Assembly (NCBI RefSeq): GCF_039654945.1
Contig: NW_027361932.1
Location: forward strand, 17,174,001-17,238,000
Length of the DNA stretch: 64,000 nucleotides
Direction of reading: 5' to 3'
Source of the DNA: Dendrobates tinctorius
Taxonomy: Eukaryota
A program made the translations under genes and the position numbers. Positions 1 to 64,000 of the stretch are shown here, piece by piece. Under the pieces are notes generated by a model. It ran no database searches and was not told where the DNA came from. It saw nothing but the letters and a program-made list of their open reading frames with translations. Numbering within the stretch: position 1 is the stretch's first letter; each line of letters opens with the position of its first letter.

Positions 1-643
1 GCACTCTTTCTAAACTGAACACAAAACTGAACTCAAAACTAACTTCAGCACTGAACTCCTCTTTCTCTGGGACTCACCCCAGACTGACCTACAATTCTCA
101 ACTTTCCCCCTCTTTTATACTAACTCCACCCACCTCCCAGCACATTTCTTGTTACGAAGCAGGGTTCCATGAAGGGTGCTCTGCTACCCCCAGCCTGAAG
201 CTGCTATGTGGACCTACTGAACTATCCTGTGTGTGGGATGCAGATGTTGGAGTGTGGAAAGGAGTTCCCAACTTACCTAGTTGGTGGGGAACTACACCTT
301 AGCAGAAGGTGCAGTACCTCTGTGGCGACTGAGCCTCAGGGGCGCCACAACAGGCTCCACTCAATTCCCTACCCCTACCCCCTTTCCCTCCACTGCACCA
401 TACCATGTGTTTGTCTCCCCTACAGTTTTTCTTTGTCTCCTTACTTATACAATCACATTTTTGTACTGTTGCAACATTTGTAATGTACTAAAAATAATTG
501 TTTAAAAATTAAAATCATAAAATGTAAATTAAAATATTTGCATACCCAAGGAGCATATTGTACATATACTCGTGGCTGGGTTGTGTGGCCAGCTTTCGAG
601 GCATGGTGCTACATTAACACATTATATTGTTTCTGTCTTCTAG

Positions 644-816
644 TTCTTCGCGGTGATCATTCACCCAGATCAACAAATGTCTTTTGGTGGAACTAAAGAT
701 CCCTGTGGCCTGTGCAGTCTGCAAAGCATTGCAAAGACTGGTGGTATACGTAATGAAAGATACTCCAAGATGCTGTGCGAATTTCTGAACAAACAGCTGC
801 AAATACCTCCTGAAAG
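644..816 (+). CDS. MIF: MIF-family gene, coding exon 2 (divergent MIF/MIF-like)
   Basis: After the ttcTAG acceptor it reads FFAVIIHPDQQMSFGGTKDPCGLCSLQSIAKTGGIRNERYSKMLCEFLNKQLQIPPE(R), collinear with MIF [34 protein letters not shown]...; 173 nt, the size of vertebrate MIF exon 2; donor GCAAGT. Exon 1 lies outside the window. Confidence 0.9.
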
Positions 817-1844
817 GCAAGTCAAAAGCATGCATGTATTATATGTCTTTTTTTATTGATATTGACTAAGAGGTGGATCACATTGGAATGGATATGCTTT
901 ACAGCTTTTACTGTATGTGCCCATGGTCAGCAAAGTTATGGACACATCGCACTTGCGTTCCGTCCAAACCGCTGTATTCTATGATACCAGCACAATGGAT
1001 GGAATTTATAAAAATCCCTTCCCCACTGTGCTTCTATTTGACACAGCGTAAATTCCCCCAAGGCGCTTGTATACAAGCCACATGTCCATTTCTGTTACGG
1101 AGACTATCCAGCTTAAATTACATATAAAACACAGAAGACAATAGTATGCTAAAATATTTTTAAAACCTCCAAATTATGAAATTAGACCTAGACATACCAA
1201 TTGGTCACGAACTATACTTGGAGAAAAAGACTCTGTTGATAACAGTAATTTAGGCCTATAGGACTAAAAGCTTCCAATAGCGAAATCATTTCAGCTTCTT
1301 TCCTCAGCAGTAGTGTGGGGCAGATTAGAGTATATTGGTAAGAGATCAAAATACTTATCGGTTTTCTTTTTCTTGTATTTCAATAAGGATAGGCTATGCT
1401 CAAAACTTTGCTTAGTCATCTCAAACAGGGATCCTTGTATTAATGGTCTGTTACATAATTCTTGTGATTGTGATAAGAATGTCTCATTGCCATGTCGCTG
1501 CACAATCACAGGACTTGCACGTGTGGTAAGCCTTGGTTAGCATTACAGAAATGATAGCTGCCATGTCTCACTGGAGATATGGTAGTTATCTTATTATAGC
1601 CTCTAAATACTACATTTAAATGGGTGTATGTAAAAAAAAAAAAGCATCATGGGCAGGTAATACTTGAAAATATCAAAAATAGCATTACTAACCTGTTGAA
1701 ACCCCTGACATTCCGGCACAATGCTAAAGCATTTCCGACCCAACTGATTTAAACATGTCCACCTTACCCAATTTTCTGGTAATGTTTTCACTTCTACATG
1801 TATAGGTATTCTCTCATACATATTTTTTCTATTGTCTCTTTCAG

Positions 1845-1923
1845 GGTTTACATTACTTTCCATGACGTAAACGCGGGCAATGTTGGTTGGAATGGTTCTA
1901 CTTTTGCCGGAGTTGCCCTTTAA
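1845..1923 (+). CDS. MIF: MIF-family gene, last coding exon
   Basis: tttcAG acceptor, then (R)VYITFHDVNAGNVGWNGSTFAGVAL*, matching the MIF C-terminus [22 protein letters not shown]; phase matches exon 2. Confidence 0.9.
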
Positions 1924-2129
1924 AACCTTAGAATAATACTACTTGCAACTGCACTGTATTTTACTTCCTCCTATGAATATATTGTACTATGAAATAGATG
2001 GAAAAAAACAGCAGTCATTCTTTTCTGTCATGTATAAATTAGTTACAGCTTTTAGACTTCAGTACCTTGTCTTCTCTTATGAAATTGGAAGACTTTATTC
2101 AGTAATTATTTGTCATTATTATTTTTATT

Positions 2130-2330
2130 ATACATTTATATAGCGCTATTTATTCCATAGCGCTTTACATGTGAAAAGGGGAAATATAGACAAGTATAAG
2201 ACAAGGGACACACAAGTACAGAAGGAGAAAGGACTCACAGACTATAGGGATGGGTGAGGATACACTAGGAGAGGGTAGAGCTGGCTGTGCAGTGGTTCAG
2301 TAGATTGCGGGTCTTTACAGGTTGTAGCCT
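2130..2330 (-). mobile_element. 3' fragment of L2/CR1-type LINE or related SINE tail
   Basis: atttatatagcgc...cgctttaca resembles the reverse complement of the SINE tail at ~18890-18930. Confidence 0.4.
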
Positions 2331-3090
2331 TGTCGGAACAGGTGGGCACCAGTTCACAGCATTCAGCTGGAGCACCACTGCACCAGAAAGCTCCTGTCTT
2401 CAGCACAGTTGGTTTCCAAAAGGACCTGTATAACCAACCGTCAGCTGATGCACCAGGTAACCTTTTAAAGGAAGGTGAGAGTGGTCACCACCTGCATCAG
2501 CAAACTCACCTAGCAGCAATGTTATTACACTAGCGGCGGGAAAAACTGATATTAACCCCCAATGGCCTGAAAGGAAAAAAGTTTTAATGTGAAAATCCAT
2601 ATCTGACACAGATCCAAAAAATGGATTGTGACAGTACCCTTACTTCAATGAGGGGCCTCTGGACCCTCAACACCGCACCTCACCAGAAAACAACCTAAAA
2701 TGAGGACGCCTCGATCCACCAGAGTTCACCTGACTCTCAGGTTTATGGCAAATGTGGACCGATGGAGGTGACAACGTATGCTCCGGAGGCGCCACAAATC
2801 TCCAGAGTGCCGACCTGGGGAATGAATTGTGTACGGGCATTACTGGGGTAACTCCAGCTGGTAAGTCCCCGGACCGAGAATGGCCGACACCCGATACGGC
2901 CCGATCACCCGATAACGCCAAACCCCAGCAGCACACTTCCACCGGATGTTTTTCGTGCACACCCATATGTACTCATTCACACACAGGTCCGGACCTGAAC
3001 ATTTATTGCCACGCACACATTTGCCACAAGATGGTGAACTCTTCACAGATCCAACAACAGAGGCGCCCCCCCGTGTCATCACCCTCACAA
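2330..3090 (-). mobile_element. Degenerate chromovirus-type Gypsy remnant (integrase C-terminus, PPT, part of LTR)
   Basis: Minus-strand peptides RYRVIGPYRVSAILGPGTYQLELP and PVHNSF (GPY/F motif); gggtactgtcac PPT/LTR junction at ~2628-2640 on the minus strand. Confidence 0.65.
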
Positions 3091-4890
3091 AGAAAGGAGA
3101 GCGGAGAGAGAAAGAAAGAACAGAGAGCAAAAGAAAGAACAGTGAGCAAGAAAGAAAGAGGGGAAAGAAAGAACAGAGAGCGAAAGAAAGAAAGGGGAAA
3201 GAAAGAAAGAACATAGAAAAAGAAAGAGGGGAAATAAAGAAAGAACAGAGAAAAAGAAAGAAAGAACACAGAGAGAAAGAAAGAGGGGACAGAAAAAAAG
3301 AACAGAGAGAAAGAAAGAACAGAGAAAGAAAGAGGGGAAAGAAAGAAAGAGGGGAAAGAAAGAACAGATAGAAAGAACAGAGAGAGAAAGAAAGAACAGA
3401 CAGAGAAATAGAAAGGAAGAATAGAGAGAAAGAAAGGGGAAAGAAAGAAAGGACAGAGAAAGAAAGAAGGGACAGAAAAACAGAACAGAGAGAGAAAGAA
3501 AGAACACAGAGAGAAAGAAAGAGGGAAAAGCAAGAACAGACAGAAAGAACAGAGAGAGAAAGAAAGAACAGAGAGAGAAAGAGAAAGGAAGAACAGAGAG
3601 AAAAAGAAAGAGGGAAAAGAGAGAACAGAGTGAAAGAAACAACAGAGAGAGAGAAAAAAGGGGAAAGAAAGGACAGAGAAAGAAAGAAAGAGGGGAAAGA
3701 AAAAAAGAAAGAACAGAGAGAGAGAAAGAACAGAGAGAGAGAAAGAAAGAGGGGAAAGAAAGAACAGAGAAAGAAAGAGGGGACAGAAAAAAAGAACAGA
3801 GGGAGAGCAAAAGAAAGAGTGGAAAGAAAGAAAGAACAGAGAGAAAGAAAAAGGGGAAAGAAAGAACAGAGAGAGAGAAAGAGGGGAAAGAAAGAACAGA
3901 AAGAAAGAAGTAAAGAAAGAAAGAGAAAGAAAGAACAGAGAGAAAGAAAGAGGGGAAAGAAATAGAAAGAAAGACGGGAAAGAAAGAACAAAGAGAAAGA
4001 AAAAAAGAAAGATTAGAGAGAGAAAGAAAGAACAGAGAGAAAGAAAGAGAGGGAAAGAAAGAACAGAGAGAGAAAGAAAGGGGAAAGAAAGGAAGAACAG
4101 AGAAAAAGAAAGAAAGAACAGAGAGAAAGAAAGAGGGGACAGAAAAAAGAACAGAGAGAAAGAAAGAACAGAGAAAGAAAAAGGGGAAAGAAAGAACAGA
4201 GAGAGAATAGAAAGAAAGAACAGAGAGAGAAAGAGAAAGGAAGAACAGAGAGAGAGAGAAAGAAAGAGGGGAAAGAAAAGAGAGTGAAAGAAACAGAGAG
4301 AAAGAAAGGGGAAAGAAAGAACAGAGAGAAAAAGAAAGAGGGGAAAGAAAAAAAAGAAAACAGAGAGAGAAAGAACAGAGAGAGAAAGAGGGAAAAGAAA
4401 GAACAGAGAGAGAAAGAAAGAGGGGACAGAAAAAAACAGAGGGAGAGTGAAAGAAAGAGGGGAAAGAGCAGAGAGANNNNNNNNNNNNNNNNNNNNNNNN
4501 NNNNNNNNNNNNNNNNNNNNNNNNNNNNNNNNNNNNNNNNNNNNNNNNNNNNNNNNNNNNNNNNNNNNNNNNNNNNNNNNNNNNNNNNNNNNNNNNNNNN
4601 NNNNNAGAAGAGAGCGATAGAGAAAGAGGGGAAAGAAAGAACAGAGAGAGACAGAAAAAGAACAGAGAGAGAGAAAGAAAGAAAGGACAGAGAGAAAGAA
4701 AGAGGAAAGAAAAAGAAAGAAAAATGGGAAAGAAACAGAGAGAGAAAGAAAGAACAGGGAGAGAAAGAAAAAAGAAACATTAGAGAGAGAAAGAACAGAG
4801 AGAGAGAAAAAGAGAGGGAAAGACAGAGCAGAGAATGAGAAAGAAAGAACAGAGAAAGAAAGAAACAGAGAGAGAGAAAGAAAGAAAGAT
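3090..4890. repeat. Purine-rich (A/G) compound simple repeat, containing a 129-N assembly gap at 4477-4605
   Basis: Reiterated agaaagaacagagag / gaggggaaag units, almost no pyrimidines on the + strand. Confidence 0.97.
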
Positions 4891-5199
4891 TTTATAAAGA
4901 TACTATAGCAGCCCGGCTCCCATTGTAATGCCCACCTGACCCTTCCGATGCAGGACATATCATGATCCACTCACATGGCCGGCATCCCCAATTCCAAGGC
5001 GATCCTGCTGTCCGTGCTGTCGGAGGAGGACATGGTGATGGATTTGAAGCATTCCTGGTTCCGTCACAATCTCATCATGAAATTACCTCATTTCTGGTCA
5101 GCTTCCAGCACATCACTTCCGGAGGACCATCATGTGCGAGTTTTAAAGTGCTCCTCGGGGCTCCACCCTGTGTCCGTGGGAAAAGCCTGCTTTGTATGC

Positions 5200-6570
5200 C
5201 TCGTACACACTTGGCTCCGCTCCGTACACATATGGCTCCAGTCCGTACACACACGTGGTCCGCTCCGCATACCCCATACACACGCGGCTCCGCTCCATAC
5301 ACCAATTACACACGACTCCGCTCTGTACACCTCGTACACACGTGGCTACACTCCATACACCTCGTACACACACGGCTCCGCTCTGTACACCTCATACGCA
5401 CGTGGCTCCGTACACCTCACATGCGCGGCTCCGCTCAGTGCACCTCGTACACGTGCAGCTCCGCTCCGTATACCTCGTACACGCGTGGCTCTGCTCCGTA
5501 CACACGTGGCTTCGCTCCATACACCTCATACACATGTGACTCGGTACACCTTGTACGCATGTGGCTCCGCTCCATACACCTCGTACACACGTGGCTACAC
5601 TCCATACACCTCGTACACACACGGATCTGCTCTGTACACCTCATACGCACGTGGCTCCGTACACCTCACATGCGCGGCTCCGCTCAGTGCACCTCATACA
5701 AGTGCAGCTCCGCTCCGTATGCCCCATACACACGTGGCTCTGCTCTGTACACACGCGGCTCCGCTCCGTACACACATGGCTTCGCTCCGTACACCTCATA
5801 CACACGTGACTCTGTACACCTCGTACGCATGTGGCTCCGCTCCGTACACCTCGTACACACACGGCTCCGCACACCTCGTACACATGCGGCTCTGCTCCGT
5901 ACACACACGGCTCCACTCCGTTCACACGCGGCTCCGCTCCGTACACCTCAAACACACATGGCTCCGTACACCTCTTACACGCGCGGCTCCGCTCTGTACA
6001 CCTGATACACAAGTGGCTCTGCTCCGTAGACCTCGTACACACGAGGCTTCACTCCGTACACCTCATACACACACGGCTCCGCCCCGTACACACGCGGCTC
6101 AGCTCTGTACACCTCATACACACGTGGCTCCGTACACCTCGTACACACACGGCTCCGCTCTGTACACCTTGTACACACGCGGCTCCGCTCTATACACCTC
6201 ATACACATGTGGCTCTGCTCCGTACACCTCGTACACATGCGGCTCCGCTCCATATACCTCGTACACACGTGGCTCCACTCCGTACACACGCGTCTCCGCT
6301 CCATACACCTCATACACACATGGCTCCGTACACCTCGTACACACACGGCTCCGCTCCGTACACCTCGTACACACACGGCTCCGCTCTATACACCTCATAC
6401 ACATGTGGCTCTGCTCCGTACACCTCGTACACACGCGGCTCCGCTCCATATACCTCGTACACACGTGGCTCTGCTCCGTACACCTTGTACACACACAGCT
6501 CTGCTCTGTCCACCTCGTACACACGTGGCTACGTTCCGTACACCTCAAACACACACAGCTCTGCTACATC
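5200..6570. repeat. ~30-bp minisatellite (ACACGCGGCTCCGCTCCGTACACCTCGTAC variants)
   Basis: Dozens of tandem variants of roughly 21-30 nt. Confidence 0.95.
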
Positions 6571-7029
6571 CACACTGTAAACCCCTTCTGACCCCACACA
6601 GAAACTTCCCCCATCCAGCACCATGACAACCAGCACAGCAGAGTCCTGCAAACATGGAGGCCCCTGATCATGTGACCCCTGACTCCTCCCCTCCTGTGAC
6701 CTCAACACAGGTCCTGTGCGCGCAGCCAGAGAACAGCCCAGTCACATCATTGCAGGCTGCGGTGGGGCTCTGGGAGGGCGAGGATGGGGTTGGTGCATGG
6801 GGGGCGTGGGGGCTCAGTGCAATGCTGGAAAAATAGCTTCCCGGGTGAGACGCGGGTGAGAGGTGTCAAAAACGGGACTGTCCTGCAAGAAACGGGACGG
6901 TTGGGAGCTATGGTGAATGAGCTGCTGCGAGCAGGGAGGCTGTGTTCCCAGCTGGACTGAACTGCGGTGACTTCAGCACTGTGGGAAAAAGTCAGTGATG
7001 AGGTCACCGTTGTTTAAGCTCAGTGTCTT

Positions 7030-8056
7030 TGTGGCGCCCCCAGGAGTATGGTCGCCACAGTGGCATTACCTTCCTCCTAGGGAGTGTGATGTCATGCTTG
7101 GAAGCAATGAAGGGTCTCTCTATCAGTTAATCACAACACAGTTCCCTTTCCAGGCCAGCAGAGGGAGCTCTGAACCCAAAACTGGGGGAAGAGCTGCTCT
7201 CTGGGGGCCAGGAAGGGGAAATTAGGAGTTCATGTGAGGAGGGCAACGTGTGTGGACGTGGAGGAGAAGTGCTGGGAGATTGAGAAGAGAGTTCAGGCTC
7301 ATTCCCAGCTATAGCGCATGATCTGGAGCCCGGTCTCCAAGGCTGTACGGACATTGATGGTCCTGCAACAGAAACCGGAGGAATAGGAAGCTGTAAATGC
7401 TCTATTCCCACATAAGACTCGGAGGCACAACAGCTACGTGTGAGCCAGAAGAAGAAGGCTACAGCTGTCTGCCATACGAGGGAGTTCTAAAGAGAATAAG
7501 CAAGTGGAACTTCAGTGTAACACAGTACTGCAAGTACCTAAAACTAAGCGCTAGGAAGGAGACTACACAACCCATCTGCCTAGAGAGATTCCTAAGTTGC
7601 TTCCAGGCTAGCCAGCTTCTGTACCATCTGTAATCTGGTCCCTGGACTGCATTTGCCAAGCAAAGTAAAGGTAAAGAAACTGTACCCTATTGTGTCCTTG
7701 CTTTCTTCCTGCAACCCCGTCAGCACAGCTACATCTCTGTGCCAGACACTACACCCTCTTCCTCAACACCTATCCTCTCTGCCCTGGGATTACTGCCCTA
7801 CCTATGGAGGGCCACAACATCATAGCTGCACCACACCATCTGTCCCAGGGGATCTGTCTGCAGCGTCGGCTTAACATCTCCATTGCCGAACACCACAGGT
7901 GGCGTCACGAATCATTCACTCATAAACTTTATTCCATCACTTAACCCCTTTTACATGGGCGCCCAGGGCCACGGACCGGGTCACCGCTGCTGTGACATTC
8001 CCCTTTAAGAGACCAGCCCGATGCCGAGTACCCCACAGCCCTGGGAGGGCGACCCA
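7030..8056 (+). repeat. 5' LTR of Gypsy provirus
   Basis: Direct repeat of 16072-17081; about 38 substitutions plus a few indels by hand count (~96% identity). Confidence 0.96.
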
Positions 8057-8059
8057 TTT

Positions 8060-8077
8060 TGGCATCACGAACAGGAT
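8060..8077 (+). promoter_or_regulatory. Primer-binding site, probably tRNA-Ser(CGA)
   Basis: TGGCATCACGAACAGGAT 3 nt after the LTR; one mismatch to the complement of a tRNA-Ser(CGA) 3' end (...ATCCTGTTCGTGACGCCA, recalled from memory). Confidence 0.7.
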
Positions 8078-9253
8078 TTACAGAGCCCGGTGTCCCCGGG
8101 TTCTGTGTGCCAGAGACAGTGTTGTGTGCCACAGACTATCGGCGCCATCGCCGCCATTACCCCGCTGCTTGGCATGCGCGGGAAACCAAAGGGGCGGGCC
8201 ATCATGGGCGGAGCCAGCCGGAGAGCGCGAAAAGTGAAATGCTGTACGGGAGGAGGCCAGCACGCGGGAAGTGAGAAGCCGAGACCTGCAGTCCCGGCGT
8301 CCCCCGATCATCCAGCCTGCAGAGCAGCAGCCGGTAAGCCAGTGCAACCCGGGGCCTGGCCAAACGTTAACTGGGGGAAAGAGAATGTCTGAAGCAAGAG
8401 CAGACGCAGCGGCGGACGCCACTGCAAACCCCACAGTGCCACAAGCTGCAGGGCCCAGCGCAGCTGCGGCTCCCATTGCACCGCTGCATCCAGCAGCCAG
8501 CGCTGCCTCCACAGCGCCACAAGAATCAGCGCCCACCGCAGCAGTCCCCATAATGCCGCTGTCCATGCCCTACATACAGGGAGCGGCCTGGCTACCGCAG
8601 TACTCAGATGAGTCACATACCCTGAGTGAATTCAAAGAGAGACTGTGCAGTTTGTTTGAGGTGTATCCTCTGTCTGAAAACCAAAAGGTGAACATCCTTA
8701 TTGGGCAGCTATCTGGTGCAGCACAGAGGGAAGTAAAAGTCTGGCAGGACACTGATAAAGAGACTGTTAAAAAGATCCTGGCTAAGCTAAAAAGCATCTT
8801 TGACACTCGCACTGCAGCTGAAATAAAGATGAGATTCTTTGGGTGTAAGCAGAGAGTGCAGGACAGTATACGGGACTATGCACTTAACCTACAGGAGGCG
8901 CTGCGAGCCATGAAGCAGATTGACCCAGACAGTGTGAAAGATGGAGACAGACTGTTAAAGGAGCAATTTATTGAGGGCCTCCTATCCAGTACCCACAGAG
9001 CACAGCTGCACATCATAGCCCTACAAAACCCTGACCAAGACTTTGCAGACTTCAAAGACAGGGCTATTTGGGTACTGCATGAACCAAACGTCAGCCGTCC
9101 AGCGCTCCCTAAGCGCCCAGCGATCACATACCATCAAGAAGCAGCATCTTTCCCTCTTAGCCCGGTGGAGTCTGATGCACACACTCTGGACAAAGACCCA
9201 ACTGCCGAACTGCGCCTTCAGGTCCAGGAGCTGACCAAAAATATGGCTGCACT

Positions 9254-11473
9254 CAGTGGCGGATTAAGTGGACCATGGGCCCAGGGCTGTTCATAAGACC
9301 TGAGCCCCAGTACCCCCCTTCCCAGGAAAACATTTTCTGTCAAAATTTTGTGGCTCTTCTCACAAAAACACTGCATATGCTGATTTTTAGGTATACAAAT
9401 TGTAACATTTATTAGACCATAAAAACAAAGAAAAATTACTTTTTTCTCACAAGAAATTGTATTGTATGGTCAAACAATATAAATAATATTAAATATTCCT
9501 CAAAATCAACAGTCAAAATATATAATGTGGTATATACTGGCCTGTATTTCTTCATACAAGGTAAACATAAGGCTACATTCACCGTACCACATGTAAGTGC
9601 AAATAAGAACATGTAAACATAATATTAAACAATAATTCAACATAATTATTTATCTATACAGATGTATATCTGTGTGGGTGGTAGCCTAACAGGAAAAGTG
9701 CAATGAGCACAGGCAACAATTTCTTAATGGACTAGAAACTCGGATTTTTTTTGACACTGTGAGAATCATGTGGGAATAGTGGATGAGGGCAGGTATATCT
9801 CGCCCAGATTCCTTTCCTATGTGGCCTAGTCTGGTCAGTATCGCACCTGCTTGCTAATGAATAATGGGAGGTGGATATAAAAGGATGCCAGGTGGTTGTG
9901 TGAGTGTCTCAGCCTGGGAACACAGAGAGCCTGTCTGTATGAGAGACACACACGTGAGTGGAAGCAGTGCCCACTGCAACTGTGGTTTGGCTGGACGGGA
10001 GAAGCCCGCCAGTTGGTAGTTAGGTTGTCCATTGTTTAGTTAGTGCCGGACAGGCAAGGATTTGTTTTATGTTTTATTTCCTTGTTGCATTGCTTTCACC
10101 GTTAATAAACCTGACTCAGGGTCAGTTACACCCGAATCCCAGCTCTGCGCCTGAGTTTCCTGCTGAACGCACGTGACCTTTGACCCCAGCAAAGGCGATC
10201 CTGGAGTGTTTTATCACAACACTGGAGATCATAAACTGCTCACAAACTTTTTCGGCGAGATTTTTTGGTGCTAAAGTCGTTGATGATTTCTGAGAGGTCT
10301 AGACTCTTCAAAAGCTCTTGTTCAAAGCTCATTAAAGAGAGATGATTGAATCTGTCTTGTCCCATTTGACTCCTCAACTCATTTTTAATTCATTTAAGTT
10401 TTGAAAAGGATCTCTCACCTGTGCAGTTTGAAACCATCATGAATAAATACAGCTAGCTGAGCGCTGCGGTCCCCGTGCGGGAATTGACAGCCGTACGGAC
10501 CGCAGCACTTGGTTTGCTGCGGGTCCGTACGGAAAACCCGCCACCATTCCGCCACGTGTGGACATGGCCTAAAAAGACGTTGCACATAAGCTGTAGGCCT
10601 ACGGCCAATACGCACAAAATCGCCCAACATGAACCTGGCCATAGGGGACGTGATGTGAGGACCTGAATGGGTTACGTTACATAATGCGTGCAGTGAACTA
10701 CTCACTGGTCCGAGGCTGTTCCTAAAGTCTGGGCACCCGGCACCCCTCTTGACCAAGGCCCCCCCCTGCCCACCCCCCCATGCCCCCCACATCCACATAA
10801 AGTAGGTGAGAGAAAGATGTGGTAGGCAACTAAGGGCTAAAACATGTGTGCCGGCGATCAAGGCCCTCTTAGAGGGTAATCATCAATAGGCAGGAAATGT
10901 ACATTTAGTTTATAATATTTAATGAGCAATCAACATAGGGCTAAAATACATGTATAACAAAGAGTGTTTTTCCCCACATCCACATGAGTCAGTCATGACA
11001 TACCTCTGCCCCACCCTGCTGCGACTTACCCCCAAGTTCGGAGAGGTGAGGAACAGGCAATGCTGCTGCTGCTGCAACACTGTCCACCAGGCACCAGAGA
11101 GTTCTTCTTCCTCCTGTAATACACGGAGTCGGCTGGGCTGTCAGTTGCCGGGCCCCGTTGTATCTATGGACACCAACGAAGGGGAGGGAACAGAGGAGCC
11201 GCTGCCAGAGTGTGAGTGGCCAGCGTCACTCTGATGCAGCCACGTGATGCCAGTTGCTGGCCGGAATGAGCGCGTACGCTGCGGAGAGAGGGGAGGAGGA
11301 TCAGGTGACTGAGCCAGCCATTCAACGCAGCGCAGCCGCCGACAATTGCCGTGACACGCGACTATTGGGGGAAGCCAAAATTGCGCTGCGGCGGTGGCGG
11401 CTCCGGATTGGCCCCCAAAAAACCTTGGGCCTGGGGCGACCGCCCCATCCGCCCCTATTAAGATCCGCCACTG
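9254..11473 (-). mobile_element. Non-autonomous hAT DNA transposon
   Basis: 11-bp TIR CAGTGGCGGAT; 8-bp TSD GCTGCACT (9246-9253, 11474-11481); minus-strand hAT dimerization-domain relic NCTGERSFSKLK*IKNELRSQMGQDRFNHLSLMSFE at 10240-10440. Confidence 0.92.
9758..10218 (+). mobile_element. Solo LTR nested in the hAT element
   Basis: TGTGAGAA...TTATCACA inverted ends; 4-bp TSD ACAC; internal TATAAAAG and AATAAA. Confidence 0.85.
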
Positions 11474-11679
11474 GCTGCACTTGCCAAAACTGTACAGTCC
11501 CTGCAGGTGTCATCAAAGGAGAAGATCCAGCTGGCCTCCAGTCCAGAGGATGTCCCATGGCTATGGAAGAAGAGGATCCCGCCACGCCGAGGAAGAGACA
11601 ACGATCGCTATGACCTGGAAGGACGTCCCTTCTGTCGTCACTGCCACAAGGCAGGCCACACTGCAAGGTTCTGTTATTT

Positions 11680-14600
11680 AAACGAGCAGCCCCTGGGGCA
11701 GAGGGCCAACCCCCAGGAGTAGGACCACAAGGCCCAAAGAACTGGCGAGCCAAGTATGTTGGAGGGCGACCGGTCCTCCCAGTCTTGATTGACGGCATCC
11801 CCATGAACGCTTTGCTGGATACTGGCTCTCAGGTGACAACTATGCCATATATCCTTTACAAGCGGTATTGGGCTGACTCTGAACTTACTCGCGGCCCAAG
11901 TGATGAACTCACAGTAGTTGCCAGCAATGGTCAGTCTTTCCCGCAAGTAGGATGTAAAGAGATTACCATTAAAGTGGGGCGAGTGGAGTTAAAATCTCAA
12001 GGTCTGATAGTTGAAGACATTGATCGACGAGAATGTAACCCAATGATGACCTTAGGTACTAATGTGATTGAAAATTGTCTTGCCGAGGTTATTGTTTTGT
12101 TGCAACAGGTGGCTGAGACTGCTGGTTCCAGTGAACAACGAGTCCTGCAGAAGGAGATCAAGGCCCTGATGCAAATACAGCAGGTAGAACTGTCTGGCGG
12201 AGAAATTGGCAGCGTCAGAGTGAGTGATTCTTTCCCCATTGCGATACCCCCCAGATGAGAAATGTTAATTTGGTGTCGGGCAGCCATAGGCCTCAGAGGA
12301 AAAGATTACCAAGCATTGGTAGAGCCAGTGTACTCTGATAGCAGGCCCACTGTCCTGACAGCCAGAGGGGTAGTTGATGTCCGCAAAGGGAGAGTACCTG
12401 TACGCCTCTTGAATTGTGGGGAGGAGGAAGCCACAATACCTCGGTATGCCACAGTTGCTAAGCTGCTTACTGTCAGTAACAATGCAATACAGGCAGCAGA
12501 GCCCTTGGTCTCATCAGACCAGGTGGAGGACAATGGCTTTGTAAAGCAGCAAGAGTAGTGGTGTCAGCAGCTGCAGGTGGGAACTGACTCCACCCCTTCA
12601 TACCAAAAGAGTGGGGTTTACCGAGTGACTCAGGAGTATGAGCGGGTATTCAGTAAACACCCTCTAGACTTTGGGAAGGCAAAAGGGGTTCAACACCATA
12701 TCCCCACTGGAGATCATTCACCCATTAAAGAAAGGTACCGGCCTATACCCCCAACACAATATCAATGTGCCAAAAGTATATTGCGGGAAATGAAGGAGGC
12801 TGGGGTGATGACACAGTTGTAGCCCCAATAGTCTTTGTGAAAAAGAAAGATGGTACCATGAGAATGTGTGTTGATTACCGAAAAATTAACAGCATTACAC
12901 ATAAGGATGCCTACCCATTACCCAGAATTGAGGAGTCATTAGCTGCACTTAAAACTGCTATTTTTCCACCTTAGATCTCACTAGTGGGTATTGGCAGGTT
13001 CCCGTGGCAGAAGCAGACAAGGAAAAAACACTGCACCGCCCCTGGGACATTTCAATAGCTAATGGAGTGCTGTCTTGGACACAAGAACTTCGAGACAGTT
13101 CTGTTATACCTTGATGATGTCATTGTTTTCTCGAAGACTTATCAAGACCATCTGAGGCACCTGGCTGAGGTGTTTGAAGCCTTGTCCAACTTTGGCCTGA
13201 AAGTGAAGCCTTCCAAATGCCACCTCCTGAATCCCAAGGTACAGTACCTTGGTAATGTAGTGAGTGCAGAAGGTATGGCATCGGATCCTGACAAAGTCAC
13301 CCTCATCCGGGTCTGGCAGAAGCCCAGCAACCTCCATGAGGTACGTCAATTCCTCGGGCTGGTAGGCTACTACCGAAGGTTCATCAAAGGCTTCACTGAG
13401 ATAGCCACGCCTATGCAAAATCTTCTGGTGGGCCAGCCCAAGAAAGCCAGGAAGAAGAGTCCTACATTTGAATGGAATGAGGAACTGGAGAGGTCTTTCA
13501 CTCGACTGAAGATGGCTCTCACAGGAGATGAAGTTCTGGCCTACCCAGATTATGACCATTTCATCTGTATACTGATGCCATCAACGTGGGACTGGGAGCG
13601 GTACTGTCACAGGTACAGAATGGCAAAGAAAGAGTGATCTCCTTGGCCAGCAGGAAGCTTCGTCCAACTGAAAGGAACCCAGACAACTACAGTTCCTTCA
13701 AACAGGAGTTCCTCGCCATAGTCTGGGCTGTGACTGAACGATTCAAGCATTACCTAGCTTCAGCCAAGTTTACCATCTTCACAGACAACAACCCATTGAC
13801 TCACTTGGAAACTGCAAGACTAGGTGCACTGGAGCAGCGATGGATGGCCCGGCTGTCTAACTATGAATTTACCATCAAGTACCGAGCGAGGCACAAGAAT
13901 GCCAAAGCTGATGCGCTGTCCAGAATGCCCAATCTGCCAGATGCAGGAGAAGACCCTGAAGCACTCGAAGAAATAGAGTTACCTGCCTTCCACCGGCCAA
14001 TTGCGGCCCAACGTGCCCAAGGAGTGAGAAACAGACAATCTATCGTGAAAGAGGCCACCCTAAATCCATTGCCTCATCATGACTGGGCAGAAACGCAGGA
14101 TAGCGACCCCGCAGTCCGCCTGGTAAAGGAGCTACTGTCACAAGCTGACTCACGCCCAGATCCAGATGCTCCTGAAGAAACCCAGCAGTTGTGGAAGAAG
14201 AGAGGCCGGCTGTTCATCTATGAGGGAAAGCTGTGCTGGAGGAGTATCAAAGCCCGCACTCATGAGTTGGTCTGGCAGGTGGTAGTCCCAAAGAGGGAGG
14301 CATCAATGGTCTTGGAAGCATACCACAATGGAGCTGGACACTTCGGATGGTAGAAGTTGGAGGCCTTGCTCCGAGAGAGATTTTACTGGGCTGGTATGAG
14401 GAAGGCCATTGAAAATTGGTGCCGGGAGTGTGGACAATGCAACCTGCGCAGGAAGGACCGTAACAGCCAGTGAGCTCCATTGCAGCCCATAATAACCAAA
14501 CAACCACTTGAGTTGGTCGCCCTGGACCATGTGAAGCTGGTTCCAAGCTGTTCAGGCTACGTTTACACTCTTACCATCGTTGACCACTACTCGAGATTCC

Positions 14601-15735
14601 TGGTAGTCGTGCCTGTCAAGGATCAAACAGCCAGGACAGCAGCCAGAGCATTCCAACAGCACTTTTGTCGACCACATGGATATCCCGAGCGAGTGCTAAC
14701 AGATAAAGGTCCAGCCTTTGAGGCAGAAGTGTTCCAGGAATTCTGTAACTTGTACGGTTGCACGAAGATCAGGACAACACCATACCATCCACAGACCAAT
14801 GGCATGTGTGAAAAGATGAATCAGGTGGTGATCGATCTACTGAAGACCTTGCCTTTGGAAGAAAGGAATCTGTGGCCAGAGAAGTTGCCAGATCTGGTAG
14901 ACCTCTACAATTACATTCCTCTGAATTCCACCAACTGCACTCCAGCCTACCTAATGAGAGCGAGGCCTGGCAAGCTGCCTATTGATTTGGATATGGGAGT
15001 CCTGTCACCTGAGGTAACATCACCAGATGCTGACTGGGATACAGAATGGCAGCAGCACCGTAGAGTACAAGAGTGTGTAGAAAAGTCTAACTCAGGCGAG
15101 ACAAAAACAAGAAAAGAACTACAATCAACATGCACCTGCAGTTCCCTTGTCACCAGGAGAACAAGTCCTAAAGAGGAAAAGGAGGATACATAAATTGGAT
15201 GACCAATGGGAAGCTGAACCCTACACCGTCTTACCATCAAACTTTGACAACACCAAAGGATGGAGGAAAAACCTCATCAGCAGTATCGAGGGATCATCTG
15301 AAATTGTGCCCTGACCAGCTAAAGGAAAGGATGGGAGAACAAAACAACCTTCAACCCATAGAAGAAGAAAAGGTCAACACTGTACTCAGAGAATTTCCTG
15401 CAAATTGGACAAGAATGGATCAAGCCATCGTAGTTCCTGTCCTAATCTTTCCCCAGCCTACTGCAACTGAAGTAGCAGAGACTCAAGACAACTCTGAAAA
15501 TCAGGAAGTTCAGGCAGCGGATGCCACACCAGCAGTGGAGCCAGAGAATCCTCGCCCTGCCAGTGGTGAATCTGTCATGCCCACAGTGAGTCTAAGTGTT
15601 CGCAGACGGCTACTACCCAGTTTACCAACAGCAGTAACAAGCCCACTAAACCTAAATAGGCCTTTAGAAGTACCCATGCTATGTAGATCTACCCGTAGTA
15701 CAAAAGGTGAGATCCCAGTTAGATATAGAGATTAA
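11680..15735 (+). pseudogene. Gypsy pol (PR-RT-RH-IN), disrupted
   Basis: ORF fragments 11785, 12262, 12577, 12765, 13062, 13586, 14480 and 15199 carry the standard motifs; multiple stops and indels. Confidence 0.93.
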
Positions 15736-16071
15736 AGTGCAAATAGAAAATCTAAACTGTACATGTAAATATGCAACCTTTTCAAGTTTATGTGCCTACA
15801 GAGACTCTGTAAGAACTCTTTTTGAACAATCCGTTTGTTTTTGATGGACAATTGGACCACAGGACTATGTGTGGTCAAAACTCTACTTGTACATAGTTTA
15901 CCAACTGCTCAGGAAATGGACCATGGACATTGACGAATGGACTAATCGTCACAAGGACTATTTTTGAGCTTTGGTTTTTTGTAATTTTTCATTTTTTAAA
16001 TCTTGTTCATTTGTTAAAATGTTTTGCATGTTTTCTTCAGTCCGAGAGTACTAAATTGCACTAGGGTGGAA

Positions 16072-17081
16072 TGTGGCACCCCCAGGAGTATGGTCACCAC
16101 AGTGACATTACCTTCCTCCTAGGGAGTGTGATGTCATGCTTGGAAGCAATGAAGGGTCTCTCTATCAGTTAATCACAACATACAACACAGTTCCCATTCT
16201 AGGCCAGCAGAGGGAGCTCTGAACCCAAAACTGGGGGAAGAGCTGCTCTCTGGGGGCCAGGAAGGGGAAATTAGGAGTTGTGTGTGGACGTGGAGTAGAA
16301 GTGCTGGGAGATTGAGAAGAGAGTTCAGGCTCATTCCCAGCTATAGCGCATGATCTGGAGCCTGGTCTCCAAGGCTGTACGGACACTGATGGTCCTGCAG
16401 CAGAAACTGGAGGAATAGGAAGCTGTAAATGCTCTATTCCCACATAAGACTCGGAGGCCCAACAGCGACGTGTGAGCCAGAAGAAGAAGGCTACAGCTGT
16501 CTGCCATACAAGGGGGTTCTAAAGAGAATAAGCAAGTGGAACTTCAGTGTAACACAGTACTGCAAGTACCTAAAAATAAGCGCTAGGAAGGAGACTACAC
16601 AACCCATCTGCCTAGAGAGATTCCTAAGTTGCTTCCAGGCTAGCCAGCTTCTGTACCATCTGTAATGTGGACCCTGGACTGCATTTGCCAAGCAAAGTAA
16701 AGGTAAAGAAACTGCACCCTGTTGTGTCCTTGCCTTCTTCCTGCAACCCCGTCAGCACAGCTACATCTCTGTGTCAGACACTACACCCTCTTCCTCAACA
16801 CCTATCCTCACTGCCCTGGGATTACTGCCCTGCCTGTGGAGGGCCACAACATCATAGCTGCACCACACCATCTGTCCCAGGGGATCTGTCTGCAGCGTCG
16901 GCTTAACATCTCCATTGCTGAGCACCACAGATGGCGTCGCGTATCATCCACTCATAAACTTTATTCCATCACTTAACCCCTTTTACATTGGCGCCCAGGG
17001 CCACGGACCGGGTCACAGCTGCTGTGACATTCCCCTCTGAGAGACCGGCCCGGTACCGAGTACCCCAGGGAGGTCGACCCA
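16072..17081 (+). repeat. 3' LTR of Gypsy provirus (purine-rich tract at 16063-16071)
   Basis: Direct repeat of the 5' LTR, followed by TSD TCTT. Confidence 0.96.
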
Positions 17082-17439
17082 TCTTCACAGCGGATCGCCA
17101 TGAAAAATTCTCTGGCCTTGGGGAGGGTCAGCAAGGAACAGTTCATTGTCTTAAAACTGCAGCGGCGGGGCGGACAGTTTTATATTGCTGTAATGGCCCA
17201 TTTATAAAAATGTTTAATTTTTTTAGTTTTGGTAGCTGACGACCCCTCGATCATTGGAGCCGGGGTCCGGTCAGCCGCCCTCAGGATATAATGCCTGTGT
17301 ACATTGTATATGGTAATTTGACATTTTACCTCTATTTTAAAGCTATGAAATACTTTTTAGCAAACACAGTTTACATTACATCAAAAAAGTTATTTAACCT
17401 TCGGAATTCCTGCCCCATTTTATACTAATAATTGATACA

Positions 17440-17682
17440 ACAGAACAAGGGCCGGAGGAGCGATGCCTGCAGTGTGGCCTGACGAGAGACATCCCGCCCA
17501 TTCCGATGTCAACAAATTCCGAGCCAGCAGAGGGCGCTCAATAACAACGAGAATCCTCTCCAGAAACCCTGCACATGGCCGATCCTGACGTCACTAACAT
17601 GCGACAGCCCATGCCGTGATCCCCCCACGTGATCTGCCGCTGTGTTGGGTGTTGCTGGGATCACCGGAGAACCACGCTCGGG
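17440..17682 (+). promoter_or_regulatory. CpG-rich DDX51 promoter/5' UTR with CRE (TGACGTCA 17586-17593) and E-box (CACGTG 17626-17631)
   Basis: Perfect palindromic motifs just upstream of the ATG; MYC E-boxes are typical of ribosome-biogenesis genes. Confidence 0.6.
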
Positions 17683-17705
17683 ATGTCGCTCTTTGTCATA
17701 AACAG
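17683..17705 (+). CDS. DDX51: DDX51 exon 1 (MSLFVIN-R)
   Basis: ATG..AG|GT in phase with the next exon, giving MSLFVINRYLDD, similar to the DDX51 N-terminus. Confidence 0.85.
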
Positions 17706-18018
17706 GTGCCCGTATCTGATATTGCTTCCTGTCTGTGTCCTTAGAGCACCGTGATCGGCCAGTAAAGCGCCACCAGATCACTGACCTGCGGCCGTGTCAT
17801 CAGCTGAGAGCCGTGTATGGAGACCGCTTCCTGATGAGCTGAGCTCTCCCTGCAGCAAACGACATGGTCGCCTTGTAGTTAGTTGATGGAATCTTTGTGT
17901 CGTTCGCTATAGATTCAATATTAGATTCCGCCTGTGGGAAGTTTAGTCTGACTTGTGTTATTATTGATGGTGGTCGGTGACCCTCTTAGTTGTGATAATT
18001 ACAGGCATAATTAACACC

Positions 18019-18511
18019 TTAAAGGGAAGGTGCCATCAGAAAACAATTTGTGTAAATCAGGTTTTTGTGCTGAATCTGTGTTTTTTTGTTGTAATTTTGG
18101 CATTTTTTAAATATATTTTTCACATTGGCCACTGGGGCTGTTGTAGTCTCCTACTTTATCCTTTCAGGAAGACTTTATAGTAAGGCTCCTTATTATCCGA
18201 GGGAGGATTCCTGTGACGGCTGACCGCTGATGGCACAGGGTCCACCAGGTGATGTTACAGCCGCCCCTGAGCCCCCTCGCTTCACAGTCGCCTTTCACAG
18301 ACTCATTAGATCCTTAAATACCAAAGTTACACTGCTGCTCCTGCACATGTACATTTTCTGCAAGGACAGGACCCCACTGGCTAATGTAAAAAATGCCAAA
18401 TTTCTCATTTTTAATGCATGCATGTATATAATGAAAATCAAACATTTCAACAAATTCATGAAACACAAACTGGAAACAATAAGTTATTTTCTGATGACGC
18501 TTTCCATTGAA
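18019..18511. mobile_element. T2/Kolobok-type MITE
   Basis: TTAA-AGGGAAGGTGCCATCAG ... CTGATGACGCTTTCCA degenerate TIRs. Confidence 0.55.
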
Positions 18512-18705
18512 ACCCCCTTTATTTTGGCTCCTGTCAGTTTTCCTTGGCAGCCATGTACCACGGGTCGTCTTCAGCAGTTTGTCTTGGCAAAGAAAAGTGA
18601 CAGAAGTCAAAAGTGTATCTGGGAAGAAGAGAAGACTTGTGCCCCCTCATTCTAGGTAACAGTGAGGGGATCAGGATCTCTTCTCTTTATCAGAAATAAA
18701 TATAT

Positions 18706-18930
18706 AGGGCGGCTCAGTGGTTAGCACTGCAGCCTTGCAGCGCTGGGGTCCTGGGTTCAAATCCCACCAAGGACAACTTCTGCAAGGAGTTCTCCCCGTC
18801 TTTGCATGGGTTTCCTTCCACATTCCTAAGACATACTGATGGGGGATCTAGATTTCGAGCCCCATCGGGGACAGTATTGATGATGTCTTAAAAGCGCTGT
18901 GGAATTAATGGCACTATATAAATGAGTAAA
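18706..18930 (+). mobile_element. tRNA-derived SINE (V-SINE-like)
   Basis: A box GGCTCAGTGG, B box GGTTCAAATCC, central TTCTCCCCGT..GCATGGGTTTCC domain, LINE-like tail. Confidence 0.85.
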
Positions 18931-19225
18931 ACAAATATATATAGAGAGGCATAACTCACTGCTCTTGGGATCCCATGCAGAATACATAGTGGGGCTCCCT
19001 CCACCTACCATGAGCTCCTTATAATACTAGTGTTGTCTTCAGTGGTTCATTGGTCTATATATATATATATATAGACCATAACAAATTTTAAACTTTATAT
19101 ATATATATATATATATATATGCGAATAATGAGGCAGTCGCAGCTTCTGTGCCTCTGCCATAACTGTGACCATATTTTCCCATCTCTATATTAAAATGTAT
19201 AGTTGCACTCACAGGGGTAAAGTAA

Positions 19226-19596
19226 GGGTACCGTTACACCTAGCGATGCACCAGCGATATGACGCGGTCAGGATCGCTGGTACATCGCTAGGTGGTCGCT
19301 AGCGAGCTGCCACACAGGCAGATCTCACCAGTGACATCGTTGGGGATGGGGGTCGCTACTTACCTGTCAGACGCGGCGATCCTGCGTCCTCCCGACCGGC
19401 TCCACTCGGCGCCGCAGGAAGCTGCCGACGAGGAATGGTCCAGGAGCTTCTTGCGCGATCAGTGATAACTAGCGGCGGAGCCGGTCAGCGGTAAGTATCA
19501 CATGCAGTGATATCGCTAGCAATATCACTGCAACGTCACAAAATCGGTGACTTTACAGTGATATTGCTAGCGATATCGCAGTGTGTAACGGGGGCT
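19226..19596. mobile_element. Harbinger/PIF-type MITE
   Basis: TAA-GGGTACCGTTACAC ... GTGTAACGGGGGC-TTA ends; internal GCGAT/ATCGC palindromes. Confidence 0.6.
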
Positions 19597-19654
19597 TAAG
19601 ACACAGTTTGGTGTAATCTACATATTATGTAACCATTATCCTTTTCCTTGTTAG

Positions 19655-20303
19655 GTACCTTGATGATGAGATAGATTCAACTGAAGATAGGGCCAAAGCG
19701 TTGCTAAAGAAGCTACATCAGCAAGCCAAGGCTCGGCAGTCACAACTAAAATGTCAGGAGAAAAATGTGAAGGGAATTTCAAAGTCCCACAGCGTAGAGG
19801 TACAGGAATCCAAAGTGTCAGAAAAACAGAAGAAACCTAAGAAACGGAAGAAAACTCTCGATGAGTCACCTACTGAGGTAGAGGATCCCTGTCTTGATGT
19901 TGGGGCAAAGGATATAGGAAATGTGAAGGTAAAGAAGTCTCGGAAGCAAAACGTCAGTGATGAGGAACAAGAAAAGGACAAAGGTCTGGATGCACCAGTT
20001 GAAAAAAGGAAGCATAAGAAGAAAGTCATTAAATATGAGGCAAGAATGAGATCTAACTCCGAATCCGCCCTTAGTGAAGACCCAAAGACTGCTCATAAGA
20101 AGGAACCCAAACAAGGAGATGAGAACTCTGACAAAGAGTTGGGGGATGCAATAGAAGATACAAAAGTAGCATGCACAAAGGAGGATAACACTGAATTAGA
20201 CGGGACCACAGCAAAAAGTGATGAGGCTGAGCCGGAACAGAAGAGTGAAGGGAATAAAGACTTTCTACTTCTTGGAGGCTTTAAGGCCAAACCAGTTCAG
20301 AAG
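19655..20303 (+). CDS. DDX51: DDX51 exon 2 (K/E-rich N-terminal region)
   Basis: AG|...|GT, open frame ending LLLGGFKAKPVQK. Confidence 0.92.
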
Positions 20304-20391
20304 GTAACACCATCCAGCAGACATATAAACCCTTGAAGGTATAATGTATGATTAAATTGTAACATGCCACCACGATTGCTTTCTCTTGTAG

Positions 20392-20542
20392 GTGCTTCCA
20401 GTTCTACCACAGTGGTTAGCCAAACCTAGTCTTGTTCACAAAGATATTAAGCAAAACCTTGTCCCCATCCATGATATTCCATGTTTAGACCCAAACATGC
20501 TAAAGAGACTGGAATCTAACAAAGTGAAATCTTTCTTTCCAG
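20392..20542 (+). CDS. DDX51: DDX51 exon 3
   Basis: VLPVLPQWLAKP...SFFP; canonical splice sites. Confidence 0.95.
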
Positions 20543-21160
20543 GTAGTAACACCAATTTACAGTTTTTTACATGGGCCTATTTGATATGATGTGGAGATCA
20601 TTTTGACACTGGGGATGAGGAAACATATCCTAGAATTGTGTTCCTTTATATGACGGAAGGGGTTGTTCAGTCATTTTATAAAAGTCTGTAGTCACGTAGG
20701 ATTCTATGATGTATGATGTTGCCATGTGACCGCAAGTATGCACTTTGCTCAGTTCACTTGTATTCAGCAAGACTGCGCACATCTAGTCAGCATGTGACCG
20801 CAAGTATGCAACTGGCACTTTTGCAGTCACGTGACCGTCCTCTCGCCGACAACATCAGAGAATCTGGACAGCATTTGGTGCACATGCGGTCAGAATTCAG
20901 AAGCCTGCAGCAACAAAGAGTCGGGTATATGAAATGGTAAATAATTCACATTATGTATCAAAACATCAAAAATTCCAGCAGTGGAAGTATTGGGGATAAA
21001 AGTAGAGATCGTGAGCGGAGACTTTTTTTTTTTTTTTTTGTGGGGGAGGCATCTCTGTAGTACTATTGAATAAAAAAAAAAAAGAGAGAGATAAAAAGTG
21101 GCCACGTAACTCTATTTTCCCTTTTAATGAGTTTTGTTTTTTCCTCTCACTCATGTTTAG

Positions 21161-21306
21161 TTCAAGCTGAAGTCATCCCAGCTATTTTGGATTGCTGTGC
21201 CCATGGATTTCTTGTGGGCCGAGGCGGGTATCGCCCAAATGACATATGTGTTTCTGCACCTACTGGAAGTGGGAAGACTTTGGCATTTGTCGTTCCAATC
21301 GTACAG
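21161..21306 (+). CDS. DDX51: DDX51 exon 4 (Q motif, Walker A)
   Basis: VQAEVIP...DICVSAPTGSGKTLAF. Confidence 0.97.
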
Positions 21307-21696
21307 GTCAGTTTCACAAAATTAGTATCTGCTTTACTGTATCGCCCCCTTCCCACCGCAGCCACTTTTCATTTTTGTTACTTAGGTTTTTCATCCCCCT
21401 TCTTCCAAGACCTAGAGCTTTTTTTATTTTTTCATCGATCTAGCCATATGAGCTGGAATTTATTTTTGCAGAATGCTTTGTAGTTTTGAAAGGCAACATA
21501 GAAAAAATGAATCCAAGTGTGGTGAAAATCACAACAAAACCCGAATTCTGCCATGTTTTTGGGGGTTTTGTTTTTACAACATTCAATCTGTGGTAAAAAC
21601 TACATAGTAACATGATGATTTTCCAGATCAGTATGATTACGCCGATACCAAACTTACGGTAGTTTTTTAAAATTTTTCTATTGAGAAAAACTTTTG

Positions 21697-21945
21697 AAAT
21701 AGCTATAGCGCTTACCGAATATCTGCATCGGGAACCTGGATACCTGGAGCGCTCCCGATAATTAGGTGTCTGGCTCCGCAGCTGCATGTGTGACAGTCAC
21801 AACACCTGCATGGAGAGTCTGTTTGCGGTGCCGAACAGATGATTATCGGGAGCGCTCCAGTTATCTGAGTTCCCGATGCAGGTATTTGGTAAGTGCTACA
21901 GCTATTCGGATAAGGACTTAACCGAGGCTATTCGATCAACCCTAT
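21697..21945. mobile_element. Palindromic MITE remnant
   Basis: ~70-bp inverted arms at 21697-21765 and 21841-21908. Confidence 0.6.
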
Positions 21946-22596
21946 CGATCATCCAATCACTTGTTCTGTATACTGCAACACTACTATATTACAGTATATA
22001 GACAAAAATATTGTGACATATGAAGCTATGACTTTGGGTGGGCTTCATAGGAGTACTGACATAGCAGACCTGCTGCCATGGCAACCCATTGGTACCCCAT
22101 GATCACGTCGCATGCATTGACTGACGCACTGATGAGTGACCATGGTATTAAAGGAGTTCACAGCAGTGATCGGAGCACCCCTGTTAGAGGCAAATGCTGG
22201 TTGTGTAGCACAGCCAGTATATGCTGAGTGTGGCGCGGGCTCACCTCCTGAGCCCCTTCAATATACCTGTACCCAACTTGCGCTTACATATTTTTGAGAT
22301 GCCTGGAATAGGTTAATACGAATGACACCTCTACTTGTGCCTTTCCGAACATGCAAATATCATAGAGTGCAGTCCACTGTTCATAATGGATAACTGCTGT
22401 GGTGGGCCCAGCCTGTCCATGCTTTACATGGACAGGCACACATTTGAATGGTCCCCGTGTAGTGCTATATTTTTCCTGTCTGGCCAGATGGGGCAGCCCC
22501 TGGCAATAAGTTAATTACTGGGGGCTAGAGAAGTCGGCTTCTAAGCAGAATGGTTGTTTTTCTGGATTAATAAGCTAGTTTCACTTTTGCCCATAG

Positions 22597-22668
22597 GCTT
22601 TGACGCAACGTGTCGTATGTCAAGTTCGAGCTCTTGTAGTGCTGCCGACTAAGGAACTGGCACAACAG
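22597..22668 (+). CDS. DDX51: DDX51 exon 5 (motif Ia)
   Basis: ALTQRVVCQVRALVVLPTKELAQQ. Confidence 0.97.
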
Positions 22669-22762
22669 GTACTTAACAGGGGCATGACTTGTCTTGTCAT
22701 TTTTTTTATTATCATTATGCTGCATTATTTATTCATTTATTTTTTTTCACTTCTCTTATCAG

Positions 22763-22869
22763 GTATGCAAGGTGTTTAATGTCTATGCAGACGGTACGGG
22801 TCTCAAGGTTGTCCTGATAGCTGGACATAAATCTTTCTCTAAAGAGCAGGAGACTCTGGTCACTAAAAA
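22763..22869 (+). CDS. DDX51: DDX51 exon 6
   Basis: VCKVFNVYADGTGLKVVLIAGHKSFSKEQ... Confidence 0.95.
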
Positions 22870-23445
22870 GTGAGTGTGTGTGTGTGTGTATATATATAAA
22901 CCCCGGTTTAGTTAGTCCAGGACTTGAATAAATAGAAACAGTGTATACTTGATGTTTGGGATTGCATCCCGGCTGCAGCCATTCAGCTTGTCATCTGCCG
23001 CCTTTACTATTTCGTCAGAGCAGACGTCTGCCCTATTGGAATATCGCAGTATTGATGGGCTGCAGTTAGCATGTGATACAATAAGTCACCAACAAGAATA
23101 TCGGTGCCAATGCCGCGGTAGGAGGTGTTTTTATTTTATATGGTGTCCTGAATTGATTAAACTGGGGTTGCCTGGTAGTGGTCAGCCCTTTTAATGGCAT
23201 ACCCCAGAGCTGTTAGAGGCTGTCCAGAGAATGCCATAAATGTATCATATATGAGTGTCCCATGACTGTACGGGCCTAAAACACATAGGCTGTTTCCCTA
23301 TCATAAAGTTACCTGAATGGTGGCACACATAGGACAAGCTCCGACCCATGGATATGCCAGAATTGTTGGAATACATTTATAAAGCAGCTGACCTTCTATC
23401 CTTGGCAGAGTGTGCTGTCTTACATTCCTTTACTTTTTACCGTAG

Positions 23446-23554
23446 GATCTTTGGGTTCTGCAGTCTGGCGGACATTCTTGTGTGCACACCTGGTAGACTT
23501 GTTGATCACATTCAGATGACAGAAGGCTTCACCTTGAGGCATCTACGATTTCTG
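23446..23554 (+). CDS. DDX51: DDX51 exon 7 (TPGRL)
   Basis: [16 protein letters not shown]...LRFL. Confidence 0.97.
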
Positions 23555-23631
23555 GTAAGCTTCACTAAGCTATAAAGGTTTTATGGTGGATTTTCCTTAT
23601 TTTATAGAGCTGCATCTTTTTCATGTTGCAG

Positions 23632-23774
23632 GTTATTGATGAGGCAGATCGCATGATTAACACTATGAATCAAGACTGGCTCACCCAAGTGATCAATGCT
23701 GTTTATAAGGTGGAACCACAAGATCATAGCAACCTTTTTGCTCGCAAGATGCCCGGAGTGCCCACAGCAGCAGA
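23632..23774 (+). CDS. DDX51: DDX51 exon 8 (DEAD box)
   Basis: VIDEADRMINTMNQDWL. Confidence 0.97.
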
Positions 23775-23893
23775 GTAACTAACCATTACATAATCTTCTT
23801 TACTACCTATCGAACCTCCTCTCTGTATACATTCAGGGGTAGCTTTGAATATCTGTCTCTTCATGCTTTCATCTCCCGCTTACTATTTTATAG

Positions 23894-24092
23894 TTATGGC
23901 CAGCTTCAGATACCACTGCAGAAACTGCTTTTCTCTGCTACGCTGACGCACAATCCAGAAAAACTTCAGAAACTCAGCTTGTACCAACCACGGCTCTTTA
24001 CATCCTTATACAAGCAGCCAACATTACACAACACTGGAGAAGAGGCTGAGCCCCCCACTTCTGAAAAATTCTCTCTCCCCGAGGAGCTTACG
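23894..24092 (+). CDS. DDX51: DDX51 exon 9 (SAT motif)
   Basis: PLQKLLFSATLTHNPEKLQKLSLYQPRLF. Confidence 0.97.
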
Positions 24093-24916
24093 GTATGCAG
24101 CAATTAAGGGTCTGTGCATACGTTGCAGAATTGTCACTTTTCTTCTGCTCACCTTTGTCACAAACCCTGCAGGCTCTCCTGATGCCAGCAAAGTGACTGA
24201 GAATCACACGCTGCAGATTTGGTGCAGATATAAATCTTCAGCTTGTCAATTCTTTCAGCACTTTTGCTGCAGATTTCACCCATACTAATGAGCGGGGAAA
24301 AATCTTCCCAAAAACACATGTCAAACACATTTAATCATTTAACTAACTAGGCAAGAAATGCATGTATTTTACTCTGTGTTTTTCCTGCTAAGAGATGAAA
24401 AAAAAAAAATTTCTGCACCAAATACTAACTTGTAAAAATATTCTGTCATCAGGTTTGTACCCCATCTGAGAGCGGTATTATGCGTGGGCTGAGACCCTTA
24501 TTCCAGCTCTGTCACTTGCTAGTCTGATGGCTGCAGTTTTGGAGAAAAAAAAAATCACTGTTTTATCTGCTGCAGATCTGAGTGCTGAGCTTTGTATAAC
24601 CACTCCCACACTAATGATTGGCAGCTTTCTGCCTATGCACAGTGCACATAGAAATAGAGCTCATTAAGTATGGAGGAATACATGGCAGCAGGTTTAATAG
24701 TCCTGTAGTGATAAACCCCTTCTGATTGGTGATTTTATCAAACCTGTATCAGACATATTAGTAATTAAAATATTGTTGAAATTCTGATCTCTGTATCTAC
24801 ATCATGCTGCTCTCATGAGGTGGCAAAAACCTGTTGACAGATAACTAACTAATGTGTGTGTATTGTGTATAAGGAATATATGCTGTGATGTGGAAAATGA
24901 CTGTTATGTCTTACAG

Positions 24917-25032
24917 CACTACTATATTCCATGCAACCTAAACTCCAAGCCTCTCATCCTCCTCCACTTCTTACTCACCCTACGCTTTTCCCGTGTGCTT
25001 TGCTTCACCAACTCCAGAGAATCTTCACACCG
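24917..25032 (+). CDS. DDX51: DDX51 exon 10
   Basis: HYYIPCNLNSKPL...RVLCFTNSRESSHR. Confidence 0.96.
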
Positions 25033-25202
25033 GTAAGAGACTACCCTTAAACGTATTGACAAATAGTTGTCATAACCAAATCTTTTAGAGCCCTACAATA
25101 AGTTCCAAAATTTTAAAAAAGCAATATTTCACTAAAATACAAAATGGGTTATGTGAATAAAACACAAGGGTAGCTGAATTTTTGGTTAGATGTGCCTGTT
25201 AA

Positions 25203-25694
25203 AGCGAACCTGTCAGCAGGATTTTGCTAAGTAAACTACAGACACTGTCAGGTTGGCGCTGTTATACTGATTAAAATGATACTAGGGTGAAGAAATCTGT
25301 CTTGTGTAATCAGTGTTAGAAGTTATCAGTTAATGAGATGCCCGTGCTCCAGGGCGGGACTGTAGGCAAAGTCTTATCTTCCTGCTCTAAGCCAGAGAAA
25401 CCAAGGAAAGACCTGCCCACAGGCCGCTCCGAAGCACAAACAGTCTGTCTCTATGATGAGGAACATGTTTCTGCTTTGGGGCGGCTTGTGGCAGGTCTCT
25501 TCTTGGTTTCTCTGGCTTAGAGCGGGAAGATAAGACTCTGCCTACAGTCTTGCCCCAGAGTCCGGGCATATCATTAACTGAAGACTTTTAACACTGATTA
25601 CACAAGAACCACAAGTATCATTTTAATCGGTGTAACAGCGGCAACCTGACAATGCCTGTAGGTTACTTGGGAAAATCCTGCTGACAGGTTTTTC
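25203..25694. mobile_element. T2/Kolobok MITE forming a long palindrome
   Basis: TTAA flanks; AGCGAACCTGTCAGCAGG / CCTGCTGACAGGTT TIRs; arms complementary over ~220 bp. Confidence 0.85.
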
Positions 25695-26199
25695 TTAAAA
25701 GGGGCTGTCCCATCTTCTCTCTTTGGCACCTCCCTGCTCCCCAGCCAGCTGACTTCCTGATTTGATGGAGGGGTTGATCCTGATTGACAGTTCAGCTCAG
25801 CAGCATTGTCTTGTTGCTGGGCCAAAACACTGTGCCCCAGATTCTGCTGTATGAGGTAGTATGTTATCTCTGCAGCATCAGAAACACAGTGAAGCTGGCT
25901 GAGATCAGGAACTACCAGTGAGCTGCAGTGATCACGGCTAGCTTCAATGCAGTGAAGTGCTTACTAGCTCAGTAGAAAAGGATTTGTAAGTCTTGCACAT
26001 GTTCCGGTATCGTTGCTAGACTGCTGAGTTGGTTGGTCCCGTAGGTAATGTTGGTTGTGTCCTGCACATTGCACAGACTCTGGGATTATATTATTCTACT
26101 GCTGTGTCCATTTAGACTTGATTTGCATGATGGTTAATCACATTTTTACATAAATATATAACATTATAACTATACTATGAGATGCATTGTATTTTACAG

Positions 26200-26316
26200 C
26201 CTGTTCCTGCTTATAAAACTTTTTGGTGGAATCAATGTAGCCGAATTCTCCTCTCGTCTTAAAGCTGGGGAGAGGAAGAAAACCCTGAAGGAATTTGAGC
26301 AAGGAAAGCTACATTT
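26200..26316 (+). CDS. DDX51: DDX51 exon 11
   Basis: LFLLIKLFGGINVAEFSSRLKAGERKKTLKEFEQGKLHL. Confidence 0.96.
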
Positions 26317-26624
26317 GTGAGTTGGAATAATATCCTGGTGAAGGATGCACTCTGTATAATGGCATGAGAGCTTAGGAATTAGTTTTTTATTGTTGTACTG
26401 AGAAAACGATAAGATCTTGGTGAAAATTTAAGATGTGTAAAGCAGCTGATTACTTCTAAGTAGGAAAAAGGAAGCTTTTCTAATTGAGAGAAGTCACATG
26501 GCAGATACTCCCATTGAGAATGAAGGTGATGGAGATGAGTGTGCTCGACTTCCCCTACATTCACATCCCTTCAGAGCATTCTCTGTTTCACTGTAGGTCC
26601 CAGTGATCAGGAAATTATCCCTTA

Positions 26625-29600
26625 TTTCTCCTTCGTCTCATTGGGGGGACACAGGTACTGTAGGTGTAAGCTACCGCCATCTGGAGGCTGACACTAGGCA
26701 AACAACACAAGGTTAGCTCCTCCCCCACCGTATACACCCTCGCCCTGAATGCGGGCGGAAACCAGCTTTTTGCTTAGTGTCTATGGAGGCACACGTCTGG
26801 TCTTTTTCTCCAGACTTTTTTTCCATGAAGATTAGACGGGCAACGGATCCTATTGAAAGGGTCCAATTTCCCCAAACCATCAACGGGCGAGCACATGTCG
26901 AGTATCGTCTCCACGTATCCTTTCCCGCACCGTGGGACAAATCTGGGAAGTTTCCCCAGAATTTTTTATTTTAGTTTGTTTTTTTCTTTCCTTTATTTTT
27001 TCTAAGAAGATTAGACAGGGGCAACGGATCCTATTGAAAGGGTCCGATTTCCCCAAACCATCAACGGGCGAGCATGTGCGAGTATCCCTCCACGTATCCT
27101 CTCCCGTGATGTGGGACATGATGCCGGACCTAGCCCTGACCACCCCTAGGTATGGAAACCATATGTCTGTACAGAGGCACAAGATGGTCCGAGCGGCCCC
27201 AACTGCTCCACCAACGCTAGACGGAGGTGCTGCAAGGCGGCGGACGGTCCTTCTCCTCGGCCTCGGAAGCTGGATGGATTGACGGTGCCTGCACCGTCCG
27301 GGATCCCACCACCACCCCCGCCTCCCCGATGGTTTGCATACCTGTTGGCGATGAAGGTACAGGGCGTGGGTGGGCTTGGGTCCGGCTAGGCCGTGCGTGG
27401 GGCTCCTGGGCAGCAGGGGAGATGTGGCGCTGCAGGCAAGAATAGGCTCTCCTTCCCCGTTCCTCTCCTCCTGTGACGCTGGGTAGGATTAGCACAGGAG
27501 CATCGCCACCACCTCTACCGCCGCAGAGCCGCAGTTGCGGCGCCGCCGCCCCGCGGGCGGGTGTTAAAAATCTAGCCCGCGGCTTCGGCCGGGGCGAAAG
27601 TTTCACCCCCAGCTACGCAGCGTCACTTCCAGGGCCCGCCCTCTGGAACCTGGGCGGGCGCCGGATAAATTGAGGCCCCGGCTTCAGACCGGGGTAGGCC
27701 GCGACCGGTGAAGTGGTGGGCCTGCCCCACGGAGAAGCACAGAGAGGCAGGAGCGGTGAGTGCAACCAAGTCTGCGGGAGCTCGCTAGGATGCAAGGGGT
27801 GCCCCCCCTCTATATAAAAAAAAAAAAAAAAAAAAAAAGCAAAGCGCCTGTATGGCCGGGAAAGGAAAGATGCACTCTTTCCTCTACACTGCGTGATTCT
27901 CCTGTAAGGCTGCGTTTCCGCGTGCGCAGAGCAACAAATTGTGCGAGGCCTGCGATTCCGAACGTGCCCAGGAGCCCCCCCCCCCCCCCCCCCCGGCAGC
28001 TGAGTCCAGGGAACAAAATTCTCCGGACTGGGCCCTATCATTATCCCAATCTATGGCATGGCATCGCTTACAAGGGCGATTTAGTCTCTTCGCGCCCTGA
28101 ATGGAGGCAAGAATAGTGCCTCGCTTATCTGGGAGGGGTCCTCCACCTCACAAGAGCCTTCGGCCTGCAGGGGCCGCTCTCATGCCAGGCAGGTGCGAAG
28201 GAAGCGGACCCACACGAGGTCTCCCGGTCCTTCGGAATCTGGCAGTCCAGCATCTCGCTCTCCCTCACCAATGGTCGGGAGTAGGCAGAGTTCGGATGGT
28301 GACTCAGACGGTCCACTGGACCTTGATACCCCAGGGAGTCGAGAGACAGTGGACAGCCTCATTGAAGCTGTCAATCAGACCCTGGGGGAAGAAGATGAAG
28401 TTACTTTGGCTTCGAGCCATAAAGTAGCCCTTAAATGGGCCAGGCGACCCCACAGAGTGTTTGGTACTCACCCGGAATTTGAGGATATAGTGCAGCGGCA
28501 CAGAGAACGCCCAGATAGGTGTTTTTCGGGCCAAAAGACCATAGAGGCAAGATATCCATTTGCCCCGGAACTCCGTAAAGGATGGACGGAATCACCAGTG
28601 GTGGATCTGCCAGTGTCACGCCTGACCTCGAAGTCTCTGTTGTCAGTACCGAGTGGCTCATCCATTAAGGACCCCACTGATAGCCTGGCTCGATTAGTTT
28701 TTGAGGCATCAGGGTCAGCCCTTGCTCCCTCGTTTGCGGCAACGTGGGTAGCAAAGGCCATGATGTCATGGTCAGAATCATTGAATAGGGCCTTGCAGGA
28801 TAGAGACCTGCCTGTGGAGGTGTCAGAGGTCGCAAGTCAGATTGTGATGGCTGGAGACTACTTGATCAATGCTTCCTTAGATGCGGCCAGTTGTGCGGCA
28901 TCTGCAGCCGCTAACGCGTTGGCCATTAGGCGAGCCCTTTGGTTAAGAACTTGGCGAGCTGATTCTGTCTCCAAGAAGTCTTTGACTTCCTTGCCCTATC
29001 AGGGAGGCCGCCTATTCGGGGACAAGTTGGATCAGCTCTTCTCTGACGTGACAGGGGGGAAAAAGCAGCTTCCTCCCGCAGCAGAAGGTTAAGCAGCCTT
29101 TTCTCCAGGTCCCCGCACGGATACGGGCCTTTCGCAAAACCAGGTGGACGACGGCCAACAGTTGGGCCGGCCCAAATCGCTCCAACCAGGATAGGGAGCG
29201 ACAGGTCTCATATAGACCCATTCCATTGGGGAGGATGTGCGTGCGCCAGCCCAGGTCGAGAGGAACCAGGCCGCAGAAGTCCTCAGCCAAATGACTCACA
29301 GCACGTTGTAGGCAACATCAGCAGGGTAGGCGGCCACCTGCTTTTCTTTCGCCATGTCTGGGTCGACGTAGCACATGGGTGGCGGAACTGGTGTCTTTGG
29401 GGTACAAGATAGAGTTTATCAGGTACCCCCCCCAAGACGGTTTTTTCTGTCCCGACTTCCCAGCGTGAAGTCCCAGGCGAAGGCGTTGCTGGGGGCCATC
29501 GATTCACTCCTGTACAATGGGGTCATAGTTCCTGTACCAGAGCACGAGAGAGCTCAGGGTTTATATTCCAATCTGTTCGCAGTTCCCAAAAAGGACGGGA

Positions 29601-32600
29601 CAGTCGGGCCTGTTTTGGACCTGAAGCTCCTGAACAAATTCATCAGGGTCAAACATTTCAGGATGGAATCTCTCCGTTCAGTTATTTCGGCCATGGTGCA
29701 GGGAGAGTACTTAGCCTCTGTCGACATCCAAGACGCCTACCTGCACGTCCCCATTTTTCCACTGCATCAAAGGTTCCTTCGATTCGTCATCAATGGCCGT
29801 CACTTCCAGTTTGCAGCGCTGCCCTTCGGGCTAGCCACCGCCCCCAGAGTGTTCACAAAGGTAATGGCAGTCGTCATGGCCATCTTACACTCTCGGGGCA
29901 TAGTCGTGTTGCCCAATTTAGACAACCTCTTGGTGAAGGGCCCCTCAATTTTGGGCATGCCAGGAGAATGTCGGCATTACGCTGGATACGCTCTCCTGCT
30001 TAGGGTGGTTGGTCAACAGGAAAAAGTCATCCCTTGTGCCAGCCCAGAGGATCTCCTTTCTAGGAATGATCTTCGATACCTCCCGAGGGTCGGTGATTCT
30101 CCCGCAAGACAATGCCCTAGCGCTCCAGTAAGGAGTCCAGAAGCTCCGGCAGCCTGTCCCTCACACCATTCGTTTTGGAATGAGGATACTGGGGAAGATG
30201 GTGGCAGCAATGGAAGCAATTCCATTTGCCCAGTTTCATCTTCGCCCACTGCAGCACGCCCTCTTGGCAGCATGGGACAGGAACCCATTTACGCTCGGGC
30301 AGCAGTGCCGGCTGTCCCTTCAAGTCAGGCAGTCACTGGAGTGGTGGACGATCAGATCCTCCCTTCTTCAAGGGTAACCTGGCTAGTGGTCACGACCGAT
30401 GCCAGCCTCCTGGGCTGGGGAGCAGTTTTTCGCCATCACACGGCTCAGGGCCAATGGTCCCAACTAGAGGCACGCCTCCCGATCAACCTGTTGGAAATAC
30501 GAGCGATCCGGCGGGCGCTGCAGCATTTTCAGAACCTTCCAGCAGGACGGCCCATTCGGATTCAGTCAGACAACGCCATGGCAGTGGCTTATGTAAATCA
30601 TCAAGGCGGCATGCGCGAGATAGGATTCGTCCTTCAGTGGGCCGAGAAGAACCAGTCGGTATTGTCGGCAGTCCACATCCCAGGAGTAGAAAATTGGGCA
30701 GCAGACTTCCTCAGCCGGCAGGAGGTCGTGGCTGGAGAATGGGCCCTGCACCCCGAGGTCTTCCAGCAGATTTGCCAACGATGGGGAACTCCTGACGTGG
30801 ATCTGATGGCGTCCAGAATGAACGCCAAGGTACCCGTGTACGTCGCTCGGTCACGGGACCCTGAACGTTCGAGGTGGATGTGTTTGTTCTACCATGGAAC
30901 CAGTTTCGCCTTCCATACTTGTTTCCCCCGTTGCCATTACTTCCAAGGGTCATCAGGAAGATCAAAACAGAAGGGGTTCCAGCGATTCTGCTAGCACCAG
31001 ATCTGGTGCAGCTGCTCACCGACGTCCCATGGCGACTGCCAGAGCGTCCAGATCTACTGTCCCAGGGCCCGATCTTCCACCCGAACTCAGGGGCCCTGTG
31101 TTTGACGGCATGGCCATTGAATCTTGGATTCTGACCCAGGCTGGGTTCGAGCGTGGAGTGGTCGCTACAATGGTTAGCACCAGGAAGTCTACCTCAGCAA
31201 GAATCTACCATCACAACTGGAAAATTTTCTTCGCTTGGTGCCGAGAGAGGGGGTTTTCGCCCCTAACATTCTCTATTCCCAACATCTTGGCCTTTCTCCA
31301 ATCAGGCCTAGACGCGGGACTGGCCCCGTGCTCCCTTAGGAGACAGATTTCGGCGTTGTCCGTTCTTTTCCAGCGGAAGATTGCTACTAATATGCAGGTG
31401 AAGACTTTCATCCAGGGAGTCTCTCATTTAGTACTTCCCTATAAGGCGCCAGTGGACACCTGGGACCTTAACCTGGTCCCGAGTGTCCTGCAAGAAGCTC
31501 CTTTTGAGCCGCTACAGGATATATATTTATCATTCCTCTCTTGGAAGGTGGTGTTTTTGGTGGCCATTACCTCCCTAAGGCGAGTGTCGGAGTTGGCGGC
31601 TCTGTCTTACCGAGCACCTTTTTTCGCTTTCCACAAGGATAAGGTGGTCCTAAGACCGGCTCCCCCCCTTCTTCCGAAGGTGGTGTCCTCTTTCGACATC
31701 AATGAGGATATTGTCCTCGTTCTGTCCGGCACCGATGCATCGCGTGGAGAAAGCTCTTCACACCTTAGACCCGGTGAGAGCACTCAGGAGGTACGTGTTG
31801 CGGACGGCACCTTTTTGCCAGATGGATACGCTGTTCGTGCTCCCTGAGGGGCGCAGGAGGGGACTCGCGGCCTCAAAAGCGACCATAGCCAGATGGATCC
31901 GTTTAACTATTTAGGAGGCCTATCGCATCAGAGGTGCGCCAATTCCATCAGGGATCAAAGCGCACTCTACTCGGGCAATGGGCGCCTCTTGGGCGCTTTG
32001 GCACCAGGCTTCGGCGGAACAGGTATGCAAGGCAGCGACCTGGTCCAGCCTGCACACGTTTACTAAGCATTATAGTATCCATGCTCAGGCTTCGGCAGAT
32101 GCGAGTCTGGGTAGAAGGATTCTCCAAGCAGCGGTGGCGCACCTTTAAACAGGAGGTGCATGTAGCTTGGATCGGTGAGTCAATCTCCCACCCAGGAACT
32201 GCTTTGGGACGTCCCACAGTACCTGTGTCCCCCAATGAGGCGAAGGCGAAACATGGATTTTTGTGAGTACTCACCGTAAAAACCTTTTCTCCAAGCCGCT
32301 CGTTGGGGTACACAGCACCCACTCTGTTAGCCAAGTTGGCTCTCGTTTATTTAATTGATGTATGTTCTTTTGTGAATGTCAGGGTGGTCCTTTGCCGACA
32401 TATTGTTTTTCTGCATTAAGGCTGATTGTTATTGTTCTCCTACTGCTTTTGCACTAAACTGGTTTCCGCCCGCATTCAGGGCGAGGTTGTATACGGCGGG
32501 GGAGGAGCTAACCTTGTGGTGTTTGCCTAGTGTCAGCCTCCAGATAGCGGTAGCATACACCCACAGTACCTGTGTCCCCCAATGAGCGTCTCGGAGAAAA

Positions 32601-32636
32601 GGATTTTACGGTGAGTACTCACAAAAATCCATGTTT
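26625..32636 (+). mobile_element. DIRS retrotransposon A (decayed) in DDX51 intron 11
   Basis: Inverted terminal repeats; ICR at ~32215-32315 reproduces the joined ends (..CCATG-TTT-CGCCTTCG..); gag 27870-29294, RT/RH/MT 29326-31134, tyrosine recombinase ~31110-32147; TTT termini. Confidence 0.95.
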
Positions 32637-32817
32637 CATAGATCCGGAATATCTTTATATCTTGATACAAACCATTTAATTCTAAAGAAAGATATCTATG
32701 CAATGCAGTGCCGTGTGGTGTGTTAGGCTGGCGTTTTTTTTTATTTGTGTTTTAGGCCAGTCTAAACTGACATGGTAGGATAAGATGCCCAAAATTTATC
32801 AAGGGAGTGCACCTTAA

Positions 32818-33205
32818 AGGAGTTGTCTGATCAAAACCGGTAAGTTTGAAGTCACTCTGTGTAACTGCTGACTTATGAACCCCCTGTGCGCAGTTTCAGA
32901 CCCGGGAACGGAGGGTATGTATAAGTTATGCATGCTCCCGGACAGTGGGCGCAGCCTCACTCTCCAATACACTTGCACGGAGCGAGGCTGTGCCCTCTAA
33001 TCGGACACGCCTACTGCCCATTCGCGTCGCTGGTTGGAACGTGGCCTCGGCTCAATGCGCAAGTTGCCTCATTGGCCGGGGGGGTATGTATAACTTGTAT
33101 ATCTTTTGTTCCAAGGTCTGTAACCATCAAATCCCCAAAGCGCATGTGTGCACCGCGGGGGATTCATAAGTCTGCAGATTTATCGGTTTTGACAAGACAA
33201 CCCTT
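32818..33205. mobile_element. T2/Kolobok MITE
   Basis: TTAA-AGGAGTTGTC ... GACAACCCT-TTAA; internal palindromes. Confidence 0.75.
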
Positions 33206-33613
33206 TAATACGTAAATACATTTGGCACATATTTGGCTTTCCTTTAGCCAGAATATGAGCATACATAGATTTACAGTATAGTTCATGCAAATTTCTGGCG
33301 TGAACTATAGTAAATCTGCTACACCATGGCAAGATAGATATCCCCATTGTGTTAAATAACACTCAAAGTTTCAACTGGCATAAAACAGCAAAAAGTCAGT
33401 GTCTTCCTTTTTTTTTTTTTTTTTTTTTTTTTTTTCTCCATGAAAGTGAAGCCCTTATAAAACAGCACAGAATGTCTGTATTTCCATAGTACCAATCCAT
33501 AATGACTCTTCTGCTCACGGTGCAGACATACATCAGGCTATTCTGTACCTCAATCATAAAAATGTTACTAAATAGCTGTTGTATATCCAGATGGAGTTTT
33601 ATTCGTTATTTAA

Positions 33614-34005
33614 AGGGAATCTGTCAGCAGATTTTTGCTTTGTAATCTGAAGACCGCAGGAGATAGAGGCTGAAGCACAAAATTCAGGGATGTGTCACTT
33701 GTCAAACTGTGCTGTTCTTTACCAACTGTGAAGGATTATCACTGAGAGATTTATGTTGCTAGACTAGTCCGGCAAAGCACCCTACTATGATAAGCAGCTC
33801 ACTGTCTATGGATTTTGTACACAGAGAGCCTGGTGTGGGCAGGGTTAGCTTTCTCAGCTGTGCTTCATTCTAAATCTAAAAGCTCTGATTGCGTCAGAAC
33901 GGCTGAACCCAGTAATCTAAGTGATATATCGTTGAATTCAGCTTCTCTTTGCCTACATCAGGCTGCTCTCGTATAAGGTAGAAAAAACCTTTCGACAGAT
34001 TCACT
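33614..34005. mobile_element. T2/Kolobok MITE
   Basis: TTAA-AGGGAATCTGTC ... GACAGATTCACT-TTAA. Confidence 0.75.
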
Positions 34006-34009
34006 TTAA

Positions 34010-36605
34010 CCCCTCTGTGCCATCTGACGTACTATTCCGTCCATGTGACCTGGGACTTAATACCCATGGATGGAATAGTACGTCATCGCGATCGGCCGCG
34101 CATACAGGTCGTATGCAGCCAAGTGTCAGCTAATTCTTACAGCTGACACCCTGCACTAATTGCCAGGAGCGGTCACAGACCGCTCCCAGCACTTTAACCC
34201 CTGAAACACTGCAACCAAACAAGATGGCAGCGTTCAGGAGCCGGCGCAGGGGCTGACAGCCCCTCTGCCTTTGGATCGGAGACCCGGCGGCATGACGCGG
34301 GGTCCCGATCGCTGCCATGGAGACCTGATGTCGTCCGACATCCAGGTCTCCAGAGCTGAGAAACTTCCTGTCATGCTCAGTACTTGTCACAAAGTCTCTC
34401 AGGTCAGTGTGCACAGAGTGCAGCGCTGACAGCTTCTGTAGCATGCAGATGCTGCTTCATCTGCATGCTATAGAAGTGATCAGCCTGGGCAAAATAAGTG
34501 TCCCATAGTGGAACAAAGTATAAAAGATAGAATGTAGTAAAAAAATAATAATTGTAAAAATATTTAAAAGAAAAAAAATCAATATTCTATCACTAAATAA
34601 ATATTTGAATGAAAAAAAAAAAAAATCTGAACAATAAAAGTACACATATTTGGTATCGCCATGTCTGTAATGACCGGACCTATAAAACTGTCCTACCCGC
34701 TAGTTAACCCCTTTAGTGAACACCATAAAAAAAGGCCAAAAAAAAAATGCTTTATCATACCGCCGAACAAAAAGTGCAATAACATGCGATCAAAAAGACT
34801 TATATAAATAAGCATGATACTGCTGAAAACGTCATGTCCCACAAAAAACGAGCCGCGATACGTCCTAAGCGAAAAAATGAAAAAAAGTTATAGTGATGCA
34901 AAAACAATTTATTTTTTTCTATAAAAGTTTTTATTATATAAAAGCGTCAAAATGTAAAATATATAAATGAGATATCGCTGTAATCGTACTGATCCAAAGA
35001 TTATAGCTGAATTATCAATTTGACCACACGCAGAACCATGTGATAGGGTCTATCACGGTGATCAAATTAAAAATAGTAAATCAAACCTACCTTTATCACC
35101 CCCTTAGGGAAAAATAATAAAATAAAAAAAAATTATTTTCCTCCTTCACCTCCTTGGGTGACACAGACCATGGGTGTTATTCCGCTGCCACCAGGAGGCT
35201 AACACTAAGTAATACAAAGAAAGTTAGCTCCTCCTCTGCAGTATACACCCTCTTGCTGGCTCCCAGGGAACCAGTTCTTGCTTAGGCTACGTTCACACGT
35301 AGCGGAACTTTCGCGGAAATTACCGCGAGAATTCCGACCATTCCGTGGGAAAATCGCATTTTAAATTCCCGTGATTTTCCCGCGGAAAAACTAGCATTTT
35401 GCAAGCGTAATTAGCTTGCAGAATGCTAGCATTTTCCAAGCGATCTGTAGTATCGCGTGGAGAACTGATTGACAGGTTGGTCACACTCGTCAAACATAGT
35501 GTTTGACGAGTGTGACCAACTTTTTACTATTGAGGGTGCCTATGCCTAGTTCCATTATCCTACTAGGGGTAGGGATGGGGCTAAAGTTAAAGTTGAGGCT
35601 AAAGTTAGGGTTGGGTCTAAAGTTAGGGTTGGTACTAATATTAGGGCTAAAGTTGGGGCAAAAGATAGGTTAGGGTTGGAGCTAAAGTTAGGGTTTGGGT
35701 TACGGTTTGGAATAGGGTTGTGTTAGGGTTTTTGTTGGGGTTAGGGTTTGGAATAGGATTAGAGTTCGGGGTGTGTCGGGGTTAGGGTTGGAGTTAGAAT
35801 TGGGGGGGTTTCCACTGTTTAGGCACATCAGGGGCTCTCCAAACGCGACTTGCGTCCAATCTCAATTCCAGCCAATTTCGGTTTGAAAAAGTCAAGCGGC
35901 GCTCCTTCCCTTCCGAGCTCTGTCGTGCGCCCAAGCAGTGGTTTACCCCCACATATGGGTTATCGGCGTACTCAGGACAAATTGCACAACTTTTCGGGTC
36001 CAATTTCTCCTGTTACCCTTGGTAAAATAAAAAAAAATTGGATCTGAAGTAAATTTTTTGTGAAAAAAGTTACGGTAAATGTTATTTTTTTAAGCATTGC
36101 AAAAATTCCTGTGAAGCACCTGAAAGGTTAATAAACTTCTTGAATGTGGTTTTGAGCACTATCAGGGGTGCAGTTTTTACAGTCGTGTCACTTTTGCGGG
36201 TTTTCTATCGTATAGACCCCTCAATGTGACTTCAAATGTGATGTGGTCCCTAAAAAAAAAAAAAAAAATTTGGTTACAAAATTGTGCTGATGTAAAAGTA
36301 AACGTGGGAAATGTTAAGTATTTTGTGTGACATATCTCTGTGATTTGTGGGCATGAAAATTCAAAGTTGGAAAATAGCAAAATTTTCAACATTTTCGCCA
36401 AATTTCCGTTGTTTTCACAAATAAACAGAAGTCATAGCAAAGAAATTTTACTACTATCATGAAGTACAATATGTCATGCGAAAACATTGTCAGAATCGCC
36501 GGGATCCATGGAAGCGTTCCAGAGTTATTACCTCATAAAGGGACAGTGGTCAGAATTGTAAAAATTGGCCCGGTCATTAACATGCAAACCACCCATGCAA
36601 AGGGG
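34010..36605 (+). mobile_element. Non-autonomous piggyBac-type element (TTAA-CCCCT...AGGGG-TTAA)
   Basis: TTAA flanks and CCCCT termini; homologous to 39318-46206; contains a truncated DIRS left end (~35138-35285), a Harbinger-like piece and TTAGGG-like repeats at 35560-35795. Confidence 0.75.
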
Positions 36606-37817
36606 TTAAAAGCAATCAAAACATTGTATGTGTACCAAATCGCTATAGATAAAAACATCAGCTCACTGCACACAAAAAAACAAGCCCTCACTCAGCACCA
36701 TCAACAGAAAAATAAAATATTACAGGTTTCAGAATACGGCAATCAGACTGACCTGGTCAATCATTTTTCCAAGTCATTTGTACTTCACAATGAACGTAGT
36801 AAAACCAAAACACCAAAAACAATGGTGAAATTGTTCACCGTTTTATTCCACTTAGAATTGTTTTTCCTGTTTTGTGGTATATTGTACGACAAAATGAATG
36901 ATGTCATGTGACAAAGTAAAGTTATGGCTCTTGAAAGAAGGTGAAAAAAGCGGAAAAATGAAAAATTTCCTGGCTCTTAAAAGGGTTTAAAATGCCCCTT
37001 CTCGGGACCCATCTCTAGGAGCCAGAAAAGAGAAATTCTCAAGCCATGTTTGTATTAAGTCTGAGCCTTTTATCTGAATTGAGGCATTGTAATCCCACCA
37101 ACCTGTCTGACTAGTCTCCCCAGCAGCTTGGTCCCCAGCAGCTAGTAAATTGTTACATGGCTGAAATCATACAGCCAGTGACCAATACCTGCTGCATTTG
37201 GATCGGGCAGCATGCATCAGCTGTAAGATTCACTTTAAAGGCTTAGTCTAAGAAAAATTGGAATTTTGCATGGAGTATGTGTCTACCTATACCAAACGCC
37301 AAACTTTGCACACACTGAACCCCTTGTTGTTCTTCCCTTTGGCCCTGTTCAATTGATGATGCACATGTTTGTATATTAGAGAGGGCTATACCGTGTATCA
37401 TTTAAAGCAGGTATCTTAAGAGAATGACCCATTTCAATATTCCCATTAGGGAGTGTGGACATACTTAAAAAAAGGGGGGTCCTCTGCGTGCCAAGTTGGA
37501 AATGGCTTTTCTATGTACCGCGTGCCCAAGTTGGAAATGGCTTTTCCATGTACTACAAGGTCAGCCATTTATTTGGATATGTAAGCATGTGTAATCAAAC
37601 CCAGCTTCCTCCAGCAGAAACAGCCAGGGCTTAGGGAAGCCAGAGCTAGGGCGATTAGTCTATTCCTGGCCAAGTGTCTATTTAAGCTCGGGTTTTGGCC
37701 TTCTCCATATATTAGTTGTATATTTAGTGTGAAAAGTTGAATTGAATGCAATTTGACACAAAATATGTCACCTGTACTGAGGTGATCCTGAGGGCATCTG
37801 AATTTAGCATAAGAGGA

Positions 37818-38117
37818 AAAGCGGGATTTTCTGGTACTCACCGTAAAATCTCTTCCTTGGAGCCTTTATTGGGGGACACAGGTTACCATGGGTGTATGCT
37901 GCTGCTACCAGGGGGCTGACACTATGCAAAAAGGAAGAAATAGCTCCTCCCCAGCAGTATACACCCACCAACAGGCAAACTGAGGTACATAGTGCCTGTC
38001 GGTGGGTGTATACTGCTGGGGACGAGCTATTTTTTCCTTTTTGCATAGTGTCAGCCTCTTGGTAGCAGCTGCATACACCCATGGTTATCTGTGTCCCCCA
38101 ATAAAGAGACAAAGAAA
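37818..38117 (-). mobile_element. Mini-DIRS consisting only of two ITRs (hairpin)
   Basis: Arms 37864-37977 and 37993-38106 are complementary and homologous to DIRS A/B termini, including the right-end extension GGTGAGTACCAGAAAATCC. Confidence 0.8.
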
Positions 38118-38233
38118 TCTAGATTTCTTTAATCGTGTCATTGGGGGACACAGGTAACAATCTAGATTTCTTTTTTCTTAAAGTTTTCTTATATATATTT
38201 GCTAACACTATTATACATGTTCATGTCATACAG

Positions 38234-38335
38234 GCTAATAAGCACCGATGCCACAGCAAGAGGAATAGACATCACAGGAGTAAAATGTGTGATCAACTAT
38301 GATGCCCCACAGTACATCAGGGTATATGTTCACAG
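38234..38335 (+). CDS. DDX51: DDX51 exon 12 (motif V)
   Basis: [34 protein letters not shown]. Confidence 0.97.
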
Positions 38336-39480
38336 GTAAGGTCATCTTGGGTGTATACAGATATGTATACTGTGTGAATCGTCTAGATTTAATAATGTGT
38401 TTCTAAAATTAGTTTATACTTCTTAAATTACTGTCTGATGAGCGTAATACACTTAGGCTGGAATCACATATCCATTTTTGTGGTCCTAGTACAGACTACG
38501 GGTCTCCTGACCTAGAAACAACAGCCTCATGGACTTATACGAAACTGTAGTGTTCGAGTAAAGACGTTCTTTTCTTGGCCAGTCTTGAAATCACAGTTCT
38601 TATTAAAATCTTGAAAACAAGACATATTGTAAAAATAAGTGCCGTGGCAGATTTTTTTTTCTCGTAGGTAAAATCATAGACCAATTTTCAGGATTTTCAT
38701 CATTGTTTGGTCAGAGTGTTAGTTTTTACAATCTGATTTTCTTATATGCAAAAAAAAATAAATAAAAAATTGCAAACCTCCTACTTTATTGCAATGTTAA
38801 ATATGGCAATAGAAAAAGTGGTATGATTAGCTCACCCATCCACGAGTACACAGGATCCCAAATCCAAGGAAAGGCAGTCCATAAAGAGAAGAAAGTTGAT
38901 CCAGCACTTGAGATAAAATGCAAAACTTTATTCCCAAAATTTTTCCATCAGTAAAAACCTGAATTCAAGGAAAAATCCACATTCTGAAATGGAATAATGT
39001 ATTATCCGAGGAGAAAGTCCCAAGAGAAAATTAATATCCTGGATACTTCTTATTCATAACCTCTAGGTTATGAATTAGAAGAGTTTATGAATAAGAAATA
39101 TCACTTTGAAACGCGTCAACTCCTATATGCATGAAAAAAATAGCTGCTACTGCCCCGTGCTTGGTGGATAAATCCTCCAGGAGATGTTGTATCCAGTTGG
39201 ATAAACACGTAGGTGGGCTGCGCTGCTGGAGTAAATCAATTCTTCAGAAAAAGTGATGAGGAAACGGCTTTTTATTCACAGCGCGTTTCAACGCCGTATC
39301 GGCGCCTTTTCACTTAACCCCTTCCTGACATCAGACGTACTATCCCGTCCATGGGACCCGGGCCCCTATGCCCATGGACGGGATAGTACGTCTACCGCGA
39401 TCAGCGGCGCCCACGTGGTGAGCGCTGCTGATCGCGGCCGGGTGTCAGCTGATTATCACAGCTGACACCCGGCACAATGT

Positions 39481-42420
39481 CATAAATAGAAAAATGGCAA
39501 ACAGCACTTGCAGGATCAGAGAGATGCACGCTCACCGTCCAGAGACCCAATTGGACAACAGGAATCCCAATGAAATGAAGAAGAGCAGCATCCAATCCAG
39601 GTGAGAAATGTATAAATTTATTCAGCCATGAAGAAATGCAACGTTTCAACCACCAAATGGTCTTTTTCAAGCATACAAAACAGCATATAGGGCAGTCTTA
39701 TATAGGCCCAAATGGCCAATCAGCATCATATAGCCGCCCATCAGACAATAAACAACAGTAATACATATAAAACACATTAACATACAGTATATATAAAGAA
39801 ATAATGTTACGTGTAAAACATCATTAAAAACAATTATAGTAAAGAAAAATATAGCCACTCACTTTTCTATGGTGGCCAATCAACAGATAGCATCCTCAGT
39901 TGTCCTAACAACCCCCAACCAATGAGTCACAAGCTTACAACTAGTATTGTCAGTCATGGCACATAGCCAATTATTACACCTCCTTGAAATCGGCACCAAA
40001 TCAAATAGCCTATAGTAGTTACCAGCACATTACGTCATACTCCCAGCATTCCCAGAGTCTTCATCAGCCCAAAAGAGTTGCTAAAAAGCACCAATGCCGT
40101 GACAGAAAGAATAGCGACGCAGGAGTCAAAATCCCGCGATACAACGCCACCAAATTCTCGCACACGCGCATTTGCGCATAACAGATTCCCAAATGACCGC
40201 GTGATCAACAAATCTCGCAATACTACGTCATTCAACTCCCGCGCATGCGCAATCGCGCAGAATGGATACCATAGTAACCACATCGTCATCCACTCATAAT
40301 ATAGCGTCACTGAACTTACCGCACCTGCGTGAAAGCACACAGCAAGTTCAACAAAACCAACAGAGCGGTCACATGGCCAGCACCGTTATAAGTCCCATAA
40401 TAATGCAAATATCAAGTCTGTGCAGTAGCATTTTCAATGTAGTAACAAAGGGAATCCTACATATTCAAATATGGTTTATCTATAAGATAATGTTCAGGCG
40501 GTCACATGACTAATCCCATCACTGAAATATCATTGGCCACCAACCTTCAAAAATCAATCACATGACAATGTCACATGATCCCATATTGAAAAAAACAACA
40601 AGGCCATCAAAAATACCTCATATGCACATGCCCATTCAGCGATAAATCTCACAAAAGGGCTATCCAAAAAAAGGATTAGCCACACTTGTAAGATACAGAA
40701 GAGAACTGAGACATTGATAATTAAAGACACTACAATATGGCCCAATTTGATGAATTTAACATCCAGTAACTTTATTATCATATTCACAGAAAAGAGGAGG
40801 GCAAGAGGGCATGGGGATTAACAATATGATTTTACATGAATAGACCAACAAGTCTTCAGGGAAATTCAGTCCCCATGTCCTCCAGTCACTCCACCGCATC
40901 ATTCCTATAAAAACAAAAAGACAAAATTAAAACCAATCAACACTGTTGAAAAGTGAAGGATGACGTTATCAAGACTCATATGGACTACTTAGTACAAATC
41001 TGCAGATTATAATCAAGATTCAAACCCTTCGGTTGAAGGGTACCCAAGATCGAAATCCATCTCAGCTCTTTCCTTTTCAACAATGTAATCCTGTCACCAC
41101 CCCGTCTTAACAATGGGACCCCATCTATCACCCTAAATCTTAATTGATTCACAGAATGTCTACATTCAACAAAATGCTTCGGTATTGGGAGTTCCAAAAG
41201 TTGTGTTCTAATAGTGCTCTTATGTTTACTAATACGTGCCCTAATTTCCATAGTAAGATTTAGGGTGATAGATGGGGTCCCATTGTTAAGACGGGGTGGT
41301 GACAGGATTACATTGTTGAAAAGGAAAGAGCTGAGATGGATTTCGATCTTGGGTACCCTTCAACCGAAGGGTTTGAATCTTGATTATAATCTGCAGATTT
41401 GTACTAAGTAGTCCATATGAGTCTTGAAGGTTGGTGGCCAATGATATTTCAGTGATGGGATTAGTCATGTGACCGCCTGAACATTATCTTGTAGATAAAC
41501 CATATTTGAATATGTAGGATTCCCTTTGTTACTACATTGAAAATGCTACTGCACAGACTTGATATTTGCATTATTATGGGACTTATAACGGTGCTGGCCA
41601 TGTGACCGCTCTGTTGGTTTTGTTGAACTTGCTGTGTGCTTTCGCGCAGGCGCGGTAAGTTCAGTGACGCTATATTATGAGAGTGGATGACGATGTGGTT
41701 ACTATGGTATCCATTCTGCGCGATTGCGCATGCGCGGGAGTTGAATGACGTAGTATCGCGAGATTTGTTGATGACGCGGTCATTTAGGAATCTGTTATGC
41801 GCAAATGCGCGTGTGCGAGAATTTGGTGGCGTTGTATCGCGGGATTTTGACTCCTGCGTCGCTATTCTTTCTGTCACGGCATTGGTGCTTTTTAGCAACT
41901 CTTTTGGGCTGATGAAGACTCTGGGAATGCTGGGAGTATGAGGTAATGTGCTGGTAACTACTATAGGCTATTTGATTTGGCGCCGATTTCAAGGAGGTGT
42001 AATAATTGGCTATGTGCCGTGACTGACAATACTAGTTGTCAGCTTGTGACTCATTGGTTGGGGGTTGTTAGGACAACTGAGGATGCTATCTGTTGATTGG
42101 CCACCATACAAAAGTGAGAGGCTATATTTTTCTTTACACTGCGTCATTACTATAATTGTTTCTAATGAAGTTTTACACGTAACATTATTTCTTTATATAT
42201 ACTGTATGTTAATGTGTTTTATATGTATTACTGTTTATTGTCTGATGGGCGGCTATATGATGCTGATTGGCCATTTGGGCCTATATAAGACCGCCCTATA
42301 TGCTGTTTTGTATGCTTGAAAAAGACCACTTGGTGGTTGAAACGTTGCATTTCTTCATGGCTGAATACATTTATACATTTCTCACCTGGTTTGGATGCTG
42401 CTCTTCTTCATTTCTTTGGG
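39481..42420. mobile_element. Penelope-like element: two 5'-truncated copies in inverted orientation
   Basis: GIY-YIG C-terminus (HFVECRH...RRGGDR...ELRWISILGTLQPKGLN) at 40985-41251(-) and 41254-41411(+); 14-bp TSD ACCCGGCAC(A/T)ATGT at 39467-39480 and 42421-42434. Confidence 0.9.
42312..42350 (+). ncRNA. Minimal hammerhead-like ribozyme of Penelope (U3-A8 variant); mirror copy at 39636-39674 (-)
   Basis: ATGC-TTGAAAA-A-GACCA-cttgg-TGGTT-GAAA-CGTT-GCAT: stem I ATGC/GCAT, stem II, GAAA, self-complementary AACGTT. Confidence 0.6.
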
Positions 42421-45400
42421 ACCCGGCACTATGTGTCAGGGGCGGTCACGGACCGCCCCCGACACGTTAACCCCTTGCACCCCGCGATCAAACATGATTG
42501 CTGTGTACCGGGGTTTAAAGGGAAGCATCGGCAGGGAGGGGGCTCCCTCCGTGCTTCCCTGAGCCCCCCACGGCAGCGCAATGTGCAGCGCTGCTGCGGG
42601 GGTCTCTTTCCCTACAGGCCCCCGAATCCAAGATGGCGACGGGGGCCTGTAGGGAGCTGACTTCCTCAGTGCCTGCAAAGCGCAGGCATGAGGAAGTCTG
42701 CAGAACTGCCTGTGACAGATTGCTGATCTGTCACAGTGATCTGTGATGTGACAGATCAGCGATCTGTCACAGGACAGTGATGTCCCACCTGGGACTATGT
42801 AATAAAGTTAAAAAAAAAAAAAAAAAAAAAAAAGTGTTAAAATAATTTTAACAAAAACAAAATAAATTAGAAAAAAACAAAAATATTCCCCCAATAAATC
42901 CATTTTTTTTAAATAAAAAATAAAAGTACACATATTAGGTATCGCCGCGTCCGTAACGACCTGTCCTATAAAACTATCCCATTAGTTAACCCCTTTAGCG
43001 AACCCCTTAAAAAAATAAAAATAAAAAACGAAGCAAAAAATAATGATTTATTATCATACCGCCAAACAAAAAGTGCAATAACGCGCGATCAAAAAGACGC
43101 ATATAAATAACCATGGTACCGCTGAAAACGTCATCTTGTTCCGCAAAAAACGAGCCACCATACAGCATCGTCAGCGAAAAAATAAAGTTATAGCTTGCAG
43201 AATAAAGCGATACAAAAATAATTATTTTTTTATATAAAATAGTTTTCATTGCATAAAACCGACAAAACATAAACGACCTAAATGAGGTATCGCTGTAACC
43301 GTACTGACCCGAAGAATAAAACCGCTTTATCAATTTTACCGCACGCGGAACAGTGTAAACGCACCCCCCCAAAAGATATTCATGAAACGCTGGTTTTTGT
43401 TCATTCTGCGTCCCAAAAATCGGAATAAAAAGCGATCAAAAAATGTCACGTGCCCGAAAATGGTACCAATAAAAACGTCAACTCGTCCCGCAAAAAATAA
43501 GACCTCATATGACTCAGTGAGTCAAAATACGGAAAAATTATAGCTCTCAATATGTGGTGATGCAAAAACTATTTTTATAATAAAAAGCGTCTCTTAGCGT
43601 GCGACAGCCGCCAAAAATAAAAACCCGCCATAAATAGTAAATCAAACCCCCCTTTATCACCCCCTTAGTAAGGGAAAAATAATAAAATTAAAAGAAAATG
43701 TATTTATTTCCATTTTCTCGCTAGGGTTAGGGCCAGGGTTAGGGTTAGGGGTGTGTTGGCGTTAGGGTTGGAGTTAGAATTGGGGGTTTCCACTGTTTGG
43801 GCACATCAGGTGCTCTCCAAATGCAACATGGCGTCTGATCTCAATTCCAGCCAATTCTGAGTTGAAAAAGTCAAATGGTGCTCCTTCCCTTCCAAGCTCT
43901 GCCATGCGCCCAAACAGTGTTTTACCCCCACATATGGGGTATCAGCCTACTCAGGACAAATTGCAAAACAACTTTTGGTGTCCAATTTCTCCTGTTACCG
44001 TTAGGAAAAAAAAAATTGGGGGCAAAAATATCATTTTTGTGGAAAAAAATGATATTTTTTATTTTCACGCCCGGGCGTTATAAACTTCTGTGAAGCACTT
44101 GGGGGTTCAAAGTGCTCACCACACATCTAGATAAGTTCCGTGGGGGGTCTAGTGTCCAAAATGGGGTCACTTGTGGGGAGTTTCAATAGTTTAGGTAGAT
44201 TAGGGGCTCTCCAAACGCACATGACACCCGCAGACCAGTCCATCAAAGTCTGCATTCCAAAACGTCACTACTTCCATTCCGAGCCCCGACGTGTACCCAT
44301 ACAGTAGTTTTCTCCCACAAATGGGGTGTCAGCGTACTCAGGACAAATTGGACAACAACTTTTGGGGTCCAATTTCTCCTGTTACCCTTAGGAAAATAAA
44401 AAAATTGGGGACTAATTGATTATGTTTGTGGAAAAATTACGATTTTTTTATTTTCATGCCCGGGCACTATAAACTTCTGTGAAGCCTTTGGGGGTTCAAA
44501 GTGCTAACCACACATCTAAATAAGTTCCTTAGGGGGTCTAGTTTCCAAAAGGGGGTCATTTGTGGGGGGGTTTCCACTGTTTAGGTACATTAGGGGCTCT
44601 CCAAAGACAACATGACACCTGCAGACCATTCCATCAAAGTCTGCATTCCAAAACGTCACTACTTCCCTTCCGAGCCCCGACATGTGCCCATACAGTAGTT
44701 TTCTCCCACATATGGGGTATCAGCTTACTCAGGACAAATTGGACAACAACTTTTGGGGTCCAATTTCTCCTGGTACCCTTGGGAAAATAAAAAAAATTGG
44801 TGACTAAAAGATCATGTTTGTGGAAAAAATACGAATTTTTTATTTTGACGCCCGGGCGTTATAAACTTCTGTGAAGCACTGGAGGGGTCAAAGTGCTCAC
44901 CACACATCTAGATAAGTTCCTTGGGGGGTCTAGTTTACAAAATGGTGTCATTTGTGGGAGGTTTCCACTGTTTTGGTACATCAGGGGCTTTCCAAACGCG
45001 ACATGGTGTCAGATCTCAATTTCAGCCAAAAACGTCAAATGGTGCTGCTTCCCTTCCGAGCTCTGCCATGCACCCAAATAGTGGTTTACCCCCACATGTG
45101 GGGTATCAGCGTACTCAGGACAAATGGCACAATAACTTTTAGGGTCCTGTTACCCTTGGGAAAATAAAAATTGGGGGTGAAAAGATCATTTTTGTGGAAA
45201 AAATATGATTTTTTAATTGTACCGCTGTACGTTATAAACTTCTGTGAAGCCCTTGTGGGTTCCAAGTTCTCACCACATATCCAGATAAGTTCCTTGGGGG
45301 GTCTAGTTCCCTAAGTGGGGTCACTTGTGGGGGGTTTCCACTGTTTAGGTACATCAGGGGCTCTCTAAACGTGACATGGCGTCCGATCTGAATTCCAGCC

Positions 45401-48400
45401 AATTTTGCATTGAAAAAGTCAAACGGCGCTCCTTGCCTTCTGAGCTCTGCCATGCGCCGAAACTGTGGGTCCCCCCAAGTTATCAGGTATCAGCGTACTC
45501 AGGACAAATTGCACAATAACTTTTGCAGTCCAATTTGTCCTGTTGCCCTTGGTAAAATAAAAAAAAATTGAACCTGAAGTATTTTTTTTGTGAAAAAAAG
45601 TTAGATATTCATTTTTTTTTTTTTTCAATATTCAAAAAATTCTTGTGACGCACCTAAAGGGTTAATAAACTTCTTGAATGTGGTTTTGAGCACCTTAAGG
45701 GGTGCAATTTTTAGAATGGTGTCACTTTTGGGTATTTTCTATCATATAGACCCCTCAAAGTGGCTTCAAATGTGATGTGGTCCGTAAAAATAAAATGGTG
45801 TTGCAAAAATGAGAAATCGCTGGTCATTTTTTAACCCTTATAACTTCCTAACAAAAAAAATTTTGGTTCCAAAATTGTGCTGATATAAAGTAAACATGTG
45901 GGAAATGTTATCAAGTTTTTTGTGTGCCGTATCTCTGTGATTTAAGGGCATAAAAATTCAAAGTTGGAAAATTGCGAAATTTTCAAAATTTTCGCCAAAT
46001 TTGCATTTTTTTCACAAATAAACGCAAGTTATTTGAATGAAATTTTACCACTATCATGAAGTACAATATGTTATGAGAAAACAGTGTCAGAATCAGCGGG
46101 ATCCATAGAAGCGTTCCAGAGTTATGACCTCATAAAGGGACAGTGGTCAGAATTGTAAAAATTGGCCCGGTCATGAACGTGCAAACCACCCTTGGGGGTG
46201 AAGGGGTTAAAGAAGACATTGGTACAGCGTTGAAACATGTTTTGAATAAAAAGCCTTTCTCGTTCGCCTTATTGGGGGACACAGAGACCATGGGTGTATG
46301 CTTTGCTGCCACTAGGAGGCTGACACTATGCACAAAAAAATGTTAGCTCCTCCTCCGCAGTGTACACCCCACCGACCGGCACCAATTTCCTCAGTTTAGC
46401 TTAGTGTCAGTAGGAGGTGGACACGGGTCTTTCATTAGACCCATATCTACCTCGTCGTGCGTCGTTCCTTTACAGGTTCTACGGAGGGATACAGAGTGAA
46501 AAGTCACATCTGTACTCCCACATGGCGTCTGCGAGTACGGCGTGTACTGCCACCCGGTATCCTTGCAGTTCTCCGCGGCAGGACCAGCCAGACGGACGCC
46601 GACACCAAGACGTGCCAGCGACTCCAGGGGTCCTTGTCGCCAGTCTCCCTACCAGAGCCTGTCGGTTGGATGAGACGCAGGACTTCTTCAGACCCAGGTA
46701 ACGGATCGGGGATGGGTGAGTATAGATTTTTATTACCTGGCTGCTCATTCCCGACGGACAGGGGGCCTCTTCAATGGCACAGGGATGCGGGCACTGCGGG
46801 CGCTCGCAGTCGCCCTACATCTATAGGCACACCATGCTCTTTTTTGCTGGCCCCGCATTCCCCCCCCCCTCCCCCTTTCTGGGGAAAAGGGAGCACAGGG
46901 CCTTTTTCCTTTCCTCCCCTTGAGAGCGGCTTGCAGCTGCGGCGTCCCCTTCTTCCGACCTCCGCGCCTACCGCCTGCTGACAGGCGGCTGCCGCAACTA
47001 ATTTAGGCCCCGGCTTCAGTTTGGGCCTACCGCTGCGTCGCGGCCACGCCCCCCGCCCCTTTCTTCTAAGCGGGCTTCTCTCCCGCTCTTCCCAGGCCCT
47101 CCCACCGCCTGTCCTTCACCTGCCCAGCCTGCCATTGGCTAGAGGGCGGTGAATTTTAACCCTGCGATGTGCTCCGCCCTCCCTCCTCTCCTGGACGCGC
47201 GCTCTTTCTCAGGCAGGCGCCATTTTACCAGCCTGTTAGCCGGACACCAGCTCGTCACCGGATCATCTTCTGCCAGCTGGTTTTTTCGTTCAGGAGGTCT
47301 ATCGGCCGGATTTCGCTCTGACCTGCATCCACTGACAGGTCGCAGAGCATCGCTTCTGGGGACACCGGACCGTGAGTAGCTCTGCACTGCAGACTGACCC
47401 TTCTCCGCCCTCTGTCCCCCAACCTTCCGGCATTACCTTAGCTTTTCACTATGTCTACCTCTAAGTCTGATCGTACCCGCTCTACTGCCCCCCCCCCTGC
47501 ACTTTAGTCAAGTTCTTTGCATGTTCTTCGTGCAATCGCAAACTTCCAACAGGCCAGTCCACTCCCCTCTGCCTGGATTGTAGCAACCCAATTCAGCCTG
47601 ACGCCGTCCAGGAGCCATCTACGGCTCCAGGTGAGAGTGAACCCCCCATGCCTGGCTGGGCCTCCTCGCTATCTCAATCAGTGGCAGACCTCACCAAGGT
47701 GTCTCAGTCCCTGGTGGCCGTTCTTGATAAGTTGCCCCTGGACTCTTCAGCAGGGCCAAGCAGGTCCCAAATTGTTCCATCTGAGTCAGCCAGCGTTAGT
47801 CGCAAAAGACCCAGGCAAGATGCCCAGCCGGATTCCTCTCCTCGTCCCATCTCACCGCATAGCCCTTCTCAGCAGCCTCCCTCTCGGGCCTCCTCTCCCG
47901 AGTCAGGTGAAGCACTTTCGGACAGGTCATCTGAGGGGATTTTAGAGCTGGATTCAGACCAGGGTGCAAACATGAAGGTCACAGTGCAGAACCTCATTGC
48001 AGCGATCCATCATACTTTCGATATTGCTGACTCCCCTGCGAAATCCTCAGATCAGGAGGTTTCGTTCAGACGGGCAGAAACTCCCTCCAGGGTTTTTCCT
48101 TTCCATTCCGAGTTTGGGAAGATTTTTACCAAGGAAAGAGAGGATCCGACCATACGCTTTCAAAGAGGAAAACGTCTAGGCGTACTCTACCCATTTGCTA
48201 AGGAGCTCACGGACAACTGGTCGGCCTCTCCCTCGGTGGATCCGCCCGTGTCCAGGCTTTCCAATAACACGGTTCTCCCGCTTTCAGGCGTGGCGTCCCT
48301 AAAGGATTCTAATGACAGGATTATAGAATCCCTGGCAAAGTCTGCCTTTGAAGCGGCTTCAGCGGCTGTGTGCCCAATCTTTTCTTCATCCTGGGCAGCA

Positions 48401-51400
48401 AAGGCCATAGCCACGTGGGCAGACGACCTTCGTCAAGGCGTGTTAGATAAGGCGCAACCGGAGCGTTTTTCCGATCTCGCCAATCAGATCTCCCATGCTG
48501 GGGACTATCTTCTTTCCGCTTCCTTGGATGCCGCATCCTGTGCAGTTCAGACGTCAAGCAACGTAGTTGTAATTCGACGTACAGTTTGGCTAAAGGCCTG
48601 GCAAGCGGACTTCTCTTCTAAAAAGTCCCTCACTAACCTGCCTTTTCAGGGGGTGCGCCTCTTTGGGTCCCAATTGGACCAGATTATTAAGGACGCCACC
48701 GGAGTCACGAGTTCACTTCTCCCTCAGTCCAATCCTCGCAGACCTCCACTAAGGCATCAGTTTCGACCCTTTCGGACTTTCCGCCGTTTCAATACGGCGG
48801 ACAACTCCTCCAGCCAACAGAGACCGCAGGCTCGCCAGGAGAGAAAGGAAAGTTTCCTTCAGACCCACTCCTTCCTGGCGATCCCACTCTTCCCAGGGCA
48901 GACCGTCCAGATCTGGATCTGGACGGTCTACTTCAGCATGACTATCGTCGGACACGCGAGGGGCCTTTCCAATTGGGAGGCCGACTTCCTTCCTTCAGGG
49001 ACGTTTGGCTGGCCTCCGTAGAGGACGCTTGGGTCAGGGAGGTCGTATCCTCAGGATACAAGATACAGTTCGTCTCTCTCCCACGGGATCGTTTCTTCGA
49101 ATCCCGGCCTCCAAAGGATCCAGCCTTGGTCCCGGGGTTCTCTACGGCTATCGCCTCTCTCCTCAGACAGCACCACTACCAGCTCGTCGCACTGCCCTTC
49201 GGTCTTGCCACCGCTCCCAGACTCTTCACGAAGATCGTGGCTGCGTTGATGGCTTTGTTGAGAGTCAGAGGTCTCGTTCTTTTCCCGTACCTAGACGATA
49301 TTCTGATCAGGGCTCCCTCATTTCAACAGGCTCACCAAAGTTTGTCAATCGTCCTGGACACTCTTTCCAATTTCGGGTGGATCGTCAACAGGAAAAAGTC
49401 CTGTCTGGTTCCTACCCAACGCCTGGTCTTTCTAGGCCTTCTGTTCGACACTCGTTGGTCAAGGGTCTTTCTCCCACAAGAGAAGATTCTCTCTCTGCAG
49501 CAGGAAGTACGATCGCTGCAGATCTCACGATTCCCGTCCCTCCGTACAGCCAGGAGGGTCCTGGGAAAGATGGTGGCGGCGATAGAGGCAGTTCCCTTTG
49601 CCCAATTTCACGCCAGACCTCTCCAGCAGGCCATTCTGTCGAAGTGGAACAGGTCGCCTCGGTCCCTGGATCGCCCTGTTCCTCCTTCTTACCGGATCAA
49701 GCGGTCCCTCAACTGGTGGTTGTCGTCACCTCTCATTCTATCGGGTCGATTCTTCCTTCCCATTCGCTGGCAGATAGTAACCACAGATGCCAGTCTCCTC
49801 GGTTGGGGTGCAGTGTTCCGCAACCACACTGTTCAGGGTCGATGTTCGGATCGGGAATCAGTACCAATCAACATTCTGGAGATTCGAGCTATCCATCTTG
49901 CTCTCGTTCACTGGGAAAGGCTCCTCAAGGGACTGCCGGTACGGATTCAGACAGACCGCCACAGCGGTGGCATATGTCTACCGCCAAGGGGGAACACTGA
50001 GTGTCTCAGCCCTGGCGGAGGGGTCCAAGATTCTTCGTTGGGCGGAGATTTCCGTTCAGACAATTTCCGCGGTGCACATTCCCGGCGTAGACAACTGGGC
50101 CGACGATTTTCTCAGCCGCAAGGGTCTCGCGGCGGGAGAGTGGTCCCTCCATCCGGAGGTGTTTCATCTGCTCTGCCTTCGGTGGGGAACCCCGGATGTA
50201 GACCTCATGGCGTCTCGCCTCAACAGGAAAGTCCCACAATTCGTGTCCAGGTCTCGGGACCCTCTGGCAGTGGGCGCCGACGCCCTGGCCGTTCCTTGGT
50301 CCCAGTTCGACCTTCCCTACCTGTTCCCTCCTCTGCCTCTTCTTCCCAACCTGTTGAAAAAGATCAAGGCAGAAGGAATTCCAGTCATTCTCATCGCCCC
50401 GAATTGGCCCAGAAGGTCTTGGTTCGCGGACATTGTCAACCTTCTCGCGGACGCCCCCTGGAAGCTTCCAGACAGAACAGATCTGCTGTCTCAGGGACCG
50501 ATTTGCCACCCCAATTCTCGGCCGCTCAATTTAACGGCGTGGCTGTTGAGACCAAGGTTCTGAAACGGGTAGGATTTTCCGACCAGGTAGTTCAGACCAT
50601 GATCCGAGCCAGAAAGCCATCATCTTCCAAGATCTACTACCGTACTTGGAAGGCCTATTTCACTTGGTGTGAGACCAATAACATTGCGCCCATGTCCTTT
50701 TATTCGGTCGTCCATGACAGCACCACCTGAGAGAGGGGATCCGCCCTTTTGGAACAGGAAACCTACAGATACAAAAAGGGTGGCACCTCTCCCACGCATC
50801 AGTTGGTTTCCTGTTCCTAACAAGGACAGAACTCCCTACAGATCGTCCGTCATGGATAACTGAAGACCCAGGCCAGCGGACCGGCTCAGGTAGCGGGGGG
50901 TTCTCCTACCTCGGTCTCGCTGGGAGCCCTGGATGCGCCACGGTGGGTCCGGGTAGGATTTCCACGGCAGTGGTAAGAGCAGGCGGAGACAGGGTCCGGC
51001 GGATGCCTTCTCCATGGGACCGGTGATAAGTGGGGTCCCCCTGTGTCTCCTTCCCCGGAGCGGTCCGTTCGGGCGGGCGCCGCCGGCGGTGTCCCACAAA
51101 GGAGCGGACGGTTCCGAGCCGGCGGCGCAGTGCTAGCCCCTTGCCGCGCGTCCCCGCGGCCTCTGTCGCGCGGCGGAAGTGATGGGGCGGGGCCTAGCGC
51201 CGAAACCGGAAGTCGGATGCCGGTCGACTTCCGGTTGTTGAGGACACGCGCCGATGCGGGCCCGCCGCCTGGCGGGCCTGAAGGGGAGGATCGCAGAGCG
51301 GTCCAATGAGGGGCCCGAACACCGGACGCGGTGCCTGCTGATCCGGAGGGGAAGCCTTCTTAATGCAGAAGGCATTGCTGCGGAGGTGCTTCTGGAGGCC

Positions 51401-51804
51401 CAGCGATGGACACAACAGAAGCCCCCAAGGACCCACAAGAGGTGCAGCCCGTGGCAAAGCACCCCAGTGACCAGCCTAAGAGGCGGAAGGAAGGGAGCCA
51501 CAGTAGCTCCTCTAGGCCAAAGGATCCTCCTGCAGCCCCCCGTGATCCGGTACCTATCCTCATCTGCAAGGGTAAGAGATCTGCGAGAATGTACCCTGAT
51601 GCAGTGTCCCTTTATATTTTTTTGATTCTCAGGGGAAGAAGGCCACAGGGAAACAGAAGCACAAGGAATGTGCCCTCTGTAGTTGCCCCTTACCAGATGG
51701 TCACCCTAAGAGATTATGTCAGTCTTGCGTGAGACAGACGGTAGGGACGGAGATGAGGGGTAGAACGTGAGTGGAGTTTCAGACTCTTACACTCTTCCCT
51801 ATTT

Positions 51805-52950
51805 ATGCAGGTAGCGGAAGAAGCTCCAAGCTTCGCTACGGACCTGAGGCAATTAATCAGGACGGAAATAAAAGCCCTATCAAAAGAAGATTCTTCAAAA
51901 AGAGGACGGGCTACTGTTTCAGGCTCAGACTCTTCAGTCGGCCCTAGGAGGGAAGATATCTCCTCAGAGTCCTCGGCCTCCTCTTCTTCCTCCGAAGAAG
52001 ATTCCAGCCGGCTCTGTTTTCCCTTGGACCATATGGATAAATTAATTAAAACCATAAGGTCAACCATGGGGGTAGAAGAAAAAAAGACAGAACTGTCTGC
52101 TCAGGACATTATGTTCGGGGGTCTAGACCCCAGAAAGCAAAGGACCTTTCCGTTAAACGAAAAAGTCCAGAACCTGATAGACAGGGAGTGGAAAAAAACG
52201 GAAAAAAGGGGTTCTATGCCGCCTGCTTTCAAGCGGAGGTACCCCTTTGAGGACCCAATAGTAAGTCGATGGGATAAGGCCCCCAAGCTGGATGCCGCGG
52301 TAGCTAAGGCCTCCAAAAAGTCATCTATACCCTTCGACGATATGGCCTCCCTTAAAGACCCCCTAGATAAAAAGGCAGATTCCTTTTTAAGGGGCACTTG
52401 GGAGATGTCAGCAGGCGCCCTAAGGCCAGCAATAGCAGCCACGTGCGCAGCCAGATCCATGATGGTCTGGCTGTATCAATTGGACTCCCAGCTAAAAGAT
52501 GGGACCTCGCGAGCTTCCATCCGTAAGTCTCTTCCAATTATCCAAAATGCTGCTGCCTTTCTGGCAGATGCCTCGGCAGACTCTGTAAGAATGGCGGCCA
52601 GGTCTGCAAGCTTGTCTAATTCGGCCCGAAGAGCCCTCTGGTTGAAATGCTGGCCGGGAGATATCCAAGCCAGGTCCCGTCTCTGTTCTATCCCCTGTGA
52701 GGGTGAATACTTGTTCGGCCCCGTCCTAGACGAACTGTTAGAGAAAGCCGGGGACGAGAAAAAGACATTTCCGAGTCTGCCGAATATATCCTGGAGACGT
52801 CCCTTTTCTAGGAAAGGGTATTCCCGCAGGAGGCAGGCCAGAGATCAGAACAGATGGGACAACAAAAAAACCAGAGGTACGGGCTTCATGTTCGGAGGAG
52901 GGGGGCGCCAAGAAGGTCCATCACGGGATAATAAGAAACCGCCCCAATGA
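51805..52950 (+). CDS. DIRS C gag-like ORF1, main exon
   Basis: 381-aa open frame homologous to the A/B gag (RRYPF..W...PKLD..KDPLD..RRALWLK.W..D). Confidence 0.85.
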   Translation: MQVAEEAPSFATDLRQLIRTEIKALSKEDSSKRGRATVSGSDSSVGPRREDISSESSASSSSSEEDSSRLCFPLDHMDKLIKTIRSTMGVEEKKTELSAQDIMFGGLDPRKQRTFPLNEKVQNLIDREWKKTEKRGSMPPAFKRRYPFEDPIVSRWDKAPKLDAAVAKASKKSSIPFDDMASLKDPLDKKADSFLRGTWEMSAGALRPAIAATCAARSMMVWLYQLDSQLKDGTSRASIRKSLPIIQNAAAFLADASADSVRMAARSASLSNSARRALWLKCWPGDIQARSRLCSIPCEGEYLFGPVLDELLEKAGDEKKTFPSLPNISWRRPFSRKGYSRRRQARDQNRWDNKKTRGTGFMFGGGGRQEGPSRDNKKPPQ

Positions 52951-54798
52951 CTAGTGGCTCCGGTAGGAGGAAGATTATCTGCCTTCTACCCGGCCTGGGC
53001 CAGAATCTCAAATAGCAGCTGGATACTGGGGGTAATAGCTACAGGACTGCACCTAGAGTTCTCCTGCGTTCCCCAAGACCGGTTCAAGGTAACTCCGCTC
53101 AAATCTTCCCCGCTAGAACAAGCTGCCCTGGAGACCGAGGTCCTCGAGCTACTGGACAAAAAAGTCCTGACGAGAGTTCCAGAGGAAGAGAGGGGGAAAG
53201 GCTTCTATTCCCCCCTGTTCTTGGTCCGTAAACCGGATGACTCATTTAGGGCTATATTTAATCTCAAAGCCCTCAATAAATTTCTGGTAGTTCGACCATT
53301 TAAAATGGAAACAATTAACACCGCAATAAAAATGCTGTTTCAAAACTGCTTCATGGTGGTCCTAGATCTGAAAGACGCATACTACCATATACCCATATGT
53401 CTAGCTCACCAACCTTTCCTTAGACTGGCGGTTCAGTTGGAGGGGTCAATCCAGCACTTCCAGTATGCGGCCTTACCCTTCGGGGTGGCAGTTGCACCCC
53501 GAGTATTCACCAAAGTGATGGCAGAGGTGATGGCCCATCTGCGCGAATTAAATATTCTAGTCGTTCCCTATCTAGATGGCCTCCTTATAATAGGTAGTTC
53601 AGCCGAGCAATGTTTAGAACAGTTACAGAAAACAACGGCGGCTCTAGAGCGGTTGGGATGGTTACTTAATATCAAAAAATCCCGTTTGCAGCCATTAAAA
53701 ATTCAACAATTTTTAGGCCTAACCCTAGATTCTAAAAAACAGGAATGCCGTCTGCCCCCAGAGAAGCTGCTGCACCTACATGGCCGGGTCCTGAACGCTT
53801 TCAACAACCCCTCCATGTCCCTCAGGAAAGCCATGTCCCTGTTGGGTTCCCTCTCGTCCTGCATTCCCGCGGTCCAGTGGGCCCAAGTTCATTCGAGAAC
53901 TCTACAGGGCGAAGTTTTGGGGTATCAGAGGATTCTTGGGGATAACTTAGAAGGTCGACTGACCTTATCCAGAAACACAATAGAGTCCCTGGAATGGTGG
54001 CTAGAAAGAAATAACTTGTCTAGAGGGGTCCCTTGGGAGTATAACATTACCCGCGTGGTCACCACGGATGCAAGTCCTTCCGGTTGGGGGGCGCATATGG
54101 AGAGAATTCTGGTCCAGGGCCTATGGGAACGGGATCAAATACAAATGTCTTCTAATTTAAAAGAATTAACAGCGGTAGCACACACAGCTAAAGAGCTCCT
54201 TATGTATCTACAGGGCCATCACGTACGAGTTCTCTCGGACAATCGAGTGGCCGTGGCCTATATCAATCACCAAGGCGGAACTCGATCCAAAACTCTGATG
54301 AATGTGGCAGGACAGTTGTTCCAGCTAGCGGAGCCGCATTTTTTATCTCTCACGGCTCTTCACATAAGAGGGAAAGAAAACGTTGCGGCAGATTTCCTAA
54401 GCCGCAATCTGTTAAAACAGGGAGAGTGGACCTTAAACACCTCCATTTTTGTTCAGATCGTACAGAGATGGGGTCAACCAGAGGTGGATCTATTCGCCAC
54501 CAAAGAGAACTCAAAAACGAGACAATTTTGCTCCCTAAACCCCAGGGAGATTCCTCTGGCAGTAGATGCGCTACTGATAAAATGGGACTTCAGGCTAGCC
54601 TATGCCTTTCCTCCCCTATCTCTACTTCCTCTGGTGTTGAGGAAGATCAGGAAGGACAAGGCAAGAGTCATAGTCATTGCCCCGTTCTGGCCCAGGAGAG
54701 CATGGTTCTCGAACCTCAGGATCATGTCGATAGACGATCCTTGGGTTCTCCCGGACATCCCGGACCTTCTGTCCCAGGGCCCGGTCTTCCACCCTTAG
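52951..54798 (+). pseudogene. DIRS C RT-RNaseH-methyltransferase-like ORF
   Basis: LDLKDAY, LPFG, YLDG (YLDD lost), TDAS, SDN, ADFLSR, DLFA..YAFPP; premature TAG at 54796. Confidence 0.9.
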
Positions 54799-55856
54799 GT
54801 GGCTGGCCTACATCTCACGGCGTGGAATTTGAGCGGTCACTCCTAAGGGGTAAAGGTTTCTCCCCAGACCTAATTGACACTCTACTAAAAAGTAGGAAAG
54901 TGGTGACAACTAAGATCTACGTCAGAATTTGGAAAAGATTCCTCCAAAGCTCAAATATAAATAATGATGATTCCGTCCCTATAGGCCAGATCTTGGAATT
55001 TTTACAAAAAGGGCTGGACCTGGGTCTCTCCACCAGTACCCTTAAAGTACAGGTATCTGCCTTAGGGGCCCTCTTTAGCTGCAACATCGCTGCTAATTAC
55101 TGGGTCAATAGGTTTATCAAAGCAGCAAGTAGGTCCAGACCAATAGTAAAGAATAGACTCACGCCATGGGATTTGAACCTAGTCCTCACAGCTATGACAG
55201 AAGCGCCATTTGAGCCCATCTCGTCAGCCTCTATTAGGAGCCTGTCCCTCAAGATAGCTTTCCTGATACCCTACGGGCTGACGTTATGGCTAAGCGACAT
55301 TCAGGCATTGTCTAGGCGCCCACCTTTTCTTCAGGTAAAAGAGGATAGGGTAATACTTAGACCTGACCCAGTGTATTTACCAAAAGTAGCCTCCAGCTTT
55401 CATAGGTCGCAGGAAATAGTCCTCCCATCCTTCCTCCCTAAGCCAACTAATGAGAAGGAGGAGAAGCTACACACTTTAGATGTTAGGAGATGCCTCTTAG
55501 AGTATCTAGCGGCTACCGATCCCTGGAAGAAGGACAATGCCCTCTTTGTCTCCTACCAAGGCCCTAGGAAAGGTCTTAGGGTGTCCAAAAGTACTCTAGC
55601 CAGATGGATTAGAGAAGCAATCTCGTTAGCTTATACCTCAAAAGGTAGAGTAGCTCCGGAGAAATTGAAGGCGCATTCCACCAGAGCCATGGCGACCTCG
55701 TGGGCCGAGAGATCGGAAGTCTCCATCGACCAGATTTGTAAGGCGGCCACTTGGTCCTCTCCGAGCACTTTTTATAGTCATTATAGGCTAGACTTGGGTG
55801 CTTCTGCAGACCTCTCCTTCGGTATCAGGGTTTTGCAGGCTGTAGTCCCCCCCTAA
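54426..55856 (+). pseudogene. DIRS C tyrosine recombinase (catalytic Arg motif inverted)
   Basis: AHSTRA, ATW and FYSHY are present; the AITSARRVS motif is replaced by PYGLTLWLS through a 22-bp inversion. Confidence 0.88.
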
Positions 55857-57755
55857 AGTAGTGATTACTCTCTGTAATTCTCTCAGGTGGTGCTGTCATG
55901 GACGACCGAATAAAGTCTTAGTTACTCACCGGTTAACGGTATTTTTCGGAGTCCATGACAGCACCCGTATATTCCCTCCCTTAAATTTAATTGGGGTGTG
56001 CACGTCTATTTCTTGTATGCTCACTGGTGATAAAAGTTTATAATTATAAAGAATACTGTACATAAATCATGCATTAACCTTGGAAGTCCTCTTGTGCTCT
56101 GTAATCCAACTGATGCGTGGGAGAGGTGCCACCCTTTTTGTATCTGTAGGTTTCCTGTTCCTAAAGGGCGGATCCCCTCTCTCAGGTGGTGCTGTCATGG
56201 ACTCCGAAAAATACCGTTAACCGGTGAGTAACTAAGACTTTCGCTCCCTTCAGTCCTAGCGTTTCTTCAGGCAGGATTGGATGCGGGCCTTGCCCTCAGT
56301 TCCCTGAAGGGTCAAGTTTCGGCGCTGTCCATTCTATTTCAGAAAACATTGGCTTCCCGTCCTCAGGTTAAGACCTTTCTTCAGGGCGTGGCTAACACGG
56401 TTCCGCCGTACCGGGCGCCCGTGGATCCATGGGATCTTAATCTGGTTCTTAAGGTTCTGCAAGGTCCTCCCTTTGAACCCCTCAGGGATATTTCCCTTTC
56501 TCTCCTTTCTTGGAAGGTTGTCTTTCTGGTGGCCATCACCTCCGTCCGGCGCGTGTCGGAATTGGCAGCTCTTTCGTGCCGCTCCCATTTTCTGGTGCTC
56601 CACCAGGATAAGGTAGTTCTGCGGCCTCCGCCCTCTTTCCTGCCGAAGGTGGTGTCCTCGTTTCACCTCAACGAGGATATCGTGCTACCATCCTTTTGTC
56701 CGTATCCAACTCATCCCCGAGAGTGGTCCTTGAACAAGCTGGACCTGGTTAGGGCGATAAGAGTCTATCTGTCTAGGACGACTGCCTTGCGAAAGACAGT
56801 CTCTTTTCATTATCCCTGATGGGACGCGGAAAGGTCACTCGGCGTCAAAGGCCACTATTGCTCGCTGGATCAGATCGGCAATTTTGGAAGCCTACCGAGT
56901 TAAGCGTCGCAGAGCCCCTCCAGGGATCAGGGCCCACTTTACTCGGGCAGTGGGTGCCTCCTGGGCGGTGCGCCACAGAGCTTCCGCGCTGCAGCTTTGC
57001 AAAGCTGCAACATGGTCATCGGTTCACACGTTTGTGAAATTCTACAGAGTCCACACCTACGCTTCGGCGGACGCCAGCCTAGGTAGACGGATTCTGCAGG
57101 CCGCGGTGGTGAGTCTGCTGGCCCGATGGAAGTTTGTTTCCCACCCCAGGGACTGCTTTGGGACGTCCCATGGTCTCTGTGTCCCCCAATAAGGCGAACG
57201 AGAAAACAGGATTTTTTGGGTTGCTTACCGTAAAATCTGTTTCTCAGAGCCTTCATTGGGGGACACAGCACCCTCCCATGTTTTACAACTCCTGTTCTTA
57301 TGTTTGTCGGTTGGTTACAGTTGAGTTGTCCTGTTTTCATTCTGTTTTGTTACTTCTCCTACTGCTTTCTCACTAACTGAGGAAATTGCCGGTCAGTGGG
57401 GTGTATACTGCGGAGGAGGAGCTAACATTTTTTTGTGCATAGTGTCAGCCTCCTAGTGGCAGCAAAGCATACACCCATGGTCTCTGTGTCCCCCAATGAA
57501 GGCTCCGAGAAACAGATTTTACGGTAAGCAACCCAAAAATTCCTGTTTTTCCTCATCACCTTGGATCAAAAATGGACATATCTCATTTGGCTTTTTTTGT
57601 GAATGTATGGTTTGCAAGAAAAAAATCACACACGTGAACATCTACATGGGCTATAATGGTTACATGTTCTATCTGTGAAAAGCATAGCTAAAACAAGCCT
57701 CCTGCGTTATAGTCCATTTTTCACGTACGAGGCTTATTTGTTCTTGCACTTGTAG

Positions 57756-57819
57756 GGTGGGAAGGACAGCCCGAGGAGGGACAGCTGGTCTGGCGTTCAC
57801 AATGCTGCTGCGAATACAG
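57756..57819 (+). CDS. DDX51: DDX51 exon 13 (motif VI)
   Basis: (HR)VGRTARGGTAGLAFTMLLRIQ. Confidence 0.97.
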
Positions 57820-57894
57820 GTCTGTATCGTGTGCGCTTGCTATGGGTGGAAGATATAATTGTTATACTCTCACTGAGACATACCACTCCTTTAG

Positions 57895-58029
57895 GAGCAG
57901 AGATATCTGAACATGATGCAGGAAGCTGGTGTCCCAGAGCTACAAAAGCAGCTGGTGAAGAGGGCAAAGCTCAAGCAGTTTGAGGAGCGATATGAAGAGG
58001 TGCTGTCACAGCTTCAGACAGTTATTAAG
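57895..58029 (+). CDS. DDX51: DDX51 exon 14
   Basis: EQRYLNMMQEAGVPELQKQLV...LQTVIK; AG/GT sites. Confidence 0.94.
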
Positions 58030-59494
58030 GTGACTGATTTTGTTCTTTTGGTAGATTCCCTTTCAAGTTTTATATTTTTCGATCACCATACTTTTTACTA
58101 ATTAAAATTACGTTTTGTTTTTTTTTCTGTGCATGATTATGGAGGTGACCACGATGATTATAGAGGTGCCTGAGCTGCTATTATCAGCATTCAGAGAGAT
58201 GATTTACAGCTGTTGCATGAATAATAAGCTGTAGACTAGAAATTATCTTTGACTTCTAGAGTAAAGTTTTGTGTGCATGTTTAGTGACCTGTGCAGGGAG
58301 AGAGGAGGTGACCTGTGACCGTCCCCTATTGTGATTGATTGATCTTTTATTATCCGCCACCAGCTATTAGATTTTATATATAATTGTAAATAAAAATATG
58401 TTTAACACAAAAAACTGTATTTAAGCAAAAGGTCACTTTCCAATACATTCTTTTTGGATATGTCCTCACGGGGCGCCCATATTCTGTAGATTTTTGGGAC
58501 AATGTTACAATAGCAGCAGTGTGACATGAGATTTTAAGAAACAGCCACACACTGCAGAAAAAAAGACAGCATGACTTAAACTGCAGATTTCAGATTCAAA
58601 GCACAGGTCAACAATGTATGCAATGTAAATGGTGAATCTGCTGTAAGTTTGCAGCATTTCTTCAACAAAATATGATTATTTGTTGCTTTTACTGCCACAG
58701 TTTTCCTGTGAATTTTTGGTTTGTGGACAAACTCTATAAAAGTAAATTTCAACTAGATGATCCCTTCTAAAATAACCCTCACCCAAAATGTAACTGCTAT
58801 GTGTAGTCTCTAAATCGGCTGCTATGTGGCATCTTTTCAAATGAATGCATGACCATTTAGTACAATTACCTTAATTTTACAAAACCACTTTAGCTCATAA
58901 AGAGTTCCCAAGTCGGAGACCTCTCTATTTTATAATGTGTACAGGCAAAAATAGGACATTTGAGCAAATGTGCATGAAAGTTGGTGCCAATCAGACCTGT
59001 GACGCCTATGTGGCGTCATGGCGGGATCGCTTTCCTGGGGGTCGGGTGACCGGGGTCACTGAAATGTCTCCCGACCTGCAGGTACAGGGGGACCTGTACT
59101 TGACACCCCCCCCCGTGGCTACGATCCCTCCGATTGGCTATTTCAGGACTCTATCAGGATTTTTTATTCCCCCTGACCCCGCACCTTTGAGGCGCATAAA
59201 TCCCTTTTTTTATCTTGTTGGGGATTTGTGCAAATCGCTGCGGTCCGGTCCGATGGGCGTGGCTTAGTCGCCTTCTCCCCCCCCCCCCCTCCCCCCTCGG
59301 CTTGCTGCACGTAATCTTCATCTGTGAATATCACAGATAACGTTGGTTTCCGCGCCTGCGCATTGTAAAGGCCTCCGGTGTTAAGGGGTCAATGCAAAAG
59401 TTAAATTAAGATAAATAGTATTACGGCTTCTTTTTTGGAAATATTAAAAAATTTATGCTGATTTTTGTTTTGTTTTTTTTTTTTCCTTTCACAG

Positions 59495-59521
59495 GAAGAA
59501 CGAGCAGAGAAGCGCCGCTAA
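59495..59521 (+). CDS. DDX51: DDX51 exon 15 (EERAEKRR*)
   Basis: Long polypyrimidine tract then ACAG, followed by an in-frame stop. Confidence 0.88.
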   Translation, partial: EERAEKRR

Positions 59522-59828
59522 ATTATGGAAACATAATCGAAAAAAAATATCGGTTCCGTTATTAGGAACTTATTGGTACAGAAGAGTTTATTTTGCATCA
59601 ATTGTTAAACATGAAGACATATTAACAAAGGCCTGCCAGATTCTGGTGCCTGCTATTGGGAATGTGTGTGATAATTCAATAGCTTGGTATGGATGAGCTC
59701 TGTTTTATGGGGATCATGATTCGTGAACTACTGACTTTGTGCCTTAATGATTCACATGACATTTTACAAATTGCTTACTTATTATTTTCATGTATAGTAA
59801 CTTTTTTTTATTTAAGCATTGTATTTAA

Positions 59829-60157
59829 AGGGAACCTGTCAGCAGGATTGTGCATAGTAACCTACACACAGTGTCAGATCGGCACCCTTATACTGAATAA
59901 AATTATACATTGGTTGATGAAATCCGTCTTGTTTCTTAATCTTTATTTTCAGTTTTGTGTTAATGATATGTGATGCTCTAGTTAGCTATTCATAATGCAG
60001 ACTGCTGACAGGTCACTGATCCCTCACTGACCTGCCCCCTAATTTACATAATTAACTCCAGCACGCACTGAATTAAAAAAAAAAAAAAAAACACTTCTGC
60101 AGGCAGGTGCTGGCCGTGGCACCTGCGCTGCAGCATAATCGCATGGTTACTGTGCAC
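59829..60157. mobile_element. T2/Kolobok MITE, left part
   Basis: TTAA-AGGGAACCTGTCAGCAGG, same family as 25203. Confidence 0.7.
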
Positions 60158-60161
60158 TTAA

Positions 60162-61940
60162 CTCCTTAATGTCTATGGACGTGCACAGTCCATCATGGCA
60201 GGAGGTAACTTCCCGCACTCTGCACGTCCTGCCTTTGAACTGTCACTGCGCGTAAACACGCAGTTTCAGTTCAGTGCCGACATCTGTCTGACAGTTGAGA
60301 GGCACAGCAAGGGGGGCAGGGACCCTTGCAGTCGGTCCCTGCACCCACAGCGCTGTGATTGGTCAGTCAATCTGACAGACCAAACAGCAGCGATGAGCAG
60401 GAGAGGCTGAAGTTTGAGCTTCTCCTGCCCGATATCAATGCAGGAGCTCAGCGCTGCAGTGGCTGAGCATCCTGCACAGACAGGAGCAGAGCCCCCCGCC
60501 GCCCCTGGCTGTTAACCCCTCACTGCTGCGATCAAGCGCGATCGCAGCGTTCAGAGGGTAGGGGGCGGGCCCGACCTGTGCCACGATGACCCGGAGGTGT
60601 CATGACAGCCTCCGTGTCATTTACCTACGGAAAGCTGGTGAGACCATGCTCACAGCATAGTGTCACCAGCTTTCAGCATTGGTATAATGCATTACAATGC
60701 TGGAGTATTGTAATGTATTATACGTGAAAGTTGAAAGTCCCATGAACGGGCAAGGTAAAAAAAAAAAAAAAAAAACTTTAAAAAAAAAATTCCCTAAAAA
60801 TTACACATTTTTATGTAAAAAAAAAATAAACAAAAAAATACACGTTTGGTATCACCACGTCCGTAAAAATCCCATCTATAAAAGTCACCCTGGTTAACCC
60901 CTTCAGTGAACGCCGTAAAAAAAAACCCACAAAAAAGTAGCAAATTATACTTTTTCCAAGCGGTATCATCATACCACTTGGAAAAAGTGCAATAACACGT
61001 GATCAAAAAGACAGATATAAATAAACATGGTCCCGCAAAAAACGACCCGCCATACTGCGTCATCAGCGAAAAAATAAGTTATAGTTCGCAGAATAAAGTG
61101 ATGCAAAAATATTTTCTATAAAAGTTTTTATTGTGTAAAAAAACACCAAAACATAAAAAAAAAAAAGATATAAATGAGGTATCGCTGTAATCGTAGTGAC
61201 CCGAAGAATAGAGCTGCCATACTAATTTTACCACACGCGGAACGGAGGGGGAAAAAAAAACATTCCTAAATTGCTGGTTTTTCTTCATTCAAAAAATGAA
61301 CAGAGAAATCAGAATAGAAAGCGATCAAAAATGTTATGTGCCTGAAAATGGTACCAATAAATACGTCAGCTCTTCCTGCAAAAATCAAGCCTGCACATGA
61401 CTCTGTCGGCCGAAATATGGAAAAATTATAGCTCATTAAAGATCATTTTTTGTGGAAAAAATTTTTTTTTAATTTTCACTGCTCTGCGTTATAAACTTCT
61501 GTGAAGCACTTGGGGGTTCAAGGTGCTCACCACACATCTAGATAAGCTCCATGGGGGGTCTAGTTTCCAAAATGGGGTCACTTATGGGGGGTTTGTACTG
61601 TTTTGGCACATCAGGAGCTCTGCAAACGCAACATGGCGCCTGCAGACTATTCCATCAAATTCTGCATTCCAGAACGGCGCTCCTTCCCTTCTGAGCTCTG
61701 CCATGTGACCAAACAGTGGATCCACCCCACATATGGGGTATCAGCGTACTCAGGAAAAATTGCACCACAACTGTTGTGGTCCTATTTCAACTGTTACCCT
61801 TGTGAAAATAAAAATTTGGGGGCAAAAAGATCATTTTTGTGGAAAAAATTTTTTTTATTTTCACGGCTCTACGTTATAAACTTCTGTGAAGCACTTGGGG
61901 GTTAAAAGTGCTCACCACACATCTAGATAAGCTCCTTGGG
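60162..61940 (+). mobile_element. Partial piggyBac-type element (same family as 34010 and 39318), cut by L1
   Basis: TTAA start; homologous internal segments and repeat unit. Confidence 0.7.
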
Positions 61941-64000
61941 TGGCCTGGCAGGCAATGTGAAAGGACTCAGGGTCTGTTTCTCCCTCTGGTGCCTGGAGTA
62001 ATCCGCAGCCCCGCTGACACCACAGATATCCTCGGCCGGACGATCAGATAGATAAGGGGGGAGACTACCTGCAGCTGCATTCTGAAGCCCTGGTGAGGAG
62101 CCATGACCCGCCGGATACAGAAAAATGCAGGAAGGGGAGATGTACTCAGCTCACAAGATGGAGCTGAGGCAAGGAAGGAGGCGGAGAGAGCCAACACTGA
62201 ATGTCAGAGACGTATGGAGGCTCCAGCTAAGCTGAAGAAGTTTGCTAGAACTGAGGAGGATTCCCTGCGATCTAGAGGTAAACAAGGGGAGGAGGAGGAG
62301 AATGATTCAGAGGATTCCCTGGGAGAGATGGGGAGGAAGAGGAGCAGCCGCAAAATGGAGGAACTGTGGTGGGGGCAGGTGAGACCCAGAAGGCAGGGGA
62401 GGATCATGAGAATCCCACACTTAAGGACATATTTGCCGCGGTCTCCTTTTGTAAGAATGCCTTAACCACGCTGTCACAGCAGGTTCTGGGAATTCAATCT
62501 GAAGTGGCTGGTTTAAAAAAAGATATGAAAAAAGCTGATACCAGAACAGAAGAGGTAGAAAAGAGAGTGGGGCAAGCAGAGGACCACATCACTAAACTCC
62601 AGAAAGCAGAAAAAAGATTCGCTCAGCAAATCTCTGAAATAGTGGGCAAAAATGATGATCTAGAGAATCACTCTAGACGTAATAATATAAGGATTGTTGG
62701 CCTCCCGGAAAAATCCGAAGGGAGAAACCCCACAGAATTTATGGAAGAGTGGCTTAGGGAGAAATTTGGCACAGATACTCAGACCAAGTTTTTTGCTGTG
62801 GAGCGTGCACACAGAGTTCCCATGCAGCCACAACCACCGGGTAGGGGACCACGTACTATGCTCGCTACGCTTCTCCATTATAGGGATAGAGACATAATTC
62901 TAAGGAGGGCGAGAGAGATGGAGGATCTTGCCATGAATGGTGAAAAAGTAGCTATCTACCCAGACTTTTCTATTGCAGTCCAAAAACAGCGTATGCAATT
63001 TGGAGGAGTGAAGAAGCGTCTTGGAGAGCTGGGAGTGCAGTACTCCATGATTTTCCCAGCTAAACTAAGGGTGGTGGCGCTTGATAAAGTGCAATTTTTC
63101 ATCGATCCGATAGAAGCTAACCAATGGATTGACATTAATGCACATAAATTCCAGGGGAAGACATGAGCTGGAATTAATTGATTAGTCAAGAGGACTATGC
63201 CTGAGATTGTCGGCTGAGGACATATTACATCTTTCAGTGTCTCGCAAGGAATTCTTAACCGTTTTTTTTCATGTCGAAGAACTGATTTTTGGTAGGCTTC
63301 GGTCTTGTTCCTGGTTTTCCTGTTTTGTTTTTTTTGCTGTTTTTTTTTTTTTTGCCATCGGTTCTTTGGCCCTTTTATTATACGCCTCTTGATCTCCTGA
63401 ATATGATCTTCTTTAGATCCACTTAGTTCGGGAAATGGGTTTGATGGACATTTGGAGGGTAAGAAATGACGGGAAACTGCTTCTCCTGCTATTCAGCTTC
63501 TTATAATACCCTATCTCGCATCGACATGGCATTAGCTAATGCGTTGATGAATGCAGTGGTGGGGGAAGTGCAATACTTACCGAGAGTGATCTCGGACCAC
63601 AGTCCCATCCTTGTGTCCATTAAACGGGAGCGTTTGAGAGGGGGGATAAGGGGAGAGTGGAAGTTACATCCGGCCTGGATACAACATATAAATATGCAGG
63701 GCATCATGCGGGAGATTGGGGAATTCTTTGTCCATAATGATGATAGTGCTCACCCTCTGGTGGTATGGAACGCCATGAAGGCATATCTCCGGGGAATTCT
63801 ATACAGGGATATATGTAGGAGAAAGACACAAACTAAGCGAGATGAGGTGGATAGTCTGGAAGTCCTAACTAGGGCGGAAATAGAAGTGGCACAGCACGCT
63901 ACACCTGACACTCAACTGACACTTAGGCAGGCACATGAAAGGGTCAATAGGTTACTACTAGATAAAGCAACTAAGAAGCAGGCTTTTCAGAAGATTAGAT
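61940..64000 (+). mobile_element. L1-clade LINE: 5' UTR, ORF1 (62103-63166, one frameshift), start of deleted/decayed ORF2
   Basis: ORF1 coiled coil, SRRNNIRIVGLPE, VERAHR, IYPDFS, YSMIFPAKL; APE motifs SRIDMAL and SDHSPI at ~63510-63615. Confidence 0.92.

Follow-up and report, generated by a model that had tools for sequence, protein, structure and literature searches.

Two short segments that interrupt ORF1 of a DIRS retrotransposon from Dendrobates tinctorius are, judged from their splice signals and from comparison with copies in other frogs, quite probably real spliceosomal introns whose removal is needed for full Gag. ORF1 would then be a three-exon gene with two short introns of the U2 type (GT-AG), and its spliced RNA would consist of exon 1, followed by an exon for a basic C4 zinc finger and then by the LAP2alpha-like Gag core. 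Retroelements normally lose introns because the spliced RNA is usually the one that is copied, and the persistence of an intron in all copies from several frog families bears on the choice of the template RNA. DIRS elements are abundant in large amphibian genomes, and to our knowledge they form the least understood order of retrotransposons.

The window (the whole stretch of DNA that was analysed, 64 kb) contains three DIRS elements, A, B and C, and the two segments lie in the third (Table 1). DIRS C is apparently a young and intact DIRS1-like tyrosine-recombinase retrotransposon: it combines the features that mark this group, namely RT and RNase H, YR, ITRs together with an ICR, and a LAP2alpha-like ORF1, and its gag, pol and YR are all open. 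The arms of its ITRs (50710-50809 and 56103-56202) are 100 nt long and 98% complementary, and the coding matches of DIRS B end at 50682 and restart at 56253, which places DIRS C as an insertion inside DIRS B. In pol, the Pfam match to RVT_1 is clear (E = 7.5e-17), the match to RT_RNaseH falls slightly below the curated cut-off (E = 8e-5), and a match to Dam after the RNase H also lies below its curated cut-off (E = 0.011). The YR ORF shares 48-62% identity with the YR of 10 related DIRS loci. For gag, 56 frog homologues were found, the best protein matches being dendrobatid, bufonid and hylid. Given that the element is young and intact, its two intron-like segments are not products of decay.

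Table 1. Features of DIRS C and of the related fingers in DIRS A and DIRS B, in window coordinates (a slash within a motif marks a splice boundary).
Feature	Position	Strand	Remarks
DIRS C, complete element inside DIRS B	50699..56241	+	ITRs, ICR, interrupted DIRS B coding matches
ORF1 exon 1, 48 codons from ATG 51406	51406..51549	+	ends at weak donor CCG/GTACCT
Putative intron 1, 83 nt, GT..AG	51550..51632	+	homologous 81-102 nt intron in 11/11 loci
Second, consensus-like donor AGG/GTAAGA inside intron 1	51572..51577	+	in frame with ATG 51254 (106-codon frame)
Finger exon, 108 nt	51633..51740	+	36 aa: basic stretch, then CxxC-x12-CxxC
Putative intron 2, 70 nt, ACG/GTAGGG..GCAG	51741..51810	+	in-frame stop; branch-like CTTAC at -21; same site as L003/L013 intron
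gag core exon, LAP2alpha-like domain	51811..52950	+	PF11560 E = 4.5e-16, above cut-off; stop 52948-52950
pol (RT, RNase H, putative Dam-like methyltransferase)	52954..54798	+	same frame as gag after UGA-CUA-G
Tyrosine recombinase (YR) ORF	54426..55856	+	Phage_integrase E = 0.003 (weak, below curated cut-off)
Internal complementary region (ICR)	55879..55965	+	pairs I2, I3 100% complementary to both outer DIRS C ends
DIRS B finger (CSSC..CLDC)	47510..47581	+	frame 2; contiguous, in frame with gag B
DIRS A decayed finger (..FSC..CEAC)	27903..27953	+	frame 1; behind stop codon

Excising both segments yields a single reading frame that runs through exon 1, the finger and the gag core. A first-pass annotation of the same DNA had described a CxxC exon between TTCTCAG and ACG/GTAGGG, followed by a 70-nt segment with an in-frame stop whose excision leaves the finger fused in frame with gag (from 51811), and had used as internal controls the finger that is contiguous with gag in DIRS B and the finger relic in DIRS A; every one of these statements was borne out by the sequence. 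Both introns carry signals of the U2 type: GT..AG ends, a 3′ pyrimidine tract and a yUnAy branch-like motif within the 18-40 nt before the acceptor where one is expected (intron 1 of the window copy has 80% pyrimidine in the 20 nt before AG and a branch-like CTGAT at -33). The coding donors of both introns match the consensus at only six of nine positions. The GTACCTATCC donor raised the option of a U12-type intron, which was given up, as the motif is absent in relatives. On unspliced DIRS C RNA, the frame from ATG 51406 ends at 51732 and the frame of the finger ends within intron 2, so that full Gag would need splicing.

Intron 1 was compared across 11 complete DIRS loci, each of which has pol and YR directly downstream. 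All 11, from at least six frog species, have a GT..AG intron at the same site, about 11 codons before the first Cys of the finger; the holders include dendrobatid, bufonid, leptodactylid and hylid frogs, and the intron is present in Logan contigs too. Its length varies from 81 to 102 nt with all three classes modulo 3 represented, in-frame stops occur inside it in most of the loci, and the last 20 nt before AG are 70-90% pyrimidine in 10 of the 11 (compared with 42-46% in exons). In RefSeq the intron is spliced in gene models of R. imitator, R. variabilis, Bufo gargarizans, Engystomops pustulosus and Dendropsophus ebraccatus, and the donor in all of these models is of the weak CG/GTAYY type (hereafter donor 1); in 10 of 10 related loci this donor has an upstream ATG in its frame. 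Gene-prediction pipelines can create short introns that bridge frameshifts in repeat copies. Domestication as host genes was ruled out as the source of the gene models: pol and YR lie directly downstream at every one of the 11, which identifies the loci as elements. In Xenopus laevis, the start ATG of the finger-gag ORF is preceded, at a distance of 2 nt, by a GTAAGG..TGTAG segment; this sequence pattern points to a possible older leader intron at the position of intron 1. On this comparison intron 1 is old, and every relative that was examined retains it.

These observations bear on the simplest objection, that a damaged copy picked up the segments by accident and that their GT..AG ends are coincidental. 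The objection draws on the loci in which finger and gag form one continuous frame without intron 2 (L001, L004, L006 and others, as well as DIRS B). It has to contend with an element that is young and otherwise intact, and the presence of intron 1 at one site in all 11 loci of several species largely refutes it. We regard accidental insertion as highly improbable, and intron 2 adds two points of its own against it: a nucleotide site common to copies in another species, and ends and a pyrimidine tract that are conserved around a diverged interior.

Among the loci compared, intron 2 is found only in the window copy and in two copies from Ranitomeya imitator, L003 and L013. The latter two come from different chromosomes, and their similarity is 94-97% in each of the five segments; both carry the two introns, so the introns are kept in paralogous copies. 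Their intron 2 is 77 nt long and sits at the same nucleotide site (after ..QT and before VAEE..) as the 70 nt of the window copy; the interior is only 57% identical to that of the window copy, GT..AG is kept, and the 3′ end is 85-90% pyrimidine. The finger exon measures 108 nt in L003 and L013 as well, and a RefSeq model from R. imitator (XP_069625301.1) splices an 82-nt and a 77-nt intron around a 108-nt finger exon at the predicted sites. The first-pass annotation had expected genomic copies to show conserved GT/AG sites with drift inside the introns, and the alignments agree: site and signals are conserved and length and interior drift, for intron 1 in 11 of 11 loci and for intron 2 in three. 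A copy from Dendropsophus has a different second intron, of 108 nt.

The QT/VAEE junction predicted for the window copy aligns without a gap to L001, where finger and gag are continuous. In L004, a copy from Dendrobates tinctorius itself, intron 1 is present, QT-VAEE is contiguous and intron 2 is exactly absent; the search for intron-less copies that had been proposed at the outset thus turned up one that leaves precisely the predicted in-frame junction. A tree from 928 gag-plus-pol columns has the topology (winC,(L004,(L003,L013))) with support of 99/98 and 100/100, which nests L004 inside the intron-2 clade (100/100). A single clade of intron-2 holders was rejected in an AU test (p = 1.7e-6), although the tested group had been named after a quick tree was viewed, which weakens the test somewhat. 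It had been argued beforehand that a continuous finger and gag in other copies would reduce the segment to an indel in this one. Such copies do exist (L001, L004 and L006), yet the conclusion does not follow, since L004 nests within a clade of intron bearers and so fits an exact loss rather than an indel private to the window copy. On this tree the history of intron 2 takes two events on either account: a gain followed by an exact loss, or a gain that happened twice at an identical site. Intron 2 could accordingly be a younger gain, common to one dendrobatid DIRS family and exactly lost in one sublineage; exact loss is what would be expected if partly spliced RNA is occasionally copied.

Evidence from the window's own organism comes from Logan contigs of four runs, none of them registered as RNA, which were aligned to 50900-52900. 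Contigs of these four runs carry both introns unspliced at 95-99% identity, and no junction for intron 1 was seen among them. One contig from X5 (a run of unknown type; depth 5.6, shorter side 23 nt) lacks precisely 51741-51810, a stretch bounded by GT..AG. This contig could be cDNA or an intron-less DNA copy; removal is exact either way. The loose ends of contigs belong to other subfamilies that keep CCG/GTACC, pyrimidine-CAG/GGGA and ACG/GTAGGG, and the persistence of these motifs within the same organism also speaks against accidental insertion. Four Logan ORFs (P0024, P0027, P0030 and P0032) were considered as spliced, N-terminally extended finger-Gag and rejected: each of them begins within the 3′ part of intron 1 or runs across it, which marks their contigs as unspliced. 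Protein searches with the finger region (P0008 residues 60-125) and with both exon junctions (P0069 residues 17-125) returned almost only the query and no spliced transcript contigs.

The contigs leave room for another reading, in which the segments look like introns and are not removed in vivo. Gag would then be made from unspliced RNA at the internal ATG 51805, exon 1 and the finger would either encode a separate short product upstream or be relics, and the gene models would be artefacts of prediction. Intron 1 is indeed seen only in unspliced contigs, ATG 51805 opens a 381-codon gag ORF and is the only start from which the gag core of the window copy can be read without interruption, and finger-less gag models exist in RefSeq (for example P0001 and P0002). 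However, ATG 51805 lacks conservation (it is missing from L003), it would be preceded by several upstream ATGs on the unspliced RNA, and L004 has exactly the junction that splicing predicts. The finger, moreover, behaves as a constrained part of Gag and not as a relic. About 20 of the 56 gag homologues have CxxC-x12-CxxC directly before the Gag N-terminal helix; its four Cys are invariant in 19 aligned relatives with only 23-52% identity; and wherever no intron intervenes in the relatives compared, the finger is joined to that helix. Taken together, these points make the absence of splicing an unlikely explanation.

The reach of the finger was gauged with a profile of finger plus Gag N-terminus, which matched 118 cluster representatives among 1.84 billion. 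All 20 of the representatives whose source was checked came from frogs, including Ranitomeya, Bufo, Engystomops, Dendropsophus, Eleutherodactylus, Hyperolius, Gastrophryne and Xenopus. The finger of DIRS C has no match in Pfam. As far as these alignments go, the finger and the Gag N-terminus are a conserved unit and the finger is a conserved, unnamed domain of frog DIRS Gag; this basic C4 finger probably binds nucleic acid.

If the segments are introns, a further matter is where intron 1 begins. A donor of the form GTAAG or GTGAG lies 19-34 nt after donor 1 in 10 of the 11 loci (about 22 nt after it in the window copy), and this strong donor together with the roughly 25 nt that follow is the best-conserved block of the 5′ region. 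Between the window copy and L003/L013, intron 1 is 68-69% identical and exon 1 is 52-54% identical. It could therefore be asked whether splicing is real and the main donor of intron 1 is this strong, GTAAGT-type site, the weak donor being minor or alternative. Such an account differs from the preferred one only in the choice of donor: intron 1 would be a leader intron and translation would start at another ATG (51254 in the window copy, or the start ATG of exon 2 in Bufo). Apart from the conserved block, several details are in its favour. In the window copy the strong donor continues the frame of ATG 51254, in L003/L013 it shares the frame of donor 1, exon 2 of Bufo begins with ATG, and the Xenopus laevis segment ends just ahead of a start ATG. 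Set against these are the reading frames across loci: an upstream ATG shares its frame with the strong donor in only 5 of 10 and with donor 1 in 10 of 10, and in most relatives use of the strong donor would break the frame. Donor 1 is also the one in all RefSeq models, and an ATG in exon 2 ahead of the finger is absent from most dendrobatid-type copies. We consider main use of the strong donor less likely than use of donor 1, though it deserves more weight than the objections to splicing itself. The first-pass annotation had named both upstream donors as candidates; both exist, and the 51550 type is the only one of them that follows an ATG in frame in every relative.

With donor 1 as the preferred coding donor, the strong donor may be an ancestral leader-intron donor, an alternative donor, or an element that binds U1 or marks the template. 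A consensus fold of intron 1 is weak (-5 kcal/mol) and shows no covariation, and for this reason no structural claim is made for the conserved block.

The preferred explanation has consequences for how the element replicates. Given that genomic copies retain the introns, the template of reverse transcription would be the unspliced RNA, and messenger RNA and template RNA would be two different molecules. We infer that splicing takes place in vivo and that the two RNAs have separate roles. This division, with unspliced RNA as the template and spliced RNA as the source of Gag, was already put forward in the first-pass annotation and gains support from the conserved position, the two-intron RefSeq model and the copies that keep their introns. 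The weak donors (six of nine positions) would result in incomplete splicing, so that part of the RNA would stay unspliced and be available as template. As pol lies in frame after UGA-CUA-G, Gag-Pol would probably be produced by stop-codon readthrough from the spliced RNA. The unspliced RNA would have to be served in trans by proteins translated from the spliced RNA. In Dictyostelium, DIRS-1 proteins can act in trans (PMC7192593), which is compatible with proteins from one RNA acting on another.

A stricter version of this scheme, which we put forward only tentatively and hold to be possible rather than probable, separates messenger and template physically: Gag and Gag-Pol would come only from spliced RNA, and only unspliced RNA would be copied, by virtue of a cis element in intron 1 (the block at the strong donor) that serves packaging or reverse transcription. 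In retroviruses, weak splice sites leave some of the RNA unspliced as genome, and the packaging signal lies after the major 5′ splice site. By analogy, the conserved sequence just inside the DIRS intron could mark unspliced RNA as the template. The roles of the RNAs differ, however: retroviruses make Gag from unspliced RNA and use spliced RNAs for env and accessory genes, whereas DIRS C would do the reverse for Gag. If this stricter version holds, the introns would be an adaptive part of the DIRS life cycle, and the lineage, which would still be gaining and exactly losing introns, would offer a natural system in which to watch both.

Retained introns have precedents among other retroelements. 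In BARE1 (barley) and copia (Drosophila), an intron is kept in genomic copies, the spliced RNA serves for Gag and the unspliced RNA is replicated; the intron of BARE1 has 104 nt, and its RNA pools are distinct (PMC3735527). The likeness to DIRS C lies in the retained intron and in the spliced RNA that is used for Gag translation. There are two differences. First, splicing in BARE1 and copia removes or disables pol and so raises the Gag:Pol ratio, and Gag can be read from the unspliced RNA too; in DIRS C, splicing would assemble the Gag frame itself, and pol stays downstream in frame. Second, DIRS C is a tyrosine-recombinase element and not a Copia element. Ogre and CRR (plant Ty3/gypsy) have a coding-region intron that is kept in genomic copies and removed from some transcripts (as cited in PMC3735527). 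As described there, the intron of Ogre, a plant LTR element, lies between ORFs (PMC3735527), in contrast to the gag N-terminus in DIRS C.

Penelope-like elements also keep introns through retrotransposition (PMC8557442). Their retention is ascribed to an unusual target-primed mechanism, and the introns are often in the 5′ UTR. These elements have a telomerase-like RT fused to a GIY-YIG endonuclease, pseudo-LTRs, and neither gag nor YR, so intron keeping is the only feature that they have in common with DIRS C, and classification of DIRS C as a Penelope-like element was rejected on its domains (RVT_1, RNase H, Dam-like, YR) and its ITRs and ICR. The first-pass annotation was right that retention is established for Penelope-like elements; retention is less rare than its further statement on retroelements generally suggests, given copia, BARE1, Ogre and CRR (PMC3735527).

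Vertebrate DIRS1-like elements are described as having a LAP2alpha-like ORF1, RT/RNase H/methyltransferase, YR, ITRs and ICR (PMC4495291, PMC9210276, PMC3266345). DIRS C shares this layout, with only a sub-threshold Dam match in the place of the methyltransferase; the DIRS papers searched treat ORF1 as uninterrupted and make no mention of introns or of a zinc finger. In the literature searched, introns of DIRS ORF1 are described nowhere, and an earlier mention in Goodwin and Poulter 2001, Poulter and Goodwin 2005 or Poulter and Butler 2015 is possible. If Gag needs splicing, annotation of ORF1 as a single frame would miss the N-terminal zinc finger and misjudge which copies are intact. The element would also have to use host splicing and yet keep it incomplete, which would provide a handle on its regulation, and the exact presence and absence of intron 2 among close relatives would furnish datable cases of intron gain or loss. 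Introns in DIRS elements are already implicit in RefSeq gene models.

Intron 1 of ORF1, in DIRS C (the young intact DIRS retrotransposon of the window) and in related loci, contains an additional donor of consensus strength, GG/GTAAGT, 19-34 nt in from the start of the intron. The roughly 25 nt that follow it read GATCTnCGTGAAAGTTCACT in dendrobatid copies, and this block is more strongly conserved than coding exon 1. A search of the block for covariation found none. This feature may act as an alternative donor, as a U1 site or as a mark on the template.

Contig coverage upstream of ORF1 is uneven. Contigs from sequencing runs X1 and X2 (RNA by our guess) start at 51296, with none over the GC-rich leader, and those from runs X5 and X7 span it. 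The start of the X1 and X2 contigs could reflect either transcription initiation near 51290 or an effect of assembly, two readings between which contigs cannot discriminate.

The leaders of DIRS A and DIRS B, the other two DIRS elements of the window, both carry a donor-like CG/GTGAGT. In DIRS B it is followed about 69 nt on by a pyrimidine tract and TTAG, shortly before ATG 47452; judged from these motifs, the two families may have a leader intron as well. The short frame opened by this ATG is offset by one base from the frame of the finger (the CxxC-x12-CxxC motif of Gag) across a run of ten C, and the offset is probably due to a homopolymer indel, either carried by this copy or introduced by the assembly. 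A complete Xenopus laevis DIRS has a segment GTAAGG..pyrimidine..TGTAG that ends 2 nt upstream of the start ATG of its finger-gag ORF, and this is likely, on sequence grounds, a leader intron at the homologous place. The RefSeq model of a DIRS gag in Dendropsophus ebraccatus includes a second intron of 108 nt (GTGAGA..TTTTTAG, phase 2) about 13 codons past the finger, a position distinct from that of intron 2 in DIRS C; this intron either was gained independently by another DIRS lineage or is an artefact of gene prediction.

In DIRS C the gag stop codon is a UGA with CUA-G directly after it, and the pol frame is the same as that of gag, an arrangement compatible with Gag-Pol synthesis through stop-codon readthrough. 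DIRS C sits nested in the pol/YR (tyrosine recombinase) overlap region of DIRS B, whose recombinase match resumes beyond it (56253-57108). At the right end of DIRS C lies a strong splice-donor-like motif, CCG/GTGAGTAAC, the reverse complement of which is present in the internal complementary region (ICR) of DIRS C.

Coordinates of the features discussed (slash, donor-like exon/intron boundary)
Feature	Window	Other loci
Possible leader-intron region with donor-like CG/GTGAGT	DIRS B 47373-47441; DIRS A about 27756	
Offset between ATG 47452 frame and finger frame, DIRS B	47452-47520	
DIRS C/DIRS B boundaries	50682-50699 and 56241-56253	
GC-rich leader of DIRS C, uneven contig coverage	50967-51234	
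Second donor GG/GTAAGT and conserved block	51572-51600	L001:6215-6245; L003 (Ranitomeya imitator):5715-5745; L004 (Dendrobates tinctorius):5770-5800; L006:6221-6251
Gag stop and start of pol continuation, DIRS C	52948-52956	
Donor-like motif at DIRS C right end and ICR counterpart	56188-56241 and 55912-55965	
Different second intron in DIRS gag RefSeq model, Dendropsophus ebraccatus		L008:3273-3380
GTAAGG..pyrimidine..TGTAG segment, Xenopus laevis		L014:4930-5000
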